A DNA stretch of 64,000 bases, from the NCBI GenBank assembly GCA_028704635.1, contig JAQWFB010000002.1, forward strand, positions 693 to 64,692. Reading direction: 5' to 3'. The position numbers were made by a program, and so were the translations under genes. The stretch comes from Candidatus Shapirobacteria bacterium. GTDB taxonomy: Bacteria > Patescibacteriota > Microgenomatia > UBA12405. The notes under the pieces are model-generated. The model did not search any database. It saw nothing but the letters and a program-made list of their open reading frames with translations, and was not told the DNA's origin. This document shows positions 1 through 64,000 of this stretch, one piece after another; position 1 is the first letter of the stretch, and the number at the start of each line of letters is the position of its first letter.

Positions 1-155
1 CTAGTCTGACCAGACCAACAGGTATCAAAATCTGTCGCTTTACTTCTATTCTCCTGACTCTGTTGAACCAATTTTGTCGTTATTGGAAGCGCAATCGCTA
101 TCACCAACATTGCCACCATAACTACTATTGAAGCTATCCCTTTTTGTTTATTCAT
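1..155 (-). CDS. Partial CDS (N-terminal part only; gene runs off window start). N-terminus MNKQKGIASIVVMVAMLVIAIALPI suggests a signal-anchor/exported protein
   Basis: ATG at 153-155 (minus strand), open to position 1. Hydrophobic N-terminal helix. Confidence 0.35.
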   Translation of the reverse strand, partial: MNKQKGIASIVVMVAMLVIAIALPITTKLVQQSQENRSKATDFDTCWSGQT

Positions 156-257
156 TTTTTATAAAAACATTTGATAGAAAAGTAAACCACTTTTAAAAAA
201 CTCTGTCAACCGATCATTTATTAAATAAACTTAAAATTAACTGAATTTCTTAAATCC

Positions 258-1304
258 CTAAAAAATTCTTCTAATATCCCCAATTGTAATCAACAAAATT
301 AAACCTAATAGAACCATCATCCCGATATTATTTACAACAATTTCAAATTTTTGATTTGCTTTTTTTCTAAAAATCATTTCATATAACACAAACACAATTC
401 TGCCACCATCCAACGCTGGAAATGGTAAAACATTCACCACTGCTAAATTAACTGAAACAATTCCAAAAAAATGAATCACTGCTAATAATCCCTGATTATT
501 CTTAATCGAACTAGTTGCCTCATACATTCCCACTGGACCACTAACATCTTTTGGCACATGACCAGTCACCAAACCCCATACCATTTCTCCAACTCCATTA
601 ATAATTATTTTCCCCCAATAAAAAGCCTCTTTAAATCCTGCCCCAATTCCTTCATAAAATCGATACCAAGGTACCTTCACCATTTCTGTGTTTGAAATCG
701 CAATTCCAACACTTCCCTCTCCTTCCGGTGGATTTTCTCTAACTTCTACATCAAAATCTTTTTCTACTTGAGAAACTTGATAAACTTTCAACTTAACAAA
801 CTGTCCTTTATATTTTGCCACTTCTGTTGTTAATTCACTCGGTGTTTTAATTTCTTTATCAGCTACTTTCAAAATCACATCATTTTCTTTTAATCCCGCT
901 TTTTCCGCTGGCGAATCTTTTGAGATCCCAATAATTGCCACTTTGTTTGTTTCTTTTGGTACTCCCAAAATTGCATAAACCACACTAAAAATCACCACCG
1001 CCAAAACTAAATTCATTAGCACTCCACCCAAAACAATTAATAGTTTTTGCCAAGGATTTTTATTATTAAAAGCATCTTTTCCTTTTCCATCACCATCCTC
1101 ACCATACAACCTACAAAAACCTCCAATCATCAACCAATTTATACTATATATAGTATCTCCGAATTTTTTTCCAATAATTCTTGGCGGCAATCCTAATCCA
1201 AATTCCTCCACTTTTACACCAGTTTTTCTGGCCGCAATAAAATGCCCCCACTCATGAACCAAAACCAATACCGACAACGCCAAGATAAAAAATATTAAAT
1301 CCAT
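258..1304 (-). CDS. rseP: RIP zinc metalloprotease RseP (site-2 protease, M50, with PDZ domain)
   Basis: HEWGHF zinc motif near N-terminus, PDZ-like central region, C-terminal LDGG motif. Downstream of frr as in many bacteria. Confidence 0.85.
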   Translation of the reverse strand: MDLIFFILALSVLVLVHEWGHFIAARKTGVKVEEFGLGLPPRIIGKKFGDTIYSINWLMIGGFCRLYGEDGDGKGKDAFNNKNPWQKLLIVLGGVLMNLVLAVVIFSVVYAILGVPKETNKVAIIGISKDSPAEKAGLKENDVILKVADKEIKTPSELTTEVAKYKGQFVKLKVYQVSQVEKDFDVEVRENPPEGEGSVGIAISNTEMVKVPWYRFYEGIGAGFKEAFYWGKIIINGVGEMVWGLVTGHVPKDVSGPVGMYEATSSIKNNQGLLAVIHFFGIVSVNLAVVNVLPFPALDGGRIVFVLYEMIFRKKANQKFEIVVNNIGMMVLLGLILLITIGDIRRIF

Positions 1305-1324
1305 TTTTACATTTTAACAAAACA

Positions 1325-1876
1325 TTATCCTCTAATCTCAAGCTCTTTTTTCTTAGCCACTTCTTCCAATTTTCCAATATACAAATCTGTCGTCTTTTGT
1401 AATTCAGTTTCATTTTTTCTAAATTCATCTTCAGAAACAGTTTTTTCCTGCTTAGCTTTCTGTAAATCAGATCTAAAATCAGCTCGAGCATCACGAATCA
1501 TTACTCTTGCCCCCTCTAATTTTCTTCCTAAAAGTTTTACATAATCCTCTCTTTGCTCCACTGTCAACATTGGCAAATTCATTCTAATTATTTGACCATC
1601 AATTGATGGCATCATTCCAATATTTGCCGCTTCAATTCCATTGTTTATTTCTCGAATCAAAGTCTGATCCCATGGTTCAAAAGTTAAACTTCGAACATCA
1701 GGAACTCCAATTGATCCTAATTCAATTAATCTCATTTTTTGTCCACCATAAACCGTCACCACCACATTCTCAATTAATCCCGGTGTCGCCCTCCCCGTTC
1801 TAATCGATGCAATATCATTTACAAACAAAGCAGTAATTTTATCCATTCGGGTTTTTACATCAGTGAAATTTATCAT
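1325..1876 (-). CDS. frr: Ribosome recycling factor
   Basis: 183 aa. Typical RRF sequence (VYGGQKMRLIELGSI...REDYVKLL...). Confidence 0.9.
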   Translation of the reverse strand: MINFTDVKTRMDKITALFVNDIASIRTGRATPGLIENVVVTVYGGQKMRLIELGSIGVPDVRSLTFEPWDQTLIREINNGIEAANIGMMPSIDGQIIRMNLPMLTVEQREDYVKLLGRKLEGARVMIRDARADFRSDLQKAKQEKTVSEDEFRKNETELQKTTDLYIGKLEEVAKKKELEIRG

Positions 1877-1894
1877 ACCCTGATTATACCAAAC

Positions 1895-1922
1895 AAAACC
1901 TCCCCTTCTTCAAGGGGAGGTG
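1895..1922 (-). terminator. Intrinsic terminator after tsf (cctcccc-loop-ggggagg), followed on the minus strand by an extended -10 (tgGTATAAT) for frr
   Basis: Perfect 7-bp GC stem plus T-run on minus strand. TGnTATAAT at about 1880-1890 (minus). Confidence 0.55.
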
Positions 1923-1952
1923 GATTTCGATGTAATCGAAAGACAGAGGGGT

Positions 1953-2411
1953 TTAAATCTCAAATCTTGCGAATCTATTGATTTTCATATTTTCGCCAAA
2001 TTTAGCAATTAAAGCCTTAACCATCTCATCAATGGTTTTACTTGAATCTTTAATAAATTCTTGTTTAAGTAATTCTTCTACTGTTTCTGGATTCATAGCT
2101 GCTACTTGTAAACAAAGATCTCTGGTCAAAGCCAAAAAATCCTCATTCTTAGCCACAAAATCAGTTTCACATAAAAGCTCCACCATGACTCCAATTTTGC
2201 CGGTTGAATGGGTATAAGTTGCTACTCTTCCCTGATTAGTTTCTCTTTCGGTTTTAGATTCCGCCTTTTTAAAACCTTTTTCTTTTAAAATTTCCTTGGC
2301 TCTTTTTTCATCGCCTTCAGCTTCTTCTAAAGCTGCTTTGATTTCCATAATCCCCAAGCCCATCTCAGCTCGAAGTTTTTTAACTAATTCAATTATATTT
2401 TTTTGATCCAT
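1953..2411 (-). CDS. tsf: Elongation factor Ts (short form)
   Basis: N-terminal UBA-like LVKKLRAEMGLGIMEIKAAL. Typical EF-Ts core. Confidence 0.85.
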   Translation of the reverse strand: MDQKNIIELVKKLRAEMGLGIMEIKAALEEAEGDEKRAKEILKEKGFKKAESKTERETNQGRVATYTHSTGKIGVMVELLCETDFVAKNEDFLALTRDLCLQVAAMNPETVEELLKQEFIKDSSKTIDEMVKALIAKFGENMKINRFARFEI

Positions 2412-2426
2412 AATTTTATTTTTAAA

Positions 2427-3341
2427 TTATTTAACTCCTGCTGCTTTAATTGCTTTTCCAATTTCTTCAACAATTAAAGTCACACTTTTAACACTATCGT
2501 CGTTTGCTGGAACAGCAAAATCAATTTTAAATGGATTAGCATCACTATCAACAATGCCCACTACTTTAACGTTTCTAAGTTTTGCTTCTTTAATAGCTGT
2601 TTTTTCAAAACCAGCATCAACCACAAATAAAATATCAAAAAATTTATCAACCCCAACTAAACCACCAACAATTTTTTCTAGTCTGGCAATTTCTTTATTC
2701 ATTTGTGACAACTCCTTTTTAGTAGCATCAACAAATTTACCTTTTTCTAAACCTTCCCTAAGATCAGTCAATTTTTTAACATTCTTTTTAATTTGATCCC
2801 AATTAGAAATAGTCCCACCTAACCATCTGTCAGTTACATAAGGCACACCAGCTTCCATTGCTACTCTTCGAACCACTTCGCGAGCTTGTCGTTTAGTTCC
2901 CACTAAAACTATTTGTTTACCATTTCTTTTACTGTTGTAAATAAAATTACAAGCTTTTTCTAAAGATTCCAAAGTTTTAACCAAATCAAAAACTTGAACT
3001 CCATCTTTTTGAGTATAAACATTCTCTAATGCTTTTGGATGAGTTTTAGAAATTTTGTGTCCTAAATGACTTCCAGCCGCTAATAAATCTTTAAGTCCAA
3101 TAGTTAAATTGTATTTCTTATCTTCCTTGGCCACCATAGCTTTAGTGTCGACGATCTCATTGATTTCACTCTTTTTCTTATCCAAGGCAATTTTTTCCAA
3201 AGCCACTTTTTCATTCATCTTTTTGATGTTTTCAGAAGTGATATTGCTTTGAGTTTTTGTCTTAACTACCAAAGCTTTTTTAACCAAAGATTTTCCGCTT
3301 CGGTTGACGGTTTTTGTGATTACTTTCTTTTTTTCTGTCAT
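2427..3341 (-). CDS. rpsB: 30S ribosomal protein S2 with about 70-aa Lys-rich N-terminal extension
   Basis: S2 core LLAAGSHLGH...WLGGTISNW. rpsB-tsf gene order. Confidence 0.9.
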   Translation of the reverse strand: MTEKKKVITKTVNRSGKSLVKKALVVKTKTQSNITSENIKKMNEKVALEKIALDKKKSEINEIVDTKAMVAKEDKKYNLTIGLKDLLAAGSHLGHKISKTHPKALENVYTQKDGVQVFDLVKTLESLEKACNFIYNSKRNGKQIVLVGTKRQAREVVRRVAMEAGVPYVTDRWLGGTISNWDQIKKNVKKLTDLREGLEKGKFVDATKKELSQMNKEIARLEKIVGGLVGVDKFFDILFVVDAGFEKTAIKEAKLRNVKVVGIVDSDANPFKIDFAVPANDDSVKSVTLIVEEIGKAIKAAGVK

Positions 3342-3445
3342 TTTTTTCCTTATTTTTTGATTTTTAACACAGGGAATAATTTTACCCAGGATAAATACAT
3401 GTTAAAAATTTAAGAATTATTAACTCAAGGATTATATCACAAAAT

Positions 3446-3619
3446 CTAACCTCTTCTAACCTTAGACTCTCTTATTCTCTCTTGTAATATCTGAAATTTC
3501 ATTACTTCTTCAACTGAACCTTCCCCTGTTTCTAATTTTCCACGCAATTCTTCAAGATTTTTACTTCTCTTAGAGAGTATTATTTCCTCTCTTTTAATAC
3601 TATTAATATTTTCTTTCAT
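3446..3619 (-). CDS. Small hypothetical protein (57 aa, charged/coiled-coil-like), not in ORF track
   Basis: ATG..TAG open frame in an otherwise gene-free 1-kb gap. No homology recognised. Confidence 0.2.
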   Translation of the reverse strand: MKENINSIKREEIILSKRSKNLEELRGKLETGEGSVEEVMKFQILQERIRESKVRRG

Positions 3620-3659
3620 AGTGAATATTTATAAAAAAACAACCCGAAAATACTAAAAC

Positions 3660-3716
3660 TTTTAAAAACAACAAAATGGAAAAGGGTGGAGAAAGATTCT
3701 CCTCTCCACCCTTTTC
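3660..3716. terminator. Palindromic GC-rich hairpin (aagggtggagag...ctctccaccctt) flanked by T-runs on both strands
   Basis: About 12-bp inverted repeat seen directly. Confidence 0.4.
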
Positions 3717-3887
3717 CGGCACTATTTCTGCTTTGATTTTTTATTGCCACTTTTTTTCTTATTCCCATTCTTAGAACGAGTTAATCTTTTTTCATCCCTA
3801 CTTGAAAAACCCTCTTGTCCTTTTTTACCTTCTAATCTTGCAGCCTGACTTCTTGTCAACATATTAATCAACACACTCCTCTTGTTT

Positions 3888-4049
3888 TTATTTTTTCTTC
3901 TTATTTCTTTTATTGCCAAAACCACTGTGACTGTCTAAATCCCATTGAAGTTTTTCAATCTGAGCGATTGTTCTGGGATCATGCCTTCCTGATTCACATA
4001 ATTGCTTTAATTCCTTTTTTTTTGCCGATGCATTTCCACTCACAACCAT
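3888..4049 (-). CDS. Small hypothetical protein (53 aa) with strong SD (aagaggag) 6 nt upstream
   Basis: ATG at 4047-4049 (minus), RBS 4054-4061 (minus). Overlaps the annotated 3722..3925 ORF, which starts at GTG and has no RBS. Confidence 0.3.
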   Translation of the reverse strand: MVVSGNASAKKKELKQLCESGRHDPRTIAQIEKLQWDLDSHSGFGNKRNKKKK

Positions 4050-4345
4050 ACACTCCTCTTATTTTTTATCCTTCTAATCTAACTGTTTCGCTTGATATTT
4101 ACACACCACCAAACTTTCTGTTTTCTTTTTTTTGCCTTTTTTCTTCGGAGTAGTTTTTGTTGTTATTTTTTTACCCATGCCAAAACATCCCTTTCTTCCA
4201 CAGACTTCCTCAAATTATAGTATTTTCGGATTATCAAAGTACTTTAAAAATTTAAACCAAAATAGCCACTACTTTAGCCAAATTTTCAGAAATTATAACA
4301 CATCTTTCACTAATTGCCTTTTCTGTTTTATAATAAGAGTACTTT

Positions 4346-6511
4346 ATGTCCGAAACGGCAACTCTTTCTATTTTTGAAGTTCGTTTGCCTCAAAACAATG
4401 AATATACTTTTGAGTCGATGTCTGCTTTGTTGTCAAATTTCACTCAAGTTTCCAATCTTTCTTTTTTTGAAAAATTAATTGGCAAAAGAAAAACTATCGT
4501 TTCTCTAGAAATTGTCCTAAAAGACGGCCAAATTCATTTTTATATCGTCGCTCTTTCCGACAATAGTGAATTTCTTCGTTCTCAAATTTTAGCCCAATAT
4601 TCCACTGCCGTTTTAAAAGATACTAAAGATTATTTAACTGAACTTAATCCTCAATTACCTATCAGCTTCACTCAACTCGGTCTTGGTCGACCATCAAACT
4701 ACCCCACTAAAACTGCCAAAGATTTTAAAGATACCGATCCTCTTACCTCTGTTTTAGCTCCTCTTTCTCGATCCAACAATCCTCAAGATTTTTTTCTTTT
4801 TCAAATCCTTTTAAGTGGTGCTCCTAAAAATTGGCAAAGTGGTGTTGTTAGCACCATCCAAAATGGAATTTTAGTCGACAAAGAAAGAAATATTCGCACT
4901 GCCCACCCAGACAAAGCCATCTTCGAACAAAAAATTCAATTTCCTGGCCTTTTAACCCAAATCAATCTCTTCAGTAACAATCCCGGTCTCACCGCTTCTG
5001 TTTCCTCGTCTTTTGGCGCTTACACCAATCCTCGTGGTAATTTTATTAAAAGTTTCAGTCCTGGTTATTTTACTAAAAAGAAACTTCAAGAATCAATTTC
5101 TACTCGTGAATTTAATACTAAATTAAAAAGCCAAATTTTTAATACCGAAGAATTGGCCGCCATTTGGCATTTCCCTAATCAAAATACCAAACTTCCCAAC
5201 ATTGCTTGGGGTAAAAAACTTTATTCTGATCCACCCGAGAATCTTCCGATTGCTGACAATCTCACTCCCGAGGAAAAAAATGAAATTACTTTTTTTGCCA
5301 AAACCGAATTTAGAAATAAAGATTCTATTTTTGGTATCAAAGAAGGCGAAGACCGTCGTCGCCACACCTACATCATCGGTAAATCTGGTACTGGTAAAAC
5401 TACTTTAATTTCTAATATGGCCATCGACGACATCCGCAAAGGTCGAGGTGTTGCTGTTATCGATCCACACGGTGACTTATGTAACACCATTCTTGATTAT
5501 ATTCCTTCCAATCGTATCAACGATTGTTGTTATTTTAATCCCGCCGATCCAGAATATGCCTATCCTCTCAACGTTTTAGAAGCCAAAAACGAATCCCAAA
5601 AAGAATTAATTGCTTCTGGTGTTCTTTCTATCTTTAAAAAACTTTATGGCAATGTCTCCTGGGGACCACGTCTCGAACATATTTTACGAAATGCTGTTTT
5701 AACTCTAGTTAACACTCCAGGTTCTGATATGACTCATATCGTCGAAATTTTAACCAATAAAAATTTTCGTGAACGAGCTGTCGCCGGTTTAACTAATCAA
5801 ACTCTCAAAAATTTCTGGAACAACGAATTTGGTCGCATGGATCCCAAATTTCAGAACGAAGCTGTCTCACCAATTTTAAACAAAGTTGGTCAGTTTATTT
5901 CTTCCACTAAAATCCGAAACACCGTCGCCCATGCTAAATCTAAAATAAATATCCAAGAGATTATGGATCAAAAGAAAATTTTAATTGCCGATTTATCAAC
6001 CGGCCGTCTTGGTGAAGACAATTCTGCTCTTCTTGGTGCCATGTTAATCACTCAAATTCAATTGTCGGCTATGAATCGTGTTTTTCAAGCTGCCGAAGAA
6101 CGTTCTGATTTCTATTTATATGTTGATGAATTTCAAAATTTTGCCACCGAAGCTTTTATTAAAATTCTTTCCGAAGCCCGTAAGTTTAAATTAAATTTAA
6201 TTATCGCCAATCAATATATGTCCCAACTCGATCGCACTATTCAAGATGCCATTCTCGGCAATGTTGGTTCCATTATGTCTTTTGTTGTTGGTAATCAAGA
6301 TGCTTTTATCCTCGCTAAAGAATTTGGTCCTCAATTTCCACCAGAAGATCTAATTAAAATCGGTAAATATCAAATTGTTTGTAAACTTTCCATCGATTCC
6401 GAAACTACCAGGCCTTTTTATGCAAACACCCTTTCTCCCCTTTCCTGTAAAAACCAACAACGAGACAAACTCATCGCCGCCTCCCAACAACGCTGGGGTA
6501 AGAAACTATAA
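4346..6511 (+). CDS. TraD/VirD4/TrwB-family (type IV coupling-protein-like) P-loop ATPase, no N-terminal TM segments
   Basis: Walker A IIGKSGTGKTTL followed by VIDPHGDL. Walker B LYVDEFQNF. FtsK/HerA/TraG-superfamily architecture. Confidence 0.55.
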   Translation: MSETATLSIFEVRLPQNNEYTFESMSALLSNFTQVSNLSFFEKLIGKRKTIVSLEIVLKDGQIHFYIVALSDNSEFLRSQILAQYSTAVLKDTKDYLTELNPQLPISFTQLGLGRPSNYPTKTAKDFKDTDPLTSVLAPLSRSNNPQDFFLFQILLSGAPKNWQSGVVSTIQNGILVDKERNIRTAHPDKAIFEQKIQFPGLLTQINLFSNNPGLTASVSSSFGAYTNPRGNFIKSFSPGYFTKKKLQESISTREFNTKLKSQIFNTEELAAIWHFPNQNTKLPNIAWGKKLYSDPPENLPIADNLTPEEKNEITFFAKTEFRNKDSIFGIKEGEDRRRHTYIIGKSGTGKTTLISNMAIDDIRKGRGVAVIDPHGDLCNTILDYIPSNRINDCCYFNPADPEYAYPLNVLEAKNESQKELIASGVLSIFKKLYGNVSWGPRLEHILRNAVLTLVNTPGSDMTHIVEILTNKNFRERAVAGLTNQTLKNFWNNEFGRMDPKFQNEAVSPILNKVGQFISSTKIRNTVAHAKSKINIQEIMDQKKILIADLSTGRLGEDNSALLGAMLITQIQLSAMNRVFQAAEERSDFYLYVDEFQNFATEAFIKILSEARKFKLNLIIANQYMSQLDRTIQDAILGNVGSIMSFVVGNQDAFILAKEFGPQFPPEDLIKIGKYQIVCKLSIDSETTRPFYANTLSPLSCKNQQRDKLIAASQQRWGKKL

Positions 6512-6512
6512 A

Positions 6513-8507
6513 CTAAGGCTTTTTCCATCCTGCCCATTTACAAGTCGGATATTTTGAGCAACCATAAAACTTTCGTCCAGTTTTAGTTTTGCGAACTACC
6601 CCCTCAGCCCCACACTCCGGACACTTAAATCCTGCATCCTCTTGATATTGTTTTGTATATTTACAATCAGGAAAACGATCACAAGAAATAAATTTTCCAA
6701 ATCTTCCCAATCTAATTACTAAATTTCCGTCTTTACACTCTGGACATTTTTCTCCTGTTTTTTCCGTTTCCACTTTAACCCTTTCACTTTTGTTCTCTGC
6801 TAATTTTAATTCTTTTTCAAATTTTTTCCAAAAATCTTTCATCATTTTTTTCCAATCTTCTTTTCCCAATGACACCTTATCTAAAGTTTCTTCCATTTCC
6901 GCTGTAAAAGGTAGAGATAAAATATTTTCAAAATTTTTCACCAAAAATTCGTTGGTCGCCTGTCCTAAAACTGTCGGTCTAAATTTACCCTCTTCTCTTT
7001 CAATATATTGTCTTAATAAAATAGTTGAAATAATTGGAGCATAAGTTGATGGTCTGCCAATCCCTTGTTTTTCTAAACTGGACACCAAACTGGCATCACT
7101 GTATCGCGGCATTGGATTAGTTTCCGACTCCACCGACCATGACTTTTTGCCCTCAATTTTTTCATTTTCTTTTAATTCTGGCAACACCTGATCTTCATGT
7201 TTATCACCAGTAATTTTTAAAAATCCATCGAACAACATTCTTACTCCTTTAGACTCAAAAATCCCATTGCCATTGGAAAATAAAATAGTCGTATTTTTCA
7301 TTATTGCTGCCGCCGCTTGGGTTGCCACCGCCCTTTTCCAGATCATTTCATACAATTTATTTTCCCTAACATCACCATCATCAATAGTCGGTCTTGATAC
7401 ATTTGTTGGTCTAATTGCCTCATGTGCCTCTTGAGCATTTTTGGCCGTATTTTTATACAATCTAATTTTTGGTACCACATAATTTTGACCAAATTCTTTT
7501 TCAATATATTTTCTAAATTCACCAATTGCCTTCTCAGATAAATAGACCGAATCGGTTCGATGATAAGTAATTAACCCTTTTTCATAAAGTTTTTGAGCCA
7601 CACTCATTGTTTGTTTACCCGACCAACCCATTTTTCTAGATGCCGCCTGTTGTAATTTTGAAGTGGTAAATGCTGGCAATGGTAATCGAGAAACTTCTCT
7701 CTCTAAAACTTTTGTAATTAAAAATACTTTTTCTAAATTTTTTATATATCCATCAGCATCATTCTGTGTCTTAAAACAAGAACTGGTAAAAGAATATTCA
7801 CCATCAAACAATTTTATTTTGTCTGTTTTATAAATATTTTTTCCATCAACTTTAATCAATTCTGCATTAAATTTTTGACCACCTTTTTTTAATTCACTGT
7901 AGATTGAAAAATATTTTTCTTTTTTAAAAGCTTCGATTTCTTTTTCTCTTTCGCAAATCAATCTTACTGCCACCGACTGAACTCTTCCTGCTGACAATCC
8001 TCTTCTCACTTTTTTCCATAAAATTGGTGACAAACTATAACCCACCACTCGATCTAACACTCTTCTGCCTTGTTGAGCATTCACCAAATCCATATCAATT
8101 TCTCGCGATTTTTTTAAAGCTTCTTCAATTGCCTCTTTTGTAATTTCATGGAAAGTTACTCTAGATATTAATTTTTTATCAACTGGTTTTTTTGCATTTA
8201 AAAGAATCCATTTCACATGCCAAGAAATTGCTTCTCCTTCACGATCAGGATCAGACGCTAAAAGAATCTGTTTTGCAGATTTTGAAGCCTTTACTAACTC
8301 ATCAACCACTTTTTTCTTTTTATTATCAATCACATATTCCACTTCAAAATTTTTAAAATCCACTGCCATTTTATTTGTCGGCAAATCTCGAATATGTCCC
8401 ACAGTTGCTAATACTTTATAATCATTACCTAAATATTTCCCTATAGTTCTGGCTTTTGTTGGTGATTCTACAATTAATAGTTTTTTCATTTTATCTCTCA
8501 TTCTCAT
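6513..8507 (-). CDS. topA: DNA topoisomerase I with two C-terminal C4 zinc ribbons
   Basis: Toprim N-terminus LLIVESPTKARTIGKYLG. Catalytic Tyr region. C-terminal CPECKDG...CDRFPDC and CPECG...CSKYPTC. Confidence 0.9.
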   Translation of the reverse strand: MRMRDKMKKLLIVESPTKARTIGKYLGNDYKVLATVGHIRDLPTNKMAVDFKNFEVEYVIDNKKKKVVDELVKASKSAKQILLASDPDREGEAISWHVKWILLNAKKPVDKKLISRVTFHEITKEAIEEALKKSREIDMDLVNAQQGRRVLDRVVGYSLSPILWKKVRRGLSAGRVQSVAVRLICEREKEIEAFKKEKYFSIYSELKKGGQKFNAELIKVDGKNIYKTDKIKLFDGEYSFTSSCFKTQNDADGYIKNLEKVFLITKVLEREVSRLPLPAFTTSKLQQAASRKMGWSGKQTMSVAQKLYEKGLITYHRTDSVYLSEKAIGEFRKYIEKEFGQNYVVPKIRLYKNTAKNAQEAHEAIRPTNVSRPTIDDGDVRENKLYEMIWKRAVATQAAAAIMKNTTILFSNGNGIFESKGVRMLFDGFLKITGDKHEDQVLPELKENEKIEGKKSWSVESETNPMPRYSDASLVSSLEKQGIGRPSTYAPIISTILLRQYIEREEGKFRPTVLGQATNEFLVKNFENILSLPFTAEMEETLDKVSLGKEDWKKMMKDFWKKFEKELKLAENKSERVKVETEKTGEKCPECKDGNLVIRLGRFGKFISCDRFPDCKYTKQYQEDAGFKCPECGAEGVVRKTKTGRKFYGCSKYPTCKWAGWKKP

Positions 8508-8532
8508 CTATAGTACCATCTCTGTCAAGCCA

Positions 8533-8844
8533 TCAATGTTTTCTTAATTTTAAAGGTACTATTTTAATTGGCAATATTTTTCCATCTAAATTCATTCTTT
8601 TTCTAGTAACCATATTTGGTCTCAAAATCAATTTGCAATCATCATTTTCACCTTGGATTTCTTCCAATACTCTCTTACCAACATTAAGCTTATAATCACT
8701 CTTGTAACCTTCAGAACCACCATCATCAATCGACACCATCTCTCCATTCGATTTTTTCAAAGAAACCAAACTACCCCGACAAACTTTTTTTATTTGACGT
8801 TTTTCATTCCATTCTCTTAAAGATCCTAAACATTTTTCAACCAT
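8533..8844 (-). CDS. Hypothetical protein (103 aa), co-directional and 25 nt upstream of topA
   Basis: ORF only. Tight spacing with topA suggests co-transcription. Confidence 0.4.
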   Translation of the reverse strand: MVEKCLGSLREWNEKRQIKKVCRGSLVSLKKSNGEMVSIDDGGSEGYKSDYKLNVGKRVLEEIQGENDDCKLILRPNMVTRKRMNLDGKILPIKIVPLKLRKH

Positions 8845-8904
8845 CTTTTTATTTAATTACTAACCTATTTTAGGGATTATTGTAACATACCCCAAAATTT
8901 TAAT

Positions 8905-10542
8905 TTATTCCGACACCATTGGCTTTTCTGATTTTCTTGGTACCACCGTATTTGACTCATCAAACCATTCCTTCAAAATATCTCCTACAATTGGTGCTGC
9001 CACATCCGACCCTTCACCACCTCTCTCTACTAAAACAGTAATTGAAATTTGTGGATCGTCCACTGGGGCAAAAGCTGTCAACCATGCTTGAGTATCTTTA
9101 CTCCCATCGCCCACTTCGGCTGTCCCGGTTTTACAGGCAATTTCAGTTTTAAAATTAAATAAAGGCCAAGCAGTTCCACCTGGTTTACAAGCTGCTTTCA
9201 TTCCTTCAATCACTGTTTTTACATTTTCTTTTTTAATTTTTAAATCTTCACATTCCACTTTTGAATCTTTTAAAATACTCATTTTACATTTTTTGCCTCC
9301 ATTAGCAATCACGTTTGTCATTTGATTTACTTGCAATGGTGTCACACTCAAATCTCCCTGACCAATTGATAAATGAATTGTATTTCCTAAAAACCAGTTT
9401 TCTCCCTTAACTTCTTTTTTCCATTTTTCATCTGGCACAATTCCTTCCAATTCTCCTGCCAGTTCTACTCCAGTTTTACTTCCATATCCATATTTTTTTG
9501 CCCAAGTATCGATTCTTTCCAAACCTAATCTTTCTCCTAAAGTATAAAAAAAGATATCATTTGATCTTTTAAGCGCTTTCACCACATCCACCATTCCATC
9601 AGTAATTCCACTCCAAGTTTTATAAGAATAATCGCCTACTTTAAAAACACCCGTATCTTCAATTTGAGTATCTTTATTTATTACTCCGCTCTCCAATCCA
9701 GCCGTCGCCATCACTATTTTAAACACTGACCCTGGGCTAAATCTTCCCGCAATTGCCCTATTCATTAACGGCAAATTTTTATTATCACCCAAATATTCTC
9801 CTATTTTACCTTGATTAACATCATAAGAAAAAACATTTGCATCAAAAGATGGACTTGAAACTATAGTAATTATTTTTCCTGTTTTCGGTTCGCTCATTAT
9901 TACCACTGCTTTTTTACCTCCAAGCATTTTATAAATTTTATCTTGCCAATAAGCATCTATTGATAGATTTAAATCAGGCGACACCATTGGTTCTTGTCTT
10001 CCCAATTCCCTAACATATTTTCCCTTAGCATCAACTTCAATTAATCTTCTTCCATCAGTTCCTCTAATTTGACAATCTAAAAAAGATTCTATTCCACTCC
10101 TTCCAACAACTTCATCATTATCCAATTTTATTCCACATTTATTTTCAATTTGATCATTTTCATTAACTTTACCCACATAACCAGTTATTAAAGACATCGA
10201 TTCACCATAAGGATAGTACCTTTTTAACTCATAAGCCAAATTTTCTTCCTCAAATTTATATCCTTGAAAATCACCTAAACTTTCATAAATTTTATTATTT
10301 CCGTCCATTTTAAAGTACTGATAAAGACTTTTTGCCACCAATCTTCCTTTTCTGTCTAAAATTGTTGTTCTTGCTGCCGGAATTTTTTTCTCCATCAATT
10401 TATTTTCCATTGCTAAATCTTTATAATAAGCACCTTTAATTACATCTAATTTAAAAATAGACACCAAAATAATTCCAAAACTCAGTATTAATCCAAATCT
10501 CAAAATCCAATATTTCCAAGAACCATCATCTATTTGATTCAT
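8905..10542 (-). CDS. mrdA: Penicillin-binding protein 2 / FtsI-type transpeptidase
   Basis: N-terminal TM. SxxK (SPGSVFK) and KTGTA motifs. Overlaps mreB stop. Confidence 0.8.
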   Translation of the reverse strand: MNQIDDGSWKYWILRFGLILSFGIILVSIFKLDVIKGAYYKDLAMENKLMEKKIPAARTTILDRKGRLVAKSLYQYFKMDGNNKIYESLGDFQGYKFEEENLAYELKRYYPYGESMSLITGYVGKVNENDQIENKCGIKLDNDEVVGRSGIESFLDCQIRGTDGRRLIEVDAKGKYVRELGRQEPMVSPDLNLSIDAYWQDKIYKMLGGKKAVVIMSEPKTGKIITIVSSPSFDANVFSYDVNQGKIGEYLGDNKNLPLMNRAIAGRFSPGSVFKIVMATAGLESGVINKDTQIEDTGVFKVGDYSYKTWSGITDGMVDVVKALKRSNDIFFYTLGERLGLERIDTWAKKYGYGSKTGVELAGELEGIVPDEKWKKEVKGENWFLGNTIHLSIGQGDLSVTPLQVNQMTNVIANGGKKCKMSILKDSKVECEDLKIKKENVKTVIEGMKAACKPGGTAWPLFNFKTEIACKTGTAEVGDGSKDTQAWLTAFAPVDDPQISITVLVERGGEGSDVAAPIVGDILKEWFDESNTVVPRKSEKPMVSE

Positions 10543-11651
10543 TCTTTCAATCCCGACACCAATTTAACTTGTTTAAGCATTTCTCTATTTTGAATCAATT
10601 CGCCACATCCCCTAACCACCATTATTCCCGGTTCTTCTAAAACTTTAGTAAATATTTTTGTTTCACTTTCAATCAACCCTGCTAGGCCTTTTATTTTCCC
10701 TCCATTTCCCACTAACACAATTCCTCTTTTTAAAATATCCTCCATTAACTCTGGTGGTGTTTCATCTAAAACTACTGACACTAATTTAACAATTTTAGCC
10801 AATTCCATCGTCATTGCCTCTTTAACTTCCATTTCTGTCAATTTAATTGTTTTTGGTAAACCAGTTTCCAAATCCCGACCTCTCACTAATGCTGTTTTTT
10901 TATCGCCATCCTTATTTGAAAAATTTCCAATTTCCATTTTAATTCTTTCTGCACTATTTTGGCCAATCAAAATTCCATATTTCATTTTCACATAATTAAC
11001 AATACTATTATCCAAATCATCTCCGGCTGTCTTAATTCCTCGACCCACCACTACTCCCCCCATTGAAACCACACTTACTTCAGTTTTCCCCCCACCCACA
11101 TCCACAATCACTAACCCAGAACAACTATCTACCGGCAAACCAATTCCAATCGCCGCCAAAACCACTTCCTCTAAAAGAATTACATCCTTAGCCCCAGCAT
11201 TTAAAAAAATTGATTTTACTGCCCTTTTTTGTACCTGATTAATTGAACTTGGCACCCCCACAATTACCCTCGGCTTAAAAACTTTAGGATATTTCGATGG
11301 AATTTCGTAAACCAATTTCAAATAATAAGAGATTAAGCTTTCCAATGCCTCAAAATCTGAAATCACCCCATTTTTAATCGGACTCACCACTTCAATTTGT
11401 TTTGGTTCTCGATTTAACATCTCTTTTGCTTTAAATCCAAAAGCAATTGGACCGCTTTGTTTTGTTCTTGGCGCCGACAAACCAGTCCATCTTTTCTTTT
11501 TTTGTCTAGCAATCATTGTTGGTTCATCCACAATCACTCCTCTATCTTTTAAATAAATCAAAGTATTACTACTTCCCAAATCCACTCCAATTTCCCAACT
11601 AAAATTAGCCACAATTTTATTAAATTTTTCTTTGATCCCAAATAACTTCAT
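10539..11651 (-). CDS. mreB: Rod shape-determining protein MreB
   Basis: Actin-fold motifs IGVDLGSSNT, DVGGGKTE. Confidence 0.9.
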   Translation of the reverse strand: MKLFGIKEKFNKIVANFSWEIGVDLGSSNTLIYLKDRGVIVDEPTMIARQKKKRWTGLSAPRTKQSGPIAFGFKAKEMLNREPKQIEVVSPIKNGVISDFEALESLISYYLKLVYEIPSKYPKVFKPRVIVGVPSSINQVQKRAVKSIFLNAGAKDVILLEEVVLAAIGIGLPVDSCSGLVIVDVGGGKTEVSVVSMGGVVVGRGIKTAGDDLDNSIVNYVKMKYGILIGQNSAERIKMEIGNFSNKDGDKKTALVRGRDLETGLPKTIKLTEMEVKEAMTMELAKIVKLVSVVLDETPPELMEDILKRGIVLVGNGGKIKGLAGLIESETKIFTKVLEEPGIMVVRGCGELIQNREMLKQVKLVSGLKE

Positions 11652-11669
11652 CTGTTAAAATTATACTCT

Positions 11670-13688
11670 ATGAAGTCCCTTACTAAGCCAATCCATTTTT
11701 TGTTTTTGGCTCTTGTTTTTTTTACTCCTTTTATTTTCACCCAATCAAATTCTGAGCTTTTTGAATTACCAAAAATGTATTTCGTTTATCTTTTAACCAC
11801 TTTAATAACTACCTTTCATTTAATTAATGTTATCCAAAAAAAAGCTCCTTTTCGCAAAAAAACCTTTTTAGATATTCCCATTCTTCTCTTTTTTATTTCC
11901 CAAGTAATTTCCACTTATTATTCCATTGACCCCCATACTTCTTTTTTCGGTTACTACTCTCGTCTTAATGGCGGTCTTTTATCATTGATTTGTTATCTTC
12001 TTCTCTATTTTATTTTATCCGTTTATATTGACTCAGATTTTAAAAATAAAATTATTAATTTTTCCCTACTTTCGGCATTTTTAGTTTCAATTTATGCCAT
12101 TGCCGAACATTTTGGTATTGATAAAAATTTATGGGTTCAAGACGTCCAATCACGAGTTTTTTCCACTCTTGGTCAACCAAATTGGCTCGCCGCTTATCTT
12201 TGTATTTTTATTCCCTTTTCTATTTTCAAATTTTTTGAATCAATTAAAATTGATTTTGATAAATCCAACAAATTGTACGGGCGAATCATGATTCGCCCCT
12301 ACCTATATTTAATATTAACTTTAATATTTTACATTTCTCTTCTTTTTACTAAATCCAAATCCGGTATCATCGCCTGCCTCATTTCTCTGGCTATTTATTT
12401 TGCAGTTTCTTTTTTTAAAAACAAACCCTTCAGGAAATTATTAATTCTTAATTATTCATTATTAATTATTCTTTCACTTTTAATCACCAATCCCATTAAA
12501 GATAGTTTTATTTCTTTTATAAAAACCAGACATATCGTACCTATAGTCGTAGAAGATAAAATTCCATCATCAAAAATCTTAATAACTTCTAGTGGTGATA
12601 TCCGCAAAATTGTTTGGACGGGAGCCATTGATCTTTGGAAAAAATTCCCCATTTTTGGCACCGGAGTTGAAACTTTCGCCTATTCCTATTACTGGACCCG
12701 CCCAGTCGAACACAACCTCACTTCTGAATGGGATTATCTCTACAACAAAGCCCACAATGAATATATTAATTATCTCGCCACCACCGGCACAGTCGGCTTT
12801 ACTACCTATTGCTTTTTCATCATCTCCGTTTTATTTTTCTCATTAAAGTCTCCCTTGTCAAAGGGAAATTTAGAGGGATTGAATTTAGTCGTCCTGGCCA
12901 GCTTTTCCAGCATATTAATAACTAATTTTGCCGGTTTTTCAGTTGTTACCACTTCGCTCTTCTTCTTTCTTCTCCCCACCCTTTTAAATCCAGATCAGGA
13001 AATTAAAGTAGAGACGTTGCATACAACGTCTCTACGTAAATTTTTAGTTATCCCAATAATTATCATCAGTTTATTCCTAATTAAAAAAACAATTTTCTTT
13101 TACATCGCCGACATCGCCTACAATCAATCCGAAAAATACGATTCTCAAAATGATTATCAAACTGCTCTTTCTTTCGCTCAAACTAGCCATCAACTAAATC
13201 CAAGCGAACCGCTCTACATTGACAAATTAGCCACTATTTACTCAAAAATTGCTCTAAACACCGGCAAACAAGAATATATCGACCAAGCCATCGATTATTC
13301 CGATCTAACCATAAAAATCTCCCCTGCCAACATTAATTTTTGGAAACAACGCGCCCAAGATTATCTTTACCTCTCCGGCATTGATACTAAATATTTCTCT
13401 GTTTCTATCACCGCTCTAACCAACGCCGCCAGTCTCGCTCCCACTGATCCTAAAATTTTCTATTCCCTTGGCCAATTTTTAGAAACAGCCAGTCTTACAG
13501 ACCAAGCCATTCCTTATTACCAAAAAGCCATTGAATTAAAATCAAATTATGATTATGCCTATTTCGCTCTCGGCAAAATTTATCTTTCCAAAAAAGAAAA
13601 AGCGTTAGCCAAAGAAAATCTCCAAAAAACCATTGATTATTCCTATCCCACCAACACTGAAGCAGAAAAATTACTGAAAAGTCTTTAA
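11670..13688 (+). CDS. O-antigen ligase (Wzy_C) family polytopic membrane protein fused to C-terminal TPR repeats. Contains three in-frame short repeat insertions
   Basis: Multiple TM helices, NEYINYLATTG-type Wzy_C loop. C-terminal TPR-like (AIPYYQKAIELKSNYDYAYFALGKIY). Confidence 0.75.
   Translation: MKSLTKPIHFLFLALVFFTPFIFTQSNSELFELPKMYFVYLLTTLITTFHLINVIQKKAPFRKKTFLDIPILLFFISQVISTYYSIDPHTSFFGYYSRLNGGLLSLICYLLLYFILSVYIDSDFKNKIINFSLLSAFLVSIYAIAEHFGIDKNLWVQDVQSRVFSTLGQPNWLAAYLCIFIPFSIFKFFESIKIDFDKSNKLYGRIMIRPYLYLILTLIFYISLLFTKSKSGIIACLISLAIYFAVSFFKNKPFRKLLILNYSLLIILSLLITNPIKDSFISFIKTRHIVPIVVEDKIPSSKILITSSGDIRKIVWTGAIDLWKKFPIFGTGVETFAYSYYWTRPVEHNLTSEWDYLYNKAHNEYINYLATTGTVGFTTYCFFIISVLFFSLKSPLSKGNLEGLNLVVLASFSSILITNFAGFSVVTTSLFFFLLPTLLNPDQEIKVETLHTTSLRKFLVIPIIIISLFLIKKTIFFYIADIAYNQSEKYDSQNDYQTALSFAQTSHQLNPSEPLYIDKLATIYSKIALNTGKQEYIDQAIDYSDLTIKISPANINFWKQRAQDYLYLSGIDTKYFSVSITALTNAASLAPTDPKIFYSLGQFLETASLTDQAIPYYQKAIELKSNYDYAYFALGKIYLSKKEKALAKENLQKTIDYSYPTNTEAEKLLKSL
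12275..12303 (-). repeat. REP-like GC-rich palindrome copy (ggtaggggcgaatcatgattcgcccgtac), inserted in-frame in the ligase gene (encodes YGRIMIRPY)
   Basis: Identical core to 59094-59117 and near-identical to 59011-59035 and 23783-23808. Confidence 0.8.
12847..12880 (+). repeat. Short repeat agtctcccttgtcaaaggga..agagggatt, in-frame inside ligase gene. Second copy at 48531-48589
   Basis: 20/20 identical core plus shared agagggatt tail seen directly. Confidence 0.7.
13008..13035 (+). repeat. Palindrome gtagagacgttg-cata-caacgtctctac in-frame inside ligase gene (encodes KVETLHTTSLR). Related copy at 37540-37569
   Basis: 12-bp perfect inverted arms. Shares 11-nt arm with 37540 copy. Confidence 0.75.
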
Positions 13689-14234
13689 ATTTTGTTCTAA
13701 CATTTTTCCTTTAACTTCTTTAAAAAGTTTTCCGCCGTCTTTTTTTACATGATCAATAAAAACTATACCATCTAAATGATCTGACTCATGTTGCCACACA
13801 ATTGCCTCAAACCCACTCAAACTTTTATATTTTCTTTTTAAGTTCTGCTTTGCAGGATCGATCTCATCCCAACTTACATCAATTTCTAAAAATCTTTTTA
13901 CCGTTCCAAAATATTTTGGAAAAGATAAGCATCCTTCCAAAAAATCTTCCTCCTTTTTATTTTCACCCACAATTTTTGGATAAACTTTTCCACCATAACT
14001 TTTTTCAACTTTTGGATTAATAAAAATTGAAGGCTCTCCATTAGACAGTTCTTTACTTCCAAAAAATCTTTTATTCACTCCAATTTGAGGCGCCGCCAAA
14101 CCTGCTGCATTTTCTCCATTTTTCAGTATTTTTTTTAAATCATTCATTTCTTCCAACAACCTTTTGTCTATATTTTCGACATCTTTTGTTTTTTGTCTCA
14201 ATATCTCTGCCGGATAAATCACAATTTTTCTCAT
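13671..14234 (-). CDS. def: Peptide deformylase
   Basis: GLAAPQIG, EGCLSFP, HESDHLDG motifs. Confidence 0.85.
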   Translation of the reverse strand: MRKIVIYPAEILRQKTKDVENIDKRLLEEMNDLKKILKNGENAAGLAAPQIGVNKRFFGSKELSNGEPSIFINPKVEKSYGGKVYPKIVGENKKEEDFLEGCLSFPKYFGTVKRFLEIDVSWDEIDPAKQNLKRKYKSLSGFEAIVWQHESDHLDGIVFIDHVKKDGGKLFKEVKGKMLEQNLKTFQ

Positions 14235-14288
14235 ACGCTATTTTATCAAATTAACTTTATAAACTTGACGAACTTGATAAACTTACTC

Positions 14289-15167
14289 ATGGTTAATCTC
14301 ATTTTCTTCGGCTCATCAGAATATTCTCTTATTATTCTTAAAAAAATTCTTGAAATTAAAGACTTTAATTTATTGGCCATCGTCACTAAACCAGACAAGG
14401 CTGCCGGTCGAAATCAAGAAATAACTGCCAATCCTGTGGCCGATTTCGCTCGCCAAAATAATTTAGATCTTCTTCAACCTCAAGATTTTGATCAAGAATT
14501 TATTAACAAATTTAAAGAATTAAAACCAGATCTTGTTATCGTCGTCGCCTATGGCCCCCCCTATTTCAATCAAGAAATGATTGACACTCCCCAATTTAAA
14601 GTTGTAAATATTCATCCATCTCCATTACCAAAATATCGCGGTGCCACCCCCGGCCCTTGGCAAATTATCAATGGTGAAACTAAAACAGCTGTTTCTTTTT
14701 TTCAAATCGATGCTCTTCCTGATCATGGCCCCATCATTTCTCAAATTCCTTTTGACATCAGTCCTATCGAAACCGCCACCAGCTTTTATCAAAAAGCTTT
14801 TAACCTCGCCGCCAATAATCTAGAGACAGTTATTAAAAAATATATCTACGATCTACAATCTACAACCCACTCTCTAATCCCGCAGGATCACACCCAAAAA
14901 ACCTATTTCCCAAAATTTACCAAAGACAGTGCTCAAATTGATTGGTCTTGGGATATTTCTAAAATTGAACGTTTTATCAGAGCTCTCAACCCTTGGCCAA
15001 TTGCCTGGACTTTTGTCACTAATCAACAATCTCAAAAAATCAAAATGAAAATACTATCCGCCTCAACCACTAATCAACAATTAATTCCCAACACTGTCCA
15101 AATCGAAGGTAAAAAAATCGTCAACTGGTCCGAAATTTGCAAATATTACACTATAAATAAAAACTAA
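14289..15167 (+). CDS. fmt: Methionyl-tRNA formyltransferase (start moved to internal ATG 14289 to avoid overlap with def)
   Basis: Formyl-transferase N-domain IFFGSS...VNIHPSPLPKYRGATP. def-fmt pairing. Confidence 0.85.
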   Translation: MVNLIFFGSSEYSLIILKKILEIKDFNLLAIVTKPDKAAGRNQEITANPVADFARQNNLDLLQPQDFDQEFINKFKELKPDLVIVVAYGPPYFNQEMIDTPQFKVVNIHPSPLPKYRGATPGPWQIINGETKTAVSFFQIDALPDHGPIISQIPFDISPIETATSFYQKAFNLAANNLETVIKKYIYDLQSTTHSLIPQDHTQKTYFPKFTKDSAQIDWSWDISKIERFIRALNPWPIAWTFVTNQQSQKIKMKILSASTTNQQLIPNTVQIEGKKIVNWSEICKYYTINKN

Positions 15168-15267
15168 TTATTAAGAATAAATTAAAAAAATTTTGCCTAT
15201 AAATAGGACTTTCCTTTTTTGACATTTTTTTTAAATCCTTTTTAATTAAATTAAGGAGGTAAAAAAT

Positions 15268-15375
15268 ATGCCAGTCAAAAAACCAGCTAAAAAAGTCGCC
15301 AAAAAAGCTGTCAAAAAGCCAGCTAAAAAAGTGGTCGCCAAGAAAAAAGTGGCTAAAAAAGCCAAGAAGAAATAA
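15268..15375 (+). CDS. Tiny Lys/Ala/Pro-rich basic protein (35 aa, MPVKKPAKKVAKK...), histone-H1/Hc1-like. Not in ORF track
   Basis: Canonical SD aaggaggt 7 nt upstream. Followed by terminator. Paralog at 59936-60031. Confidence 0.5.
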   Translation: MPVKKPAKKVAKKAVKKPAKKVVAKKKVAKKAKKK

Positions 15376-15392
15376 GTGAAAATTTCTAACTA

Positions 15393-15424
15393 AAAACGGT
15401 GCTTATTTAAGTGCCGTTTTTTGT
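15393..15424. terminator. Bidirectional intrinsic terminator between convergent small gene and rpmB (overlaps rpmB 3' end)
   Basis: aaaacgg..ccgtttt stem with T-runs on both strands. Confidence 0.5.
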
Positions 15425-15609
15425 TCTTTAGTTTCTTTTTTGAGTCTTTTCAAACACTTGGTACAAAAACTACCGCTGATTTTATCTTCACCCACCGTCA
15501 AAGTAACCTTTTGGATATTAGCCATAAAAGTTCTTGGTGTTCTATTTTGGGCATGAGATCGGTTTTGACCAATCTTGGTTCCCTTTTTACATAAACTGCA
15601 TGTTCTCAT
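15403..15609 (-). CDS. rpmB: 50S ribosomal protein L28 (start at MRTCSLC)
   Basis: L28 signature CxxC...NRSHAQNRTPRTF. Confidence 0.8.
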   Translation of the reverse strand: MRTCSLCKKGTKIGQNRSHAQNRTPRTFMANIQKVTLTVGEDKISGSFCTKCLKRLKKETKEQKTALK

Positions 15610-15647
15610 AGTAAGGTATAATATCAAAACAAACTATTTTTTGAAAT

Positions 15648-16250
15648 ATGATAAATTTTCTTTCCTTTTTAGTCTTAATTATTAGTATTACTATTCATGA
15701 ATTTTGCCATGCCCTAGCTGCTGATCGTCTTGGTGATCCTACCCCTCGTTCTCTTGGTCGATTAACACTTAACCCCCTCGCTCATGCCGACCCTATTGGT
15801 ACTATTTTTCTACCTTTATTAAGTGTTTTTACTGGATTTCCTACCATTGGTTGGGCTAAACCAGTTGTTATTGATCCTTATAATTTCAAGAATCCCAAAA
15901 AAGATGAAATAATAGTTTCTGTCGCTGGCCCTGCTGGAAATATTTTGCTCGCACTTTTTGCTTCCCTTCTTCTAAAATTTTTAGGGGTTCAAAGTGTTTT
16001 GCTTTACCTCTTAGTCTTAATAAATATTTCTTTAGCCGTTTTTAATCTTTTACCAATTCCACCTCTCGATGGTTCCAAAATTTTTCTGAATTTACTTCCC
16101 GAAGAAAAATCCGTTCAATGGCAAGAGGCCTTTGACCGTTACGGATTCATTCTTTTAATTGTTTTAGTCTTTCTTCCTGTTGGTGGTAGCTCAATTTTTC
16201 AAATAATTTTGTCGCCAATTATCGCTTTTGCTTTAAAGTTACTTACTTAA
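15648..16250 (+). CDS. Small M50-family (site-2 protease-like) membrane metallopeptidase
   Basis: HEFCHALAA zinc motif in TM1, LDGS motif, 200 aa. Confidence 0.7.
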   Translation: MINFLSFLVLIISITIHEFCHALAADRLGDPTPRSLGRLTLNPLAHADPIGTIFLPLLSVFTGFPTIGWAKPVVIDPYNFKNPKKDEIIVSVAGPAGNILLALFASLLLKFLGVQSVLLYLLVLINISLAVFNLLPIPPLDGSKIFLNLLPEEKSVQWQEAFDRYGFILLIVLVFLPVGGSSIFQIILSPIIAFALKLLT

Positions 16251-16466
16251 TCTTTTATTTAAATCTTCCACCATTTTTTCTATTTGGTCATCAGTCATTC
16301 CATGCACCAATGCTCCCTGTTCCAAAGTTTCCATTGATGCCGCCATACAACCAACACAATGAAATCCATATTCTTCAGTTAATACTGAGGCCAAATCTGA
16401 ATTTTGCTCCACTAAATCTAAAATTAAAATATCTTTGGTAATTTTTACTTTTTGTTTCATAGCCAA
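16239..16466 (-). CDS. DUF1858 / hybrid-cluster-protein-associated redox disulfide domain protein
   Basis: 75 aa with CVGC motif (YGFHCVGCMAASMETLEQGA). Confidence 0.6.
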   Translation of the reverse strand: MAMKQKVKITKDILILDLVEQNSDLASVLTEEYGFHCVGCMAASMETLEQGALVHGMTDDQIEKMVEDLNKRLSK

Positions 16467-16652
16467 GATTATATCAAAAATGTTAAAATTAACTGTCCTA
16501 CCAAAAGCAGTACTTTAAGAAGGTGTTTTTTCTAACTAACCATCTTAAATGGGAAGCGTTGTTTTTAGGGTTTGCGCCCTAAAATAGTTTTCCACCACGT
16601 ATTTTTAGCGTGGAAAAGCCATTATTAAAGAAAACTTTTGGTGGGGCTTTCT

Positions 16653-17801
16653 TTATTCCAAATCTTTTTTCACTCTTTCTAAAATTATTTTAAGACTTTT
16701 TTCATTGTTCAGAGCTTCTTCTTTAATTGTTTCTTTAAATTTTTTTTCAAAATATTTTGGATCATCCAAATATTGATTCAGAAATTTAACCAATTCGTCA
16801 CTTTTTTCTTTTATCCAACCCAATTTCTTCTTTTTAATCAAATCAATATTTCCATCTTCCTGACCTCCAATATGAGTAATTGCCACAAATGGTTTCTGGC
16901 AAGCCACACTATCAAACAAAAAATTAGGACCGGCTTTTCCAAAAACAATATCTGATGCTCCCAAGACTTCAACCATATTATCAATCCATCCCATATTCTT
17001 GATAATAACCACATTATCTCTTCTCAGTTTAGTCAAAATTTTACTATATTTTTCCACCAAATTATAAGAAAATTTATCCACCCCAGTGTTAATTACAAAA
17101 GTTACCTTACTTTTAAGAAAAATCAAAGCTGGTAATAATTTTGGCAAAGCACTTGTTCCTAAACTTCCCCCACCAACAAAAATCACTGGCCTATCATTTT
17201 TAATCCCCAATTTTTTTCTAATTTCTTTTTTATCAATTTTTTTATACATTTCCGGTCTCACCCACCAACCAGTTTTCAAAATTTCATTTTTCTTAATATC
17301 ATATTTCAAAGCCAATTTTTCTCCAATCTCATCATAAACTATATTTAAATCACAACCTTTAACAAACGAAATTGGATTAATTGTCCACGGATCAGCCACT
17401 ATTGTCCACAATTTAAACTGTTTATTTTCTTCTTTTCTCCAATCAGCCAAACTATGAGAATGGAAAAAATAAGCTGAAATTATTAAATCTGGATTTATTT
17501 TATTAACTTCCTTTTTTAATCTCGGCAAATTGAAAATTGTACTTTTTCGCATTAGATCCCTGGCAAATTTAATATCAAAAACTTTCGCTGCCCATCGATT
17601 AGACACTGGTAGATATCGATAGGCAAAAGTATACAAATCATCAGCCACTCCTATTTCTGCCTTAACTTCGGCATAAAAAACTTCAAAATCATTATCTTTT
17701 TCATACCCCTTAAGAAAATTAAAAATTGCCTTAGCTATCGATCTATGTCCCCATGGCATATGATCAGTTAATACTAAAATCTTTTTCTTTTGCATGTTCA
17801 T
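16653..17801 (-). CDS. Glycosyltransferase, MGDG-synthase/UgtP-like (GT28-type N-domain plus GT-B C-domain)
   Basis: KILVLTDHMPWGHRSIAKAI N-terminus. GGGSLGTSALP nucleotide-sugar loop. Confidence 0.65.
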   Translation of the reverse strand: MNMQKKKILVLTDHMPWGHRSIAKAIFNFLKGYEKDNDFEVFYAEVKAEIGVADDLYTFAYRYLPVSNRWAAKVFDIKFARDLMRKSTIFNLPRLKKEVNKINPDLIISAYFFHSHSLADWRKEENKQFKLWTIVADPWTINPISFVKGCDLNIVYDEIGEKLALKYDIKKNEILKTGWWVRPEMYKKIDKKEIRKKLGIKNDRPVIFVGGGSLGTSALPKLLPALIFLKSKVTFVINTGVDKFSYNLVEKYSKILTKLRRDNVVIIKNMGWIDNMVEVLGASDIVFGKAGPNFLFDSVACQKPFVAITHIGGQEDGNIDLIKKKKLGWIKEKSDELVKFLNQYLDDPKYFEKKFKETIKEEALNNEKSLKIILERVKKDLE

Positions 17802-17804
17802 ATT

Positions 17805-18227
17805 TTACCTTAATTTTTTTCTTTTACCTCTACCATTACCTTTATTCAAACCTTTATAATTTGAAGTCAAACTATGGCAATTCGGACATAAAAGCCTTAA
17901 ATTAGTAATTTCGTTATTTTTAAAATTACCATCAAGATGATCGACTTCTAATGGTGTTTTACCTGTGGTTTTATTTATTTCTCCCCAACCACAAAGAACA
18001 CATTTATTATTAAATAATTTAAACAAATATTGTCTGGCCCATGGTCTTAATAAACCATTTGTATTTATAGGATTATCTTTTCCGCTCAACCACTTTTTAA
18101 CCTCTTCTTTTGTTTGAAAATCTTTTTGACAAATCACTGAACAATATATCTTAAAACTCGAATAACAAGGAAAAAATTCCTTCTCACAATTTTTACACTT
18201 CACCTTATTCTTACTTCTGTGTAACAT
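17805..18227 (-). CDS. HNH endonuclease
   Basis: N-terminal zinc ribbon CKNCEK. HNH core EVDHLDGN...NLRLLCPNCH. Confidence 0.75.
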   Translation of the reverse strand: MLHRSKNKVKCKNCEKEFFPCYSSFKIYCSVICQKDFQTKEEVKKWLSGKDNPINTNGLLRPWARQYLFKLFNNKCVLCGWGEINKTTGKTPLEVDHLDGNFKNNEITNLRLLCPNCHSLTSNYKGLNKGNGRGKRKKLR

Positions 18228-18269
18228 ACAAAAAAATCAAATATAATTGTTATAATATATCACTTATTA

Positions 18270-18342
18270 GCCTGAGTAGCTCAGTCGGTAGAGCAACTCT
18301 CTTGTAAAGAGTAGGTCGTGAGTTCGAATCCCACCTCAGGCT
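18270..18342 (+). tRNA. tRNA-Thr (anticodon TGT)
   Basis: Cloverleaf folded by hand: acceptor GCCTGAG, anticodon loop CTTGTAA, T-loop TTCGAAT. Confidence 0.85.
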
Positions 18343-18377
18343 CATTTTTTATTAATATTTTGGTAAAATATCAGCAC

Positions 18378-18450
18378 GCCCGGATAGCTCAGTTGGTAGA
18401 GCATCCCCTTGGTAAGGGGAAGGTCATGAATTCGAGTTTCATTCCGGGCT
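18378..18450 (+). tRNA. tRNA-Thr (anticodon GGT)
   Basis: Acceptor GCCCGGA/TCCGGGC, anticodon loop TTGGTAA. Confidence 0.85.
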
Positions 18451-18548
18451 CAATACAGTTATAAAGTTTGTCAAGTTTTTAAAGTTGTAAAGTTGTTTTA
18501 AATTTTAGCTTGATGAACTTGATAAACTTTTGACTTTATAAACTCAAT

Positions 18549-18632
18549 TGGAGGGGTGCTCCGAATGGTAAGGAACTTGTTTTGAAAACAAGCGTCAGCA
18601 ATGACATGCAGGTTCGACTCCTGTCCCCTCCG
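18549..18632 (+). tRNA. tRNA-Ser (anticodon TGA), long variable arm
   Basis: Acceptor GGAGGGG/CCCCTCC, anticodon loop TTTGAAA, 17-nt variable arm, T-loop TTCGACT. Confidence 0.8.
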
Positions 18633-18771
18633 CATTTAGCCTGTCTTTCCATGTAATTTATGTGGTATAACTACAAATCCCTAACTTTCCCTCGTATTTT
18701 TACGAAAACCAACATTTTTCATTTTTACAGCCTGTAATAACGAATTTTATTATCCTAAAACATAAAGTATA

Positions 18772-19926
18772 ATGAATGTGATGGCATATTATTTTTGGTT
18801 TCTTTTTGTATTTATATTCTACACAGCTTTTATTTTGGCGATTTATAGTGTAAATTATTTTTTTAAATTATTAAAAATTCAATCCATAATTATAAAATCA
18901 CCTGCAAAATTTTGGTATCGCACTACTGTTATTTTTATTTTTTTAGCCTCTTGTTATTGGTTTCCTTTAGGTCCAACAATTATTTTGGTCATATGGTATC
19001 TCCTTAGAAGAGAATATAAATTTAATAAATTAATTACATCTTTAAATGATCTGAGTAATGAATTAGATAAAAGGTCTAAGTGGTTAGAGAAATTAAAAAA
19101 GAGACTTAAAGTAAATCCTAAACCTGATCTATTAGAAAGGTATAATGGTTGGCCTTTAGGTATTTATAAACTTGGTTTAGATAATAATATTGCGGTATCC
19201 ATTTCTGATTTAGATGGTGAGCTTGTAGATTTTGGGCTTGATAGAATAGAAAAGAAAATTTCTTTCTTAAAAAAAGAGATAATTCCCTTTAAAAATAGAG
19301 AGGATGTCAAAAAAATGATCGGGGCTCTTGAAGAAGATATAAACGAAATAAAAAACAAATCACCTGTTGCCAATAATTTTTATTTTAGTATAAACGAAGC
19401 AAAAAAAACAATAGATCGTATTATTTCCACAACAGGAGAAATAAATGAATACATGATAAAAAAGGAAGAATTTTATGCAAGAAAAGAAGCTGAAACAAGA
19501 AGGAAAGAAAACACTTTTCTTTTGGCTAATGCTTATAAACAAAGACTAACTTCTAATTTTAAACAGAATTTATCAACAGTTGATAAATTAACAGAATTAA
19601 CACCTATTGAATTTGAAAAATGGGTTAAAAAAAATATATTTGAAACAAATGGATGGAATGTTGAAGAAACTCGAAAAACTGGAGATGGTGGAATAGATTT
19701 AGTTCTCAAAAAAGATGATGAATATTCAATTGTTCAATGTAAAAGGTTTAAAAAAACTGTTGGTGAACCAGCATTAAGAGATTTTTATGGAACGATGGTT
19801 AGCGAAGGTGTTAGTAGAGGTTATTTTGTTACTACGGGATTATTTTCTCTTTCGGCATTAAAATTTGCCGAAGATAAACCTATAGAATTAATAGATAGGA
19901 GAATTTTGGCTCAAAAATATTTATAA
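18772..19926 (+). CDS. Membrane-anchored protein with C-terminal Mrr_cat restriction-endonuclease-fold domain
   Basis: Two N-terminal TM helices, coiled coil. C-terminal GDGGIDLVL...IVQCKRF...motif typical of Mrr-N/PF04471. Confidence 0.65.
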   Translation: MNVMAYYFWFLFVFIFYTAFILAIYSVNYFFKLLKIQSIIIKSPAKFWYRTTVIFIFLASCYWFPLGPTIILVIWYLLRREYKFNKLITSLNDLSNELDKRSKWLEKLKKRLKVNPKPDLLERYNGWPLGIYKLGLDNNIAVSISDLDGELVDFGLDRIEKKISFLKKEIIPFKNREDVKKMIGALEEDINEIKNKSPVANNFYFSINEAKKTIDRIISTTGEINEYMIKKEEFYARKEAETRRKENTFLLANAYKQRLTSNFKQNLSTVDKLTELTPIEFEKWVKKNIFETNGWNVEETRKTGDGGIDLVLKKDDEYSIVQCKRFKKTVGEPALRDFYGTMVSEGVSRGYFVTTGLFSLSALKFAEDKPIELIDRRILAQKYL

Positions 19927-20022
19927 CTACAAGTATTTATACTTTAATGATTAATTGCATTAAAACAGATTTTATATTTTATATATATTATTTAATTTTA
20001 AAATAAGAGGAAGTGTTTAATT

Positions 20023-20235
20023 ATGGGTACAAGTGATAATTGTAATTTAATTGAAATAAAATTATTTTCTCAAAAGGAAGTTGCAGATTTTTGTGGAGTT
20101 AATTTAAGTGTAATACAAGAAATGGTTAGAAATAAAAAGTTTGAGATGTTGGCAAAAAATGAGAAAGATATTTTAGGTGATAAAGAAGATATAAAAATGG
20201 TTGTTAAAAAATATAATTCTATACACAAAGCCTAA
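20023..20235 (+). CDS. Small hypothetical protein, possible HTH (KEVADFCGVNLSVIQEMV)
   Basis: ORF with SD-like aagaggaag upstream. Weak HTH-like segment. Confidence 0.35.
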   Translation: MGTSDNCNLIEIKLFSQKEVADFCGVNLSVIQEMVRNKKFEMLAKNEKDILGDKEDIKMVVKKYNSIHKA

Positions 20236-20396
20236 CAAATAGTATTATTTAACTTGTTTAATCTTTATTACCTTGGTAATAATTAATACTGGAATTGTAT
20301 AAAGAGTAAAAACACTTATCAATTTTGATATTTCATTATTAATGAATTTACCCACTGACAAAAAACTTCATTTAATAAATAAGTTATAATTTCCCC

Positions 20397-21539
20397 ATGG
20401 ACTATTCTCAAGCTTCACTCGAAAAACACAAACTTACCAAAGGTAAAATTGCCATCGCCAGCAAATTTGGCGAGGTCAAAACTAAAGATGATTTAAGCAT
20501 CGCCTACACTCCTGGCGTCGCCGCCGTTTCCACTCTTTTGGCCCAACATCCAGAATTAGCCTCCGAATATTCCATTAAATCCAACACTGTCGCTGTCGTT
20601 TCGGATGGCTCGGCTGTTCTCGGCCTTGGCAATATCGGCCCTTTTGGTGCCCTACCAGTTATGGAAGGCAAAGCTTTACTTTTCAAAGAATTTGCCAATG
20701 TCGATGCTTTTCCCATTGTTTTAGAAACCCAAGACCCTGATGAAATTATCAACATCGTCAAAAATATCGCTCCCGGTTTTGGTGGTATTAATTTAGAAGA
20801 TTTTGCCGCCCCTAAGTGTTTCTACATTGAAAATAAATTAAAAGAAATTTTAAATATCCCTGTCATGCACGATGATCAACATGGCACTGCCATTGTTGTT
20901 TTAGCCGCTCTAATTAACGCTCTAAAATTGACCAACCAAACCAAAGACGATACTAAAATTGTCATTTGTGGCGCTGGTGCTGCTGGCACCGCTATTGCTA
21001 AACTATTAAGTCTTTATGGTTTTAAAGATTTAATAATTGTCGATTCTAAGGGAATAATTAGCAAAGACCGTCTCGATTTGAATGACGCCAAAAAAGAATT
21101 TTTAACTTTCACTAATCCTCAGAATTTAAATGGTGATTTAAGCCAAGCCATGATCGGCCGACATGTTTTCATTGGTGTCAGCGGACCAAATATTGCCACC
21201 GGCGACATGGTAAAAACCATGGGTGAAAAACCAATTATTTTTACCATGGCCAATCCTGTCCCAGAAATAGATCCTACTGCTGCCAAAGAAGCTGGTGCTT
21301 TTATTATTGGTACCGGTCGCAGTGATCAACCAAATCAAATCAATAATGTCCTCGCCTTTCCTGGTGTTTTCAGAGGTGCTTTAGATAATAAAGTCAGCAA
21401 AATAACCGATCAAATGAAACTAGCTGCCGCTCAGGCCTTAGCCGATTATGTTAAAGAAACTGAATTAACCGTTGATTTTATTTTGCCCAGCCCTCTCAAT
21501 AAAGGCGTCGTCAATGTTATCGCCTCAGCCATTAAATAA
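20397..21539 (+). CDS. NAD(P)-dependent malic enzyme (short, about 380 aa form)
   Basis: AYTPGVA, GxGxxG (CGAGAAG), malic enzyme N- and NAD-domains. Confidence 0.85.
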   Translation: MDYSQASLEKHKLTKGKIAIASKFGEVKTKDDLSIAYTPGVAAVSTLLAQHPELASEYSIKSNTVAVVSDGSAVLGLGNIGPFGALPVMEGKALLFKEFANVDAFPIVLETQDPDEIINIVKNIAPGFGGINLEDFAAPKCFYIENKLKEILNIPVMHDDQHGTAIVVLAALINALKLTNQTKDDTKIVICGAGAAGTAIAKLLSLYGFKDLIIVDSKGIISKDRLDLNDAKKEFLTFTNPQNLNGDLSQAMIGRHVFIGVSGPNIATGDMVKTMGEKPIIFTMANPVPEIDPTAAKEAGAFIIGTGRSDQPNQINNVLAFPGVFRGALDNKVSKITDQMKLAAAQALADYVKETELTVDFILPSPLNKGVVNVIASAIK

Positions 21540-22049
21540 TGGTTCTCTTGTTTCTTTAATAAATTTCCATTCTTGATTCGAAAATCTTAACCCTAAAATA
21601 TTAGCCAATTGTTGATATCTACCCAAAGCCGCATCGGTACCAGAATCATATAAACCAACAATTTTTTCAAAATGAGGCATTGAGATTCTTTCAAATTCTG
21701 ATTGTGGATCAAAAACTATCTTCTTCACTTGATCACCAAATAATCTAACCCACAAAAAACCAGTCGAAACCTGATAACTAACCGAACTTTTAGAACCCTG
21801 AAGTTGAACTATACTTAACTCTTCCGTTACAGTTTCCATACTTAAAACAGCACCTTCTTTTCCTTTATATCTCAAAAGCAAACTCGAATCACCATTAGTT
21901 GGTGTTTTAAGAATTTCTCTTTCATTTCCACAAAAAACAACCAAATCAATTCTTTTTGGATCCAATATTAATTTATTATTAGGTCGCAAAAATTTTTCAT
22001 AATAATCAGGTGGCAAATTTGTATTTACAATTTCTTTTATTGATTCCAT
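21525..22049 (-). CDS. Hypothetical protein (174 aa)
   Basis: ORF only. Confidence 0.45.
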   Translation of the reverse strand: MESIKEIVNTNLPPDYYEKFLRPNNKLILDPKRIDLVVFCGNEREILKTPTNGDSSLLLRYKGKEGAVLSMETVTEELSIVQLQGSKSSVSYQVSTGFLWVRLFGDQVKKIVFDPQSEFERISMPHFEKIVGLYDSGTDAALGRYQQLANILGLRFSNQEWKFIKETREPLFNG

Positions 22050-22155
22050 AAAAAATAATTTTAATCAAACGATTTTATCATAAGGTAATATTTTTAAATC
22101 TGCCCCTTTAGTTTTATGTGTTAGAATATTATTCTTAAACAACCCCTTTTTAATT

Positions 22156-22761
22156 ATGCCAAAAGAAAATTTCATCAAAAAAATATTTAAAAGAATCCAG
22201 AAATGGTACGTCACTCTTCCTGATAAAAAAAGATATTTTGAATTACTCACTGCCGTCCTTTCTATTCCCATGATTCTGACCGTTATTTTGGTCAATATGA
22301 ACACAATCAACAAAAATAAAGAATCGTCAATTCCAACTCCTACTCCAGCTCCTATTCAAATAGTAGTTGAAAATCCTGCCTCTGGTTCTGGTAACATAAA
22401 TCCACCCAAAATAAATATTACACCAACCCCCACTCCTACTAAAATTGAATGTAAAAAAGATATTGGCGAAATTGAAATTTTATCACCTCAAGAAGGTGAA
22501 ATTATCACCTCTGATAATGTTTGTATCAATATTTCTACTGATAGCAAATATTGCCCTGTTACTTGGTCTTACAAACTAGATAATGGTAATTGGTCTGATT
22601 ACAACAATAATGATATTTGTCTTTACAATTTAACCGCTGGCAAAAAAGACCTTCAAATTAAAATTAAAAGTACAGTTGTCGATAAAACCATAACCCTCGA
22701 ACGAAATTTCACCTACCAAAATTCCACCACCACTCCCACCACCACTCCCACCAATAACTAA
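22156..22761 (+). CDS. Membrane-anchored hypothetical protein with Pro/Thr-rich linker and Cys-containing ectodomain
   Basis: N-terminal TM (LLTAVLSIPMILTVILV), PTPTPAP linker, C-terminal TTTPTTTPTNN. Confidence 0.5.
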   Translation: MPKENFIKKIFKRIQKWYVTLPDKKRYFELLTAVLSIPMILTVILVNMNTINKNKESSIPTPTPAPIQIVVENPASGSGNINPPKINITPTPTPTKIECKKDIGEIEILSPQEGEIITSDNVCINISTDSKYCPVTWSYKLDNGNWSDYNNNDICLYNLTAGKKDLQIKIKSTVVDKTITLERNFTYQNSTTTPTTTPTNN

Positions 22762-22778
22762 TTTGCTAAACTTGATCA

Positions 22779-23138
22779 GTGTTTAAAACTAAACGAAAAA
22801 TTTTAATTGTTTTTATAATTCTCTTAATAATTTTAATTGCCTCTATTTTTTGTTTCATTTTTTTGAAAAAAGATAAAACAAATTCAGTTAGTGCCGATTC
22901 CACCACTACTATAATTACCCCTTCACCCATAACCGAAATAACTTGGCAAGAAGCCGTCAATCTAATTCAAAATTGTCAAATTAAAACAGTTTTTCAAAAA
23001 AATAATTTAGAAGTCACCCTAACCGATAAAAATCAACAAGTTTTTAAAACCATCGAACCCAAAAAAGACGACGTTTTTATTCAAACCAACCATCTTCGTT
23101 CCGATTGCAACGATATCATTCAAACCATCACTGAATAA
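22779..23138 (+). CDS. Membrane-anchored hypothetical protein
   Basis: N-terminal TM helix. ORF adjacent to and co-directional with previous. Confidence 0.45.
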   Translation: MFKTKRKILIVFIILLIILIASIFCFIFLKKDKTNSVSADSTTTIITPSPITEITWQEAVNLIQNCQIKTVFQKNNLEVTLTDKNQQVFKTIEPKKDDVFIQTNHLRSDCNDIIQTITE

Positions 23139-23230
23139 AACCTTTCAGGTCTATTTAAGAAAATGATAAAATAATAATAGATAACGATGAACATGCTAGT
23201 TTTAAGTTATAAGTTAAATAGGAGATCTAA

Positions 23231-23536
23231 ATGAATATTCAGATCAAAGGTGTTAACTTAATTATTTCCCTAAAGATCCGCAAGATGATCAACGACAAAT
23301 TTGTCGACAAGCTTGATAAGCTTCTTCCCCAATTTAACAACGAGCTAAAAACCGCCTTTCTTCGCATTGAAAAAGATAAAAGATACAAAGATTACACTGT
23401 CCAGTTCGACATGACTCTTCCCGGCCAAAAAAATAGTTTTCATGCTGAAACTAAACATCATGAACTAGAGGCTGCCACAGTTGATTTACGTGAAGCCATT
23501 GAAAAACAAATTAAAAAATATAAACACGCCGATTAA
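23231..23536 (+). CDS. hpf: Ribosome hibernation promoting factor (RaiA/HPF, short form)
   Basis: 101 aa S30AE-family sequence (ITVRHMELT-like core, HAETKHHELEAA). Confidence 0.75.
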   Translation: MNIQIKGVNLIISLKIRKMINDKFVDKLDKLLPQFNNELKTAFLRIEKDKRYKDYTVQFDMTLPGQKNSFHAETKHHELEAATVDLREAIEKQIKKYKHAD

Positions 23537-23586
23537 ATCCACACCTTATACTTGATAAACTTGATAAACTTGATAAACTATCTGTC

Positions 23587-23772
23587 ATGTCTGCAACAAA
23601 ATCTAAAAAAACACCACGAATTTTAATCGCCCTCGTCTGTTCAGTCTGTGGCGCTCAAAATTATTTAACTGAAAAAAATAAAACCAATACTCCTGATAAA
23701 CTAAAATTTACCAAATACTGTCGTTGGTGTAGAAAGAAAACTGAACACAAAGAATCAGCAAAATTAAAATAA
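23587..23772 (+). CDS. rpmG: 50S ribosomal protein L33
   Basis: CSVCGAQNY...CRWCRKKTEHKE zinc-ribbon L33 pattern. Confidence 0.8.
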   Translation: MSATKSKKTPRILIALVCSVCGAQNYLTEKNKTNTPDKLKFTKYCRWCRKKTEHKESAKLK

Positions 23773-23782
23773 AATATAAATT

Positions 23783-23808
23783 TGTAGGGGCGGACCATGT
23801 GTCCGCCC
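23783..23808 (+). repeat. REP-family variant palindrome tgtaggggcggaccatgtgtccgccc plus T-run, acting as rpmG terminator
   Basis: Shares tgtaggggcg...catg...cgccc frame with copies at 12275, 59011, 59094. Confidence 0.65.
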
Positions 23809-23818
23809 TTTTTTGTAT

Positions 23819-24736
23819 ATGAAACAACAGATTCAGTCAGCCCTAGAAAACATCTACATTTCTCCCTTGGAATTATGTAATTTGAATTGTCGCGCCTGCT
23901 ACACCAATAAAACTAAAAATATTCTTTCTAATCAACAAATTCTCGACTTCGTCGAAAAATATAATAGATTTTTAAAAAAAGATTTCAAAGATACAATTTT
24001 TTATGATATCGAACGTGGTGACACATTCGCCGAGCATAAAAAATTTGTATCGAGAAATCTAAAATTAAAATCTATTCTTTTTTGTGGTGGCGAAGTCTTC
24101 ACTCTCCCTGATTTCCCCGATTTAATCAACACTTTGATCCAAAAAGACATATTTATCACCATTATTACTAACGGCACCATCGACTGTATCAATAAAATCA
24201 ATGATCCAAAAAATTGTCAGCTCTTAGTTTCACTCGACGGTCCCAAAGAAATTCACGACCGAAATCGTGGTCCTGGTAATTTTGATAAAACAATAAAATT
24301 TATTCAACACGCCCAACAACTTGGTTTCCCAATCGAAATTATGTTTCTCATTACCAAAGATTCCTATCCTTACAAAGGTTTTTTTAATGTTTTTGGTCTG
24401 CCAAAAACCTATTTAACTGATCGAAAAATGTCATTGTCAAAAAATCAACTTTTAGATATCAAAAAAAATTATCAAACCTTCCCAAATAAAAATTTTGGCT
24501 GCTCTCAACTCTCGCTTCAATCCTCCGGCATCATCACCGGCTGTTGTGAATCTTCCCTACGATTAGGCACAATTAATGATGATCCTGCAACTTATGTCGC
24601 CAATTTTATAAAATCTTTGTCCAAATGTTCCATTTGTCAAAAATGTAACGGTTGTTGCGACCCCAATTATCTTTGTGGTTACAAAACCGAATTAAATCTC
24701 AAAAATTGCCAAGATGTTGTACAATCATTCAAATGA
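23819..24736 (+). CDS. Radical SAM enzyme with C-terminal SPASM/twitch-like Cys cluster (start at MKQQ)
   Basis: CNLNCRACY (CxxxCxxC) at residues about 22-30. GGE SAM motif. C-terminal CSICQKCNGCCDPNYLC cluster. Stop overlaps next start (ATGA). Confidence 0.75.
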   Translation: MKQQIQSALENIYISPLELCNLNCRACYTNKTKNILSNQQILDFVEKYNRFLKKDFKDTIFYDIERGDTFAEHKKFVSRNLKLKSILFCGGEVFTLPDFPDLINTLIQKDIFITIITNGTIDCINKINDPKNCQLLVSLDGPKEIHDRNRGPGNFDKTIKFIQHAQQLGFPIEIMFLITKDSYPYKGFFNVFGLPKTYLTDRKMSLSKNQLLDIKKNYQTFPNKNFGCSQLSLQSSGIITGCCESSLRLGTINDDPATYVANFIKSLSKCSICQKCNGCCDPNYLCGYKTELNLKNCQDVVQSFK

Positions 24737-25743
24737 ATTTTCAAACCCAATTTATTAAAGAATGGACAGTTCAAGCTTTGCGAAATTATTTTATTGATAA
24801 TAATTTTCATGAGGTCGAAACTCCAACTCTTCTTGCCAAAATCCCCATCGAACCAAATCTCTACGCTTTAAAAACTCATTGGTCCCAAAAAGATTTTGAT
24901 TTTTATTTACCCACCTCACCCGAGTCTTCACTCAAAAAATTAATTTCTCAAGGCATTGGTAATTGTTTTGCCATCAGTAAAGTTTTTCGAGATTTAGAAG
25001 ATATCGGCCCCACTCACAACCTCGAATTTGCCATGTTGGAATGGTATGAAATGGACAAAAATTATCGCAACATCGCCGAAACCACCCAAAAATTAGTCTT
25101 AGAAATTTACCACAGTATCCTTAAAAAACAAAACAAAAGCATTACTAATTTACTCACCTACCAAAATCAAACCATCAACCTTTCCACTCCTTGGTATTTT
25201 TTCACTCTTCAAGAATTATTTCAAAAATTTGCCAACATCGATTTGTCCAAAAATTTAACGACCAACGAAATTATTGCCACCGCCAAATCAAAAGGTTACA
25301 ACACTGATGGTATTACCACCTGGGAACCGCTCTACACTCAAATTTTTATCAATGAAATTGAATCTAAATTACCTCAAGACAAACCAGTCTTTATTTTAGA
25401 TTATCCCACTCAACTTTCTCCTCTTTGCCTCCCCTGTCCCAATAATCCAGGTTTCAGTCAACGATTTGAATTTTATATCGGTGGCATGGAAATCGGCAAC
25501 GCTTATTCTGAATTAAACGATTCAAAAATTTTAACAGACAATTTTGAAACTGAAACCAAATTTAGACGAGATAATAATTTACCAATTCATCCCTACGATC
25601 AAGAATTTATCGATGCCTGCGGTCAACTTCCTACCTGTGCCGGCATCGGTTTAGGTGTCGATCGTCTGGCTATGCTTTTCGCCGACACTACTCAAATTGA
25701 AGATGTCATTTATTTCCCCACTTCAAAATTTATTGAAAATTAA
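24733..25743 (+). CDS. EpmA/GenX/PoxA-like class II lysyl-tRNA-synthetase paralog lacking anticodon-binding domain (start at MNFQ, ATGA-coupled to rSAM)
   Basis: Class II motifs LEFAMLEWYE, RFEFYIGGMEIGNAYSELND, GIGLGVDRLAMLF closely matching E. coli EpmA. 336 aa. Confidence 0.7.
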   Translation: MNFQTQFIKEWTVQALRNYFIDNNFHEVETPTLLAKIPIEPNLYALKTHWSQKDFDFYLPTSPESSLKKLISQGIGNCFAISKVFRDLEDIGPTHNLEFAMLEWYEMDKNYRNIAETTQKLVLEIYHSILKKQNKSITNLLTYQNQTINLSTPWYFFTLQELFQKFANIDLSKNLTTNEIIATAKSKGYNTDGITTWEPLYTQIFINEIESKLPQDKPVFILDYPTQLSPLCLPCPNNPGFSQRFEFYIGGMEIGNAYSELNDSKILTDNFETETKFRRDNNLPIHPYDQEFIDACGQLPTCAGIGLGVDRLAMLFADTTQIEDVIYFPTSKFIEN

Positions 25744-25924
25744 TATTTATTCAGTACAATATAACTAATATGAGTCGATCAACCACCAGAAAAGTAGCCA
25801 CCGACAATCGATCAACCATCGTCAAAGGCTTCGTTAAACCAGAAATACCAAATTTCCCCGGCAATAAATCCACTTCTGGCTTTAAACCAGGAGCTAGATT
25901 TCAAACCATCAACCGCGGCCGTCG

Positions 25925-26269
25925 TTAATCTTTGATTTTTTCTTCAATCAATTTATCAATCCAATACATTTTTTGGACTCCATTTTCCAGTCTAAAATAG
26001 TGGAAAATATAAGGCACTAATAAAATCAATAAAAGAAAATCAATTGTAATTAAAATTACAAACTGATAAACCAAACTGAACATTATCGATACCATAAATA
26101 AAATTCCAAAAGTTAAAGTCACTAATAAATGAATCAACCGTTCATGTTGCATAAATTTTATTGTTTCCCTATGATTTTCCAATACCTCATTCCAATTCTG
26201 ATTCTTCCCGTCCTTTATTTTTCTATTAATTTCCTTTAAATATTGATTCAAAAAATCAATCATAATCAA
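25925..26269 (-). CDS. Hypothetical membrane protein (114 aa)
   Basis: Two predicted TM helices. 4-nt overlap with upstream HAD gene. Confidence 0.45.
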   Translation of the reverse strand: MIMIDFLNQYLKEINRKIKDGKNQNWNEVLENHRETIKFMQHERLIHLLVTLTFGILFMVSIMFSLVYQFVILITIDFLLLILLVPYIFHYFRLENGVQKMYWIDKLIEEKIKD

Positions 26270-26934
26270 ATTTTACACTCTTTCACTTTTTTGGCTACTA
26301 TCTCCCAATTTTCACACGGAATCACATTAATATCTTTTCTTTCCGTCTCTGTCTGATCATACAAATAAATCACTCCTTTATATTTTTTACCAAAATATTT
26401 CGTTAAACCAGGATTATCATCAACAATTCCCACCACTTGCGGATATAAATACTCCAAAACCTTCGCTTTCCACTTATTGCCCATCTTTCGTTCAATATTT
26501 TTTGGCCTAGTAACAATTTGAGCTTCCGGAAAATCATGTTTTTTCAACCAAAACTTTGTTTCATTAAAAGCCACTGATGATCTAACCGTGATATAAGCCA
26601 CAATTGGAATTATTTTATTTATCTCTTGGATAATTTTATTTGAATTTTCAATCAATGGTAAATCTCGAAAAGAATCAGCCGATTTGTTGAATTCATCGAC
26701 AACTTTTTTAGCTTCATTATTCTGCCAATAAGGAATATTATCTGTATGCCTATACTTTCTCGCAATCTCTTTAACTGTTAAATTTTCAGGATTACCCATT
26801 TTCTCAATTAATTTTTCAATCAAAAAACCAATCGTAAAGGATAAAGTTTCATCAATATCCAACGCCAAACCTTTAACTCCCGACAACTTTAATTTTCTTT
26901 TTAAAGAAATTATTTCTTTATTTTTAATTCTCAT
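26266..26934 (-). CDS. HAD-superfamily hydrolase, 5'(3')-deoxyribonucleotidase-like
   Basis: DIDETL (DxDxT) motif I, GIVDDNP motif. Adjacent to dCMP deaminase. Confidence 0.55.
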   Translation of the reverse strand: MRIKNKEIISLKRKLKLSGVKGLALDIDETLSFTIGFLIEKLIEKMGNPENLTVKEIARKYRHTDNIPYWQNNEAKKVVDEFNKSADSFRDLPLIENSNKIIQEINKIIPIVAYITVRSSVAFNETKFWLKKHDFPEAQIVTRPKNIERKMGNKWKAKVLEYLYPQVVGIVDDNPGLTKYFGKKYKGVIYLYDQTETERKDINVIPCENWEIVAKKVKECKI

Positions 26935-26937
26935 TTT

Positions 26938-27435
26938 TTAATCCAAAAAATCTATCTTACCACCCGGCCTATCGACTTTAATCAATTCCACTTCTGCCTC
27001 TTTTAATAAATCTCTTACCCCACCAACATCAGCATAATCCACATAAGTGACCAATCGTTTAATACCTGCATTAATCAACATTTTAGTACAAATAATACAT
27101 GGCGAATGAGTACAATACATTGTCGCTCCTTGTATATCTTGGCCATATTTAGCCGCCTGAATAATAGCATTCTGTTCTCCATGAATCGCCCTACAAATCT
27201 CCACTCTTTCCCCAGAGGGAATTCCTAGTTGGTTTCTTAAGCAACCAAGCTCTAAACAATCTTTAGTTCCAGCCGGCGCCCCATTATAACCAGTGGTCAA
27301 AATTCTTCGATCCTTCACAATTATCGCTCCAACATGGTGTCTTAAACAAGTTGACCTTTCCGACACCAACGCCGCTATTTTAATAAAATATTCATCCCAA
27401 CTTGGTCTTTTATTTTTTATTTCTTTTTTTGTCAT
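26938..27435 (-). CDS. dCMP deaminase (ComEB-type)
   Basis: HGEQNAI zinc motif and CTHSPCIIC. Confidence 0.8.
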
Positions 27436-27437
27436 TT

Positions 27438-27995
27438 TTAAATTTGAATAATTTTTAAAATTTCTTCTAATTTAGAATTTAACTCTTCAACTGTTCCAAT
27501 ATTTTCAATCTTAAAATCAGCCATTTCAATACATTTACTTAAATTCTGTTTATTTGGATCATCAGAAACCATTTCTCTTTCTTCATCGGCCAAAAATTTT
27601 TCAAAACCAATATTATCAGTAGCACTCGATCTTCCTAAAATTCTCTGATATCTAACCTTTGGGTCAGCATCAATTGCCAATAAGCTAAAATTTCCTTTTT
27701 TTCTTAAAGATTCTATTTCCCCCATTGTTCTTAAACTTTCAAGTACACAATTTTCTCCCGATTCTAAGGCTCTTTTAAACAACTCATCTGCCACAAAACT
27801 TGGACTATTTTTTTCTCGCAATTCATTTGCCACTGCCACCATATTATCTCGGTTATTTTCTAAACCTCTTCTTTCAATTTCCTCCATCAAAAAAGCTCTT
27901 GCCGAAAAATGTTTAAAATTTTTTCTGTCCACCAAATATTCCACCACAGTACCTTTACCTGCTCCAATTGTTCCCGTAATTCCAATTATCACCAT
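27438..27995 (-). CDS. P-loop nucleoside/nucleotide kinase (dNMP-kinase or dephospho-CoA-kinase-like)
   Basis: [13 protein letters not shown] Walker A at N-terminus. In operon with dCMP deaminase and HAD nucleotidase. Confidence 0.5.
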
Positions 27996-28033
27996 TTACC
28001 AATTTATCATTAAATTAATATCAAAACAATTAA

Positions 28034-28354
28034 TTACTTCTTACTAAGTTGTCTTAGTAAATTTTCCGCTTCCACTGTTCCCCTATTCCCTTCTTTTATA
28101 CCTTTTTCCTCAAAAAGTTCATCTGGAATTAAAAGCACCTCTCTAGGATCAATTCCAAATCTATCTCCTATTGGAATAATTCCCATTTTATCTAAAACTT
28201 CAAGATTTGGTGAATTACAAGTGTAATGAATCACCACCTTTTTATCAGTTTCCGAAGTACCTTCCGGCCGCCCATTAGAACCTATTCTAAAACCCGTTTC
28301 TCTCTGAATTGATTCATTTCCTCTTTCACCACTCATTAATATAAATTCTAGCAA
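28034..28354 (-). CDS. Hypothetical protein (106 aa)
   Basis: ORF only. Confidence 0.4.
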   Translation of the reverse strand: MLEFILMSGERGNESIQRETGFRIGSNGRPEGTSETDKKVVIHYTCNSPNLEVLDKMGIIPIGDRFGIDPREVLLIPDELFEEKGIKEGNRGTVEAENLLRQLSKK

Positions 28355-28395
28355 CCAAAATTAAAAATAACAATTTATGTTAAAATATCCCTCAA

Positions 28396-29046
28396 ATGCC
28401 AAGAAATTCAGAAACAATTCCTTTCACTCCTAAAGAAATAATAATTGAAAAAAAGCCAACTTTCTCATTAGATCTCGCTGTTCAGCACTGGTCCTGTTGT
28501 TGGGGAGGAAGAGTCAATTTTTCCAAACAACATACCGAAACACCTCAAGAAATCATTGAACATTTTAATAAAAAAAATCCTTGGATTGGTGAATTTCTCA
28601 AAAACAATAAACCTGATCAACCAATTGCCATTTCCACTGTAAATGAATCTCCAAATGGGTGGCACAGAAATTTAATTGGAGATTTCTTTATTGATCTTAC
28701 ATGCATACAAGACCAATCTACTCTTCATTCTAATCTAAGTACTTTTGTTTCATTAGACGGTATTCAAGTTTTACCCATTAAGTCTGAAAAACGAGAAAGA
28801 GTCACAATTCAAGATGATTTGTTTACTCATAAAATTTCTCAAAAACCAAATTCAACTTTAAGATTTGCCTATTATCAAAACAAAGCAGGCTTCATTGACA
28901 ATATTAGTTTTCAAGAAAATGGAGGTTTAATTGCTGCTCATCTCTATTTAACCGATCCAAACGTTATTGATTTTGATCTAAAAACAGCTGTTCCGATTCA
29001 CACTGAAATAATCAACTACCAAAATCTTCATCTACCCGAGTATTAA
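28396..29046 (+). CDS. Hypothetical protein (216 aa)
   Basis: ORF only. Confidence 0.45.
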   Translation: MPRNSETIPFTPKEIIIEKKPTFSLDLAVQHWSCCWGGRVNFSKQHTETPQEIIEHFNKKNPWIGEFLKNNKPDQPIAISTVNESPNGWHRNLIGDFFIDLTCIQDQSTLHSNLSTFVSLDGIQVLPIKSEKRERVTIQDDLFTHKISQKPNSTLRFAYYQNKAGFIDNISFQENGGLIAAHLYLTDPNVIDFDLKTAVPIHTEIINYQNLHLPEY

Positions 29047-29060
29047 TATTAAAATTTGTG

Positions 29061-29131
29061 CAGGTCCGCCAGGAGTCGAACCTGGAAAAGCAGTTTTGGA
29101 GACTGCTGTGATACCATTTCACCACAGACCT
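29061..29131 (-). tRNA. tRNA-Trp (anticodon CCA)
   Basis: Hand-folded: acceptor AGGTCTG/CGGACCT (one G-U), anticodon loop CTCCAAA, T-arm CCAGG-TTCGACT-CCTGG. Confidence 0.75.
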
Positions 29132-29143
29132 AAGAACGAAAAG

Positions 29144-29216
29144 TGGACCCAAGGGGACTCGAACCCCTGACCTTCCCCATGCCATGGGGACGCGCTACCA
29201 ACTACGCTATGGGCCC
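29144..29216 (-). tRNA. tRNA-Ala (anticodon GGC) with G3-U70
   Basis: Acceptor GGGCCCA/TGGGTCC giving G3:U70 identity pair. Anticodon loop ATGGCAT. T-loop TTCGAGT. Confidence 0.75.
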
Positions 29217-29299
29217 TCAAAGGTTCTCTATTTTACCAAAAACTATAAGCCAACGCCACTGGTTTTCTAACTTTTCTTTTGTGTTACCATTAGTCTAAT

Positions 29300-30184
29300 A
29301 TGACTAATATTTCAAAGGCCGTCATTGCTGCCGCTGGCCGAGGCACTCGTTTTCTTCCTGTCGTTAAATCTTATCCCAAAGAATTGGTTCCAATTCTAGA
29401 TAAACCAAATATTCAATATCTTGTCGAAGAAGCTATTGGTGCTGGTATTACTGATATCGCCATTATCCATAGATTAGGCGAAAGTTCAATCGAAAAATAT
29501 TTCTCCCCCGATCAAGACCTAGAAGATTATTTGATCAGTAGAAATAAAACTGAATATTTAGACAGTTTAAAAAATATTTGGCAAAAAGCTAAACTAACTT
29601 TCATCCCTCAATCAGCTGACCTTCCCTATGGCAACGGCTCCCCTATTTTAGCCGCAAAAGATTTTATTGGTTCCGATAATTTTGTTTACATGTTTGGTGA
29701 CGATCTCATCGTTGAAGAAACTTATGGCCAATATTTAACCAAAATGATCACTTCTCTTGAAGAATACAATTCCGACGCTGTCGTTTCTACTCAAGAAATG
29801 CCAACTGAAGAAATGAAACGTTACGGTGCTGTTGTTCCTCACACCAACCCTACCGTTCCCCACCAAATCAGTGCTTTGCTCGAAAAAACTGACCCACCTC
29901 CATCTAATTTTGCTGTTGTTGGTCGTTATGTTATCTCTAATAAAATTTTAGATGTTATTAAAACCCAAGGCACCACCAAAGACAATGAACTTTGGCTGGC
30001 CGATGCGTTAAACACTATGGCTCAAAATGGCGTCGTCGTCGATGAACCAATCACTAATGGTGTTTGGATGACCACTGGTGATCCTCTTCGCTGGCTCGAA
30101 GCCAACATCGCCGTCGCTATCAAAGATCCCAGACTTAAAGACGATTTAAAAGAATTTTTAACAAATTTAGATGTCAATAAATAA
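29300..30184 (+). CDS. galU: UTP--glucose-1-phosphate uridylyltransferase (GalU-type), copy 1
   Basis: AVIAAAGRGTRFLPVVKSYPKELVPILDKPNIQYLVEE matches GalU signature. Confidence 0.8.
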   Translation: MTNISKAVIAAAGRGTRFLPVVKSYPKELVPILDKPNIQYLVEEAIGAGITDIAIIHRLGESSIEKYFSPDQDLEDYLISRNKTEYLDSLKNIWQKAKLTFIPQSADLPYGNGSPILAAKDFIGSDNFVYMFGDDLIVEETYGQYLTKMITSLEEYNSDAVVSTQEMPTEEMKRYGAVVPHTNPTVPHQISALLEKTDPPPSNFAVVGRYVISNKILDVIKTQGTTKDNELWLADALNTMAQNGVVVDEPITNGVWMTTGDPLRWLEANIAVAIKDPRLKDDLKEFLTNLDVNK

Positions 30185-31046
30185 AGCTGTTATCGCCGCT
30201 GCTGGTCGAGGTACTCGTTTTTTGCCTGTAGTTAAGGCTTACCCAAAAGAATTAGTTCCAGTTCTTTCTAAACCAAATATTCAATATTTAGTTGAAGAAG
30301 CCATTGGTGCTGGTATTACCAACATTGCCATTGTTATTCACTTCGGCGAAAAAAAGATTCAAAATTACTTTTCCAAAGATGCCAATTTAGAAAAATATTT
30401 AATTGAAAACAATAAAACTGAATATCTCGACAGTCTAAAAAATATTTGGCAAAAAGCTAAAATAACTTTTATTGAACAGCCTTTAGACTTACCTTATGGC
30501 ACTGGTTCCCCTGTTTTAGCCGCCAAAGAATTCATCGGTAATGATGATTTTGCCTATTTTTATGGTGATGATTTTATTCTTGAACCAACTCCTGGTCAAT
30601 TATTATCGAAAATGATTTCTAAATACGACCAATACCAAGCCTCCGCTATTCTGGCCGTTCAAAAAGTTCCCATGGAAGAAATTTATCGCTTTGGTAGTAT
30701 TAAATATATTAACGACCCTGTCTATCCGGATCGCATGTCCGAGATTATGGAAAAACTCCCAGCCGATCAAGCCCCATCCAATTCAGTCAATATCGGCCGC
30801 TTCATTGCTTCAAATAAAATTTTAGAAAATATCGATATTAAAAAACTCTCTAGGGACAACGAATTATGGTTCACCGACGCTCTAACTAAATTAGCTCAAT
30901 CAGGAATTGTTCTTACTCAAGCCACTCAAGATGAACAATGGCTCACCACTGGCGATCCCCTTCGCTGGCTTAAAGCCAATATCAGTACTGCTCTTCAAAA
31001 CCCTCAATACAAAAAAGATATTTCTGAGTTCATAAAAACACTATAA
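30171..31046 (+). CDS. galU: UTP--glucose-1-phosphate uridylyltransferase paralog, copy 2 (about 60% identical to copy 1)
   Basis: Same signature (AVIAAAGRGTRFLPVVKAYPKELVPVLSKPNIQYLVEE). Overlaps copy 1 by 14 nt. Confidence 0.8.
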   Translation: MSINKAVIAAAGRGTRFLPVVKAYPKELVPVLSKPNIQYLVEEAIGAGITNIAIVIHFGEKKIQNYFSKDANLEKYLIENNKTEYLDSLKNIWQKAKITFIEQPLDLPYGTGSPVLAAKEFIGNDDFAYFYGDDFILEPTPGQLLSKMISKYDQYQASAILAVQKVPMEEIYRFGSIKYINDPVYPDRMSEIMEKLPADQAPSNSVNIGRFIASNKILENIDIKKLSRDNELWFTDALTKLAQSGIVLTQATQDEQWLTTGDPLRWLKANISTALQNPQYKKDISEFIKTL

Positions 31047-31212
31047 AGAACCTTTTTTCAGGAAACACCTTCAATATAAAGCTTTAATTCAAACTGACTA
31101 CACACTCGATAAGTATTTTTATACAAACCAAAAACTCCTATAACTAATCTATTACTGATACTTAAATGAATAAAATACCTTATTTGTGCCTAATTTTAAA
31201 ACAACCTACTAC

Positions 31213-31241
31213 TTGACATAGACCTATAATAACATTATAAT
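31213..31241 (+). promoter_or_regulatory. Consensus sigma70-type promoter TTGACA-N17-TATAAT
   Basis: TTGACA 31213-31218, TATAAT 31236-31241, exactly 17-nt spacer. Confidence 0.5.
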
Positions 31242-31247
31242 ACCTAT

Positions 31248-31474
31248 AGAATTAATAAAATAATTCGCACTTTTATAAAAAGCCAAATTGTTCAAAGGAG
31301 AGATTTGGAGTGTGGCTCCTCTAGAGTTTCGCACCCCGTTTCTCCTTTGAACAATTTAAATTCAAAGGAGAGATTCAGAGTGCGCCTGTCCTGATTTATT
31401 AGGAATTCCTCGTCTCACCCCGTTTCTCCTTTGAATTTAAAATAGAAAAGCCCCGCAGATGCGGGGCTTTTTTG
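31248..31474 (+). ncRNA. Candidate structured ncRNA / tandem cis-regulatory element: two related hairpin modules (P1 caaaggagaga...tttctcctttgaa) followed by intrinsic terminator
   Basis: Module A 31289-31357, module B about 31362-31435. Shared gagtg..gc..c(a)ccccg internal motif. Promoter and terminator bracket it. No coding potential. Confidence 0.35.
31445..31474 (+). terminator. Intrinsic terminator aaagccccgcagatgcggggctttttt
   Basis: 8-bp GC stem, 6 T. Confidence 0.75.
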
Positions 31475-31485
31475 ATGTATTCCAA

Positions 31486-31519
31486 ACTTGACATTATCCT
31501 ATAACAATGACATACTATA
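31486..31519 (+). promoter_or_regulatory. Promoter with conserved spacer motif aacTTGACAttatcctataacaatga, copy 1 (upstream of 31655 gene)
   Basis: 29/31-nt identity with 32571-32601 including -35 and entire spacer. Confidence 0.45.
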
Positions 31520-31654
31520 TCACTTTTTAGTAAAGCACTAAAAAAGTTTTCGTTCTTTAATAATCCGTAAAAAACTTAAAATCAAAAACAATTCAGAGAA
31601 ATCTGTTTAAATAAAATCGTCAAATAAGTATAAAAAATGAAAGGGTGAGTTAGA

Positions 31655-32467
31655 ATGACAAATAAAAAAAGTTTAATGTTATTGGTTTTTTTGTTCTTTT
31701 CGATGTTGATGTTAACACCTCCAGCTTCTGCTCAAATTATTGAGAATGGCAACAGTTATTACTATCAACAATCAAACAACTACAACAGTCAATTTTGGCA
31801 AAAGGAGTACGAATCATATTTCTACCCTGGTTTAGGGCACAAAGAATATGAAGTCCTATACCAAAACGGCTACCGAACAAACACAACCCGATATACCGGT
31901 TTGTATGTCTTTTTACCAAACGAATCCGTGATGAATCAATATGGTGTAACCACTATTATTGAATACAAATCCGGATATGACTCTTATTTCACTCCAAATA
32001 AAGGACATAAACAGTACATTGAAAAATGGGTAAATGGCACCAAAACAAATGATATCCCTGTCTATACCGGTAACTATATTATCTTACCGAATGAGACAAT
32101 TGATTCAATTTACAGAGAACCCTGTAGTAACAACTCTGATCTTTATTTAAACACCACAAACATTCCATTAACTAAAGGATTGAGCGGCTGTAATATCTAC
32201 TACCTAGAAACTGGTAATAAGACTACTACTATACACGCAGAAGTTCCATATGGTTACTCTCTAATTGTCGCCGGAGTAACAGTTGATAATACTAATGGTG
32301 GAGTCTACAAAACATTTTCTACAGGTAATAGAACAGTAAAAATTAAAAACGGATTCGCCATAATTATCAGCAACGACGACCTTTACAACGAATTCCAAGC
32401 CAGAGTCAAAATCGCCAGAAACAATAACTGGAAATGTTCACACATTACATGGCCAAACCAATATTAA
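31655..32467 (+). CDS. Secreted hypothetical protein with signal peptide and two internal Tyr/Asn-rich repeats
   Basis: Signal peptide ending PPASAQ. Internal repeat YFYPGLGHKEYEVLYQNGYRTNT.. / YFTPNKGHKQYIEKWVNGTKTND.. Confidence 0.6.
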   Translation: MTNKKSLMLLVFLFFSMLMLTPPASAQIIENGNSYYYQQSNNYNSQFWQKEYESYFYPGLGHKEYEVLYQNGYRTNTTRYTGLYVFLPNESVMNQYGVTTIIEYKSGYDSYFTPNKGHKQYIEKWVNGTKTNDIPVYTGNYIILPNETIDSIYREPCSNNSDLYLNTTNIPLTKGLSGCNIYYLETGNKTTTIHAEVPYGYSLIVAGVTVDNTNGGVYKTFSTGNRTVKIKNGFAIIISNDDLYNEFQARVKIARNNNWKCSHITWPNQY

Positions 32468-32487
32468 AATTTAAGTTTTGCACGGAC

Positions 32488-32546
32488 CGGGCCCTATAAG
32501 TTATTTTTTGAATCATCATTGATTCACAAATTTAACTTACAGGGCC
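32488..32546 (+). terminator. Long inverted repeat (gggccctataagtta ... taacttacagggcc) after secreted-protein gene
   Basis: About 14-bp arms with about 30-nt loop. No strong T-run. Confidence 0.35.
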
Positions 32547-32570
32547 TTTATCATTTTAATTAATATAATA

Positions 32571-32601
32571 ACTTGACTTTATCCTATAACAATGATAAAA
32601 T
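32571..32601 (+). promoter_or_regulatory. Promoter with conserved spacer motif aacTTGACTttatcctataacaatgaTAAAAT, copy 2 (upstream of 32805 gene)
   Basis: TTGACT-N17-TAAAAT. Spacer identical to copy 1. Confidence 0.45.
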
Positions 32602-32804
32602 CCGGCACTTATCAATAAAGCATTGATTAAGTATGTTCTTTAAAAATCAGTATCCAAAATTCCTTTTAAAATTTGTTTTAAGTCCATTCTAATGGGCAAC
32701 ATTTTGTCTATCATCACATCGATGATAAGCAGAATGTTACCCATTAGAGCGGGATAACAACGTTGCAAACGTAAACAAAACAAAATTAAGAGGAGGAATT
32801 AAGA

Positions 32805-33560
32805 ATGAGCGAAACAAATGAACCTTTAGCAGAGGAAAACCAGGTAAAACCCAAAAAGTGGTGGAAAATTATTGGCATTGTAACATTAATCGCAATAATT
32901 GCATTAATGCTATGGCAAAGCCAACCCTGGTCAAAAGAATCTAAAGAAACAACTATTAATGGCGACTTACACGTCACCGGCAATCTCGTCGTCGACAAAA
33001 ACGTCGAAGTCAAAGACACAATTACCGCAAAAAAAGTTGTGGCTCTTGAAGAAATTAAAACACCAATCATCAAAGCAGATGTTGGAGAAATTTCCCATGT
33101 TAAGGCAAATGTAGTGGATTCTATTATAGTAAATGCCGAAACAATCAATGCCAACACGGCCAATATTCAGGTTGTAAATGCTGGAAAAGTTAATACTGGA
33201 AGTAATATTTCTAGTGTTACTGTTCAACCAGTACAACCAGTCGAGAAGCCAGTTGAACAAACAGGTTCAGGCAGTGAAAACTCTTTTACTTCCGGTGATC
33301 CCCAATGGAACACAGGTGTAGGAGTTACCAAAACTGTCACTCTAAATGTGAGTCCTGGTAAAACCGCTGTTGTTGGTGGCTACACCGTTAATGGCGTTAA
33401 AGGATCATTAAAGATCTACCAGCCTGGAACTTACCAATTGACAATTTGTGACGGATTTATCCGTGACAATGTCGATCCTGCCAACAGCCAGTCAACCTAT
33501 CAAATGAAAAAAGATGAGGCTGCTCGATTAGGACAAGACATTTCCAACGCCCAAAACTAA
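32805..33560 (+). CDS. Membrane-anchored surface protein with beta-strand-rich repeat region (bactofilin/fibre-like), strong SD
   Basis: N-terminal TM WWKIIGIVTLIAIIALMLW. V/N/T-rich alternating repeats. RBS aagaggagg. Confidence 0.55.
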   Translation: MSETNEPLAEENQVKPKKWWKIIGIVTLIAIIALMLWQSQPWSKESKETTINGDLHVTGNLVVDKNVEVKDTITAKKVVALEEIKTPIIKADVGEISHVKANVVDSIIVNAETINANTANIQVVNAGKVNTGSNISSVTVQPVQPVEKPVEQTGSGSENSFTSGDPQWNTGVGVTKTVTLNVSPGKTAVVGGYTVNGVKGSLKIYQPGTYQLTICDGFIRDNVDPANSQSTYQMKKDEAARLGQDISNAQN

Positions 33561-33707
33561 TCCCGCTCTAAAAAGGCTTGGATACTGATCAAAACTAAGA
33601 TGGAGAATAATCTCTATTTAATTGACAACTGTCAACTAAATATATTATTCTCCATCCCCAAGTCTACTGATAAATCTCAGTACTGATGAGTCCCAAAAGG
33701 ACGAAAC

Positions 33708-34586
33708 TTGAAACTTATGAAAAATACCAATCCCCTAGTCACCATCTACATGCCAGTTTTCAATGCTATCCCTTATCTTAGTCAAGCCATTGAAAGTATT
33801 TTAAATCAAAGTTATTCCAATTTTGAATTTATTATTGTTGACGACGCCTCCACCGACAATTCTTGGAAAGTCATTAAATCCTACGCCAAAAAAGATTCTC
33901 GTATTATTGCTATTAAAAATCATATTAATTTAGGCGTTAGTTTAACTTCAAATATTGCTATTTCCAAAGCCAAAGGTAAATTTTTAGCTCGTATGGATGC
34001 TGACGATATTTCTTTTACTGATCGCATTGAAAAACAAGTCGATTTTTTAATCAAAAATTCTAAAACCATTGCAGTTGGTGGTCAATGTGTGGTTATCGAT
34101 GAAAACAACAATATTATCGGTAATAAAAATTTCCCCACCCAACATCAAAAATTAAAGGATATGATTTTTTGGGCTGTTCCTATGCAACAACCATCAATCA
34201 TGATTAATTTAGATAAATTACCTAAAAATTTTGTTTGGTATTCTCCAAATCAATCTTCCGCTGAAGAAATTAATTTAATGTTCCGTTTTATGATTTATGG
34301 CCAAATCTCCAACACTGAAGATAATTTACTTTTTTATCGTCATTTAAACAACAGTCTCTCTCACAAAAATCCAAAAGCTACTTTTAAATTAACCATCAAA
34401 AGTCGTTTAAATGCTTTATCTCTCGGATTCAAGCCTAGTATTAAAGCTATCATTTTAAATCTAATGCAATTAATTGTCATCGCCCTAATTCCCAATAATT
34501 TAATTTACGATATTTGGTATTTCATTCGCGGTATTAAAAAATCAACCGGTGCTACAGTTGGGACTTTTGCCGAAACTCAAGTATAA
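33708..34586 (+). CDS. Family-2 glycosyltransferase (CsbB/GtrB-like)
   Basis: VTIYMPVFNAIPYL...FEFIIVDDASTDNS, DAD motif (RMDADDIS). Confidence 0.8.
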   Translation: MKLMKNTNPLVTIYMPVFNAIPYLSQAIESILNQSYSNFEFIIVDDASTDNSWKVIKSYAKKDSRIIAIKNHINLGVSLTSNIAISKAKGKFLARMDADDISFTDRIEKQVDFLIKNSKTIAVGGQCVVIDENNNIIGNKNFPTQHQKLKDMIFWAVPMQQPSIMINLDKLPKNFVWYSPNQSSAEEINLMFRFMIYGQISNTEDNLLFYRHLNNSLSHKNPKATFKLTIKSRLNALSLGFKPSIKAIILNLMQLIVIALIPNNLIYDIWYFIRGIKKSTGATVGTFAETQV

Positions 34587-34594
34587 TTTTAGTA

Positions 34595-37228
34595 ATGGCT
34601 TTCATTGCTAAATTAAAACCTCATCTAGATAAAATAATTCTTGGACTGGTTTTAGTAATTTTATTCTATAAAAACTTCTCTTCAAACACTTGGTTAATTG
34701 GTTGGGATAATTTAGTTCCAGAATTAAATATTTGGTTAAATATAAAAAGATCTTTTTTGGCAGTTTGGCAGGAATATCAAGGTCTCGGTCTAGTCGGCGG
34801 CATGGGCCACGCCACTGAAATTATCCGACAACTAATTCTTCTCCCGTTTATTCTAATCCTTCCCCACAATCTAATCCGTTATTTTTGGCAATTTTTAATG
34901 CTGACTCTAGGTGTTTTTAGTCTTAATTTTGGTCTCAAAAAATTTTTTCATTTATCCAAAACTTCCAGTCTACTAGGCTCTCTTTTTTATCTTCTAAATT
35001 TCGGCACCATTCAATATTTTTGGGTTCCTTTTGAGCCATTTTCTACTTTTTGGGGATTTTTTCCAGCTCTCTTTTTTGTCCTTTTTAATTATCTTAAAAT
35101 TCCCAATCGCAAAAATTTAATTTACTTCACTCTAATAAATTTTCTAGCCATTCCCAGTTTTTATGTTCAAACCATTTTTATTGTTTACATCCTTTGTCTT
35201 TCTCTAATTCTTCTATCCCATTTCATTATTAATTTTAAAAAAATATCTTTCAAATTTTACTGCACTATTCTTTTAATAATTTTCTTTTTAAATTCTTTTT
35301 GGTTTTTACCTTCTATTTATTTTTTAAAAAATGATTCTTTTAATACCACTCAAGGCTATGGCAATATAATGTCCAATCAAGAAACTTTTGATCGCAATCA
35401 AAACCACGGCACGATCACTGATTTTCTTTTACTAAAAAATTATTATTACGATTTTCCTAAAGGTGAAAACAACACCCTCATGTCTCCTTGGGTCTCTCAT
35501 TTTTCCAATCAATACAATCTCATTTGTGGTTATTTTGTTTCTCTTTTTATTATCATCGGCATAATCAGTCTTTTTACTAAATTTAAACAAAAACCATCAC
35601 TCAAACTTTCTCTTTTGTTAATATTTTTTCTTTGTTCTATTGCCCTTTTATCTGCCACCCCTGTTTTTTCTCAAATAAATTACCTCATTCGCCAACTACC
35701 GATTGTCAATCAAATTTTCCGTTCCCCTTGGACTAAGTTTTTAGTTCCCACTGCTTTTATTTTTTCAGTTCTTCTGTCCATTGGTCTCGAAAACTCTTTT
35801 AAATTTTTAACCAGAATAAAATATTCTCCTAGATTTTCTAAAACCATTCTCACTTTTATTTTTTTATTCTGTCTTTTTGACTTCAGTTTTCCCGTTTTTC
35901 AAGGCCAATTTTTTTATTCAAAAATGAAAAATTCACTCCCCGCTGAATATTCTGAATTGTTTTTCTTTTTTAAAGAAATTCCCTCTACTGCCAGAATTAT
36001 GAATCTTCCTCAAGGATCTTTTTGGGGCTGGACTAGTTACCGCTGGGGTTCTGTCGGTTCCGGTTTTCTTTGGTACGGACTAAATCAACCTATTCTCGAC
36101 AGAGCTTTTGATGTTTGGAATCTAAAAAACGAAAATTATTACTGGGAATTAACCACGGCACTTCAACAAAAAAATCCTCTTGCTATAAAAAGTATTATTG
36201 ATAAATACTCCATTGAATATGTCGTTTTTGACGATAATGTTTATTTTCCTGATGAAAAAATCTATGGTAAATTAGTTTCACCCAGCTTAGATCTTCTTCG
36301 TCAAATAGACGGTTTAACTTTAATTAAAACTGTTGACTCAATTTATATTTTTCAATATCAACATCCCACTCAAATTTATTCTACTAATTCCATTAACAAC
36401 ACTCCGCAAATCGCCCACTTTGATCCCAATTTTCAACCTCAATATATTCCTTCATCCACCACTGCTATCTACCCTTCTGAAAATAGTTCGATTCAAAATT
36501 CTCAAATAAATCAAATTAATGACAATAATCAAACTTATTTTCATTTTCAAAATAAACAATCACATAATTATCTAACCTTTAATTTCCCAAATTTGGTATT
36601 CGATCAAGATTATTTATTAAAAATAGAATCTAGAAATTTAAATGGTCAAACCCCAATTATTTCTACCTTTGATAATTATCTTCATTTTTATTTTTCCAAA
36701 AACCAACTTAAAACATCAACCGATTGGCAAATCACTTGGATTCTAATTCCCAAAATGGAAAATTCTCCTTTCGATACTGGACTTACTGTTATGATTGATA
36801 ATCCCAGTTTTAATCAAACACTTTCGATAAATGACATTAAAAATCCTGAAATTTATCCTTATCAAAATAATATTTCTATTATTGAAAATTACCAATCCCC
36901 TCAAAATAAATATTTTGAATCAAAATCAAATATTTTTTATTATCATCTCAAATTAGATCAAGCCCAAGATAATTATTTAGTCTTACCCCAATCTTTCCAC
37001 CAAGGTTGGATTGCTTTTTATTTTAATGGTCTCAACCCAGTTTTTCTAAAAAATCACACCTTGATAAATGAATGGGGCAATGGCTGGGAAATTCCCAAAA
37101 ACTACAATCTATCATCTACGATCTATTTCCTATTCTGGCCCCAAATTCTCGAATTTCTAGGATTTATTCTCCTTATCCCTACTTTTATTTTTGTTTTCAA
37201 AAAACCCAAAAAACCACTTTTGTTATAA
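34595..37228 (+). CDS. Large polytopic membrane protein, YfhO/GtrC-like putative GT-C glycosyltransferase
   Basis: About 12 or more TM helices in N-terminal 450 aa, large C-terminal extracytoplasmic domain, terminal TM. Directly downstream of GT2 as in csbB-yfhO pairs. Confidence 0.5.
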   Translation: MAFIAKLKPHLDKIILGLVLVILFYKNFSSNTWLIGWDNLVPELNIWLNIKRSFLAVWQEYQGLGLVGGMGHATEIIRQLILLPFILILPHNLIRYFWQFLMLTLGVFSLNFGLKKFFHLSKTSSLLGSLFYLLNFGTIQYFWVPFEPFSTFWGFFPALFFVLFNYLKIPNRKNLIYFTLINFLAIPSFYVQTIFIVYILCLSLILLSHFIINFKKISFKFYCTILLIIFFLNSFWFLPSIYFLKNDSFNTTQGYGNIMSNQETFDRNQNHGTITDFLLLKNYYYDFPKGENNTLMSPWVSHFSNQYNLICGYFVSLFIIIGIISLFTKFKQKPSLKLSLLLIFFLCSIALLSATPVFSQINYLIRQLPIVNQIFRSPWTKFLVPTAFIFSVLLSIGLENSFKFLTRIKYSPRFSKTILTFIFLFCLFDFSFPVFQGQFFYSKMKNSLPAEYSELFFFFKEIPSTARIMNLPQGSFWGWTSYRWGSVGSGFLWYGLNQPILDRAFDVWNLKNENYYWELTTALQQKNPLAIKSIIDKYSIEYVVFDDNVYFPDEKIYGKLVSPSLDLLRQIDGLTLIKTVDSIYIFQYQHPTQIYSTNSINNTPQIAHFDPNFQPQYIPSSTTAIYPSENSSIQNSQINQINDNNQTYFHFQNKQSHNYLTFNFPNLVFDQDYLLKIESRNLNGQTPIISTFDNYLHFYFSKNQLKTSTDWQITWILIPKMENSPFDTGLTVMIDNPSFNQTLSINDIKNPEIYPYQNNISIIENYQSPQNKYFESKSNIFYYHLKLDQAQDNYLVLPQSFHQGWIAFYFNGLNPVFLKNHTLINEWGNGWEIPKNYNLSSTIYFLFWPQILEFLGFILLIPTFIFVFKKPKKPLLL

Positions 37229-37235
37229 TTAAATT

Positions 37236-37487
37236 ATGAACAATTTAAATCCCTTAGCATTTCCACAATTTTATATTCCTTTTTTACTTTGGAGCATTTT
37301 CTGGAAAGGTTTTGCTTTGTGGAAGTCTGCGGGCAAAAAACAGCTCATCTGGTTTATCCTTTTAATGATTCTAAACACTGGTGGTCTTTTTGAAATTGCC
37401 TACATCTTTTTTCTTAACCAATGGGATCTCGACAACGGCAAAACTCTCAAGTTCTTAGAAAAAAAGTTTAAAGAAATCAAAAAATAG
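37236..37487 (+). CDS. Small two-TM membrane protein (DUF5652-like)
   Basis: 83 aa, WKGFALWKSAGKKQLIWFILLMILNTGGLFEIAYIFF. Confidence 0.45.
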   Translation: MNNLNPLAFPQFYIPFLLWSIFWKGFALWKSAGKKQLIWFILLMILNTGGLFEIAYIFFLNQWDLDNGKTLKFLEKKFKEIKK

Positions 37488-37502
37488 TTTTATTCTTATT
37501 GT

Positions 37503-37531
37503 AAAGGTCAGGCATACCTGACCTTTTTTTG
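37503..37531 (+). terminator. Intrinsic terminator aggtcaggcatacctgacc-T7
   Basis: 8-bp stem and 7 T. Confidence 0.7.
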
Positions 37532-37539
37532 TTTAATCA

Positions 37540-37569
37540 TGTAGAGACGTTCTGCAGAACGTCTCTACA
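37540..37569. repeat. Perfect palindrome tgtagagacgttc-tgca-gaacgtctctaca. Same family as 13008-13035
   Basis: 13-bp perfect arms. Shared gtagagacgtt core. Confidence 0.75.
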
Positions 37570-37578
37570 TTTCAAAAA

Positions 37579-38736
37579 CTAAATATTTTTTATTATCCCA
37601 GCAATTTTATTTCCTAATTCTTCAAACTCTTTCTCTTTCCATCCTCGAGTCGTCATTGCCGGTGTTCCAATTCTAATTCCCGATGGTCTAAATGGACTAC
37701 CTTTTTCATGTGGCACAGTATTCGCATTAACCACAATTCCCTCTTCTTCTAATTTTACTGCTGCCTCTTTTCCTTTTTCAAAACCCACCTCCACCACCAT
37801 TAAATGATTCTCTGTTCCAAAAACTTTTAGACCATTTTTTCTTAAAGTTTCTGCCAATATTTTGGCATTTTTAATTATTTGGCTGGCATAATCTTTAAAA
37901 TCTTGAGTATCAGCCTCTCCAAAAGCTACTGCCAAAGCTGCAATCTGGTTTTCATGCGGACCACCCTGCATCCCTGGAAACACTGCTTTGTCAATTTTTT
38001 TAGCTAAATCAGAATCTTTTTCTAATCCTTTTTTAGTTACTCCAATTACTGCTCCTCGTGGACCCCTTAAACTTTTATGAGTTGTCGAAGTGACTATATG
38101 AACATATTCATTTGGACTTGGATGAACACCGCCAACCACTAAACCCACAATATGAGAAATATCTGCCACCAACCAAGCACCTACACTGTCAGCAATTTCT
38201 CCAAATTTCTTAAAATCCAAAATATATGGATAAGCTGTTGTTCCTGCAAATATCATTTTTGGTTTTTCCTCTAAAACCAGCTTTTGTAATTTATCATAAT
38301 CAATTCGACCATCTTCCTCAACATCATATTGAACACTTTCAAAAAATTTTCCTGAAAAAGAAACTTTTGGATGACCATGAGTTAAATGTCCACCAGCTGA
38401 AAGTTTTAATCCACAAATTTTATCTCCTTGTTCTAAAAGTGCCATTTGAACTGCACTATTAGCTGGACTTCCCGAATATGGTTGCACATTTAAATGTTCC
38501 ACCCCCAAAACCTTTTTTCCTCTCTCAATAGCTAAATTTTCAATTTGATCGACAAACTCATTACCTTGATAATATCTCTTTCCTGGATAACCTTCAGCAT
38601 ATTTATTTGTTAAACAACTTCCCAAAGCCATTCTAACTTCATCCGAAGCAAAATTTTCGCTTGGAATTAAATGAATTAAATTTTGTTGCCTTTCTTCTTC
38701 TTTTTTAATTAAATCTCTAATTTGTTTATCTATCAT
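37579..38736 (-). CDS. glyA: Serine hydroxymethyltransferase
   Basis: LIPSENF, PLP-lysine region TTHKSLRGPRG. Confidence 0.9.
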   Translation of the reverse strand: MIDKQIRDLIKKEEERQQNLIHLIPSENFASDEVRMALGSCLTNKYAEGYPGKRYYQGNEFVDQIENLAIERGKKVLGVEHLNVQPYSGSPANSAVQMALLEQGDKICGLKLSAGGHLTHGHPKVSFSGKFFESVQYDVEEDGRIDYDKLQKLVLEEKPKMIFAGTTAYPYILDFKKFGEIADSVGAWLVADISHIVGLVVGGVHPSPNEYVHIVTSTTHKSLRGPRGAVIGVTKKGLEKDSDLAKKIDKAVFPGMQGGPHENQIAALAVAFGEADTQDFKDYASQIIKNAKILAETLRKNGLKVFGTENHLMVVEVGFEKGKEAAVKLEEEGIVVNANTVPHEKGSPFRPSGIRIGTPAMTTRGWKEKEFEELGNKIAGIIKNI

Positions 38737-38802
38737 AAAAATAATTTTAAAAATTAATAACTCAAAACCGGGGCAAAAAATTATCTATATCATAATTCCA
38801 TT

Positions 38803-39762
38803 TTACAACAATTTACTTTGCTCCTCCCATTTAAAAAGTTCTCCTAGCGATTTCTCTTTATGAATTCGATCAATAATCTTACTTAAAAGTGGTGCCAAAG
38901 AAATTATTTTCATTTTCTTTATTCTATTTTCTTTAGAAATTGGAATTGTATCTAAAAAAATAACCTCCGATGCACAACAATTCTCCAAATTCTGCTTTGC
39001 AGAACCATTTAATAAAGCATGTGTCGCACAAATAATCACTTTTTTAGCCCCATATTTTTTAACCACCTCCGCTGCCGCGCAAATTGATCCACCAGTATCT
39101 ACCATGTCATCAATTATAATTGCCGTTTTCCCTTTTACATCACCCACCACATGAGCCACCTCGCATTTATTGTGTTCTCTTCTGATTTTATCAATAATTG
39201 CAATCGGTGCATTTAATAAATCAGCCATTTTATTAGCTCTCTTTACCCCCCCAACATCTGGCGATACTATTACCATATCTTTATGTTTTTTCTCCACTAA
39301 GTATTTTGTTATTAATGGATAACCCACAAAATGATCAACTGGAATATCATAAAAACCCTGAATTTGATCAGCATGTAAATCCACTGTCACCAACCTATTT
39401 ACCCCCGCCTTGGTAATTAAATCAGCCACTAATTTTGCTGTTATTGGTTCGTGTGATTGCGTTCTTCTATCTTGCCTTGAATAACACATCTGTGGACAAA
39501 TTAAATTAATTCTCCCTGCTGATGATCTCTTTAAAGCATCAACTAAAATCAAAAGCTCCATCAAACAATCATTAACCGGATTTGTCATCGTTTGAATAAT
39601 AAAAATATCATCACCTCGTACCCTCTTGCCCAATCTCACATAAATTTCTCCATTGGCAAATTTTTTAATCGTTATCGGTGTTAATGGTATTTCTAATTTT
39701 TTTGATATTTTCTGAGCCAAATCTGGATGCGACGTCCCAGCTATTAACTGAATTCCATTCAT
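38803..39762 (-). CDS. prs: Ribose-phosphate pyrophosphokinase
   Basis: Typical Prs N-terminus and PRPP-binding loop DDMVDTGGS. Confidence 0.9.
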   Translation of the reverse strand: MNGIQLIAGTSHPDLAQKISKKLEIPLTPITIKKFANGEIYVRLGKRVRGDDIFIIQTMTNPVNDCLMELLILVDALKRSSAGRINLICPQMCYSRQDRRTQSHEPITAKLVADLITKAGVNRLVTVDLHADQIQGFYDIPVDHFVGYPLITKYLVEKKHKDMVIVSPDVGGVKRANKMADLLNAPIAIIDKIRREHNKCEVAHVVGDVKGKTAIIIDDMVDTGGSICAAAEVVKKYGAKKVIICATHALLNGSAKQNLENCCASEVIFLDTIPISKENRIKKMKIISLAPLLSKIIDRIHKEKSLGELFKWEEQSKLL

Positions 39763-40445
39763 AAAAATCTCCTTTTATTAATTTCTTCAAAAATAATATT
39801 ATGTATTTCCTCTTTTGGTAATAATTTTCCATCCCGACAACAATCTATCAACACCCACAAATCGGGCTCTTTGTCAGCCATTTTTTTATATTCTTTTGCT
39901 GATTCCATTTGATGATTAAAATCTTCCTCTGCTGCATCCATCGCCTGCCCTTTAGTGTAATTTCTTTCTATTTTTTTTAAAATATTTTCCCTGCAAATTG
40001 GCGGATCCACCAACAAAACCAAAACCAAATCAGGTTTTTTAATTCCCATTTGGTTATACCCAGCTTCCCATAGCCAATTAGCATAAATTTCTCTATCATT
40101 TTCTGGTCTTTTAGCAATTTGATGAACATTCGAAGTAAAATATCGATTAGAAATTACTATCATCCCTTTTTCTAGTGCTGGCTCAATTATTTTTTTACTT
40201 CCATCAGCTTCATCAAGAATATAAGGCAACACTGTTAAGTAAGAACTTATTTCCATCGGATTTCCAAATTCTTTCGACAACATTCTTCCCACATGTTTTC
40301 CCCAAAAACTCGTTTCATAATGAGGATAATCATCCACTACTACTTCTCTATTTTCTTTTTTTAATCTTTCGACCAACAACTCCGTTTGTGTTCCTTTACC
40401 TGCTCCATCAATCCCTTCAATTACAATAAATTTGCCTTTATTCAT
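39759..40445 (-). CDS. tmk: Thymidylate kinase family protein
   Basis: IVIEGIDGAGKGTQ P-loop. Between thyX and prs. Confidence 0.7.
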   Translation of the reverse strand: MNKGKFIVIEGIDGAGKGTQTELLVERLKKENREVVVDDYPHYETSFWGKHVGRMLSKEFGNPMEISSYLTVLPYILDEADGSKKIIEPALEKGMIVISNRYFTSNVHQIAKRPENDREIYANWLWEAGYNQMGIKKPDLVLVLLVDPPICRENILKKIERNYTKGQAMDAAEEDFNHQMESAKEYKKMADKEPDLWVLIDCCRDGKLLPKEEIHNIIFEEINKRRFL

Positions 40446-41157
40446 TTTCCTTTAATTTTGATCCTTTAATCGTTTTCCATAAACCACAAGAAAGTTTTCC
40501 TTGATCACAAAGTTTTTCTGACACACACGGTGCTCCAGCATTTTCAAAAATATTTGGTGCCACTTCTTTAACTAAGTCCAGCATTTGTTTAGCAATTTCT
40601 CTTATTTCCCATTGCGCTCTAATGCAAGATCTCACACTAAAAAAATGTAATAATTCTCTTGCATTCATACTCATTACCATTTTTATTTGAACTGATTGTG
40701 GTTGACAAAACCTTGCATCCTCAGCCTTAATTCCAGCATCCGTCAATTCGTTATAAAGTTCTTGAGAATTATCTAAATGTTTTAAATATTTTTCATAAAG
40801 TTTTTTATCTTTTAAAGCTCTTATCATTGGTGGTACCCTATAAGCTGCATCACCCCTTTTTACATATCTTCCCGACTGAATCGAGAAAGAAGCAATTCTA
40901 TGTCGAATCAAATGAATTTCAGTCACTCGACTTACTCCATCAATTGAAAAAGTAAAAGTTGCATGTTCCAAAGTCGAAGTGTGGCCCGATTCAATTACTT
41001 GCTTAATCAATCTATTTTTAACTTCTTCTGTTGTTTTTTCTTTAAGCTCCTCAGCTCCCACTGCACTATAACACTGTCTAATTGCCGCCACCACATTTTG
41101 TTCCGGATCAGCCGTATGGCTTAACAATTTAACCTTCAATTGATCTTCCTTGGCCAT
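40438..41157 (-). CDS. thyX: FAD-dependent thymidylate synthase ThyX
   Basis: ThyX motif RHRIASFSIQSGRY (RHRxxxxxxxSxRY). Confidence 0.85.
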   Translation of the reverse strand: MAKEDQLKVKLLSHTADPEQNVVAAIRQCYSAVGAEELKEKTTEEVKNRLIKQVIESGHTSTLEHATFTFSIDGVSRVTEIHLIRHRIASFSIQSGRYVKRGDAAYRVPPMIRALKDKKLYEKYLKHLDNSQELYNELTDAGIKAEDARFCQPQSVQIKMVMSMNARELLHFFSVRSCIRAQWEIREIAKQMLDLVKEVAPNIFENAGAPCVSEKLCDQGKLSCGLWKTIKGSKLKENE

Positions 41158-41243
41158 TCTTTATTAAAATTTTTTAAAAAATATAATCTAAGACAGATTA
41201 AACCCGCTTCCCCTTTAAATCAATTAAACAATCTATATCAAAA

Positions 41244-41972
41244 TTATTTAAATTCAAAAGTTACGGTTAATGTCTTGGAAATAGTTGAAGTTCCAGGACT
41301 TAATTCCGCTCCACCCATACCAGAAGATAAAGCTTTATAAATTGGAGAATAATTACCACTACTACCTTCAACCACATTAATTACTTTACCCAATTTTCTT
41401 CCACTCAAACTAACAATTAATTCCGCTCTTTCTTTTGCATCAGCCATAGCACTTTCATATAAAGTTTTTTCCGTATCGGTAGTGTTTTCAATCCTAAAAC
41501 TTGGACCATAAATATTATTGGCTCCACTTTTATTCAATAAATCCATTAAAGCATTCGCTTTTGACATATCTCTTAAAGTAATTTCAACCGTACTATTTAC
41601 TACCCATTGATTCTTTTTTGATTTATCTGTCTCTTGTTGTTCATAAACATTAACACTCTGTGTCTGAATATCTCCTTCAGCAATTCCAAAATCTTTAACT
41701 GACGATACCAATTCTTTAACCTTTTTATTAACCTCATCAACAGCCTCTTCCTTTTTTTCTTTAATTACATTTACTCCCGCACTAAAACTAGCCACTTCAT
41801 TTACTTGTTTAGTTTCTGATTCCCCTGTTACCACTACTGTTTCTTCCTGAAATTTTATCTTTCCCCAATTAATATTTTTCCAAGGCAATGCAAACGCCGC
41901 AATTATAATCAAAATCAAAACTACCACACCTTTATTCTCTGTATGTTTTTTCATAAATAATTTTAACATCAA
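41244..41972 (-). CDS. SIMPL/DUF541-like exported protein
   Basis: N-terminal TM/signal, two-domain beta-rich periplasmic protein ending TLTVTFEFK. Confidence 0.5.
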   Translation of the reverse strand: MMLKLFMKKHTENKGVVVLILIIIAAFALPWKNINWGKIKFQEETVVVTGESETKQVNEVASFSAGVNVIKEKKEEAVDEVNKKVKELVSSVKDFGIAEGDIQTQSVNVYEQQETDKSKKNQWVVNSTVEITLRDMSKANALMDLLNKSGANNIYGPSFRIENTTDTEKTLYESAMADAKERAELIVSLSGRKLGKVINVVEGSSGNYSPIYKALSSGMGGAELSPGTSTISKTLTVTFEFK

Positions 41973-42066
41973 AAAATATTGATTAAAAAATCAGATTAAC
42001 TATGCTAGAATGTTTTTGAATTAAGAAAATCTTAATTCAAAAAGCACATTGAAAGGAAGAATAACC

Positions 42067-42432
42067 ATGAGAATAATTATTGTAGAGCATAATAACAATT
42101 GTGTCAGCCAAAAAGTGGAAAAAATTGGATCATCAATCAACAGAATAAAACCCCTTATTAAACAAGAAGTTAAAATCTTTTTTTCAAAAAATGATCTCGA
42201 TTCAAAAAAAATCGCCCAAAAAATTACCAGTTTAATTAAAATTAAAGAAATTAAACCAGTCACAATCTCTCTGTCCAACAGTAACCTTATCGAAACGATT
42301 AGAGCTGAAACCGACACCATTATAATTATCACCCGTGATTACAAAATTTCTCACTTTCTCCGACAAAATGGTTCTTTATTATCTGAATATGTTATAGGCG
42401 GATTAGGAAGTATAATAATTATCGATTTTTGA
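42067..42432 (+). CDS. Hypothetical protein (start at MRIIIV with SD aaaggaag). Preferred over overlapping antisense ORF
   Basis: RBS 8 nt upstream. Followed by terminator 42497-42531. Confidence 0.35.
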   Translation: MRIIIVEHNNNCVSQKVEKIGSSINRIKPLIKQEVKIFFSKNDLDSKKIAQKITSLIKIKEIKPVTISLSNSNLIETIRAETDTIIIITRDYKISHFLRQNGSLLSEYVIGGLGSIIIIDF

Positions 42433-42496
42433 TTCTAAATCAAAGCTTTTTAACAATCATTAATCAACATCACCAGGCTTTTTCAGCCTAAACTTT

Positions 42497-42531
42497 AAAC
42501 CTACATTAGGTAAAACTTTTGTAGGTTTTTT
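42497..42531 (+). terminator. Intrinsic terminator aaacctaca...tgtaggtttttt
   Basis: 8-bp stem, T-run. Confidence 0.6.
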
Positions 42532-42599
42532 CTTTTTCTTAATTAATTTTAAATATATCAAAATATATCAATTATTCCGCATAAATATATCCTTCTATA

Positions 42600-43472
42600 T
42601 CATTTACACAAAGGGCACTTATCACCAGAATAATAACAATCACATTTTTCACAATGTTTCAAACCATCAACATTTCCTAGTCCGTAAACCAACTCTCCAT
42701 TTATACCCACTGACACAATTATTCCCATTCTATTATTTTCACTTCCCCAAGAACTTCCATGCCCCCCTTCAGTATTAATTTCATTCCCCATTCTTGCCAT
42801 TAAGCTTTCAAATAAATAATTATCACCATCTGCTCTTTCCATGGCCATTCTTACATCTTTTTCCATTTTTATTTTATTTTCAGTATCCTTACCTTCCTCA
42901 ATAAAATCCCAAATTTCCATAAACTCAGGCATTATTTTTTTACATTCATATATCCAATCATCAATCTCTTCAATCCTAAATCCTATCGGTTGTTGCCTTA
43001 CGCTTTCCTTATTATTAATTGAACCTATAGATTTTCCATTATTTTTTAACAATCTCTTAGCCAATTCAAACGATTCATTTTCATCACAAAGCAAGGGAAC
43101 ATGTCTCCCATAAACCACCCATTCATTTTTTCCAAAAACAGGAAATTCTATATTCAATCTTCCCTCTTTGTAAACATTTCCACCATCATCAGGACTTATC
43201 CAAACAATCAAATTGTATCCCTTTTTACCTAAATCAAAAACATTAATTGTTGCTTCTTTTTCTGCTTCTGAATGTTTATTATATTCCCAATTATCTTTTT
43301 CTATTTTACTTTCTACATAAAGATCTGAAATATTTATTCTATTTCTTAAATCTAAATCATTAGCCCTCTCCTCCAAAAACGCTCCTGCAATTTCACTAAG
43401 AGAATTTTGATTAATATCGTAAAACTTTTTATTTTCTAAATTCATATACTTTTGCTCGAAAGTTTTGGTCAT
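42600..43472 (-). CDS. Hypothetical protein with C-terminal zinc ribbon (HCEKCDCYYSGDKCPLC), last gene of nrd operon
   Basis: 290 aa ORF. CxxC...CxxC terminus. Co-directional with nrdJ and ATR gene. Confidence 0.5.
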   Translation of the reverse strand: MTKTFEQKYMNLENKKFYDINQNSLSEIAGAFLEERANDLDLRNRINISDLYVESKIEKDNWEYNKHSEAEKEATINVFDLGKKGYNLIVWISPDDGGNVYKEGRLNIEFPVFGKNEWVVYGRHVPLLCDENESFELAKRLLKNNGKSIGSINNKESVRQQPIGFRIEEIDDWIYECKKIMPEFMEIWDFIEEGKDTENKIKMEKDVRMAMERADGDNYLFESLMARMGNEINTEGGHGSSWGSENNRMGIIVSVGINGELVYGLGNVDGLKHCEKCDCYYSGDKCPLCK

Positions 43473-43534
43473 CCGGCTCTACGGTTGCGGCACAGCCTAG
43501 GAATTACACCTAGTTCCCCATTAATAATTATTTT

Positions 43535-44035
43535 TTAATTAAACTTTGACCTCCACATCCAATTTAAAAAGGATGATAATTTATTAAAATATTTCAATAC
43601 ATTTTCATCAAATTTCTCTTTTTTCTTTTCTTCTCTATCCCATTTTAAAGTCACCACCCTCCTTTCCGCTTCTCGACAATCAGTTCGACAAATATTAATT
43701 CTCGATTCAACTTCATTTTCACCAGGTATTAAAAAATCGTTTAAATCCTTAACTCTTTTTTCATATTCTTCCGAATCACTTTCTATTTCTTCAATTCTTT
43801 TCTCTCCGTTTTTCCAATCTTTACCAACATAAAGACTACTCATAATTTCATTTAAATCTTTTTCTATTTGAAGAATTTTTTCATTTTCTTCTTTTTCCTC
43901 TATCACCACTCTAGTCCACCCCAACCGGGCCTGAAACTTATCAATCGCTCCAACTGCTTCCACAAAAGGAGAATCTTTACTCACACTTAAATTGCATTCT
44001 CCTGATGTAAAACCTTTATCTCCTCTTTCACTCAT
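43535..44035 (-). CDS. PduO-type ATP:cob(I)alamin adenosyltransferase (MMAB family)
   Basis: N-terminus RGDKGFTSG...VSKDSPFVEAVGAIDKFQARLG matches TGDKGxTSL..VxKDDxRVEAxGxxDELN signature. Confidence 0.6.
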   Translation of the reverse strand: MSERGDKGFTSGECNLSVSKDSPFVEAVGAIDKFQARLGWTRVVIEEKEENEKILQIEKDLNEIMSSLYVGKDWKNGEKRIEEIESDSEEYEKRVKDLNDFLIPGENEVESRINICRTDCREAERRVVTLKWDREEKKKEKFDENVLKYFNKLSSFLNWMWRSKFN

Positions 44036-44040
44036 ATTTT

Positions 44041-46545
44041 TTAACTACATTTACTATAACCACAAAACTCATTTGTACATTTAAAACAGCCCTCCTCAGC
44101 TCGAAGTGGACTACCGCAATCTGGACAAGAAAGTACTTTACTTTCCATAACAGCTCGTTCAACTCTAATATTTTCCAATGCTGTTGTATCGATTGAATTT
44201 TTTTCGCAGGCAAACATATCTAATTGTTCACCCCGTGAAATTTCCAAAAGCGATTTCCCAACTGCATCAAACATACTCAAAACTGTCCCATTTCCTAAAC
44301 CAATTTTTTGGCCACATGAAATTCCTACTAAATTATCAGCAATTTCATCTAAACCAGCCCCATATTTTAACGATAAAGAAGCCAATCGACCAATAGCCTC
44401 AGCCGCCCCAGCCATAAATCCACCACTCTTCCCCAAGGTCACGAATACCTCCACTGGACCATCACCCGCTTCATAAAAAATTGAAGTGTAGACACTCCCC
44501 AAATCACATTTCTTTTTTAATCTCACCCCACGAGCCATTACTGGTGTTTCTTTTTTCTTTGGTGGCAAAACTACAACCTTTTCTTCAGTTGTTTCTTTTT
44601 CTTTAACTTTTGACATTGGCTCAAATGACCTTGAACCACTCCTATAAATAGTAATACCCTTAGTTCCTAAAGCATAAGATTTTAAATAAGCCTCCCTAAC
44701 ATCATCAACCGTTGCTTCCTCTGGTAAATTAATTGTTTTTGAAACCGCATTATCAGTATATTTTTGAAAAGCCGCCTGAATTCTAATATGCCATTCTGGT
44801 TCAATTTCCAAGGCTGTAATAAAAACTGATTTCAAATCTTCAGGAATTTCTTCCACTCCTTTCAAAATTCCTCCATTTTTGACAATTTTTTCAATCAATT
44901 CTTCGGAATAAATTTCTCTCCTTTTTAATTCATCAACTAAAGTTGGATTAACACTGTAAAGAGTTTTTCCTTCAACTGTGTTTTTTTGATAACCCAAAGA
45001 AAATACTGGTTCAATTCCTGAACTGGTATCAGCCAACATACTAATCGTTCCAGTTGGAGCAATCGTCGTTAAAGCCATATTTCTTGGTTTGTAATCAGTA
45101 TTAGCAAAAACACTCACATCCCACAAAGGAAAAGTTCCTCTGGTTTTAGCCAATTCACAAGTTGCCTCCCTAGCCGATTCAGTTACAAACTTCATTATTT
45201 TTCCTGCCCATTCAATCCCTTCCTCCGAATCATATCTCACCCCCAATTTAAATAATGCATCAGCAAATCCCATCACCCCAACCCCAATTCTTCTAGTTTT
45301 ACTTACCATATCCCTAATTTTTTGAACTGGAAATTCATTTACTTCCACCACATTATCCAAAAAATGCACTCCAATTCTAATAGTTTCTTTTAAATCTTCC
45401 CAATTAATGTCGCCCTTTTTAAGGGAGATGTCAGCACCAGCTGACAGAGGGTTTTGTTTTACAAACTTTGCCAAATTAACACTCCCTAAATTACAAGCAT
45501 CATAAGGCAAAAGTGGTTGTTCTCCACAAGGATTAGTAGCTTCAATTCGACCAATAGTTGGGACTGGATTTGAAGTTGAGTCGTTCATTCTGTCTATAAA
45601 AACTAAGCCTGGATCACCAAATTGCCAAGCCAATCGTGTTACTAAATTAAATACTTTATAAGCATTCAATTTCATCGCCACCTCACCTGTTCTTGGGTTA
45701 ATTAATTCATACCCTTCCCCTTCTTGGCTGGCAATTGCCCAATCGTATAATTTTTTAACTCCAGCCTCAATATCTCTCAACCTTCTTTCGACATTTCGAT
45801 CTTCCTCCGCGTTTTTTATTTCCTCAATAACCTCTTCTGGAATCGAATCGTCAGTCACAAATTTTTTATCAATTTCAATTCTCTCCATAAACGCATTCGT
45901 CACCGCCAAGGAAATATTGAAATTAGTCAAACTCCATTCATCTAATTTAACCACTGCAAATCTCAACACATCAGGATGATCAATTGACAACATTCCCATA
46001 TTTGCTCCACGTCGCACTCCACCCTGTTTAATTTGAGCCGTCACATCATTATAAGCCTGCATAAAACTAACCGGTCCAACCGTAGTTCCACCACTCGTTT
46101 TAATATAATCACCACTTGGTCGTAATCGAGAAAATGAAAAACCCGTTCCACCACCACTTTTGTGAATCATAGCCATATTCGACATGGTTTCTAAAATTGA
46201 TTCCATCGAGTCATCAATTGGCAACACGAAACAAGCTGATAATTGTTGATGTGGTTTGCCTGCATTTATCAAGCAAGGCGTATTGGGTAAAAATTTTTGT
46301 TCCGCAAATAATTGATAAAAAGTCTTGGCTTGTTTTTCGATTCCTTCATCATTTATTCCAAAAAATCTATCCCCTTTAGCCACATTAGTCGCCACTCTCC
46401 AAAAAATATCTTTAACTGTCTCATATGGTTTACCGTCTTCACTTTTTCGTGAATACCTAGTTTCAGCAATATATTTGGCATTCGCTGAAAGCTTTGGCTC
46501 CATTAGTTCACCACCACTAATATTTTGTCTTGATGTATCTGTCAT
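44041..46545 (-). CDS. nrdJ: Adenosylcobalamin-dependent (class II) ribonucleotide reductase
   Basis: 834 aa. Class II RNR core (NPCGEQPL, thiyl-Cys region). C-terminal zinc ribbon CPDCGS...CFKC. Confidence 0.9.
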   Translation of the reverse strand: MTDTSRQNISGGELMEPKLSANAKYIAETRYSRKSEDGKPYETVKDIFWRVATNVAKGDRFFGINDEGIEKQAKTFYQLFAEQKFLPNTPCLINAGKPHQQLSACFVLPIDDSMESILETMSNMAMIHKSGGGTGFSFSRLRPSGDYIKTSGGTTVGPVSFMQAYNDVTAQIKQGGVRRGANMGMLSIDHPDVLRFAVVKLDEWSLTNFNISLAVTNAFMERIEIDKKFVTDDSIPEEVIEEIKNAEEDRNVERRLRDIEAGVKKLYDWAIASQEGEGYELINPRTGEVAMKLNAYKVFNLVTRLAWQFGDPGLVFIDRMNDSTSNPVPTIGRIEATNPCGEQPLLPYDACNLGSVNLAKFVKQNPLSAGADISLKKGDINWEDLKETIRIGVHFLDNVVEVNEFPVQKIRDMVSKTRRIGVGVMGFADALFKLGVRYDSEEGIEWAGKIMKFVTESAREATCELAKTRGTFPLWDVSVFANTDYKPRNMALTTIAPTGTISMLADTSSGIEPVFSLGYQKNTVEGKTLYSVNPTLVDELKRREIYSEELIEKIVKNGGILKGVEEIPEDLKSVFITALEIEPEWHIRIQAAFQKYTDNAVSKTINLPEEATVDDVREAYLKSYALGTKGITIYRSGSRSFEPMSKVKEKETTEEKVVVLPPKKKETPVMARGVRLKKKCDLGSVYTSIFYEAGDGPVEVFVTLGKSGGFMAGAAEAIGRLASLSLKYGAGLDEIADNLVGISCGQKIGLGNGTVLSMFDAVGKSLLEISRGEQLDMFACEKNSIDTTALENIRVERAVMESKVLSCPDCGSPLRAEEGCFKCTNEFCGYSKCS

Positions 46546-46548
46546 TTT

Positions 46549-46992
46549 TTATTTTTTAAAATTACTAATTAATTTTTGAAAATCACTAACTTCATTTATA
46601 TCTAAATAAACCGTGGCAAATCGAATATATGCCATCGGATCCAAATTTTTCAACTTTTCCAAAACCAAAACTCCTATTTCCTTTGAAGGTATTTCCACAC
46701 TCGGCCAATTCAACAATGTCATTTCAATTTCATCAATCAATTTATTTTTTTCCTCTTCGTTCATTTTCCAACAAGCTTTGTCTAAACATTTTTGTAATTT
46801 TTCTCTAGAAAAGTCTTCTCTTTTGCCTGATTTTTTAATCACCTTAAGATCAATACTCCCAACTCTTTCATAAGTCGTAAATCTTTTTTTGCACTTCAAA
46901 CATTCCCTTCTTCTTCTGGTTACTTTTCCTTCTTCGGCTTCTCTGCTTTCCAATACATTGGATTCATCAAAACCACAATATGGACACAACAT
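46549..46992 (-). CDS. nrdR: Transcriptional repressor NrdR
   Basis: MLCPYCGFDESNVLESR...CLKCKKRFTTYERV zinc ribbon plus ATP-cone. Confidence 0.9.
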   Translation of the reverse strand: MLCPYCGFDESNVLESREAEEGKVTRRRRECLKCKKRFTTYERVGSIDLKVIKKSGKREDFSREKLQKCLDKACWKMNEEEKNKLIDEIEMTLLNWPSVEIPSKEIGVLVLEKLKNLDPMAYIRFATVYLDINEVSDFQKLISNFKK

Positions 46993-47031
46993 TTTTTTTG
47001 TAATTTAATTTATAAATTTTTCTTTACAGAA

Positions 47032-47047
47032 ACACTATTTCTAGTGG
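47032..47047 (-). promoter_or_regulatory. Candidate NrdR box (acactatttctagtgg) upstream of nrdR-nrdJ operon
   Basis: 16-bp near-palindrome resembling NrdR-box consensus acaCwAtATaTwGtgt, 40 nt upstream of nrdR start. Confidence 0.35.
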
Positions 47048-47188
47048 CTGTCCACCATCATACCCACTACCACTGGACTCCGTCAATAGACTAAAATATA
47101 TCAAAACCCCAATTTGCAATTATTCCGCGGACAAAAATACTCTTTATTAAAAATTCAATTCAAGCTACCTAACTGTTATAATACACTC

Positions 47189-47461
47189 ATGCAAAAAATC
47201 ATTAATTTTTTAAAAGAGGTAGCTGTAATTTTTAAAAGCATCACTTGGTCTAAAAAAGACGCTTTAATTCAGATGACAATTGTGGTAATATCAATCTCAA
47301 TTGTAATCTCCCTAATTTTGGGAGGTTTTGATTATTTGTTTACTGAGTCGATTGGTCTTTTTGGTAATTCAAAAACTACCAAAAACACAACCGAACAATC
47401 GGTTACACCAACAATGAATCCGCTTCCGACAGTCGCTTCTACTTCGGAAACATTCAAATAA
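47189..47461 (+). CDS. secE: Preprotein translocase subunit SecE with about 35-aa C-terminal extension
   Basis: Single TM KDALIQMTIVVISISIVISLILGGFD. Position upstream of nusG. Confidence 0.7.
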   Translation: MQKIINFLKEVAVIFKSITWSKKDALIQMTIVVISISIVISLILGGFDYLFTESIGLFGNSKTTKNTTEQSVTPTMNPLPTVASTSETFK

Positions 47462-47465
47462 AAAT

Positions 47466-48062
47466 ATGCCAAAAACTTCTGCAAAAACTAACAAAAAAGA
47501 GTTTCTTTTCAAACTCTCATCTTTAGAACCAAGCTTTGATGCCGCTTGGTACGTTGTTAATACTTATTCTGGTCACGAATACAAAGCTATCGAAGCTCTA
47601 AAAACTAGAATTAAAACTATGGGGTTGGAAGATAAAATTTTTCAAGCCATTGTCCCAATTCAAAGTAAAATGGTCATTCGTCGCGGTCAAAAAATTAAAA
47701 CCCAGGAAAAAACTTTTCCCGGTTATGTTTTAATTCAAATGGTTTTAACCGACGATTCTTGGATTACCGTCCGCACTACTCAAGGTGTTACTGGATTTAT
47801 CGGCATCGAAAACACTCCATCTCCAATTTCCCAAAAAGAAGTTGATCAAATTCTTCAAACTACCGAAGAAGACAAACCAAAATATCAAGCTCCATTTGCT
47901 ATTGGGGACGTCGTCAAAATTACTAATGGTCCATTCGCTGATTTCATTGGTACTATCGAATCAATCGATCAAGAAAAAGGTAAGATTAGAGTTTTAATCT
48001 CTATTTTCGAACGCGAAACCCCAGTCGAACTCGACTTTTTACAGGTTAGTAAAGAACTCTAA
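47466..48062 (+). CDS. nusG: Transcription termination/antitermination factor NusG (N-terminal extension)
   Basis: NGN domain WYVVNTYSGHE. C-terminal KOW GDVVKITNGPFADFIG. Confidence 0.85.
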   Translation: MPKTSAKTNKKEFLFKLSSLEPSFDAAWYVVNTYSGHEYKAIEALKTRIKTMGLEDKIFQAIVPIQSKMVIRRGQKIKTQEKTFPGYVLIQMVLTDDSWITVRTTQGVTGFIGIENTPSPISQKEVDQILQTTEEDKPKYQAPFAIGDVVKITNGPFADFIGTIESIDQEKGKIRVLISIFERETPVELDFLQVSKEL

Positions 48063-48103
48063 CTTTATAACTTGACAAACTTTATAACTTTAAAAACTAA
48101 ATT

Positions 48104-48529
48104 ATGGCTAAAAAAATAAAAACAATTGTCAAATTAACTATTCCCGCTGGAAGCGCTAATCCAGCCCCTCCAGTCGGTACTGCTCTTGGTCCTCACGGTA
48201 TCAAGATTATGGATTTCTGTAACGAGTTCAATGAAAAAACCAAAGAAATGCGTGGCAGTCTTATCCCTTCTGTTATCACCATCTTCGAAGATCGTTCTTT
48301 TGAATTCATTATTAAAAAACCACCAGTTTCCGACATGATTAAAAAAATGACTGGCATTTCCAAAGGTGCTGTCACTCCTGGCCGCGAAAAAATTGCTAAA
48401 TTAACCATGGCCCAAGTCGAAGAAATCGCTAAAAATAAAATTGAAGATTTAAATACTAAAGATTTAGAAGCTGCTAAAAAATCAGTTATGGGCACTGCCA
48501 AATCCATGGGTGTCGAAATCATTCAATAA
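48104..48529 (+). CDS. rplK: 50S ribosomal protein L11
   Basis: [24 protein letters not shown] signature. Confidence 0.9.
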
Positions 48530-48530
48530 G

Positions 48531-48589
48531 AGTCTCCCTTGTCAAAGGGAGAAACATCGCGTTAGCGATGAGAGGGATTTAATCCAAAA
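48531..48589 (+). repeat. Structured element between rplK and rplA: second copy of the agtctcccttgtcaaaggga repeat carrying an extra hairpin (atcgcgttagcgat). Could double as L1 autoregulatory leader
   Basis: Identical 20-nt core with 12847-12866. Nested hairpins seen directly. Confidence 0.6.
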
Positions 48590-48613
48590 ATTATAAATTT
48601 AAAAAACAAAACT

Positions 48614-49357
48614 ATGAGCAAAACCACTCAAGAAAACAAGGCCAAAAAAGCCAAAGAACAAACCAAAGTGGAAGAGATTGTCAAAACTGACGATACTCAA
48701 AAGGCCGAAGAAGTTATTGAAACTTCAGAAACTCCACAAGAAGTCGCCGCAACCGTTAAAGTTGCTAAAAAGCGATCTAAAAAATATTCAGCCGCCAAGG
48801 CTAAGGTTGATGTTAATAAATATTATTCTCTCGCCGAAGCCGTCAAATTAGTTAAGGCTACTTCTCTTTCTAAATTTGAAGGTAAAGTTGAAGCTCATGT
48901 CACTATTTTTGATATTGGTAATATTGGTGAAATTAATTTCCCTCATCTCGAAACCGCCAGCAAAAAAGTGGTTATTTTAAATGACACTATTTTAGCTGAA
49001 ATTAAAGATGGTAAGATTGATTTTGATATTTTAATCGCCACCCCAGCTACCATGCCAAAATTATTGCCTTTAGCCAGAACTCTTGGTCCAAAAGGTTTAA
49101 TGCCTAATCCTAAAAATGGCACCTTAACCGACAAACCAGAAGAATCTCTTAAAAAACTTTCTGCCGCTAAAACCAATTTAAAAACTGAAAAGAAAGCTCC
49201 CGTTATTCATACTATTGTCGGTAAAATTTCGCAAAAAGACGAAGAAATTATTGACAATATTAAAGAACTCATCAAAGTCCTTAAGGTTAATAAAATTAAA
49301 AAATTAGTCCTTTGCGCCACCATGGGTCCATCAGTCAAGATCCTTATTGAAAAATAA
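48614..49357 (+). CDS. rplA: 50S ribosomal protein L1 with about 45-aa charged N-terminal extension
   Basis: YSLAEAVKLVK...KFEGKVEAHV, L1 fold regions. Confidence 0.85.
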   Translation: MSKTTQENKAKKAKEQTKVEEIVKTDDTQKAEEVIETSETPQEVAATVKVAKKRSKKYSAAKAKVDVNKYYSLAEAVKLVKATSLSKFEGKVEAHVTIFDIGNIGEINFPHLETASKKVVILNDTILAEIKDGKIDFDILIATPATMPKLLPLARTLGPKGLMPNPKNGTLTDKPEESLKKLSAAKTNLKTEKKAPVIHTIVGKISQKDEEIIDNIKELIKVLKVNKIKKLVLCATMGPSVKILIEK

Positions 49358-49422
49358 TATTTTTTCAAAAACACAAAACCCCTCCTAAAAACATTGGAGG
49401 GGTTTTTGGTAGAATCATACAA

Positions 49423-50097
49423 ATGACATTTTTAAATATTTTTTATTCTTTTATTCTTTACTCTTTTCTCGGCTGGATAATTGAAACTACATTTGTTTCT
49501 ATCAATCGAAAACAATTTGTTAATATGGGTTTTCTAGATGGACCTTTCAGTCCTATTTATGGCAGTGGCGCTTTGGCTGTTATTTTATTAGTCTTTCCTC
49601 TTCACCATAATTTTTTTCTCTTCTTTACCATGTCTATAATTGTTGCTTCGATTATAGAATATATCACCAGCCTTTTTTTTGAAAAATTTTTTAATATCAC
49701 TTGGTGGGATTATTCTAATAAACCTCTCAATATTCAAGGTCGAATTTGTCTTGAATATTCTTTTTATTGGGGAATTTTATCCGCTCTAGTCTTAACTTTT
49801 ATTCATCCTCGAATTATCCCCTTCGTTAATTTTCTTTCCGATTATATTGGTCTAATTGGTATTATTATTTTTGCGATCTATTTTGTAATCGACGCCACTG
49901 ATACTTTTAAAGACCTTCTTCGACTTAAAAAAACTATTTCTCAAAAAATCAGCCGCCGTATTATTTCTAATAAAAAAATCTATCGCCTTATCAATTCTTT
50001 TCCTGATTTCAAATCCAAAATCAATAATGATTTTGTCATTAAATTAAAAACAAAAATAAGATCAAATTACCACCGACCTGATAAAATACATAAGTGA
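49423..50097 (+). CDS. Polytopic membrane protein, putative ABC-transporter type IV (PF06541-like)
   Basis: FILYSFLGWIIETTF motif and 4-5 TM helices. Confidence 0.45.
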   Translation: MTFLNIFYSFILYSFLGWIIETTFVSINRKQFVNMGFLDGPFSPIYGSGALAVILLVFPLHHNFFLFFTMSIIVASIIEYITSLFFEKFFNITWWDYSNKPLNIQGRICLEYSFYWGILSALVLTFIHPRIIPFVNFLSDYIGLIGIIIFAIYFVIDATDTFKDLLRLKKTISQKISRRIISNKKIYRLINSFPDFKSKINNDFVIKLKTKIRSNYHRPDKIHK

Positions 50098-50795
50098 AAA
50101 AAAATATTAATACTAATTTAGTTTTTCTACACGGCTGGGGTGGTTGTTGGCAATCTTGGTTTCCAATTATCAAGGCTCTTGAAAAAGACTACACCATTTT
50201 TGCTCCAGACCTACCTGGACATGGTCAAGAAAAAATTGAAAAAGTTTTAACTCTTTCCGATTATTCCAATTTTGTCAAAAAATATTTAAAGGATAATCAC
50301 ATTAAAAACCCTATTCTTATTGGCCATTCTTTTGGTGGAGCTGTAATTTGTGACTTATTGATTAAAAATCCAGATTTATCTTCAAAAGTAATTCTCGTTG
50401 ATGCCGCCCCAATTCGACACACTCCATCTAATAAACAAAAAATAATTTCCTTTGTTAGTAAATCACTAAACAAAATTTCTTTTTTACGGGATATTGGTTA
50501 CCAAATCACTGGCCTAAAAAACAGTGATTATTACCAAATCAAAAACCCCCTACTCAAACAAACTTTTTCCACGGTCATTAGAGAAGATTTATCTGATAAA
50601 TTAAAGAATATTAAAGCTAAAACATTAATTATTTGGGGTGAAAACGATGCCGACACTCCCCTTACTGACGGTCTTAAGATTCAAAAACTGATTCCAAAAT
50701 CAACTATAAAAATTATCAAAAATGCCAGTCATTTTTCTTATCTCGATAATCAACCAAAATTTATCACCGAAATTAAAAATTTTATTGAATCATGA
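50094..50795 (+). CDS. Alpha/beta-fold hydrolase
   Basis: VFLHGWGG...GHSFGG nucleophile elbow. Confidence 0.7.
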   Translation: MKKNINTNLVFLHGWGGCWQSWFPIIKALEKDYTIFAPDLPGHGQEKIEKVLTLSDYSNFVKKYLKDNHIKNPILIGHSFGGAVICDLLIKNPDLSSKVILVDAAPIRHTPSNKQKIISFVSKSLNKISFLRDIGYQITGLKNSDYYQIKNPLLKQTFSTVIREDLSDKLKNIKAKTLIIWGENDADTPLTDGLKIQKLIPKSTIKIIKNASHFSYLDNQPKFITEIKNFIES

Positions 50796-51979
50796 AAATC
50801 AGAAATCTAATTTATCTTGCCCAACTCGAAGAATATCAGCCTGACCTAATTAAAAAATGGCTCAAAAATAATCCCGGCAAATCCGTCATTGAAATCAAAC
50901 ATCATTTAAAATTAACCTCAAAAACATGTCTAATTTATTTTTTAACTTCATTTTTTTCTCTTTTTTTAAACAATCAAAAAGCTCTATTTTTAACTCTAAA
51001 TTTATTATCACCATTTGATAAATTTTTTAAAAATATCTTAATCAAACTCGCCACTTTTAAATTCAAAATTTTTAACAAAAAAACAATTGTTATTGCCATT
51101 ACCGGATCTTGGGGTAAAACCACTACTAAAGAAGCTCTTTATGCTATTTTTAAAAACACTCCTCATGTTTTTTATACTCCCTCCAACCATAACACCATTC
51201 TTTCTATCGCCAAACAAGTTTTGTTTTTACCCACTTCAGCTAAAATTTTCATCTGTGAAATTGGTGCCTATCAACAAGATGATATTAAAAAAGTTTGTCA
51301 AATTATTAAACCCCAAATTGGCATTCTCACCGCTATCGGACCTATGCATTTAGAACGATTTGGTTCCCTAGAAAATATTTTAAAAACAAAAATGGAGTTA
51401 GCCGAAAGTTTACCTAAAAATGGAATTTTTTGGGCTCCTAAAAATCTGGTTTCGCAAATTCAAAAATTTTCTCTTCCCAAAAATACAAATTATTTTACTG
51501 ATTATTCTCAAATTTATTTTTCATTAGCTTTTAATTTTAATATTTCTCAAAAAGATGTTCAAAAAACCTTAGATTCTCTTCCTCCAGCCGAAAATCGTCA
51601 ACAAATAATTAAAAATGGACCCATTACTATTATCGACGACACTTATAATTCCAATCCAGCCGGATTTAAATTAGCTCTCGATAAGCTCCAAAAAATAAAA
51701 TCGGACCAAAAAATATTAATTACACCGGGAATGATTGAGTTAGGACCAATGCAATTTTCTGAAAACGCCAGACTGGCTAATATTGCTGGTAAAACTTGCG
51801 ATCACATTATTATTGTCGGCCAAACTAATAAAGAAGCCTGGATTTCAGGATTAAAAAATACATCCGCCAAAATCCACCTTATTCAAAATCTTTCTGAAAC
51901 AGAAACTCTTCTTCCTTCAATTTATCAAGGCACCACCGCTGTCTTATTTGAAAACGACCTTGGCGATCAATACTTCTAA
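50792..51979 (+). CDS. murF: Mur ligase family protein, MurF-like (lacks N-terminal domain)
   Basis: IAITGSWGKTTTKEAL P-loop, DDTYNSNP motif. Adjacent to ddl. Confidence 0.6.
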   Translation: MKIRNLIYLAQLEEYQPDLIKKWLKNNPGKSVIEIKHHLKLTSKTCLIYFLTSFFSLFLNNQKALFLTLNLLSPFDKFFKNILIKLATFKFKIFNKKTIVIAITGSWGKTTTKEALYAIFKNTPHVFYTPSNHNTILSIAKQVLFLPTSAKIFICEIGAYQQDDIKKVCQIIKPQIGILTAIGPMHLERFGSLENILKTKMELAESLPKNGIFWAPKNLVSQIQKFSLPKNTNYFTDYSQIYFSLAFNFNISQKDVQKTLDSLPPAENRQQIIKNGPITIIDDTYNSNPAGFKLALDKLQKIKSDQKILITPGMIELGPMQFSENARLANIAGKTCDHIIIVGQTNKEAWISGLKNTSAKIHLIQNLSETETLLPSIYQGTTAVLFENDLGDQYF

Positions 51980-53107
51980 TTAATTACCAAATTTAACCCC
52001 ACCCTTAGCCGATTTGAGTAATTTTGTCTCAAAACTTCTTTGTAATTTTGACATTTTATTAAATCTTTCGAATCCTAAATCAATTAATTTATTTAATAGC
52101 TGAACATAGTTATACCCAGACTTTTCCCATAAATAAAAAGAAACCCCACCTGGCATAGTATTAATTTCATTAATATAAATTTTCCCCTTTTTAATGTTTA
52201 CTAAAAAATCAATTCTCGATACTCCACTCGCTCCTATTACCCTAAACGCTCTCTTTGCATAATCTTGAATTTGATCTCGCAATTTATCCTTAATTGGTGC
52301 TGGAACTAATCTGGTCATCCCCGCCATTCCTTTAGTTTTACTACCTCCTAAATATTTTTCATCATAACTCAATATTTTATCTCCTTTTATTGGTTGTTCA
52401 CAAACAGACGCTTCTAAATTATCCACCCCCATTACAGCACAATTAATTTCATCAATTCCAATTAAAGCCTCTTCGATTAATATTTTTCTATCAAATTCCT
52501 CAGCCACTTGAATTGCCCATTCCAATTCATTTCTATTTTTAGCAAAATTAATTCCAATACTTGATCCTAAATTTGCCGGTTTAATACACATTGGATATCT
52601 AATTACTTTTTCTAGTCTTTTTATTATTATTTCTTTATTAGATTCATATTCCCAATTCATAAACCAATCATATTTCACCACTGGTATTCCTTCCTTTTCA
52701 AAAACTTCCTTTTGGATAACTTTATCCATTCCTACTGCCGACGCTGTCACTCCACAACCGACATAAGGTATTCCCATCATCTCTAATAATCCCTGTATTG
52801 TTCCATCTTCACCATAAGCACCGTGAAGTGCTGGAAAAATAATATCAAAATCTTTATTTATACCAGTTCCCACCGACATTTTATATTCAACCAAATCAGT
52901 TTTATTTTTTAAATCCAAATTGAAATACGATTCCAACTTATCCAAATCTTTGCCAATGTACCATTTTCCATTTTTATTAATGTATATTGGTGTTACTTCA
53001 TATTTTTCTTTATCCAAAGCCGCAAAAATTTCCATCGCCGTCACAATTGATACCTCATGCTCCACACTTCGACTTCCAAACAATACCCCTACTTTTATTT
53101 TCTTCAT
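51980..53107 (-). CDS. ddl: D-alanine--D-alanine ligase
   Basis: KVGVLFGSRSVEHEVS N-terminus, ATP-grasp motifs. Confidence 0.85.
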   Translation of the reverse strand: MKKIKVGVLFGSRSVEHEVSIVTAMEIFAALDKEKYEVTPIYINKNGKWYIGKDLDKLESYFNLDLKNKTDLVEYKMSVGTGINKDFDIIFPALHGAYGEDGTIQGLLEMMGIPYVGCGVTASAVGMDKVIQKEVFEKEGIPVVKYDWFMNWEYESNKEIIIKRLEKVIRYPMCIKPANLGSSIGINFAKNRNELEWAIQVAEEFDRKILIEEALIGIDEINCAVMGVDNLEASVCEQPIKGDKILSYDEKYLGGSKTKGMAGMTRLVPAPIKDKLRDQIQDYAKRAFRVIGASGVSRIDFLVNIKKGKIYINEINTMPGGVSFYLWEKSGYNYVQLLNKLIDLGFERFNKMSKLQRSFETKLLKSAKGGVKFGN

Positions 53108-53122
53108 AAAAAATTATACCAT

Positions 53123-53698
53123 TTAAGCTCTAAATTCCTTATCCTTTTTCATCTCGTGTTCAATCAAATTCCTCAAAAACACTGATCGTGGCTGCATTCT
53201 TTTTTGTGCCACCCAATCCAAATAATTCAAAATTCTTGGATTAACGAAAAAATTAAATCTCACATCAATTAAACTGTCTGCTTTTTTTAATGCTTCTTTT
53301 ATCACCTGCTCAACATTATCTTTATCATATTCCGAAATTATCAATTTTGGATCATTAATACCCTTAATAAAAACCGGCACATGTTCCTTTTTATGTAAAG
53401 CAATCACTGGTTTATTCATCTCCAAAGCATTACTAATCAAATAACCCATCGACATACTATGTCCCGAAACTTCCATTATCACAATATCTGCCTTTTTAAC
53501 TGAATCAATTGACTGGATATAATTTTCTCTTTTTATTTTCTGTGGCACCCCACTCATATCTCTCACACCCGTTTTCACCCATCTCATCACTTTATCACTA
53601 ACCATTTTCCCTTCAGCCAACAAACACGAATACATCCTCGAATACAATTTTGGATCAATATCTACCAATCTGGCAGATGCTACAAAATATAATTTCAT
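53123..53698 (-). CDS. Hypothetical protein (Rossmann-like N-domain, RHH-like C-terminus)
   Basis: ORF. No firm homology. Confidence 0.4.
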   Translation of the reverse strand: MKLYFVASARLVDIDPKLYSRMYSCLLAEGKMVSDKVMRWVKTGVRDMSGVPQKIKRENYIQSIDSVKKADIVIMEVSGHSMSMGYLISNALEMNKPVIALHKKEHVPVFIKGINDPKLIISEYDKDNVEQVIKEALKKADSLIDVRFNFFVNPRILNYLDWVAQKRMQPRSVFLRNLIEHEMKKDKEFRA

Positions 53699-53704
53699 AA
53701 ATCT

Positions 53705-54781
53705 CTACTTAATTATATCAAACTTTTCTTTAAAAAATCTTACATCTTGTTTAACCACTTTATCCCAATCTTGTTTTAAATTATGATCATTTTCCTCTCT
53801 AACATCCAAAATTACTTCTTTTCCCAACTCTTTTAATCTGTTTTGCAATTCTGATTGCCATTCCACTTTGCACCACACATCCGCCGTCCCCTGATGAATC
53901 AAAATCGGTGCCCCTACCCAATTATAAAAATTATCAATCGAATAAAGTTTACTGTCATATTCTTTTTCAAATTCATCAATTCGTGTTTTTACAATTTTCC
54001 CCGATTCACTATTTTCATCCATTGTGTCCAAGACACTGTTTGGAAAAGGATTAGTCATCGGCGCCCACAACACTGTTGGATAATTTCCTCCTGTAACTTC
54101 CAAAACCGAAATTGCAATCTGTCCACCATTACTGTGCGCCCAAATTCCAATTTTATTCGGATCCACAAAATCCAATTTTTTAACCGATTCAATTAAATCC
54201 AACACTCCCATTGGCTTCTCAAATCTCGCCTCTAAAATATCTTTTGATTCTCCATCGGACAAACCAAATCCTAAAAAATCTAAACTCACAGTTACAAAAC
54301 CATTTCTAGTCAATTCATCCGCCACTTTCCAACTACCAGAACCAATAAAATATCCCTCACTATCAGCAAAACCTCTAATCATAATAATCGCCGATGATTT
54401 TTTATTTTCATACTCTACTGGCAAATTCATCATTCCGCTTATCTTTTTTCCATTACTTTCAAAACTAATTGCTCTACTTTCAAAATCAAAAGTTTTTCCT
54501 TCCAAATCTCCTCTTTTTACTAATTCTTTTCTAGCTTCCATCACAGTTAAAACTTGACCTATCGTCTTAATTTCTGATGCTTTATTTATTCTTGTTTTTA
54601 AATTTTCAAAATTATATTGCGCCAAATAGCCAACATTTTTTTCTACCGCCGTCACTCCCACACCTGCACTCGCAGCAGAAATCATTTTTTTATCTTCTTT
54701 TGAAACCCACCATCCATCCGCCCAAGCCCAAAAACCCAAAGCTATTAATACAAAAAAAATAATAATAAATTTTTTTTTCAT
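53705..54781 (-). CDS. Exported alpha/beta hydrolase (S9/dienelactone-hydrolase-like)
   Basis: N-terminal TM. GIWAHSNGG nucleophile elbow. C-terminal His. Confidence 0.65.
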   Translation of the reverse strand: MKKKFIIIFFVLIALGFWAWADGWWVSKEDKKMISAASAGVGVTAVEKNVGYLAQYNFENLKTRINKASEIKTIGQVLTVMEARKELVKRGDLEGKTFDFESRAISFESNGKKISGMMNLPVEYENKKSSAIIMIRGFADSEGYFIGSGSWKVADELTRNGFVTVSLDFLGFGLSDGESKDILEARFEKPMGVLDLIESVKKLDFVDPNKIGIWAHSNGGQIAISVLEVTGGNYPTVLWAPMTNPFPNSVLDTMDENSESGKIVKTRIDEFEKEYDSKLYSIDNFYNWVGAPILIHQGTADVWCKVEWQSELQNRLKELGKEVILDVREENDHNLKQDWDKVVKQDVRFFKEKFDIIK

Positions 54782-54913
54782 CTTCTTATCCTTACATTAT
54801 AACCAACCAATATTTAAAATTGACAAACTCAAAAATCTGACTAAAATACCACTTATCTAAATAAAGTGGAATATTTGCATTTCACTTATGTACTTTTAAA
54901 ATCAAAATCAGTT

Positions 54914-54965
54914 GAGCAGGTGCTCGGCTTGGACATTAATTTGTGTCTAAACCGAGCACTTGCTC
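54914..54965 (+). promoter_or_regulatory. Long inverted repeat gagcaggtgctcgg...ccgagcacttgctc upstream of 54996 gene
   Basis: 14-bp arms (1 mismatch), 24-nt loop, GC-rich in AT-rich context. Confidence 0.35.
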
Positions 54966-54995
54966 GAAAAATAAAAAGAAAAAGGAGACTTTGAT

Positions 54996-55418
54996 ATGCA
55001 GACTATTTGCCACGAGAAAAAAAACCAAAAACCCAGCCAACGACTCATAAAAGAGGAATTGTTGTTATTGTCAGACGATCTTCAGAATTTTTTTAAGGAT
55101 AACAACAACAAAACGGGTACTATTTTCACTAGAATTTTCCAAAAATTGGAAAATATTGACCTCGTAACCAAGAGTATTGATTCCGAAATTCTTCTCTCAA
55201 TTTTAGTTATTTGCTGCAACAAAAAAAGCCAGATACCCGAAAAAATATGGCTCAAACTCGAAGCTGCAATCATCCGCAACATTCAAAATACCAAAAACCC
55301 AGCCTTTTTCAAAACCGCTAAAAACAGAACTTCTCTTTTTCAACAGTTCCATAACAGTAGTGAAATAATCTCTACTATTGCCGATTTTACAGAAAAAAAA
55401 TCCAAACAAGCAAACTGA
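54996..55418 (+). CDS. Hypothetical protein (140 aa)
   Basis: ORF with SD aaaggagac. Confidence 0.45.
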   Translation: MQTICHEKKNQKPSQRLIKEELLLLSDDLQNFFKDNNNKTGTIFTRIFQKLENIDLVTKSIDSEILLSILVICCNKKSQIPEKIWLKLEAAIIRNIQNTKNPAFFKTAKNRTSLFQQFHNSSEIISTIADFTEKKSKQAN

Positions 55419-55560
55419 TTTTGATTCCCAAGCCCGAAGCGTTTTTGAATTTTATATTCAATTACACCTCGGGCCTTTAATTGGCCTATAACTTGAAATT
55501 AGACCTATAACTTGATACAATCCCCTGTTCATTAAAAATCAATGAAAGAAGGTTTTGTAA

Positions 55561-56532
55561 GTGAAGAAAGATTTTTTGTTTGTCTCAGACATTCACGGCA
55601 GAAATGCCAAAATGGAAGTTGAACTATCGTTAATTGCTCAAAATAAACAGTCGAAACCAAAAATTGTTGTCTTTACTGGCGACATTGTCGGCACCTTTCT
55701 TTTGGATCAGCTTCAAAAGCTGTTCTATAATGGCGTCTACAACCACATTAAAAAACTATTATCAACAAATCCCAATCCCACCAATGAAGAAATTCTCTGG
55801 TTTCCGACAGAAAACGGGCTAACTCTTATCGATGGAGCTATTAACCTATGGAATTTTCTTGATAATTTAGATTATTCTGAAACTGATCCACCTAATATGG
55901 CCGATTACGTTCGAGAATTAGTCGAATATGTTCATTTTGGACATTTTGTCTCCAATCTTCCCAAAAAAATCTGTGATATTTTGAGGCAAGATATGGAAAA
56001 AAATGCCAAAATCTGGGCTGATATCATGACCCAATTTACCGACCAAGAAACTCTGGTTGTTGTTAATGCAGGTAATTGGGATGCCCGCCATCCGTTGGAT
56101 TTTTATCCAACAAAAGAATGCAAACCATTACCCGTCGAAGAAAGAGCTTTTTACTTTAAAGATTTTCTAAAATCATTAAATGAAAAAATCCTCTACTTTG
56201 ACAAAACAGACACAATCGAAACTGAAAACGAAATATTCGTTATCCTGCCATTTGACAGCGCCATCAATCTTGATCTTCCTAAACCTATCGCCACCGATAA
56301 AAAAATAGTTCTTATTTCACATGCCCAAGTTAACTGGCATGCCATTAAAGGTGATACACCAATGACAGCAGAGGGACAAAAAATTCAAGAGAATATGGAA
56401 AAAATTATTGCATTCTTGCATCCCGATTACGTCATCCATGGTCACCTTCACGATCCAGTTCCAGACTATTTATTCAACGGCATTCCCGTTAAATATTTAC
56501 CTCAGGGAACTTGTCGCTTCATTGATTTTTGA
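55561..56532 (+). CDS. Calcineurin-like metallophosphoesterase
   Basis: DIHG, GDIVG, GHLHD metal-binding motifs. Confidence 0.7.
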   Translation: MKKDFLFVSDIHGRNAKMEVELSLIAQNKQSKPKIVVFTGDIVGTFLLDQLQKLFYNGVYNHIKKLLSTNPNPTNEEILWFPTENGLTLIDGAINLWNFLDNLDYSETDPPNMADYVRELVEYVHFGHFVSNLPKKICDILRQDMEKNAKIWADIMTQFTDQETLVVVNAGNWDARHPLDFYPTKECKPLPVEERAFYFKDFLKSLNEKILYFDKTDTIETENEIFVILPFDSAINLDLPKPIATDKKIVLISHAQVNWHAIKGDTPMTAEGQKIQENMEKIIAFLHPDYVIHGHLHDPVPDYLFNGIPVKYLPQGTCRFIDF

Positions 56533-56537
56533 TTCAA

Positions 56538-56578
56538 ACCCCGGGTTGCGCCAAAACGCATAAACCCGGGGTCTTTTT
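56538..56578 (+). terminator. Intrinsic terminator aaccccgggtt...aacccggggtc-T6
   Basis: 9-bp GC stem, T-run. Confidence 0.7.
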
Positions 56579-56652
56579 TCGTGGTAAAATCCACCGTCCC
56601 TTTAAAATCTGTTAAACTAATTTAAATTAATAAAAGAAAGAAGGAGTTTCTT

Positions 56653-57615
56653 GTGAATAGTCAGGAAAAAATATTGGAAGTAATTAAAAAATTTCAATTT
56701 GAAATCGTCAAAACTGTTGTTTTCGGTATTAAAAATTCAACAGGTAATCTAAGCGATGTTTCTAGTCAAGGTAATGGTGATATTTCATACAAAATTGATT
56801 CGTTTGCTGAAAGTAAAATTGATGGTTTAGGTAAGAAAATAATTAGTCTCGGTTATTCTGTCGAAATCACTGCCGAGGGTATTGGTAAAAGGAAATATTT
56901 AGTTAGTAATAATTCCACCCCCGATTTTGCCATTATTATCGACCCTATCGACGGCACCAGAGGTATCATGTACGATTTTCGTAGTGCCTTTGTTCTTACG
57001 GGTGTCGCCCCATATCGACCAGAAGGTAATACTCTTAACGATATTGAAATTGCAGTCCAAACCGAAATTCCTACCTCCAAACAAGACCGTATTTCTATCC
57101 TTTGGGCCATCAAAAATTATGGTGCCTATCATCAAATTTTTGATCTAAAAACCAAAAAAATAACCAACGAACCTATTAAAACTTCTTCTGAAAAAAATCT
57201 TGATCACGGTTTTGCCGTTTTTGTGAATTTTTTTCCGGGAGTAAAAGAAAAAATTGGCCAAATTGCCGATCTAGTTTTTCAAAAAGTCCAAAAAAATAAA
57301 GAAAAAAAATATTCTGTTATTTTTGACGACCAATATATTTCCAATGCTGGTCAAATTTATCTCATGACCACTGGTAAATATCGTTTTGTTGCCGATATCC
57401 GTCCAATTTTTGGAGAATTATCTGGCCTTACCGCCCACCCTTATGATCTTTGCACTATTCTAATTGCCACCGAAGCCGGCGCGATTTTTACCAACCTCAA
57501 CGGTAAAAATATAGATTACCCTTTCGACACTGACACTAAATGCGGTTTTATTGCCTACGCCAACCAAGATTTGCAAAATCTAATTGAACCCATACTTCTA
57601 CCTTTATTAAAATAA
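56653..57615 (+). CDS. Inositol-monophosphatase/FBPase-family phosphatase
   Basis: IIDPIDGT motif, 320 aa. Confidence 0.6.
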   Translation: MNSQEKILEVIKKFQFEIVKTVVFGIKNSTGNLSDVSSQGNGDISYKIDSFAESKIDGLGKKIISLGYSVEITAEGIGKRKYLVSNNSTPDFAIIIDPIDGTRGIMYDFRSAFVLTGVAPYRPEGNTLNDIEIAVQTEIPTSKQDRISILWAIKNYGAYHQIFDLKTKKITNEPIKTSSEKNLDHGFAVFVNFFPGVKEKIGQIADLVFQKVQKNKEKKYSVIFDDQYISNAGQIYLMTTGKYRFVADIRPIFGELSGLTAHPYDLCTILIATEAGAIFTNLNGKNIDYPFDTDTKCGFIAYANQDLQNLIEPILLPLLK

Positions 57616-57805
57616 AATTTAACAGACCTTTGGCCTCGGCTATTGATATTTTTATCAAAACCGAGGCTTTTTTTATTAAAAAATGACAAATTTTAGTTAA
57701 ACGACAAATTTATCTTTTTATCTGTTATAATAACCCCATCAACCGAAGACAGCCGGCACTCAAATAAGTCCAGCCGAGGCAAAACAATTTATTTGTTTTA
57801 ATTGC

Positions 57806-57835
57806 GCCTCGATCTTCGAGGCCCTTTTTATTTAA
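57806..57835 (+). promoter_or_regulatory. rplJ leader hairpin (gcgcctcgatcttcgaggccc-T5), likely L10 autoregulatory/attenuator element
   Basis: GC-rich hairpin and T-run immediately upstream of rplJ start. Confidence 0.45.
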
Positions 57836-57849
57836 AAATACAAAACAAT

Positions 57850-58362
57850 ATGCCAACTACACAAAAAATCAACCAAGTTGAAGAAGTTGCTAAAAAAATT
57901 AGCGAAGCTAAGTCTGCTGCTTTGGTTCAGTATCAAGGCTTAAATGCTGCTGACACCACCGATCTTAGAGCTAGCATTAAAAATGTCGGCGGTTCAATTG
58001 AAGTTGTCAAAAATTCACTTATTACTCGAGCCCTCGAAAAATTAGGTATCAAATTACCAGAAGAGTTAACCGGTCCAACTGCCATTGCCTACTGTAATGA
58101 AGATGAAATTGCTCCTCTAAAAGAAATTGACAAAGTCAACAGTGCTAAAGATAAAACCAGTTTCAAATATGGCATCTACAATAAAAAACTTTTGTCTCTC
58201 GATGAATTAAAAACTTTTTTAAGTTTACCTTCAAAAAGCACTCTTATTTCTCAATTCGTTGGTGGCCTTGCCAACCCTCTTCAGAGATTAGCTTATGCTC
58301 TTCGTTTTAACCAAACTCAATTGGTTTTAACCCTTAAAGCCTTGTCTGAAAAACAAAAATAA
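57850..58362 (+). CDS. rplJ: 50S ribosomal protein L10 (start at MPTTQK)
   Basis: L10 sequence. Upstream in-frame extension would cover leader hairpin. Confidence 0.85.
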   Translation: MPTTQKINQVEEVAKKISEAKSAALVQYQGLNAADTTDLRASIKNVGGSIEVVKNSLITRALEKLGIKLPEELTGPTAIAYCNEDEIAPLKEIDKVNSAKDKTSFKYGIYNKKLLSLDELKTFLSLPSKSTLISQFVGGLANPLQRLAYALRFNQTQLVLTLKALSEKQK

Positions 58363-58398
58363 AAAAATTATTAATTATTAATTAAAAATTAAAAAAAT

Positions 58399-58797
58399 AT
58401 GTCAGAAGAAAAAAAAGTAAGCGCAAAAATTGAAAAAATAATCGATTCTGTTGCTGAATTAACCGTTATTGAGCTTTCCGAATTAGTTAAAGCTCTTGAA
58501 GAAAAATTTGATGTCAAAGCTGTTGCCGCTGCTGCTCCTGTAGCTGCTGCTGGTGCTGCCGCTGCTGCTCCTGTAGCTGAAGAGAAAAACGAATTTGATG
58601 TCGTTATCACTTCTGCTGGCGCTAACAAAATTGCCGTCATCAAAGCTGTTAGAGAATTTAAACCAGAACTTGGCCTTAAAGAAGCTAAAGACATGGTCGA
58701 TGCTTGTCCAGCCAACCTTGGTACTATGAAAAAAGATGCTGCTAATGATGCTAAAGCAAAATTAGAAGCCGCTGGTGCTCAAGTTGAATTAAAATAA
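58399..58797 (+). CDS. rplL: 50S ribosomal protein L7/L12
   Basis: Ala-rich hinge and C-terminal domain [11 protein letters not shown]...LKEAKDMV. Confidence 0.9.
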
Positions 58798-58819
58798 TTC
58801 TTTTATTTTAAAACATTTA

Positions 58820-58847
58820 AAATCCCCCTTTTTAGGGGGATTTTTTA
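58820..58847 (+). terminator. Intrinsic terminator atccccc-ttttt-aggggga-T6
   Basis: 7-bp stem, T-run. Confidence 0.75.
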
Positions 58848-59010
58848 TTGTAACTAATCGGATTATCTCTAATATATTTTCTGACCATTAAATATTCTTT
58901 TTCATTGCGAATAATTCGTTCGTAATAATTTCGTTGCCATAATTTAATTCCAATTTCTTTTGATGTGTTCATTTTAAAATACCCAATAATATTTGATAAT
59001 AATGACCTGT

Positions 59011-59035
59011 GTAGGGGCGATTCATGAATCGCCCC
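59011..59035 (+). repeat. REP-like palindrome gtaggggcgattcatgaatcgcccc (inside transposase remnant)
   Basis: Perfect 11-bp arms. Confidence 0.8.
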
Positions 59036-59093
59036 ATTTAAAACATCGACATCATTAATATTAATTTCATTATTTATTTTTTCATTCATTTTG

Positions 59094-59117
59094 GGCGAAT
59101 CATGATTCGCCCCTACA
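59094..59117 (-). repeat. REP-like palindrome gtaggggcgaatcatgattcgccc in inverted orientation to 59011 copy (REP doublet)
   Basis: Identical to 12275-12303 copy. Confidence 0.8.
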
Positions 59118-59382
59118 ATTTTAATGATCATATGCAAATGGTCTGGCATAATTTGATAACCATCGATTTTAACGTCAAAACGATTTATTAAATTTAATAA
59201 CCAAATTTTACATACCAACCATTTTTATTTAAATCCATTTTTCCATTTTCAATTTCCCCAAATATTTCATTTCGATTTTGCACACAAATCGTTACAAAAT
59301 AATATCCATTTTTTGAATAATCAAACCCATCCAATCTAATCGATATTCTGTGATATTTCACACATTAATGATATCAAAAAAT

Positions 59383-59862
59383 TTATAACTTTTCTAAAAA
59401 ATCACCCCAACCGATCTTCGTATAAGTTTCTTTACATTCCTTTTCTAAAACTCCACCCACCACTTCTGGTTCATCACTAAAAAAAGGCTTAATTTTAGAA
59501 AGCCCTTTATCTTGCAAAATATTCCATTTGCTTTTACCACCCATATTAGGCGATCTAACCCCAAAAACCACTTTTTTGAAATGCAATTCTCTCATCATAA
59601 AAGAACACATCGGACAAGGTTCACAGTTTGAATAAATTTCACAATCCTTTAAATCTTTACTTTTAAGTTTCTTTTGGGCTTTTCTCATTGCCATTATTTC
59701 TGCATGACTGGTAACATCACATTTTTTTTCATTAGCATTAGTCACCTTAACAATTATTTTTCCATTTTTAACAATCAAACTTCCAAAAGGTGCTTCGCCT
59801 TTTTTAACTGACTGTTCAGCCAATTCTATACATTTTTTGATATAAAACTCATTATTTTTCAT
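59383..59862 (-). CDS. tadA: tRNA-specific adenosine deaminase / CDA-fold nucleoside deaminase
   Basis: HAEIMAMRKA and CEPCPMCSFMM zinc motifs. Confidence 0.7.
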   Translation of the reverse strand: MKNNEFYIKKCIELAEQSVKKGEAPFGSLIVKNGKIIVKVTNANEKKCDVTSHAEIMAMRKAQKKLKSKDLKDCEIYSNCEPCPMCSFMMRELHFKKVVFGVRSPNMGGKSKWNILQDKGLSKIKPFFSDEPEVVGGVLEKECKETYTKIGWGDFLEKL

Positions 59863-59890
59863 TTAGTATATTTTACCTCCAACACCAACA

Positions 59891-59920
59891 AAAAGCCCTC
59901 CGAAATTTCAGAGGGCTTTT
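59891..59920 (-). terminator. Intrinsic terminator agccctc-cgaaatttca-gagggct (serves minus-strand small gene)
   Basis: 7-bp stem. T/A runs both sides. Confidence 0.55.
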
Positions 59921-59935
59921 AAGTTCTCAAATTTT

Positions 59936-60031
59936 TTATTTACAGCCGCAACCACAGCTAGGACCACAGCCACAACTACTCTTTTTAACAGCCTTTTTAA
60001 CGGGCTTCTTAACAGGTTTTTTTACGGGCAT
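59936..60031 (-). CDS. Tiny protein MPVKKPVKKPVKKAVKKSSCGCGPSCGCGCK (31 aa): Lys-rich N-terminus plus Cys-Gly tail. Paralog of 15268-15375
   Basis: First 6 codons nearly identical to the other MPVKKP gene. Followed by terminator. No clear SD. Confidence 0.4.
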   Translation of the reverse strand: MPVKKPVKKPVKKAVKKSSCGCGPSCGCGCK

Positions 60032-60108
60032 ATTTTTTTAAATTAATAATCTAATTTAATCTAACCACCAAAACTAACTCTCGTCAATAGTGTTATTTCT
60101 AACAAATA

Positions 60109-61164
60109 TTATACTAACTCGTTTCTATTTTCTGCCTTCAAAGTATCCACTACCTCTCCCACTCTCCCACTATTCTCTTTTTTCATAATTAATAAAGCAT
60201 CCCCAGTATCCACTACCACTAAATTTTCCACTCCTATTAAGGCTACATATTTCTTATCTTTTCTATAAACAAAATTTTGGTTACTATCCAATTCTAAAAC
60301 ATCCTCTGGTTGGTAGGTTCCTTTTTCCTTCATATAATTAGCCACCGATTCCCATGTTCCAAAATCAACCCAATTAAAGGGTAATTCTACTACTAACGCC
60401 TCACCATTTTTATAAACTAATTTAGTCACCTCTTCTATTCCTGCCTTTGGCATTTTGCCATATTCACTCACCACATCACCATTATTGGCAATCGCCACCA
60501 ATGGTTCATACCACTCTGGTTTATATTTTTGATACATCTTCAATAAATTATTTGGTGTCATCGAAGTATGATTAGCGTGCAACAATAATTTATCTGTTCC
60601 TAAATATTGTTTAATTTTTTCTTCTTCAGTTCTATCAATATAATCAGCCACTTCAAAAATTCTCACTCCACTTTCTTCACTTACCAAATTTCCCTTAACC
60701 AAATAATCCACCCCTCTTACAATCGACTGTGGCACAAATCCCCCGGTAATATATTTATCATTAATTCGACCCAATTTTTCCTGTTCCCCAATCATATCTA
60801 AAAACTTTTCATCCGGTTCTCTTAAAACATCCGCTTGAACCAAAATAAAAGGCTCATCTCCAAATCCTCTTTTAATTAATTGTGCCGCCGCAAAACCAGT
60901 TGCCGGACCTTGATTTCTCATTTCTGGTTCCACAAAAATATTTTCATCAATAATTTCTGGAATTAAATTTTTAGCGATTTTAGCCTGTACTTCATTAGTT
61001 TGTAAAAATATTTCCTCTGGGCCAAATTTCTTTCTTAAAGCCTCATAATTCAATTGAAATAAAGATTTACCATTAATCAGTGGTAAAAAGTGTTTAGGCA
61101 TCGCATTTCGACTCATTGGCCACATTTTTGAGCCAACACCACCACAAATAATTACAGTTTTCAT
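60109..61164 (-). CDS. Mannose-1-phosphate guanylyltransferase (sugar nucleotidyltransferase)
   Basis: VIICGGVGSKMWPMSRNAMPKHFLPL N-terminus. Confidence 0.75.
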   Translation of the reverse strand: MKTVIICGGVGSKMWPMSRNAMPKHFLPLINGKSLFQLNYEALRKKFGPEEIFLQTNEVQAKIAKNLIPEIIDENIFVEPEMRNQGPATGFAAAQLIKRGFGDEPFILVQADVLREPDEKFLDMIGEQEKLGRINDKYITGGFVPQSIVRGVDYLVKGNLVSEESGVRIFEVADYIDRTEEEKIKQYLGTDKLLLHANHTSMTPNNLLKMYQKYKPEWYEPLVAIANNGDVVSEYGKMPKAGIEEVTKLVYKNGEALVVELPFNWVDFGTWESVANYMKEKGTYQPEDVLELDSNQNFVYRKDKKYVALIGVENLVVVDTGDALLIMKKENSGRVGEVVDTLKAENRNELV

Positions 61165-61174
61165 ATTTTTTTAT

Positions 61175-62194
61175 TTAATTATTAACTCCTTCCATAAATT
61201 TTTTAATATTCTCTACTGTTGTTCCCACAATTCTTCCAATCGCCTCTTTAGTATTAAAGGCATTGTGTGGTGTAAAAATCACGTCATCTCTATCCCGAAG
61301 TAAGTGAAAACTCAAAACATCCTGCAATTCATCTTTAGTAATTTTTTTACTCATCACCACACTCACACTTTCCAACATACTTTCATCTTCTGTCACATCC
61401 AATGCTGCCCCAGCTAAAGTTTTATTATTCAATGCCCACACAATTGCCTCTGTTTCAATTACCGGCCCTCGTGATGTATTAACCAAATAACTTCCTTTTT
61501 TCATCAATTTAATATTTTTCTTATTAATCAAATGAAATGTTTCCGGAATTGATGGTACATGCAAGGTCACAATATCCGCTTCTTTCAAACAAGTTTCTAA
61601 ATCAACAATTTTACAACCAATTTTTTTTGCCACTTCAGGTGGTAATCTTTCGTCCACTCCTAAAACTTTCATTCCAAAGGCTCTGGCGATTCGCACTACA
61701 TTTTGCCCTATGTTTCCAACACCTATCACTCCTAATATTTTTCCATCCAAATCTACTCCTGTCAAACCCTCTGGGCTAAATTCTCCATTCTCCACCGATT
61801 GATGAGCTTCAACTATTTTTCTCGTAATTGCCAACATCAAAGCAAAAGTATATTCCGCTACTGTTTTTGACCCATAAACTGGCACATTCGCCACCACTAT
61901 TTTTCTTTTATTACACTCTCCAATATCCACATTGTCAATTCCTGTTGACCTAGCTGCAATCATTTTTAAATTTGGCAACTTACATAAAGATTCTTTGTCA
62001 AAAATAGAATAAATAAAAGGCGAAATAATGTCATATTTTGCCGCCAATTCTAAATTATCTTGAACTTCTCCTTCAAAAATTCCAATCCCAAAACTGTCCA
62101 ATTTTCCAATTTCTTTTTCAATTATCTCCCTCTCCCAACTCTTAACTCCAAAAAACGCAATTCGTAAGTCAGCCTTTGGTTGATTATATTCCAT
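61175..62194 (-). CDS. D-isomer-specific 2-hydroxyacid dehydrogenase (NAD-binding)
   Basis: GVIGVGNIGQNVVRIARAFGMKVLGVD Rossmann motif. Catalytic R/E/H region. Confidence 0.8.
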   Translation of the reverse strand: MEYNQPKADLRIAFFGVKSWEREIIEKEIGKLDSFGIGIFEGEVQDNLELAAKYDIISPFIYSIFDKESLCKLPNLKMIAARSTGIDNVDIGECNKRKIVVANVPVYGSKTVAEYTFALMLAITRKIVEAHQSVENGEFSPEGLTGVDLDGKILGVIGVGNIGQNVVRIARAFGMKVLGVDERLPPEVAKKIGCKIVDLETCLKEADIVTLHVPSIPETFHLINKKNIKLMKKGSYLVNTSRGPVIETEAIVWALNNKTLAGAALDVTEDESMLESVSVVMSKKITKDELQDVLSFHLLRDRDDVIFTPHNAFNTKEAIGRIVGTTVENIKKFMEGVNN

Positions 62195-62218
62195 ATACCA
62201 ATCATAACAAAATTCAAT

Positions 62219-62785
62219 CTATTTTTTAATGGCAACAACTCCTTGATGTACTTCCCTAATCGCATTTTTTACAAAATATTTCATTTTTCCACCATCAACA
62301 TTCATTTTAATTTCTGTCAACCCCTCTCCTTTTCTCTTATAATCTAAATTCCTAAAATCAGATACAAATTTACCTGACTTTTCCGTTATTAACTTTTTAT
62401 AAGCTTCAGCTGAAGATGAATTTCCTTCAGCGTGCAAAAAAATCACTTTTAAATCACTACCACTTAAACCAGTAATTTTCTCTCTAATAAAGCAATTCAT
62501 TATTTCTGAACCATTCGCATCACTATTCAAATTAGGATAGTGAGCTCCAATAAATTTCTCACCATCAGTGATAAAAAGACCTTCACACCCACCAAATTTA
62601 TTTGAACTTATCTCCATTCCTTCAACTAACTCAATCGAATTTTCAGTTCTGGTCAAATAATTAATTTCGACACTATTTGGATTTTTTTGAATTTCACTAA
62701 TGGGTAACTCACCAATTTCCATAACCAATTCTACATCAAAAAAATTAACTAAAATATTTTTGATTATTGACACACTAATATCCAA
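62219..62785 (-). CDS. Hypothetical protein (188 aa)
   Basis: ORF only. Confidence 0.45.
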   Translation of the reverse strand: MDISVSIIKNILVNFFDVELVMEIGELPISEIQKNPNSVEINYLTRTENSIELVEGMEISSNKFGGCEGLFITDGEKFIGAHYPNLNSDANGSEIMNCFIREKITGLSGSDLKVIFLHAEGNSSSAEAYKKLITEKSGKFVSDFRNLDYKRKGEGLTEIKMNVDGGKMKYFVKNAIREVHQGVVAIKK

Positions 62786-62838
62786 TATGTTTTACTGATA
62801 TTAATTAATCATTATTTCGATACAAAAGGACCCACCTA

Positions 62839-63099
62839 ATGGACTATCAAACAGAATCACAAGACCAACTTGTGAAACAAAATTCCGCCGCCCCAAAAAA
62901 AATAAATGGAGTCTCCATCGACAATCTTCCCGACCTCTTAACCGTCGCTGAAGTCGCCGATTTACTCCGCGTCAGTAAATTAACCATCAAGAGATGGGGA
63001 AAACGAGGTAAACTGCCAGCCATTCGTATCAATGCTCGTGGTGATCGCCGTTACCGAAAAGAAGCTGTCTTATGGTTACTTGGAATCCAAGCCGAATAA
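62839..63099 (+). CDS. Excisionase-family / MerR-like helix-turn-helix DNA-binding protein
   Basis: LLTVAEVADLLRVSKLTIKRWGKRGKLPAIRINARGDRRY is a classic Xis/AlpA-type HTH. Confidence 0.65.
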   Translation: MDYQTESQDQLVKQNSAAPKKINGVSIDNLPDLLTVAEVADLLRVSKLTIKRWGKRGKLPAIRINARGDRRYRKEAVLWLLGIQAE

Positions 63100-63151
63100 A
63101 AATTTAGTATTCCGTAGCCTTAGCGAAGGATACCCTGCCCAAAATAAAATC

Positions 63152-63577
63152 ATGAGTCACGAAATACCCAAAAATTATATTACTCCCGATGGAATATCTA
63201 TCGATCACAAATTTTTAGAAAATCGATTTAAACCAACCTCTGATTATCACCAATTACCAAGAGAATATGGCAGTCCTCTTGAGACTGAATTACTCACCGA
63301 TAATCTTATTTATAAAAACAATAAATATATTGCCCTTTCTCCAACTGATCCGGATCAATTACCAAGACTTCCGTTCGGAATTACCCCTATTATTCTTCAA
63401 ATTAAAGAAGTTGAAAATAATATTTCCTATCTTCCAGTAGAAGATGACGAAACGCTCATCGGTGTTTGTCGGGAATTATTTAAATATTTTGACAAAGTAG
63501 AAGAAGAATTATCAAGATTTGTTGAAAACATTAAAAAAATCGATTTTAATTTTAAACCCCGTAATTCTAAATTTTAA
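63152..63577 (+). CDS. Hypothetical protein (start at internal ATG to avoid 68-nt overlap with HTH gene)
   Basis: ORF downstream of HTH gene. Confidence 0.4.
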   Translation: MSHEIPKNYITPDGISIDHKFLENRFKPTSDYHQLPREYGSPLETELLTDNLIYKNNKYIALSPTDPDQLPRLPFGITPIILQIKEVENNISYLPVEDDETLIGVCRELFKYFDKVEEELSRFVENIKKIDFNFKPRNSKF

Positions 63578-63754
63578 TTAATCTTCCGCTCCACAAATTT
63601 CTTCCAAACTTGGGTACCCCTCCCCAACCCTGACCGCCTCTTTTCTTTTATCCTCAACTAATTTTGGTAAATTTTCTCTAAATCTTTGTGTTGCCTCATC
63701 AACACTTCTTTGCCTTATTATAGGCATAATATCAATTATTTTCTCTTTATTCAT
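63578..63754 (-). CDS. Small hypothetical protein (58 aa) whose ATG overlaps ruvB stop (ATGA)
   Basis: Translational-coupling overlap. No homology recognised. Confidence 0.3.
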   Translation of the reverse strand: MNKEKIIDIMPIIRQRSVDEATQRFRENLPKLVEDKRKEAVRVGEGYPSLEEICGAED

Positions 63755-64000
63755 GTCAACACTCTTCCTTTAGGTGTTCGTTTAATTAATCCTTTTTTCA
63801 TCAAAAAAGGTTCGTAAACTTCCGTAATTGTTCCCACGTCTTCGGTTAAAGCCGCTGCAATATTTTCCACTCCAACTGGCCCACCACCATATTGTTTTTG
63901 AATAATTTCCAAATATTTTCGATCCGCATCTGACAAACCATCTTCATCCACCCCCAACATTTTTAAAGCTTCCTCAACTTCATTCAAAGTAATCAATCCA
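63751..64000 (-). CDS. ruvB: Holliday junction helicase RuvB, C-terminal winged-helix domain only (gene continues beyond window end)
   Basis: ...LEIIQKQYGGGPVGVENIAAAL...KGLIKRTPKGRVLT matches RuvB C-terminus. Confidence 0.7.
   Translation of the reverse strand, partial: GLITLNEVEEALKMLGVDEDGLSDADRKYLEIIQKQYGGGPVGVENIAAALTEDVGTITEVYEPFLMKKGLIKRTPKGRVLT

Follow-up and report, generated by a model that had tools for sequence, protein, structure and literature searches.

The window analysed here, a 64-kb stretch of DNA from Candidatus Shapirobacteria (CPR/Patescibacteria), carries two families of short palindromes tagged with GTAG, four copies of family A and two of family B against ~0.01-0.04 expected, all with perfect arms of 8-11 bp. 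Copies of both families lie in frame within a gene for an O-antigen-ligase-like protein, one follows rpmG, one lies between convergent genes, and two are found inside a gene of the RAYT type, a TnpA_REP-like HUH-Y1 gene (Table 1).

Table 1 Palindromes and host genes in the 64-kb window
Feature	Position	Strand	Remarks
Host gene of two palindromes, O-antigen ligase	11670-13688	+	Wzy_C domain (Pfam, E=1.4e-16) and TPR repeats; 672 aa
REP-A in O-antigen-ligase-like gene	12275-12302	-	- strand GTAGGGGCGAATCATGATTCGCCCGTAC; + strand codes YGRIMIRPY
REP-B in ligase gene	13008-13035		double-foot palindrome GTAGAGACGTTGCATACAACGTCTCTAC; in frame, codes VETLHTTSL
REP-A sub-family variant	23784-23814	+	GTAGGGGCGGAC-catgt-GTCCGCCC then TTTTTT; terminator-like hairpin after rpmG (L33)
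REP-B, intergenic	37541-37568		GTAGAGACGTTCTGCAGAACGTCTCTAC; between convergent genes
RAYT / TnpA_REP-like HUH-Y1 gene	58832-59361	-	split into ORFs 59194-59361 and 58832-59218
Segment with RAYT and cytidine/dCMP-deaminase-family gene (59383-59862)	58846-59912		1067 bp; absent from three related assemblies
Internal REP 2	59011-59035	+	GTAG on + strand; coding strand GGGGCGATTCATGAATCGCCCCTAC, codes GAIHESPL
A+T-rich spacer between internal REPs	59036-59092	-	codes (K)MNEKINNEININDVDVLN
Internal REP 1	59093-59116	-	coding strand GTAGGGGCGAATCATGATTCGCCC, codes VGANHDSP directly after HuH strand

A pattern search of the window located the family A core, GGGCG-N3-CATG-N3-CGCCC, as exact matches at 12279-12298, 59015-59034 and 59093-59112, and with 2 mismatches and different arms at 23788-23807 (the variant extends to 23808). 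No match was obtained in 100 dinucleotide-preserving shuffles, and the looser frame GGGCG-N(4-16)-CGCCC returned the same four sites and no others (0.01 expected). The original prediction had listed these four copies as a REP family with a fixed outer frame and variable inner arms. All four are present, displaced by one base at most, and the stem interiors indeed differ while remaining complementary. In the three exact copies the arms pair perfectly over 10 bp. The nonamer GTAGGGGCG occurs exactly at 12294-12302(-), 23784-23792(+), 59011-59019(+) and 59108-59116(-), and each of the four copies bears a 5' GTAG foot. Folded as DNA hairpins, they reach -8.7 to -11 kcal/mol, with z scores of -4.0 to -5.4 relative to shuffles. 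The GTAG foot, the G+C-rich stem whose base begins with GGG and hence three G-C pairs, and a RAYT homologue hosting two of the copies all agree with the REP assignment. Near-matches TTAGGGGCG (20807-20815) and GTAGGGGCA (53909-53917) are non-palindromic and were treated as chance. An Rfam scan of the whole window identified only tRNAs and an AdoCbl-II riboswitch, with no RNA family over any palindrome. Since the palindromes occur as scattered single units that bear a GTAG foot and are linked to RAYT, we rejected their reading as a CRISPR array, tandem repeat, DNA-uptake sequence or restriction site.

The predicted list of sites covered family A but missed a second palindrome family, GTAGAGACG...CGTCTCTAC, which occurs twice in the window (REP-B in Table 1) and carries GTAG on both sides. 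Its hairpins are calculated at -13.3 kcal/mol for the copy at 13008 and -13.8 kcal/mol for that at 37541, each with a z score of -7.6; the latter copy adjoins a separate terminator hairpin at 37503-37526. Together with the family A copy at 12275, both can be described as double-foot palindromes or nearly so. A peptide matching family B was absent from all 116 RAYT homologues listed in which HuH and Y motifs could be recognised.

Within the ligase gene, REP-A and REP-B sit in two loops between hydrophobic segments. REP-A (-11 kcal/mol, z -5.4) is translated in frame into the nonapeptide that had been predicted, and its coding-strand foot reads GTAC instead of GTAG. In this frame GTAG would place a TAG stop in the gene, which the GTAC foot removes; ligase orthologues have GTAC or GTAT at the same position. 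The reading frame differs from that of the copies inside the RAYT gene, and no RAYT similarity was detected in the flanks of REP-A, with only the two RAYT ORFs matching the profile. The peptide encoded by REP-B was found in 2 of the 60 ligase orthologues listed (P0121, the window's own protein, and P0135), and the REP-coded ligase peptides vary among orthologues both in presence and in sequence. In REP-less ligase alleles, CTAC stands beside the insertion point, an observation made at one site only.

The copy downstream of rpmG begins 12 nt past the L33 stop codon and folds at -10.6 kcal/mol (z -5.1). With a G+C-rich hairpin followed by a T run it is the sole copy laid out as an intrinsic terminator, the others lacking a T run or lying inside ORFs. 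Its designation as a variant serving as rpmG terminator therefore fits the hairpin and T run found there, but the copy constitutes a sub-family of its own (stem GGGCGGAC, 5-nt loop) that does not strictly match N3-CATG-N3. A REP of this type is also located inside another RAYT gene. Among relatives, L125-L129 and L131 carry a REP at the rpmG 3' end, L122 carries one that lacks the GTAG, and L123, L124 and L130 have none.

An intact RAYT was to be sought elsewhere according to the original prediction. A RAYT gene lies in the window itself, frameshifted here and intact in a 95%-identical relative, and both predicted copies near 59 kb exist, although their position inside this gene had not been stated. 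The gene is present once in the window and is split by the loss of one nucleotide from a T run (59217-59219). This frameshift could be a real mutation or, given its location in a homopolymer, an assembly error; as it stands, it means that RAYT may be inactive here. The intact orthologue P0001 (176 aa) is 95% identical in protein sequence, and apart from the one base the DNA is 98% identical, with all catalytic residues kept. The HuH motif (HLH, 59132-59140) and the catalytic-Tyr motif YIRDNP (58859-58876) are both recognisable, and H75, H77, Y163 and N167 are invariant across RAYT homologues. The protein matches the Pfam domain Y1_Tnp, and after frame repair its best family is NCBIfam NF047646, REP_Tyr_transpos, at 59 bits (E=4.7e-16), short of the equivalog cut-off of 80, compared with 19 bits (E=1e-3) for the NCBIfam IS200 family NF033573, below its cut-off of 55. 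E. coli TnpA_REP (4er8) is the best sequence match in the PDB, and 4er8_A the best fold match (E=2e-7, TM 0.58-0.62), in a fold shared with the IS608 and ISDra2 TnpA proteins. The distance from HuH to Tyr is 86 aa, against a median of 87 (range 58-139) in homologues in which both motifs were found. The window contains neither tnpB nor end hairpins flanking the RAYT gene, and no REP lies outside the gene within 1 kb; its neighbours are the deaminase gene and an unrelated terminator hairpin. Exact-protein look-ups retrieved no identical protein on record for the deaminase or for either RAYT fragment.

The two internal REPs form an inverted, REPIN-like pair in the HuH-Tyr loop with GTAG pointing outward, and the region 59000-59128 folds as a single long hairpin (-24.9 kcal/mol, z -5.4); the other family copies in the window are singlets. 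At the DNA level the pair is kept in orthologues of 95%, 75% and 68% identity, with a spacer whose length varies among RAYT orthologues. Residues 83-120, the REP-coded stretch into which the spacer also falls, are modelled at low confidence as unstructured, next to a core with pLDDT above 90. Directly after HuH, 81 of 116 RAYT homologues show a V[GR][ATVI]...[P/A/Q] motif, the GTAG-foot reading of type VGAIHESP, and 77 of the 116 have the second REP-coded peptide. The peptides themselves are diverse (AIHESP, ADLRVCP, ATLVVAQ, AGSARP, AGLVPA), whereas palindrome and GTAG foot are retained where homologue DNA was examined. The dispersed copies in the window match these RAYT-internal REPs.

Comparison with relatives places the RAYT gene beside rplL at the same position in lineages of 95% and 75% identity, suggesting vertical inheritance. 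The 1067-bp segment is bracketed by two terminator-like hairpins, not by REPs, and in the three assemblies without it (L213-L215) a single hairpin marks the junction, both sides being 91-94% identical. Filled and empty orthologous REP sites were identified among Candidatus Shapirobacteria relatives at ligase loop 1, at the rpmG 3' end and at others: a three-REP cluster in L125-L131 corresponds to an empty site in the window, and L001 carries REP copies with no counterpart in the window. At several polymorphic sites, as in most filled/empty comparisons, alleles with and without REP differ by a replaced, diverged stretch and not by a clean insertion, and part of this pattern could stem from loss, recombination or evolution in situ. 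As diverged sequence is replaced at most sites, no target rule emerges, and no target-site signature was derivable from the ligase, rpmG, segment, L001 and L125-L131 cluster loci. Beyond these sites in relatives, the 20-nt core is found in at least 120 contig stretches of other genomes from many phyla, so that the motif is not unique to the predicted loci. Among the matches listed, GTAG is the flanking tetranucleotide of 151 of 248 arms in other phyla; no CPR genome is named in the 80 matches listed for these stretches. The 28-mer GTAGGGGCGATTCATGAATCGCCCCTAC recurs base for base in genomes from many phyla with G+C contents of 34-68%, and likewise in a CPR genome of ~33% G+C.

Several described systems share parts of this organization. 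TnpA_REP subclass 2.4, the "REPtrons" of Quentin, Siguier, Chandler and Fichant (BMC Genomics; Quentin et al. 2018, PMC6006769), equals RAYT group 4 of Bertels et al. 2017 (PMC5581495). Its genes, which come mainly from Cyanobacteria and Bacteroidetes, hold in-frame REPs, with double-foot REPs of the form GT[AG]G...C[TC]AC, three basal G-C pairs and a median HuH-Y distance of 88 (PMC6006769). Common to this subclass and the present system are the HUH/Y1 core, an enlarged and variable HuH-Tyr spacing, in-frame REPs between HuH and Tyr, three basal G-C pairs, the double foot GTAG...CTAC, the lack of a C-terminal extension and a spread over many phyla. The present case differs in its CPR/Patescibacteria host, in the frameshift of the gene and in the absence of REPs flanking it on the outside, as in the classical REPtron layout. 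In E. coli, the REP/BIME system with TnpA_REP (4er8; Messing et al. 2012, PMC3479197; PMC8266576) likewise involves a single-copy gene, whose product is the best sequence and fold match, and a hairpin with GTAG foot, there recognised as single-stranded DNA. E. coli REPs are, however, imperfect palindromes with a bulge that flank the gene, and the E. coli enzyme has a C-terminal tail, whereas the present REPs are perfect palindromes inside the gene and the protein, ~17% identical, contains a 38-residue REP-coded loop. The internal pair resembles Pseudomonas REPINs (Bertels and Rainey 2011, PMC3116915) in comprising two REPs in inverted orientation, separated by a short spacer and able to form a single long hairpin, but here the doublet is coding sequence and the remaining copies of the window occur singly.

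The GTAG REP superfamily of Di Nocera, De Gregorio and Rocco 2013 (BMC Genomics, PMC3733652) includes intragenic REPs and comprises 20-40 bp palindromes with terminal GTAG, sub-families with alternative complementary interiors, preferred sites after genes or between convergent genes and GTAG-outward dimers, some copies lying in frame in ORFs and coding for 9-30 extra residues; these features recur here. The survey covered neither CPR genomes nor the present exact sequence, and our copy number is low within the 64-kb window. It also cites Rickettsia palindromic elements (RPEs), in-frame palindromic repeats tolerated in functional genes as in the ligase gene, and mentions that longer palindromic insertions (RPE-1) interrupt other Rickettsia genes. 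Unlike the present REPs, RPEs are of CGTC type or longer, and the passage on them states no RAYT link. The REPs belong to a known class, and their arrangement within genes has been described before. No earlier description in CPR was found: among the entries listed in a literature search, none covered both RAYT and CPR, and exact DNA and peptide strings returned unrelated primer matches only.

Collectively, we consider it probable, at roughly 0.8, that the palindromes are GTAG-tagged REPs of Candidatus Shapirobacteria, that the RAYT gene most likely encodes their cognate enzyme within the subclass 2.4 / group 4 lineage, and that they spread by the following mechanism. With E. coli TnpA_REP and IS200/IS605 as models, we propose that the HUH/Y1 nuclease-ligase binds the folded single-stranded hairpin and its 5' GTAG foot, then cuts and rejoins single-stranded DNA, and thereby copies REPs or moves them to new sites. 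Three TnpA_REPs, from groups 2 and 3 and not from group 4, cleave and strand-transfer single-stranded REPs (Corneloup et al. 2021, PMC8266576), and we infer a comparable mobilising role for RAYT here. Copies would persist where they are harmless or useful; tolerated sites may include the terminator hairpin and T run of rpmG, the space between convergent genes at 37541 and in-frame, stop-free positions in membrane-protein loops such as those at 12275 and 13008. In the subclass 2.4 lineage, REPs are inserted in frame in the enlarged, variable loop that separates the HuH strand (beta3) from helix alphaC.

The same hairpins might instead be ordinary host signals, i.e. intrinsic terminators or mRNA-stabilising stem-loops that became alike by convergence or local duplication and are immobile. 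The textbook hairpin and T run after rpmG, the position between convergent genes and the other, unrelated terminator hairpins of the window fit this view, which nevertheless appears very improbable, as all family A copies but the one after rpmG, and the family B copy of the ligase gene, are located in ORFs and have no T run, identical 20-mers with a conserved GTAG foot occur 46 kb apart, the same 20-mer and foot recur in many phyla and copies are linked to a RAYT gene. Scarcely credible is the proposal that VGANHDSP and GAIHESPL are motifs needed by the transposase and the other palindromes are RAYT scraps or chance matches, not REPs. Most homologues do have such peptides in the corresponding position, but they vary widely while palindrome and GTAG are kept where DNA was examined, and the REP-coded stretch is predicted to be disordered. 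Moreover, the ligase copy uses a different frame between flanks without RAYT similarity, and 121 of 124 matches in other genomes, among those listed, fall outside RAYT ORFs.

A conventional IS200/IS605 transposase, with the palindromes as subterminal end hairpins or derived MITEs, would share fold and HuH/Y chemistry with IS608 and ISDra2 TnpA, and would be in line with the segment of RAYT and deaminase behaving as an indel between strains and with the listing of group 4 by Bertels et al. 2017 (PMC5581495) among those groups that show only slight enrichment of flanking 16-mers. We regard it as highly unlikely in view of the IS200 score below cut-off, the one copy in the window without tnpB, hairpins that lie inside the ORF with none flanking it as left and right ends, the constant place next to rplL in the 95% and 75% lineages and an indel bracketed by terminator hairpins. 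A possibility to be taken more seriously, though still an unlikely one, is that the REPs are relics, mobile in an ancestor, with RAYT now a pseudogene and copies only inherited and decaying. The frameshift, the few copies in 64 kb, the degenerate GTAC foot of the ligase copy and the loss of the whole RAYT segment in L213-L215 point in this direction; near-identity of the gene to its intact orthologue bar one base with catalytic residues kept, three exact copies with perfect arms and the homopolymer context of the frameshift argue against it.

On the preferred reading of GTAG REPs with a cognate RAYT, the internal pair may, as a tentative proposal that we hold doubtful, be no accidental insertion but a fixed and co-evolving part of the gene; RAYT would then be a self-contained unit, the transposase bringing along a template of its own substrate. 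In ~70% of the 116 homologues the REP keeps its place immediately behind the HuH strand, whereas the type of REP sequence changes. If so, horizontal transfer of a single gene would seed a new REP family, which would explain the identical 28-mer across many phyla.

The current picture of REPs is unchanged by these results. They place a REP/RAYT system that is probably turning over in a streamlined CPR genome, where small palindromes alter terminators and supply a membrane protein with additional peptide loops. P0001 represents an intact enzyme with perfect-palindrome substrates, usable for testing the activity of this RAYT group. For annotation, peptides of the types VGAxHxSPL, YGRxxxRPY and VETxxxxSL in low-G+C genomes are best read as REP footprints and not as protein motifs; with an intact GTAG, REP-A has one open reading frame, VGAxHxSPL.

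The palindromes of the window are GTAG REPs accompanied by a RAYT (REP-associated HUH/Y1 transposase) of subclass 2.4, or group 4, bearing REPs in its own ORF; the system type has already been described, and its host here is a CPR genome. Four palindromes (family A) had been listed in the original prediction, with positions right to within one base. Their core, GGGCG-N3-CATG-N3-CGCCC, is exact at 12279-12298, 59015-59034, and 59093-59112 and carries two mismatches at 23788-23807; no match appeared in 100 dinucleotide-preserving shuffles. A looser frame, GGGCG-N(4-16)-CGCCC, recovers only the four family A sites in the window, with 0.01 expected. As the window is only about 33% G+C, these G+C-rich palindromes are conspicuous. 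GTAGGGGCG, a GTAG tetranucleotide directly at the stem foot, is present in all four copies, which as single-stranded DNA form hairpins of -8.7 to -11 kcal/mol (z-scores -4.0 to -5.4). GTAG foot, hairpin stability, and a RAYT gene in the window uphold their reading as REPs. ORF and Pfam checks likewise bore out the proposed in-frame copy in the O-antigen-ligase gene, as did the hairpin and T-run behind the L33 stop codon for the proposed rpmG terminator.

A scan for perfect G+C-rich hairpins revealed a second family, GTAGAGACGTT...AACGTCTCTAC (family B), absent from the original list, with two hairpins of -13.3 and -13.8 kcal/mol (z about -7.6). Family B comprises GTAG double-foot REPs, GTAGAGACG...CGTCTCTAC, with many different complementary interiors, and is commoner than family A in the sampled Shapirobacteria loci; sites beyond the window lie at L125:3903-3982, L136:3578-3660, and L160:1504, 12641, and 12759.

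REP palindromes and RAYT motifs in the window
Feature	Position	Location	Remark
Family A copy	12275	In frame in Wzy_C + TPR gene	Codes YGRIMIRPY
Family B copy	13008-13035	Same ligase gene as the 12275 copy	Codes VETLHTTSL
Family A variant	23784	Starts 12 nt past L33 stop codon, then TTTTTT	Called terminator-like
Family B copy	37541-37568	Flanked by convergent genes, next to another terminator hairpin	
Family A copies	near 59 kb	Within minus-strand gene assigned to Y1_Tnp by Pfam	
Tyr motif YIRDNP	58859-58876	RAYT gene	Column invariant in homologue alignments
HuH (HLH)	59132-59140	RAYT gene	Column invariant in homologue alignments

The RAYT anticipated alongside the palindromes is present, the only one detectable in the window, and is split in this assembly into two ORFs, 59194-59361 and 58832-59218. 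Its syntenic orthologue P0001, 95% identical, is intact at 176 aa in L001, a related metagenome assembly with 80-95% DNA identity. The sole frame difference is one T lost from a TTT run (59217-59219), either a real mutation or an assembly error. In L001 (5134-5707, related ENA assembly), RuvA appears as two overlapping ORF calls, suggesting that this assembly too contains indel errors or frameshifts. The top NCBIfam match of the frame-repaired protein is REP_Tyr_transpos (E=4.7e-16), its 59 bits lying below the 80-bit equivalog cut-off, with IS200 scoring only 19 bits; among PDB sequences it matches E. coli TnpA_REP (4er8) best. The AlphaFold structure predicted for P0001 (mean pLDDT 81, core >90) likewise has 4er8_A as its best structural match (E=2e-7, TM 0.58-0.62), ahead of the IS200, ISDra2, and IS608 transposases.

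The RAYT coding strand reads ...HLHMIIKI-VGANHDSP-KMNEKINNEININDVDVLN-GAIHESPL-H..., with GTAGGGGCGAATCATGATTCGCCC and GGGGCGATTCATGAATCGCCCCTAC as the first and second REP-coded peptides. The two internal REPs form an inverted pair with GTAG outward and 57 A+T-rich bases between them, and the 129-nt region can fold into one long hairpin (-24.9 kcal/mol, z -5.4), resembling in this a REPIN. Residues 83-120 are modelled in P0001 without secondary structure and at low confidence. A V[GR][ATVI]...[P/A/Q] motif stands 2-12 residues past HuH in 81 of 116 RAYT homologues, and 77 of the 116 have a second REP-type peptide ahead of helix alphaC; HuH and the catalytic Tyr are 86 aa apart in the window RAYT and a median of 87 aa apart in homologues. 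The peptides vary by lineage (AIHESP, ANHDSP, AHHDAP, ADLRVCP, ATLVVAQ, AGSARP, AGLVPA), and palindrome and GTAG foot are kept in the homologues whose DNA was compared. One homologue, P0072 (L220:1031-1603), has internal REPs GTAGGGGCAGACCTACGTGTCTGCCC and GGGCGAACACATAGGTTCGCCCCTAT and lies within a type I restriction-modification operon, between its hsdS-like and hsdR-like genes. A peptide matching family B (VET...SL) is coded by none of the RAYT homologues listed.

TnpA_REP subclass 2.4 is the same as group 4 in the RAYT scheme of Bertels et al. 2017 and was defined by Quentin, Siguier, Chandler and Fichant 2018 (PMC6006769). In this subclass a variable insertion separates beta3 from alphaC, and HuH stands a median of 88 residues from Y. 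Its REPs are either canonical, three G-C pairs forming the stem base, or 'double-foot', GT[AG]G...C[TC]AC; its 'remarkable and unique feature' is in-frame REPs within tnpA_REP genes, between HuH and Y (PMC6006769). For the GTAG REP superfamily, Di Nocera et al. 2013 (PMC3733652) describe sub-families whose stem interiors differ while staying complementary, dimers with GTAG facing outward, and intragenic REPs. All listed features of both are found in the window system but one: REPs do not flank its RAYT gene from outside. Group 2 and 3 enzymes have been demonstrated to cleave single-stranded REPs and to carry out strand transfer on them (Corneloup et al. 2021, PMC8266576); by analogy, the window RAYT would recognize the hairpin and GTAG on single-stranded DNA, then cut and rejoin it. 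A literature search of limited coverage found no report of REP/RAYT systems in CPR bacteria.

In the window and L001, the RAYT gene is convergent with rplL and adjoins a cytidine/dCMP-deaminase-family gene; a 75%-identical orthologue, P0002, again neighbors rplL, with pyrG on the other side. A 1067-bp segment holding RAYT and deaminase (58846-59912) lies between two terminator-like hairpins and is absent in three related assemblies of 91-94% identity (L213-L215), where the empty site has one such hairpin. This pattern would fit vertical inheritance of a single-copy gene that is occasionally lost, though the event may have run in either direction.

The ligase host of two REPs is a 672-aa Wzy_C + TPR protein, 100% identical to an annotated protein in NCBI MAGs of Candidatus Shapirobacteria, and both REPs are unchanged in two further assemblies. 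Both encoded peptides lie between hydrophobic segments on reading the sequence, suggesting loops between membrane helices. At loop 1, orthologues with a REP have YGRIMIRPY, YGRGVTRPY, YGRATARPY, YGRIAIRPY, or YGRGMTRPY; in the five loci compared as DNA (window, L132, L133, L135, L140), these are encoded by palindromes or near-palindromes with differing interiors in a shared GTAY-GGGCG...CGCCC-CTAC frame (two mismatches between arms in L132). Many orthologues of similar distance have NSKTLLHKSYF without a REP. On a neighbor-joining tree (without support values), orthologues with and without the REP are intermingled, a pattern to which recombination could have contributed. REP-less alleles read ...AAAACTCTACTT... 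(L134:7285, L136:1529) where REP-bearing ones read ...CGCCCCTACTT... (window 12225-12326); judging from this one site with diverged flanks, CTAC may already have stood at the insertion point before the REP. At loop 2, 2 of the 60 orthologues listed, the window's own protein and P0135, have the family B insert; others have a different palindromic insert, CPTCPVKGRW.... This alternative in-frame insert codes CPTCPVKGRWFRNSGTGW and contains GTGGTTCCGCAACAGCGGAACC (P0134, P0136, P0141, P0144, P0146, P0155; L137:11323-11342, L136:2281-2300).

With GTAG intact, the 28-mer has a single open frame, frame 1 (VGANHDSPL or VGAIHESPL), which RAYT uses for both internal copies; frame 2 starts with TAG and frame 3 includes TGA. 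The ligase reads its REP in frame 2, with GTAC (Tyr) replacing GTAG at the coding-strand foot and GTAC or GTAT there in orthologues, which would reflect selection for an open frame following insertion. Such selection would also account for the recurrence of these REP peptides in databases.

REPs also turn over at other sites. At the rpmG 3' end, the REP terminator is found in seven loci including the window, lacks GTAG in L122, and is missing in three loci. Three family B REPs are clustered between a radical-SAM gene and the next gene in L125-L131, with none in the window (24736-24740); the cluster (L125:3840-4000) is BIME-like, the next gene is tRNA-synthetase-like, and L123 has about 100 nt of unrelated sequence there. 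Two family B copies of L001 (13634-13661, 18423-18451) correspond to unrelated sequence in the window. Since REP-bearing and REP-less alleles mostly differ by a swap of a diverged stretch rather than by clean insertion, a target site is not derivable.

The REP motif is far from unique to the window: species-representative genomes contain the exact 20-mer core GGGCGAWTCATGAWTCGCCC in at least 120 stretches (L002-L121) across very different phyla, most often as the 28-mer GTAGGGGCGATTCATGAATCGCCCCTAC. The 80 record titles listed include Dehalococcoidia, Ignavibacteria, Clostridia, Acidobacteria, Deltaproteobacteria, Planctomycetes, Omnitrophota, and others, with no CPR genome among the matches listed from these species-representative genomes. 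Conservation of a 20-nt core over phyla and over contigs of 34% to 68% G+C is unusual for a REP. Among the matches listed, 121 of 124 lie outside any RAYT ORF, GTAG flanks 151 of 248 arms, and 48 of 124 are double-foot.

Elsewhere in the window, GC skew is strongly negative throughout (1-64000; -0.13 to -0.47 in 4-kb bins), the + strand being very C-rich all along. An AdoCbl-II (cobalamin) riboswitch lies at 43458-43535 (-) (Rfam 43.9 bits, gathering score 36.5), and tRNA clusters lie at 18270-18632 (+) and 29061-29216 (-).

Follow-up and report, generated by a model that had tools for sequence, protein, structure and literature searches.

Two families of small structure-forming repeats in the predicted inter-helix loops of an O-antigen-ligase-like gene from Candidatus Shapirobacteria

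The inter-helix loops of a functional membrane-protein gene have, with good probability, collected copies from two repeat families, both small, G+C-rich, structure-forming and scattered through Shapirobacteria genomes; this estimate is a joint one, for the functionality of the gene and for the rest of the explanation together. The gene lies in a stretch of 64,000 nucleotides of a Candidatus Shapirobacteria contig, here called the window. Its repeat inventory comprises three copies with twins elsewhere in the window and a decayed fourth. The first-pass annotation had described three in-frame, stop-free repeat inserts with twins elsewhere, and this was confirmed, the 672-aa ORF being intact and the twins far above chance. 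The features of the ORF are as follows, with the strand given where one was assigned:

11670 to 13688, plus strand: host ORF, an O-antigen-ligase-like (Wzy_C) polytopic membrane domain with a C-terminal TPR domain; 672 aa, intact.
12275 to 12302: site 1 (element 1), a double-foot GTAG REP, GTACGGGCGAATCATGATTCGCCCCTAC, with one foot changed to GTAC; encodes YGRIMIRPY.
12519 to 12545: site 4, apparently a decayed REP remnant, ATAAAAACCAGACATATCGTACCTATA; encodes IKTRHIVPI.
12847 to 12880, plus strand: site 2 (element 2), a short element B, AGTCTCCCTTGTCAAAGGGA + AATTTA + GAGGGATT; encodes KSPLSKGNLEGL.
13008 to 13035: site 3 (element 3), a double-foot REP of the GTAG-AGACG family, GTAGAGACGTTGCATACAACGTCTCTAC; encodes VETLHTTSL.

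The host ORF has zero internal stops over its 672 aa, and Pfam profiles matched Wzy_C at aa 216-380 and TPR at aa 480-656. The protein is 100% identical to one annotated in a Candidatus Shapirobacteria MAG, and exactly this protein is recorded on 3 contigs. Against six orthologues the dN/dS of the gene was 0.13-0.27, values by which it is judged to be under purifying selection, and the gene order mreB - ligase - def - fmt is kept in six other assemblies. Among the best 120 of 5,643 homologues with E <= 1e-10, Wzy_C was present in 120/120, and TPR-type domains were also found in these, one truncated entry excepted. It had been suggested earlier that the ORF might be a mosaic or a pseudo-fusion; the conserved Wzy_C+TPR architecture in the best 120 of 5,643 homologues, together with the conserved synteny, speaks against the pseudo-fusion, but the mosaic is partly borne out by patches that match different orthologues.

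The four element sites correspond, in an AF2 model of the host protein (pLDDT 78.6, pTM 0.80), to the non-helical segments 199-207, 285-307, 397-403 and 440-453, and all of them are predicted inter-helix loops, in agreement with the earlier placement of the inserts in loops or the linker. The host ORF makes up 3.2% of the window, yet it contains 4 of the 9 element copies outside the RAYT gene (P ~1e-4, binomial), and these four copies come from two unrelated families.

By their sequence, elements 1 and 3 are members of one superfamily, the double-foot GTAG REPs (GTAG-stem-loop-stem-CTAC); element 2 is of another kind. Related features elsewhere in the window are:

23785 to 23808, plus strand: single-foot GTAG hairpin, GTAGGGGCGGACCATGTGTCCGCCC, then a T run, directly after an L33-like gene.
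37541 to 37568: site 3 twin, GTAGAGACGTTCTGCAGAACGTCTCTAC, intergenic; both 11-nt arms shared with site 3, loop different.
58832 to 59361, minus strand: RAYT / TnpA_REP gene (HUH Y1 transposase), frameshifted by a 1-nt deletion near 59217-59219.
59011 to 59035: REP inside the RAYT gene, in frame; encodes GAIHESPL.
59093 to 59116: second RAYT-internal REP, in frame, 57 nt from the first and in inverted orientation to it; encodes VGANHDSP.

The 20-nt core of site 1 has a copy with 0 mismatches at 59093-59112 and one with 2 mismatches at 59015-59034, with 0 chance matches expected from shuffles; with its flank, site 1 is 97% identical over 29 nt to the copy at 59093-59121. The site 3 REP and its twin both read GTAG...CTAC. 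Site 1 reads GTAC...CTAC; in its frame an unaltered GTAG foot would introduce a TAG stop, and the change from GTAG to GTAC removes this in-frame stop. Folded as single-stranded DNA, site 1 gave -8.5 kcal/mol (z -4.1) and site 3 -13.3 kcal/mol (z -7.9), at either end of the z range of the REPs, which fold at -8.5 to -13.8 kcal/mol (z -4.1 to -7.9) with 0/200 shuffles as stable. Their stems have a GC content of 50-64%, compared with 33% for the window. The stems of site 1 vary among orthologues while keeping their self-complementarity (GGGCGAATCATGATTCGCCC, GGGCGTATtgccATACGCCC and GGGCGCGgcgtgaCGCGCCC), and its G+C-rich core is the same at 20/20 positions in P0069 despite a dS >1.4 and diverged flanks. 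At the site 3 position, P0015 has a perfect palindrome. Site 4 is probably what remains of a REP: intact REPs are present at the same codons in orthologues, for example in P0021 (GTAGGGGCGAGGCATGCCTCGCCCCTA) and P0003 (ATAGAGACGC..GCGTCTCTAC), the changes relative to these are mostly G>A and C>T, and single-stranded folding found no hairpin remaining. The site 4 remnant had been overlooked by the earlier reader, as had the location of both element 1 twins inside the RAYT gene.

Within the 64-kb window one REP type has 3 copies and the other has 2. Of the seven REP copies counted in the window, five are genic, three of them belonging to the ligase ORF and the other two to the RAYT gene, unlike the mostly extragenic location typical of GTAG-tagged REPs. 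In about 1 Mb of related contigs we found 21 double-foot REPs, 8 of them in genes. A GTDB genome scan found the core GGGCGAWTCATGAWTCGCCC in at least 120 stretches from many phyla, with none from Shapirobacteria among the matches listed. Neither element 2 nor the REPs matched an Rfam family, whether at gathering or at E <= 5. The sequence recorded for the GTAG-foot REP is GTAGGGGCGAATCATGATTCGCCCCTAC, and that for a second REP family GTAGAGACG.

The RAYT in the window is the likely partner of the double-foot GTAG REPs. The gene matched Pfam Y1_Tnp PF01797 with 26.6 bits (cut-off 23). Its best NCBIfam match was NF047646 (E 4.7e-16, 59 bits, below the 80-bit equivalog cut-off), a match that is split by the internal REP insert. 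The alignment with the TnpA_REP structure 4ER8 (E 0.008) covers WQ..YYE..IRN...Y..YI..NP, columns which are conserved in 32 homologues, and the motifs of the gene include the HUH motif (MPDHLHMII), WQRNYYERIIRNE and YIRDNP. An intact 176-aa homologue, P0121, has 95% protein identity to the window RAYT, with 99% mean column identity over the gene region. Relative to this L127/P0121 gene the frameshift is a 1-nt deletion (TTT>TT), which may be a sequencing error. Since the gene is frameshifted in the window, the REPs may be immobile in this genome now. The segment VGANHDSP ... GAIHESPL begins immediately past the HUH motif, and VGA... is encoded directly after this motif in 83 of 120 RAYT homologues. 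The core of the RAYT-internal REP at 59093-59116 equals that of ligase site 1 (20/20), and no REPs were found in the flanks of the RAYT gene. Mobilisation of the REPs would be carried out by the RAYT.

The second family, element B, is represented in the window outside the ligase ORF by three features:

1893 to 1962, plus strand: two-hairpin element resembling element B, tail GAGGGGTTT, located in the tsf-frr spacer; element conserved at this spacer in L004.
45403 to 45462, plus strand: element B in frame in a class II ribonucleotide reductase gene (44041-46545, minus strand); peptide KQNPLSAGADISLKKGD.
48531 to 48580, plus strand: full-length element B in the rplK-rplA spacer, twin of site 2, with hairpin 1, hairpin 2 and mirror tail AGAGGGAT.

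Site 2 consists of a pyrimidine arm TCTCCCTT, the loop GTCA, a purine arm AAGGGAAA, a short linker and the same mirror tail. Its 20-mer recurs exactly at 48531-48550 (0 expected by chance), and P0003 holds the same element B at the site 2 position. The rplK-rplA twin has an extra hairpin, CATCGCGTTAGCGATG, ahead of the shared GAGGGATT, and folds as single-stranded DNA at -15.7 kcal/mol (z -6.4); the ORF copy gave -5.4 kcal/mol (z -1.3), which is non-significant by itself. The consensus of the family is GCCTCCCT-GTCA-AGGGAGGT-(hairpin)-GGAGGGTTT, with short forms that have a 3-4-nt second loop. MAFFT/RNAalifold on the copies recovered hairpin 1 only, because hairpin 2 varies in length. Element B is stop-free in 5/6 frames and, depending on the frame, encodes the peptides SLPVKGGARRAEGF, TSLSREV..GLF, KTLRPSGTSLDREA, KPSALRAPPLTGRL or NPP..SLDREA. 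Read on the minus strand, the tsf-frr element has the layout of a terminator, a hairpin with a T run behind it. A reading of the rplK-rplA copy as an L1 leader or a tRNA-like structure was dropped because element B is also found in ORFs and other spacers.

A survey of element B covered about 130 copies on CPR-like metagenome contigs and 822 kb around them. On one strand the order is pyrimidine stem, loop, purine stem, loop or hairpin, and a purine tail in mirror symmetry to the purine arm. Of 124 copies, 114 obeyed the antiparallel rule G>G, A>A/T (three positions being free of search constraint), whereas permutation gave 74 on average and 87 at most; counted by type, the code was obeyed in 8/17, with 2.7 expected. 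A direct-repeat rule for the tail fitted only 15/124 copies, and Watson-Crick pairing of the tail with the 5' arm failed by inspection for the GGTGGG and AGAGGG types. On this mirror-tail covariation we class element B as an intrastrand triplex-motif repeat rather than a plain palindrome. Element B may actually fold into a triplex.

Copies of element B lay in stop-free frames of >= 150 aa in 80/131 cases (~61%), compared with 74% of random 45-nt windows. Their orientation tracked GC skew in 100 of 122 copies (p 4.5e-13), a strand bias that was true within every gene-orientation class. A screen for RAYT-like ORFs, the sole transposase type sought, found none in the 822 kb around the ~130 copies, and there was no 2-4 nt target-site duplication at any tested boundary. 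The ends show only imperfect symmetry (AAAGCCTCC / GGAGGGTTT). A MITE would have terminal inverted repeats together with a target-site duplication, and element B does not qualify as one. Tentatively, element B might be an undescribed CPR-wide family of mobile intrastrand-triplex elements, whose single-stranded DNA would insert in a replication-oriented way and near-indiscriminately into genes, creating hypervariable, recombination-prone loops in essential and surface proteins; we regard this as possible and rather doubtful.

The alignment of orthologues that the first-pass annotation had proposed for recognising lineage-specific segments showed presence and absence at all sites. Among 114 syntenic orthologues, the site 1 REP was found in 20 and absent from 94, the site 4 REP was found in 10, the short element B of site 2 in 5 and the site 3 REP in only 2, and in other lineages different elements sit in these same loops. 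Orthologues that share elements at the same codons are 55-87% identical to the host ORF. The site 3 loop is just 1-3 residues longer than in element-free orthologues. In comparison with P0004, the closest allele, nucleotide identity was 92-99% for aa 1-165 and 87-98% for aa 473-637. In the element-site patches it dropped to 45-71%, every site being a replaced patch that reaches past the edges of the element. Pairwise DNA alignment with this allele revealed no clean insertion junction and ruled out a clean-insertion model; the original insertion events were therefore not observed. Patch 1 is 93% identical to P0002, the site 2 patch is 87% identical to P0003, and the aa 253-272 patch and the site 3 patch are 78-85% identical to P0015. 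Since each patch resembles a different, more distant orthologue, the host gene is also a recombination mosaic.

Ogata and colleagues reportedly found in 2000 that Rickettsia palindromic elements (RPEs) lie in frame in functional genes of a small genome, at positions that the protein tolerates. RPE-1 is about 100-150 bp long, and RPE-4 and RPE-6 are CGTC-type REPs. The earlier proposal that copies of dispersed palindromic repeats are tolerated in the protein much as RPEs are was supported: absence from many orthologues, the predicted loops and purifying selection make the parallel hold, with in-frame palindromic repeats at tolerated loop positions of functional ORFs in both cases. The repeats here are 28-60 nt long and GTAG-tagged or of the triplex-motif type, in a host of a different phylum, and no sequence relationship was seen between them and RPEs. 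Given these differences in size and sequence type, the window elements work like RPEs but do not belong to that family.

Intragenic GTAG-tagged REPs have been described as short, G+C-rich, RAYT-associated palindromes in frame inside ORFs, sometimes two per ORF, with different REPs near the same site in orthologues, as in Xanthomonas recB, and with the TAG of the GTAG foot serving as a stop codon (Di Nocera, De Gregorio & Rocco 2013, PMC3733652). The REPs here share with these the GTAG foot, the in-frame location, the presence of several per ORF and the RAYT. They differ in their CPR host, which lies outside the groups of that survey, in a much higher genic fraction (5/7 in the window, 8/21 in ~1 Mb of related contigs) and in the four copies of two unrelated families in one ORF. 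Double-foot REPs carry 5' GT[AG]G and 3' C[TC]AC on one hairpin, the GGGCG family having three foot G-C pairs, and TnpA_REP subclass 2.4 (RAYT group 4), of patchy cross-phylum distribution, carries REPs in frame in the segment from HuH to Y (Quentin et al. 2018, PMC6006769). By description, the window RAYT resembles this subclass in its two in-frame REPs after the HUH motif; it differs in lacking flanking REPs and in being frameshifted, and the GTAG-AGACG family has no GGG foot. A REPIN is a pair of closely spaced, inverted REPs linked to a RAYT that is present in a single copy (Bertels & Rainey 2011, PMC3116915). The RAYT-internal pair (59011-59035 and 59093-59116) is arranged like a REPIN, inside the RAYT gene rather than flanking it, whereas the ligase-ORF copies are single double-foot units.

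For element B the closest likeness is with the BoxC / PIT / TM_ECO triplex motif (Hoyne & Maher 2000; Holder et al. 2015, PMC4666352). TM_ECO folds in vitro as a class II triplex, has 9-nt stems, is always intergenic and shows no strand bias. Both have the order pyrimidine stem, loop, purine stem, loop and G-rich third strand, with the antiparallel G.G-C, A/T.A-T code; both are G/C-rich with many conserved copies per genome and unusually rearranged loci, and the loop and tail of the short form (TTA-GGGTG...) resemble type A TM_ECO. In contrast, the stems of element B, a putative triplex, are 7-8 nt long, its second loop is usually expanded to a variable hairpin, its hosts belong to a different phylum, ~61% of copies (80/131) lie in ORFs and the orientation is biased with GC skew (100/122).

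The explanation we favour for the ligase gene would run as follows. Family 1 consists of 28-nt double-foot hairpins, whose GTAG/CTAC feet are the recognition tag of REP-associated tyrosine transposases. Both families most likely spread via single-stranded DNA at the replication fork, as is suggested for the REPs by the established behaviour of HUH enzymes and for family 2 by the strand bias. Because the genome is ~88% coding, many copies would land in genes, and those that persist would be copies in tolerant loops, with a stop-free frame and a net length change of 3n. Afterwards, copies would be edited (GTAG to GTAC, losing the TAG stop) and eroded by AT-biased mutation, and short allele patches would be passed between related lineages by homologous recombination, the source of this genome's combination. 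The direction and timing of each insertion or transfer event we infer.

It is quite possible, if somewhat short of an even chance, that no transposition into the gene took place in this lineage and that the repeats are passengers on recombined, hypervariable surface-loop allele patches. The patch-wise phylogenetic incongruence fits such a pure mosaic, as do the patchiness of all loop variants across the tree, the generally heterogeneous identity between related genomes and the element-free patch at aa 253-272, which behaves alike (85% identity to P0015 against 40-45% to close relatives). However, it leaves unexplained why loop sequences are identical to intergenic and RAYT-internal repeats, and some allele must have gained the repeats by insertion or conversion. 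Mosaicism explains how the genome got the elements and not the repeat identity, and is therefore complementary to the collection of two repeat families in tolerant loops, not exclusive of it. Three recent, direct RAYT-mediated insertions into the ORF in this very genome would account for the identity of the site 1 REP to the RAYT-internal copy, 5 nt of flank included, and the RAYT is one 1-nt deletion away from intact. This is nevertheless very unlikely, and largely refuted already by the orthologue and P0004 comparisons: there are no clean junctions relative to the near-identical P0004 allele, the same elements occupy the same codons in orthologues of 55-87% identity, one foot is already GTAC and the site 4 copy is decayed.

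We also consider it unlikely that the hairpins are selected cis-acting structures rather than selfish ones, acting in mRNA or DNA to pause translation or replication between transmembrane segments, or promoting local variation. The retention of the REP core against P0069 (20/20, dS >1.4), the continued complementarity of stems across variants and the position of all sites between helices speak for such a role, and TM_ECO loci are hyper-rearranged in E. coli (PMC4666352), like the hypervariable patches here. Yet each element is absent from most orthologues, several lineages contain decaying copies, unrelated genes and spacers harbour the same elements, and the conservation is equally explicable by conversion from other copies or recent patch transfer. 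An artefact, whether a chimeric metagenome assembly or a pseudogene or fusion ORF, might be suspected of a MAG with a frameshifted RAYT gene nearby, but is extremely improbable: the exact protein is on 3 contigs, synteny is kept in six other assemblies, the ORF is intact with a dN/dS of 0.13-0.27, the patches (~60-170 nt) are too short and too numerous for assembly switches, and the Wzy_C+TPR architecture is common to all listed full-length homologues (best 120 of 5,643).

The host gene is a clear new example of a phenomenon known from other bacteria. Several intragenic REPs per ORF have already been published; what is new is the CPR host, together with the intragenic, strand-biased triplex-motif variant. 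Searches of the literature for REPs or RAYTs in CPR/Patescibacteria found nothing, and the exact DNA and peptide strings had no match there either. CPR/Patescibacteria genomes are tiny and gene-dense. In these genomes, RAYT-linked GTAG REPs and BoxC-like motifs live largely inside genes, lengthening loops of housekeeping and envelope proteins by 9-20 residues. The repeat-hosting genes include the ligase, class II RNR and ORFs that look, to the eye, like MiaB, TrmD and Dus. Annotation is affected, because odd G+C-rich peptide inserts are DNA repeats and not protein motifs, and so is the modelling of CPR proteins by homology. What intrastrand triplex motifs do is a further question touched by these results, since their strand bias and their coincidence with recombinant patches give directly testable predictions. 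If the mobile reading of element B were true, a non-B DNA structure would systematically generate diversity in the protein loops encoded by ultra-small genomes.

The O-antigen-ligase-like ORF at 11670-13688 (+) is uninterrupted over 672 aa and combines Wzy_C (aa 216-380) with TPR repeats (aa 480-656). A 100% identical protein is annotated in one Candidatus Shapirobacteria MAG, and dN/dS against six orthologues was 0.13-0.27. The first-pass annotation had placed three repeat segments in this ORF, in frame and free of stops. All three lie where it had put them, and each has a twin (a further copy elsewhere in the window). These copies, and the other copies of the element 2 family (element B) in the window (33% G+C), are as follows.

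Repeat copies in the ligase ORF and element B copies in the window
12275-12302, ligase ORF: element 1, GTACGGGCGAATCATGATTCGCCCCTAC
12847-12880 (+), ligase ORF: element 2, AGTCTCCCTTGTCAAAGGGA-aattta-GAGGGATT, a short form of element B with a second loop of 3-4 nt
13008-13035, ligase ORF: element 3, GTAGAGACGTTGCATACAACGTCTCTAC
1893-1962 (+): element B, tsf-frr spacer
45403-45462 (+): element B, in frame in a class II (B12-type) ribonucleotide reductase gene, 44041-46545 (-), peptide KQNPLSAGADISLKKGD
48531-48580 (+): element B, rplK-rplA spacer

The ligase ORF makes up 3.2% of the window and holds four of the nine non-RAYT repeat copies (binomial P ~1e-4, by our own arithmetic). The 20-nt core of element 1, which had zero matches in shuffles, recurs exactly at 59093-59112 and with 2 mismatches at 59015-59034; extended to 29 nt, identity to the 59093 copy is 97%. 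A 20-mer of element 2 has an exact second copy at 48531-48550 in the rplK-rplA spacer, where an additional hairpin precedes the common GAGGGATT, while element 3 has both 11-nt arms in common with 37541-37568, with unlike loops. When folded as ssDNA, elements 1 and 3 and all twins were far above shuffles in stability, and the ligase-ORF copy of element 2 was not (-5.4 kcal/mol, z -1.3).

An AlphaFold2 model of the ligase (36 sequences; mean pLDDT 78.6, pTM 0.80) predicted an all-helical membrane domain and a TPR solenoid. Its non-helical segments 199-207, 285-307, 397-403 and 440-453 correspond to the sites of element 1 (site 1), of a further candidate copy at 12519-12545 (site 4), and of elements 2 and 3 (sites 2 and 3), respectively, and pLDDT falls below 50 in segments including 199-205, 273-305 and 397-400. 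The loop location that had been proposed for the three elements agrees with this predicted fold.

Elements 1 and 3 have the layout GTAG, stem, short loop (CATG in most), stem, CTAC, and by this layout are 'double-foot' REPs as described for TnpA_REP subclass 2.4 (RAYT group 4; Quentin et al. 2018, PMC6006769). A canonical double-foot REP has one open frame of three, giving VGA.H..PL or VET....SL; frame 2 begins with TAG and frame 3 meets TGA. The open frame is used at site 3 and in both RAYT-internal copies. The site-1 REP reads through frame 2 because its foot is GTAC, not GTAG, and the foot codon is TAC or TAT in every orthologue with that REP.

Both twins of element 1 lie within one minus-strand ORF (product ...GYQIMPDHLHMIIKIVGANHDSPKMNEK...NGAIHESPLH...WQRNYYERIIRNEKEYLMVRKYIRDNP), whose N-terminal part is in another frame at 59194-59361. 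The ORF matched Pfam Y1_Tnp (26.6 bits), NCBIfam 'REP-associated tyrosine transposase' (E 4.7e-16, under the equivalog cut-off) and, in the Tyr-motif region, the E. coli TnpA_REP structure 4ER8 (E 0.008), and it has homologues with the JGI name 'REP element-mobilizing transposase RayT'. On these matches, 58832-59361 (-) is assigned as a RAYT gene. An intact 176-aa homologue, 95% identical in protein (P0121), is present on the contig of the ligase orthologue P0002; the two gene regions have 99% mean column identity, and relative to that contig (L127) the window copy has a 1-base deletion (TTT>TT) near 59217-59219, which reflects either very recent inactivation of the gene or an error in sequencing. 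In 83/120 RAYT homologues VGA... directly follows the HUH motif (VGAIHESP, VGANHDSP, VGAHHDAP, VGAGLVPA...), with ...AIHESPL or ...RPAPT further along. Judged by sequence, these stretches are two inverted REPs translated in frame, a published hallmark of subclass 2.4 (PMC6006769).

The REP core was also found far beyond this lineage. In GTDB species genomes, GGGCGAWTCATGAWTCGCCC matched at least 120 stretches (L007-L126). The 28-nt palindrome GTAG-GGGCGATTCATGAATCGCCC-CTAC occurs in at least that number, which come from widely differing phyla and nearly all from MAGs. The matches listed include Dehalococcoidia, Clostridia, Acidobacteria, Ignavibacteria, Planctomycetes and others; among them GTAG is present at one or both sides in most, and RAYT motifs adjoin just 3/124. 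The sequence type of this REP thus extends across phyla. REPs are normally lineage-specific, and it is unusual for one such sequence to be kept in several phyla. About 1 Mb of CPR-like contigs held 21 well-formed double-foot REPs, 16 of the GTAG-AGACG family and 8 within long ORFs.

The first-pass annotation had proposed an alignment of orthologues as a check on whether the segments are insertions. Six orthologous loci were retrieved, in which the synteny mreB - ligase - def - fmt is kept, and 114 full-length ligase orthologues were aligned.

Elements in the 114 ligase orthologues
Site 1: REP, 20/114
Site 4: REP, 10/114
Site 3: REP, 2/114
Site 2: short element B, 5/114
Site 3: element B, 8/114
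Loop at aa ~250-262: element B, 10/114

The three elements of the query, like the others, are each present in only 2-20 orthologues, and they are scattered patchily over a neighbour-joining tree, with decayed copies in several lineages. The stems of the site-1 REP vary by lineage yet stay self-complementary (GGGCGAATCATGATTCGCCC; GGGCGTAT-tgcc-ATACGCCC; GGGCGCG-gcgtga-CGCGCCC), in one common frame with a TAC/TAT foot. At site 4, orthologues have intact REPs (GTAGGGGCGAGGCATGCCTCGCCCCTA and ATAGAGACGC...GCGTCTCTAC); in the query this stretch reads ATAAAAACCAGACATATCGTACCTATA, with differences mostly G>A and C>T and the fold lost, and we infer a decayed fourth REP copy. Element B is in frame at three separate loops and in several reading frames (e.g. 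CPTCPVKGRWSQFIGTERV, LSREVVPFTLGPVGLF). A third motif, ..N(S/W)xLEI(R/K/G)N(L/S).. (DNA e.g. AAATTGGAAATTAGAAATTGAAAAT), was seen at site 2 in 30/114 orthologues (e.g. L004 10001-12004), and many others have a related LEIGNST/LDIRNST version at site 4. The motif is probably a further family of repeats with the same target loops.

An origin of the ORF as a mosaic had been offered as the alternative to insertion. Against its closest allele, P0004, the query has 92-99% nucleotide identity over aa 1-165 and 87-98% over aa 473-637, and 45-71% in patches at ~aa 181-215, 253-300, 377-405 and 435-460. Clean insertions relative to P0004 were ruled out, since the differing blocks are replaced and reach past the elements. 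Identity to P0002 is 93% in patch 1, identity to P0015 is 78-85% in the aa 253-272 and site-3 patches, and identity to P0003 is 87% in the site-2 patch, indicating that the query set was assembled by patch-wise homologous exchange. The mosaic alternative is therefore right in part, the gene being a patch-wise mosaic relative to P0004, but presence and absence in orthologues identify the elements as insertions made during the evolution of this gene family. The query and P0069 share the REP core at 20/20 positions despite dS >1.4 and diverged flanks, which points to recent patch transfer or homogenisation with other copies.

Element 2 belongs, by sequence, to a family separate from elements 1 and 3. 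A metagenome scan with CTCCCTGTCAAGGGAG-N8-36-GGGTTT gave at least 120 element B loci (median G+C 34% among those listed), with multiple copies on several contigs. The consensus is AAAGC-CTCCCT-GTCA-AGGGAGG-T-[variable hairpin, C-GAA-G triloop common]-GGAGGGTTT, and the short form also occurs, e.g. CCCTCCCT-GTCA-AGGGAGGG-TTA-GGGTGGGTTT. The 3' tail is the mirror of the purine arm:

Purine arm after AGGG and tail before GGG
AGG: GGA or GGT
GAG: GAG
GGA: AGG
AGA: AGA or TGA
GAA: AAG

All three unconstrained positions obey the antiparallel rule G>G, A>A/T in 114/124 unique copies among the matches listed, against 74 on average and at most 87 in 10,000 tail permutations; counted by type, 8/17 obey (2.7 expected). 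A direct repeat of the purine arm fits only 15/124 copies, the tail is no inverted repeat of that arm either, and its Watson-Crick pairing with the 5' arm fails on inspection for the GGTGGG and AGAGGG types. The mirror-tail rule corresponds to the pairing code by which a class II intrastrand purine-motif triplex is built, the folding itself being predicted.

This architecture is like that of the E. coli BoxC/PIT/TM_ECO repeats, 5'-CCCTCNCCC-N3-6-GGGNGAGGG-N3-GGGNGAGGG, one of the published intrastrand triplex-motif repeats; the TM_ECO triplex forms in vitro and marks hyper-rearranged loci (Holder et al. 2015, PMC4666352). TM_ECO is always intergenic, whereas 80/131 unique element B copies among the matches listed lie within frames that stay open for at least 150 aa; random 45-nt windows from the same loci do so in 74%, so depletion from genes is only mild. 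Also unlike TM_ECO, the element B consensus reads stop-free in 5/6 frames, and five of six frame/orientation classes are well filled among the copies listed. TM_ECO has no strand bias, whereas the element B forward strand is the strand of negative GC skew in 100/122 matches listed (p 4.5e-13; intergenic 32/47, co-oriented with the host gene 27/33, opposed 41/42). In the window, all four copies are on the + strand, whose very strong GC skew of -0.16 to -0.39 (8-kb windows) is uniform and independent of gene direction, which places the whole window on one replichore. Rfam had no family matching element B, no target-site duplication was found at its copies, and no RAYT-like ORF was found in 822 kb around them. 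In-frame copies were also seen in metagenome ORFs with a likeness, judged by eye, to MiaB, TrmD and Dus, and another Wzy-like membrane ORF, on L234, has two.

Several other features of the window were recorded. A type III hammerhead ribozyme match at 33657-33712 (+) (47.6 bits against a gathering threshold of 48.5; E 2.5e-7 when the full window is searched), with core motifs CUGAUGAG, CGAAAC and GUC all intact, lies in the spacer directly upstream of a family-2 glycosyltransferase gene (33708-34586), overlapping its start. An AdoCbl-II riboswitch at 43458-43535 (-) (43.9 bits, over the cut-off) adjoins the B12-dependent RNR region, and an L10 leader-like match at 57725-57839 (+) (43.4 bits, cut-off 44) lies upstream of rplJ/rplL. 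The AT-rich, partly tandem motif CTTGATAAACTTGATAAACT (745-802, 14242-14299, 18509-18544, 23538-23582) may serve as promoter or operator, since at least three of its four copies are in spacers directly upstream of genes (fmt, tRNA-Ser, rpmG). A small ORF at 59936-60031 (-) encodes MPVKKPVKKPVKKAVKKSSCGCGPSCGCGCK, in which a Cys-Gly-rich tail comes after a Lys/Pro repeat. The DNA of the KKP repeat and a Lys/Ala-repeat stretch at 15261-15318, within 15261-15382 (+), are 79% complementary. The tandem paralogous genes 29300-30184 and 30171-31046 (76% identity across 290 nt) are the counterpart of two NTP_transferase genes in L004.

Intragenic GTAG REPs, ORFs with two of them and different REPs at one site in orthologues have been published (PMC3733652), as have double-foot REPs and in-frame REPs within RAYT genes (PMC6006769). 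With triplex repeats also published, the finding clearly adds a new case to known kinds. In the searchable literature, nothing was found on REPs, RAYTs or triplex motifs in CPR/Patescibacteria, and searches with the element sequences found no paper containing them. What looks new is the intragenic, strand-biased triplex-motif variant with an expanded second loop.

REP hairpins in ssDNA are bound and cleaved by the HUH/Y1 enzyme TnpA_REP, for which the GTAG foot is the recognition tag, and in the related IS200/IS605 elements transposition is tied to the replication fork (see the summary in PMC6006769). The REPs would have spread, now or formerly, via the RAYT. Because of its strand bias, element B may spread or be maintained through a single-stranded, replication-oriented step. 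The window is ~88% coding, so landing sites would mostly be genes; selection would then retain copies in loops and open frames, and AT-biased decay and recombination would give rise to the present pattern.

Follow-up and report, generated by a model that had tools for sequence, protein, structure and literature searches.

What do a radical-SAM enzyme and a ligase resembling EpmA accomplish together, and on which substrate? The question is raised by two overlapping genes in a stretch of 64,000 nucleotides from a Candidatus Shapirobacteria genome, referred to here at its full length as the window. EF-P, the target of EpmA, rescues polyproline-stalled ribosomes. A preliminary description of the window left two possibilities for the pair, namely a modification route for EF-P or another translation factor that is not orthologous to EpmA/EpmB, or a peptide-modifying couple, and it took the neighbouring genes hpf and rpmG as a sign of a role in translation. 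Our analysis confirms the observation and supports the interpretation in part, in that membership of the EpmA clade and a non-orthologous EF-P route are retained while the reasoning from hpf and rpmG is not. On our best reading, the pair is a new form of EpmA-type EF-P modification.

The gene pair and its neighbourhoods

The open reading frames, the overlap between them and the two upstream neighbours were found where the preliminary description had placed them (sequence, Pfam), and the motifs that it quoted are present in the translations: CNLNCRAC and CSICQKCNGCCDPNYLC in the radical-SAM protein, and LEFAMLEWYE, RFEFYIGGMEIGNAYSELND and GLGVDRLAMLF in the ligase. The ligase start codon (ATG, 24733-24735) shares bases with the radical-SAM stop codon (TGA, 24734-24736). 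The features of the locus are as follows.

23231-23536, + strand: hpf, matched by Ribosomal_S30AE (Pfam) and also in NCBIfam
23587-23772, + strand: rpmG, matched by Ribosomal_L33 (Pfam) and also in NCBIfam
23786-23810, + strand: terminator-like hairpin with T-run between rpmG and the radical-SAM start (10-bp stem, 7 G-C pairs)
23819-24736, + strand: radical-SAM gene, 305 aa, twitch/SPASM class, without N-terminal peptide-recognition domain
23876-23899, + strand: CxxxCxxC radical-SAM cluster motif, CNLNCRAC (C20, C24, C27)
24500-24709, + strand: C-terminal Cys-rich region (C228 to C297), presumed from Cys conservation to hold the auxiliary Fe-S cluster site(s)
24733-24736, + strand: ATGA overlap of radical-SAM stop and ligase start (translational coupling; caaATGAatt at 24730-24739)
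24733-25743, + strand: EpmA-like ligase gene of the Gly-gate subfamily, 336 aa; its class II aaRS catalytic core stands without an anticodon-binding domain
25648-25650, + strand: gate codon GGT, encoding G306, the aligned counterpart of A298 in E. coli EpmA

The hairpin upstream of the pair is a putative site at which expression may step down into the two genes. A Pfam scan of 20 neighbouring or large ORFs of the window identified malic enzyme, dCMP deaminase, a nucleotidase-like protein, topoisomerase, PBP, RNR and Mur/Ddl ligases, and found no LysRS, EpmB, EpmC or EarP-like gene among them.

Using the radical-SAM protein alone, we recovered 80 loci, mostly from Candidatus Shapirobacteria. 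The two genes are adjacent in most of these loci (tblastn), and a stricter ORF count places a ligase within 1.5 kb of the radical-SAM gene in 60 of the 80. Radical-SAM identity across the loci is 36-82%, and the pair is found in several different neighbourhoods, with other neighbours in L108 and L166. We conclude that the pairing of the two genes is far beyond chance; recurrence across related genomes, a point raised in the preliminary description, is a property of this pair. There are exceptions: in L077 and L079 the radical-SAM gene has no adjoining ligase, in L061 it is paired with an Ala-gate ligase (see below), and in L110 a Gly-gate ligase adjoins efp and a radical-SAM gene is missing within 4 kb. 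A search of 1.84 billion representatives returned no radical-SAM-ligase fusion, the matches to the radical-SAM family being at most 450 aa long, and we found no published description of such a pair in the literature searched.

The genes hpf and rpmG lie 5' of the pair in most of L001-L076 and are missing in other contexts, the pair standing without them in L042, L068, L072, L073, L078, L080, L108 and L166. Their position next to the pair is probably a Shapirobacteria-specific synteny and context only, and as such does not point to a translation role.

An EpmA-clade ligase with a glycine gate

The ligase is made up of a class II aaRS catalytic core. The tRNA-synt_2 match (Pfam, E 4.8e-50) spans residues 12-331 of its 336 aa, and alignment with LysRS is limited to LysRS residues ~176-490, i.e., the catalytic domain. 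The Arg residues of motifs 2 and 3 are conserved, and the positions aligned with Glu, Tyr and Asn, which we take to be the lysine-contacting positions of LysRS structures, are kept. In a neighbour-joining tree of 129 sequences with 200 bootstraps, ligases that lack the anticodon domain split from LysRS in 200/200 replicates, and the radical-SAM-associated ligases are monophyletic in 165/200, nested among Ala-gate EpmAs. A truncated LysRS is ruled out by domain content and tree position; the domain alignment and the tree thus agree with the preliminary description, which had seen an EpmA-like protein without an anticodon-binding domain.

The same description held that the ligase aligns closely with E. 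coli EpmA. This is accurate as to extent and significance (full-length alignment, E 2e-40), but identity is 27%, and in pairwise phmmer comparisons the ligase scores higher with LysRS catalytic domains (158 bits) than with solved GenX/EpmA chains (118-127 bits). It falls below the EpmA equivalog cut-offs (TIGR00462, 262.3 vs 286.9 bits; NF006828, 227.9 vs 264) and below those of LysRS (NF001756, 241.6 vs 468 bits; TIGR00499, 223.1 vs 427.6). Six other Gly-gate ligases score 237-278 bits with the EpmA models; three Ala-gate ligases from Patescibacteria reach 316-339 bits and exceed the cut-offs. Judged from these comparisons, the ligase is a diverged, distinct branch of the EpmA clade. With E. 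coli EpmA (YjeA/GenX/PoxA; the EF-P-(R)-beta-lysine ligase) it has in common the class II aaRS core with motifs 1-3, the lack of an anticodon-binding domain, the tree clade and relatives encoded beside efp; it differs not only in its low identity and its scores under both NCBIfam cut-offs, but also in carrying Gly instead of Ala at the gate and in having a partner other than EpmB.

The gate is the position of A298 in E. coli EpmA, which discriminates alpha- from beta-lysine: an A298G substitution flips the preference of the enzyme from (R)-beta- to (S)-alpha-lysine (bioRxiv 10.64898/2026.07.07.736966). Pairwise alignment (PTCAGIGLGVDRL vs PDCSGVALGVDRL) places G306 of the ligase at this position. 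Gly, the residue also found in LysRS, occupies the gate in 61/62 radical-SAM-associated ligases. Ala occupies it in 40/40 ligase-sampled loci that have no radical-SAM gene and both flanks visible, a sample skewed to relatives of one Ala-gate query. The presence of the radical-SAM gene therefore goes together with the identity of the gate residue and with one monophyletic branch of ligases. From the Gly gate we predict that the substrate is an alpha-amino acid whose side chain is of the lysine type, most simply L-lysine, and not (R)-beta-lysine; a 2,3-aminomutase would then not be needed. The gate rule behind this prediction was derived from E. coli EpmA mutants and is carried over ~27% identity. 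The Gly at the gate, on which the preliminary description did not remark, also argues against the radical-SAM enzyme as a beta-lysine-making substitute for EpmB.

The radical-SAM partner

The 305-aa partner contains a Radical_SAM domain (Pfam, E 1.2e-14). All three Cys of its cluster motif are kept in 78/78 family members, and the GGE motif (G90-G91-E92) is invariant in the family. The protein starts 19 residues ahead of the cluster motif, and because this motif begins at residue 20 there is no space for an N-terminal peptide-recognition domain. At the C-terminal end, C228, C242, C243, C279 and C286 are conserved in 100% of members and no other Cys is universal, while C270, C273, C276 and C297 occur in 58-67%. 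With only five universal C-terminal Cys, the conserved core is therefore taken to be twitch-like, to which the Shapirobacteria type adds a second set of Cys. The SPASM-like cluster proposed in the preliminary description is without profile support, as Pfam gives no SPASM match at E <= 0.1, but the five universal Cys and the four more of the Shapirobacteria type are in keeping with a C-terminal cluster region.

The best structural matches of the protein are twitch/SPASM enzymes, including the RiPP maturases SkfB, SuiB and CteB. Identity is 15-20% both to enzymes with protein or peptide substrates (SkfB, SuiB, anSME, EpeE) and to those acting on small molecules (BlsE, MoaA, BtrN). Those of the top matches that are two-cluster SPASM enzymes are longer, at 364-440 aa. 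No curated subfamily in NCBIfam or Pfam reaches its cut-off with this protein, and the family is very small, with 24 clusters at E <= 1e-30 among the 1.84 billion representatives.

E. coli EpmB (YjeK) and Clostridium KamA are PLP-dependent lysine 2,3-aminomutases, and the likeness to EpmB lies in a radical-SAM enzyme coupled to an EpmA-type ligase, with efp nearby in relatives. Full-length homology to KamA/EpmB that includes the PLP-binding region was not found, nor was a PLP-binding domain detected in Pfam or NCBIfam, and the earlier statement that the partner is not a KamA-type enzyme stands. A KamA-type gene was found neither in the window nor in 1.06 Mb of radical-SAM-carrying loci; one lies nearby in seven Ala-gate loci.

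EF-P as the probable target

Searches of the window for efp (tblastn with the E. coli protein; blastp with Patescibacteria EF-Ps) found none, and in no Shapirobacteria locus examined does the gene lie less than 10 kb from the pair. In three loci of other Patescibacteria, the radical-SAM gene and a Gly-gate ligase adjoin efp (L072, L073 in divergent orientation, and L166), and homology to these loci leads us to infer EF-P as the target in the present genome. Ala-gate ligases lie beside efp in 34/40 loci with both flanks visible. All the EF-Ps encoded next to a ligase carry the G-K-G loop tip, preceded by P (PGKG) in all except L110 (AMGKG). In one tight clade, whose EF-Ps share 81-100% identity with the L072 protein, the position just ahead of efp is filled either by the radical-SAM gene and Gly-gate ligase (L072, L166) or by an Ala-gate ligase without a radical-SAM gene (L082, L167, L172). 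That the pair stands in the EpmA slot upstream of near-identical efp genes favours, of the two possibilities first put forward, an EF-P route not orthologous to EpmA/EpmB over a peptide-modifying pair.

We propose, with somewhat more than even confidence, that the cassette modifies the conserved loop-tip lysine of EF-P post-translationally and replaces the canonical EpmA/EpmB. The Gly-gate ligase would attach an alpha-type, lysine-like residue to this lysine, and the radical-SAM enzyme would use a 5'-deoxyadenosyl radical to take a hydrogen atom; the step at which it acts and its chemistry are suggested here by comparison with other systems. In the reading that we prefer, it would tailor the side chain of the EF-P-bound lysyl-lysine, a role like that of EpmC with anaerobic chemistry. 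Alternatively, it may act on free lysine, converting it into an unusual alpha-amino acid for attachment by the ligase. The logic of this substrate supply matches that of PylB, a PLP-independent radical-SAM enzyme that converts L-lysine into an unusual alpha-amino acid, and PylC, a ligase that joins the product to the epsilon-amine of another lysine. PylB thus works on a free amino acid. So does the radical-SAM enzyme of the EpmB/EpmA system (PMC12856214). These precedents notwithstanding, the data fit on-protein tailoring and substrate supply alike.

Under our preferred reading of on-protein tailoring, the finishing role after ligation would be similar to that of EpmC (YfcM), the beta-lysyl-EF-P hydroxylase. 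EpmC belongs to an unrelated protein family and requires O2; the radical-SAM enzyme would do without it. We know of no report of a radical-SAM enzyme acting directly on EF-P. The EpmC step is itself an optional last one, present in a subset of bacteria only (PMC12856214). The 5-aminopentanolylation of Bacillus subtilis (ynbB, gsaB, ymfI, yaaO, yfkA, ywlG) is likewise lysine-type and built stepwise on EF-P, but it has no EpmA-type ligase. YfkA is a radical-SAM protein, and the best 25 NCBIfam matches of the radical-SAM protein described here do not include the YfkAB family model. In B. subtilis, yfkA affects the level of EF-P modification (PMC5885033).

Other explanations can be given for the pair. 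The radical-SAM enzyme could be a non-orthologous lysine 2,3-aminomutase that feeds beta-lysine to an EpmA orthologue, yielding the same product as EpmAB; this would account for a two-enzyme logic like that of EpmB/EpmA, for the substitution of EpmA by the pair upstream of efp and for the KamA-type gene not found in radical-SAM loci. We consider it very unlikely, as the Gly gate of the partner shifts the preference of E. coli EpmA off beta-lysine, no PLP-binding domain was detected in the radical-SAM protein and, to our knowledge, the radical-SAM 2,3-aminomutases (for lysine, glutamate and arginine) all require PLP. That L33 or HPF is modified instead of EF-P is suggested by the order hpf-rpmG-radical SAM-ligase in most of L001-L076 and by rpmG and radical-SAM matches that overlap or abut in many loci. 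This, too, is unlikely: the synteny is limited to one lineage and absent from the loci named above, a terminator-like hairpin stands between rpmG and the pair in the window, and the ligase clade is elsewhere tied to efp.

RiPP-like maturation of a small precursor has a candidate in a very basic 52-aa ORF directly downstream of the pair (25770-25928), whose conservation extends over 20 loci and includes a strong motif at the C-terminal end, and the nearest structural relatives of the radical-SAM protein include the maturases already mentioned. This ORF is confined to one subclade (20 of about 75 pairs), is absent in L108, L072 and L166, and has its own promoter-like site, for which reasons we judge it unlikely as a precursor; it is the sole conserved small ORF. 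Unlike RiPP maturases, the pair does not combine an N-terminal RRE, for which the radical-SAM protein has no room, with a co-encoded precursor, and no transporter, protease or immunity genes were found nearby in the Pfam scan of window neighbours. The peptide-modifying alternative of the preliminary description is therefore weak, and we think such maturation most improbable. Adjacency could also be without shared function, the ligase alone lysylating EF-P and the radical-SAM enzyme serving an unrelated pathway, as the unpaired genes of L110, L077 and L079 might suggest. An adjacency held over 36-82% identity, in several contexts and with overlapping stop and start codons, makes this improbable, as does the association of the radical-SAM gene with the gate residue and a single ligase branch.

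Reviews up to January 2026 list beta-lysylation, rhamnosylation and 5-aminopentanolylation as EF-P modification routes, besides unmodified forms (PMC12856214, PMC12931083). The pair described here probably decorates EF-P by a route unlike these three. More tentatively, and with rather less than even confidence, we suggest that Shapirobacteria-type Patescibacteria have a fourth route of EF-P activation, in which L-lysine would be ligated and the radical-SAM enzyme would then rework the protein-bound lysyl-lysine, needing neither oxygen nor PLP. Epimerisation, dehydrogenation and the formation of a C-C or C-N bond are examples of the change that it might bring about; were this so, the adduct would be a new structure. 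Just two genes are involved, both of which can be expressed in E. coli, and the proposal is testable. The radical-SAM family, small, uncharacterised and without a curated model, may hold new chemistry on protein-bound or free lysine. The Ala/Gly gate that engineers have used to switch between beta- and alpha-lysine is found here in nature, tied to the gain of a radical-SAM partner, and this natural switch bears on how substrates change in aaRS paralogues. If our reading is correct, a further EF-P route would exist in a large uncultured radiation of minimal metabolism.

The gene pair and its surroundings

The radical-SAM gene and the gene for the class II aaRS-like protein, hereafter the ligase, stand on the + strand in the order hpf, rpmG, radical SAM, ligase, with the following features:

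23231-23536, + strand, hpf (Pfam Ribosomal_S30AE)
23587-23772, + strand, rpmG (Pfam Ribosomal_L33)
23786-23810, + strand, terminator-like hairpin in the sequence, 10 bp with 7 G-C pairs, plus a T-run
23819-24736, + strand, 305-aa radical-SAM protein (Pfam Radical_SAM, E 1.2e-14)
24733-25743, + strand, 336-aa class II aaRS-like protein, the ligase (Pfam tRNA-synt_2, E 4.8e-50)
25770-25928, + strand, 52-aa ORF, very basic (pI 12), just downstream of the ligase

The ATGA overlap of the radical-SAM stop and the ligase start claimed in the preliminary description is present in the window sequence, and all the motifs quoted there were found in the window proteins. The hairpin, a strong one, fills most of the short gap that separates rpmG from the radical-SAM gene, just 8 nt 5' of the ATG, and may step expression down from the ribosomal-protein gene to the enzyme genes; in several related loci, unlike this hairpin-separated arrangement, the rpmG and radical-SAM matches overlap. 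The window has a G+C content of ~33% and a GC skew of -0.29 over its whole length (1-64000), an extreme strand compositional bias. At third codon positions it is -0.57 for genes on the + strand and +0.66 for those on the - strand, and thus the + strand is strongly G-poor regardless of gene orientation. Elsewhere, an AdoCbl-II riboswitch (43458-43535, - strand, 43.9 bits against a gathering score of 36.5) precedes an ORF (42600-43472, - strand) and lies just downstream of the ribonucleotide reductase large-subunit gene (44041-46545, - strand).

Whether the pair recurs in related genomes was examined by scanning species-representative genomes with the radical-SAM profile alone, which returned 80 loci whose radical-SAM proteins are 82% down to 36% identical to that of the window. 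By tblastn most of them have the ligase next to the radical-SAM gene, and in the remainder the contig usually breaks off; an ORF-based count places it within 1.5 kb in 60 of the 80, so the pair does recur. Four loci depart from the pattern of pairing or gate residue (L061, L110, L077 and L079). Two of these hold distant radical-SAM members (36-38% identity) without an adjacent ligase: in L077 (4204-7341) the next genes encode a PfkB-type kinase and an adenosylhomocysteinase-like protein, and in L079 (9986-12134), from a complete genome with the label TM6, the next one encodes a multi-pass membrane protein. The radical-SAM family is small: 1.84 billion representatives yield 24 clusters at E <= 1e-30, without a single ligase fusion. 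Close homologues of both proteins are named Candidatus Shapirobacteria and Patescibacteria group, among others. Many pair-bearing records, L001 and L003-L006 among them, go under the title 'uncultured Gammaproteobacteria' or 'Pseudomonadales', and in one case Methanoperedens; their genes are 50-82% identical to Shapirobacteria genes in conserved order, and these titles look like placeholder or wrong taxonomy.

The ligase and its gate residue

The close alignment with E. coli EpmA proposed previously holds in that it is full-length and EpmA (TIGR00462) is the best model, but identity is only 27% and the scores fall below the cut-offs (262.3 bits against 286.9, and 227.9 against 264 for NF006828). 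The ligase aligns with LysRS only from residue ~176 on and so lacks an anticodon-binding domain, the presence of which would have spoken for a LysRS. The lysine-contacting positions of LysRS, which we take to be the Glu of SPE, the Glu and Tyr of LEWY, the Asn of IGN and the Glu of SEL, are retained in the ligase alignments, and the aromatic lid alone varies (Y, N, D or F). In a neighbour-joining (NJ) tree, the only method used, of 129 ligases from all loci plus E. coli LysS and EpmA, the ligases without an anticodon domain split from LysRS in 200 of 200 bootstraps, and those associated with the radical-SAM gene group as a single clade in 165 of 200, placed within the ordinary EpmAs.

Residue G306 of the ligase aligns with A298 of E. 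coli EpmA, termed the 'backbone-selectivity gate' in a 2026 preprint, which reports that A298G makes the enzyme favour (S)-alpha-lysine over (R)-beta-lysine, the reverse of its normal preference (bioRxiv 10.64898/2026.07.07.736966). LysRS has Gly at the aligned position too, as do 61 of 62 ligases adjoining this radical-SAM family. The sole exception, in L061 (9917-11867; CSGIAIGIERL), is an Ala-gate ligase nested within the Gly-gate clade and may thus have reverted secondarily. Three Patescibacteria ligases with an Ala gate clear the EpmA cut-off at 316-339 bits, and all six other Gly-gate ligases tested miss it (237-278 bits). If the rule is extrapolated from E. coli, the Gly gate predicts that the donor is an alpha-amino acid with a lysine-type side chain.

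Linkage to EF-P

No efp was found in the 64-kb window. Two related loci, L072 and L166, have the order radical SAM, ligase, efp, and in a third, L073, efp is divergent from the pair; all three EF-Ps share the loop sequence [FH]VNPGKGSAF, whose tip residue is Lys. A link to EF-P in the window genome would follow by homology to these loci, which are from other Patescibacteria. Across EF-Ps that share 81-100% identity with the L072 protein, the slot directly upstream of efp exists in two states: it holds the radical-SAM gene and a Gly-gate ligase in L072 and L166, and an Ala-gate ligase without a radical-SAM gene in L082, L167 and L172. The two ligase types are only ~39% identical, and the same genes lie downstream of efp in both states (a methyltransferase followed, on contigs long enough, by PAP2 and Lon). 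This natural swap is the sharpest evidence linking the pair to EF-P.

Neighbours of ligases by gate residue, from 80 metagenome loci found with an alignment headed by an Ala-gate member (the Ala-gate sample is biased by this query choice), restricted to loci whose contig shows 1 kb or more on each side
Ala gate: 40 loci; 0 beside this radical-SAM family; 34 beside efp; 6 with KamA-type EpmB within 6 kb
Gly gate: 2 loci; 1 beside this radical-SAM family (L108); 1 beside efp (L110, no radical-SAM gene); 0 with KamA-type EpmB within 6 kb

A search for KamA-type genes was negative for the window and for radical-SAM-bearing loci totalling 1.06 Mb; seven Ala-gate loci have one. In L110 (2691-4342) a 365-aa Gly-gate ligase, sister to the radical-SAM-associated clade in the NJ tree, overlaps the 3' end of an efp with the loop RAMGKGSAF rather than xPGKG, and the nearest 4 kb lack a radical-SAM gene, suggesting that a Gly-gate ligase is able to work alone.

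Other genes also accompany efp. In this Patescibacteria clade the gene directly after it encodes a SAM-dependent methyltransferase (Methyltransf_11/25; L072, 6679-7353; L082, 6612-7193; L167, 2193-2801; L173, 988-1533), irrespective of the type of ligase upstream, and this may be one more enzyme connected with EF-P. Between Ala-gate EpmA and efp in two Patescibacteria loci, L084 (4253-6588) and L174 (2822-5159), a gene that overlaps or nearly abuts its neighbours encodes a PLP-binding protein of YggS-like type (Pfam Ala_racemase_N, 220 aa), which may be linked to beta-lysine supply.

The radical-SAM partner and the role of the pair

The radical-SAM protein has no curated family match, the best NCBIfam hit being a generic twitch model (54.6 bits against a cut-off of 170). 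Its CxxxCxxC begins at residue 20, leaving no domain N-terminal to the cluster motif. An AlphaFold2 model from 24 homologues (pLDDT 78, pTM 0.81) has SkfB, anSME, SuiB, EpeE and BlsE as its top Foldseek matches, with structural-match figures of 17.4 for SkfB, 16.6 for SuiB, 16.1 for anSME, 16.0 for BlsE and 15.9 for MoaA; the lysine 2,3-aminomutase KamA (2a5h) ranks 31 with 9.3. By BLASTP, E. coli EpmB aligns at the cluster motif alone (E 0.13). The claim that the partner is not of KamA type is thereby borne out, while the 'SPASM-like' C-terminal cluster fared less well, the Pfam SPASM profile giving no match. Nine Cys (C20, C24, C27, C89, C228, C242, C243, C279 and C286) are invariant across 78 family members, and C270, C273, C276 and C297 occur in 58-67% of them. 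From this pattern the conserved core resembles a twitch domain of the single-auxiliary-cluster kind, and the Shapirobacteria-type proteins have extra Cys enough for a second putative cluster.

We propose that the Gly-gate ligase would attach an alpha-amino acid with a lysine-type side chain to the EF-P loop Lys, and that the radical-SAM enzyme would either tailor the lysyl-lysine side chain on EF-P, as an anaerobic counterpart of the EpmC step, or convert free lysine to an unusual alpha-amino acid for the ligase. The latter would share the substrate-supply logic of EpmB/EpmA; PylB/PylC likewise work by substrate supply. On-protein tailoring is slightly favoured by the protein or peptide substrates of several of the nearest folds, and by L110. 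That the enzyme instead substitutes for KamA in forming beta-lysine is unlikely, given the alpha-amino acid donor predicted by the Gly gate, the fold and the absence of a PLP domain.

Specific evidence also stands against readings apart from EF-P. Most Shapirobacteria loci have hpf and rpmG upstream of the pair, as would suit L33 or HPF as its target, but the pair occurs without them in L042, L068, L072, L073, L078, L080, L108 (where it adjoins pyrG) and L166, and we consider such a target improbable. We give equally little credence to a coincidental adjacency of the two genes, against which stands their recurrence. Less probable still is a RiPP system built on the 52-aa ORF, which has conserved counterparts in 20 related loci, sharing the strong motif F[KR]PxxR[FM][QG][ST]INR[GS]RR at the C-terminus; it has no Pfam or NCBIfam match, and a promoter-like site (10/12, 25733-25760) lies ahead of it.

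The literature searched holds no description of this gene pair. A January 2026 review (PMC12856214) and a research paper of the same month (PMC12931083) name no EF-P states beyond beta-lysylated, rhamnosylated, 5-aminopentanolylated and unmodified. In NCBIfam release 20 the radical-SAM family is not modelled, and the ligase falls outside the EpmA model. On these grounds, what appears to be new here is a probable EpmA-type EF-P modification that differs from the canonical EpmA system in having a Gly rather than an Ala gate and an uncharacterised radical-SAM partner other than EpmB. Judged from gene content and sequence, the simplest reading is that the radical-SAM enzyme and Gly-gate ligase would form an alternative cassette, for the EF-P loop Lys, to an Ala-gate EpmA with EpmB encoded elsewhere.
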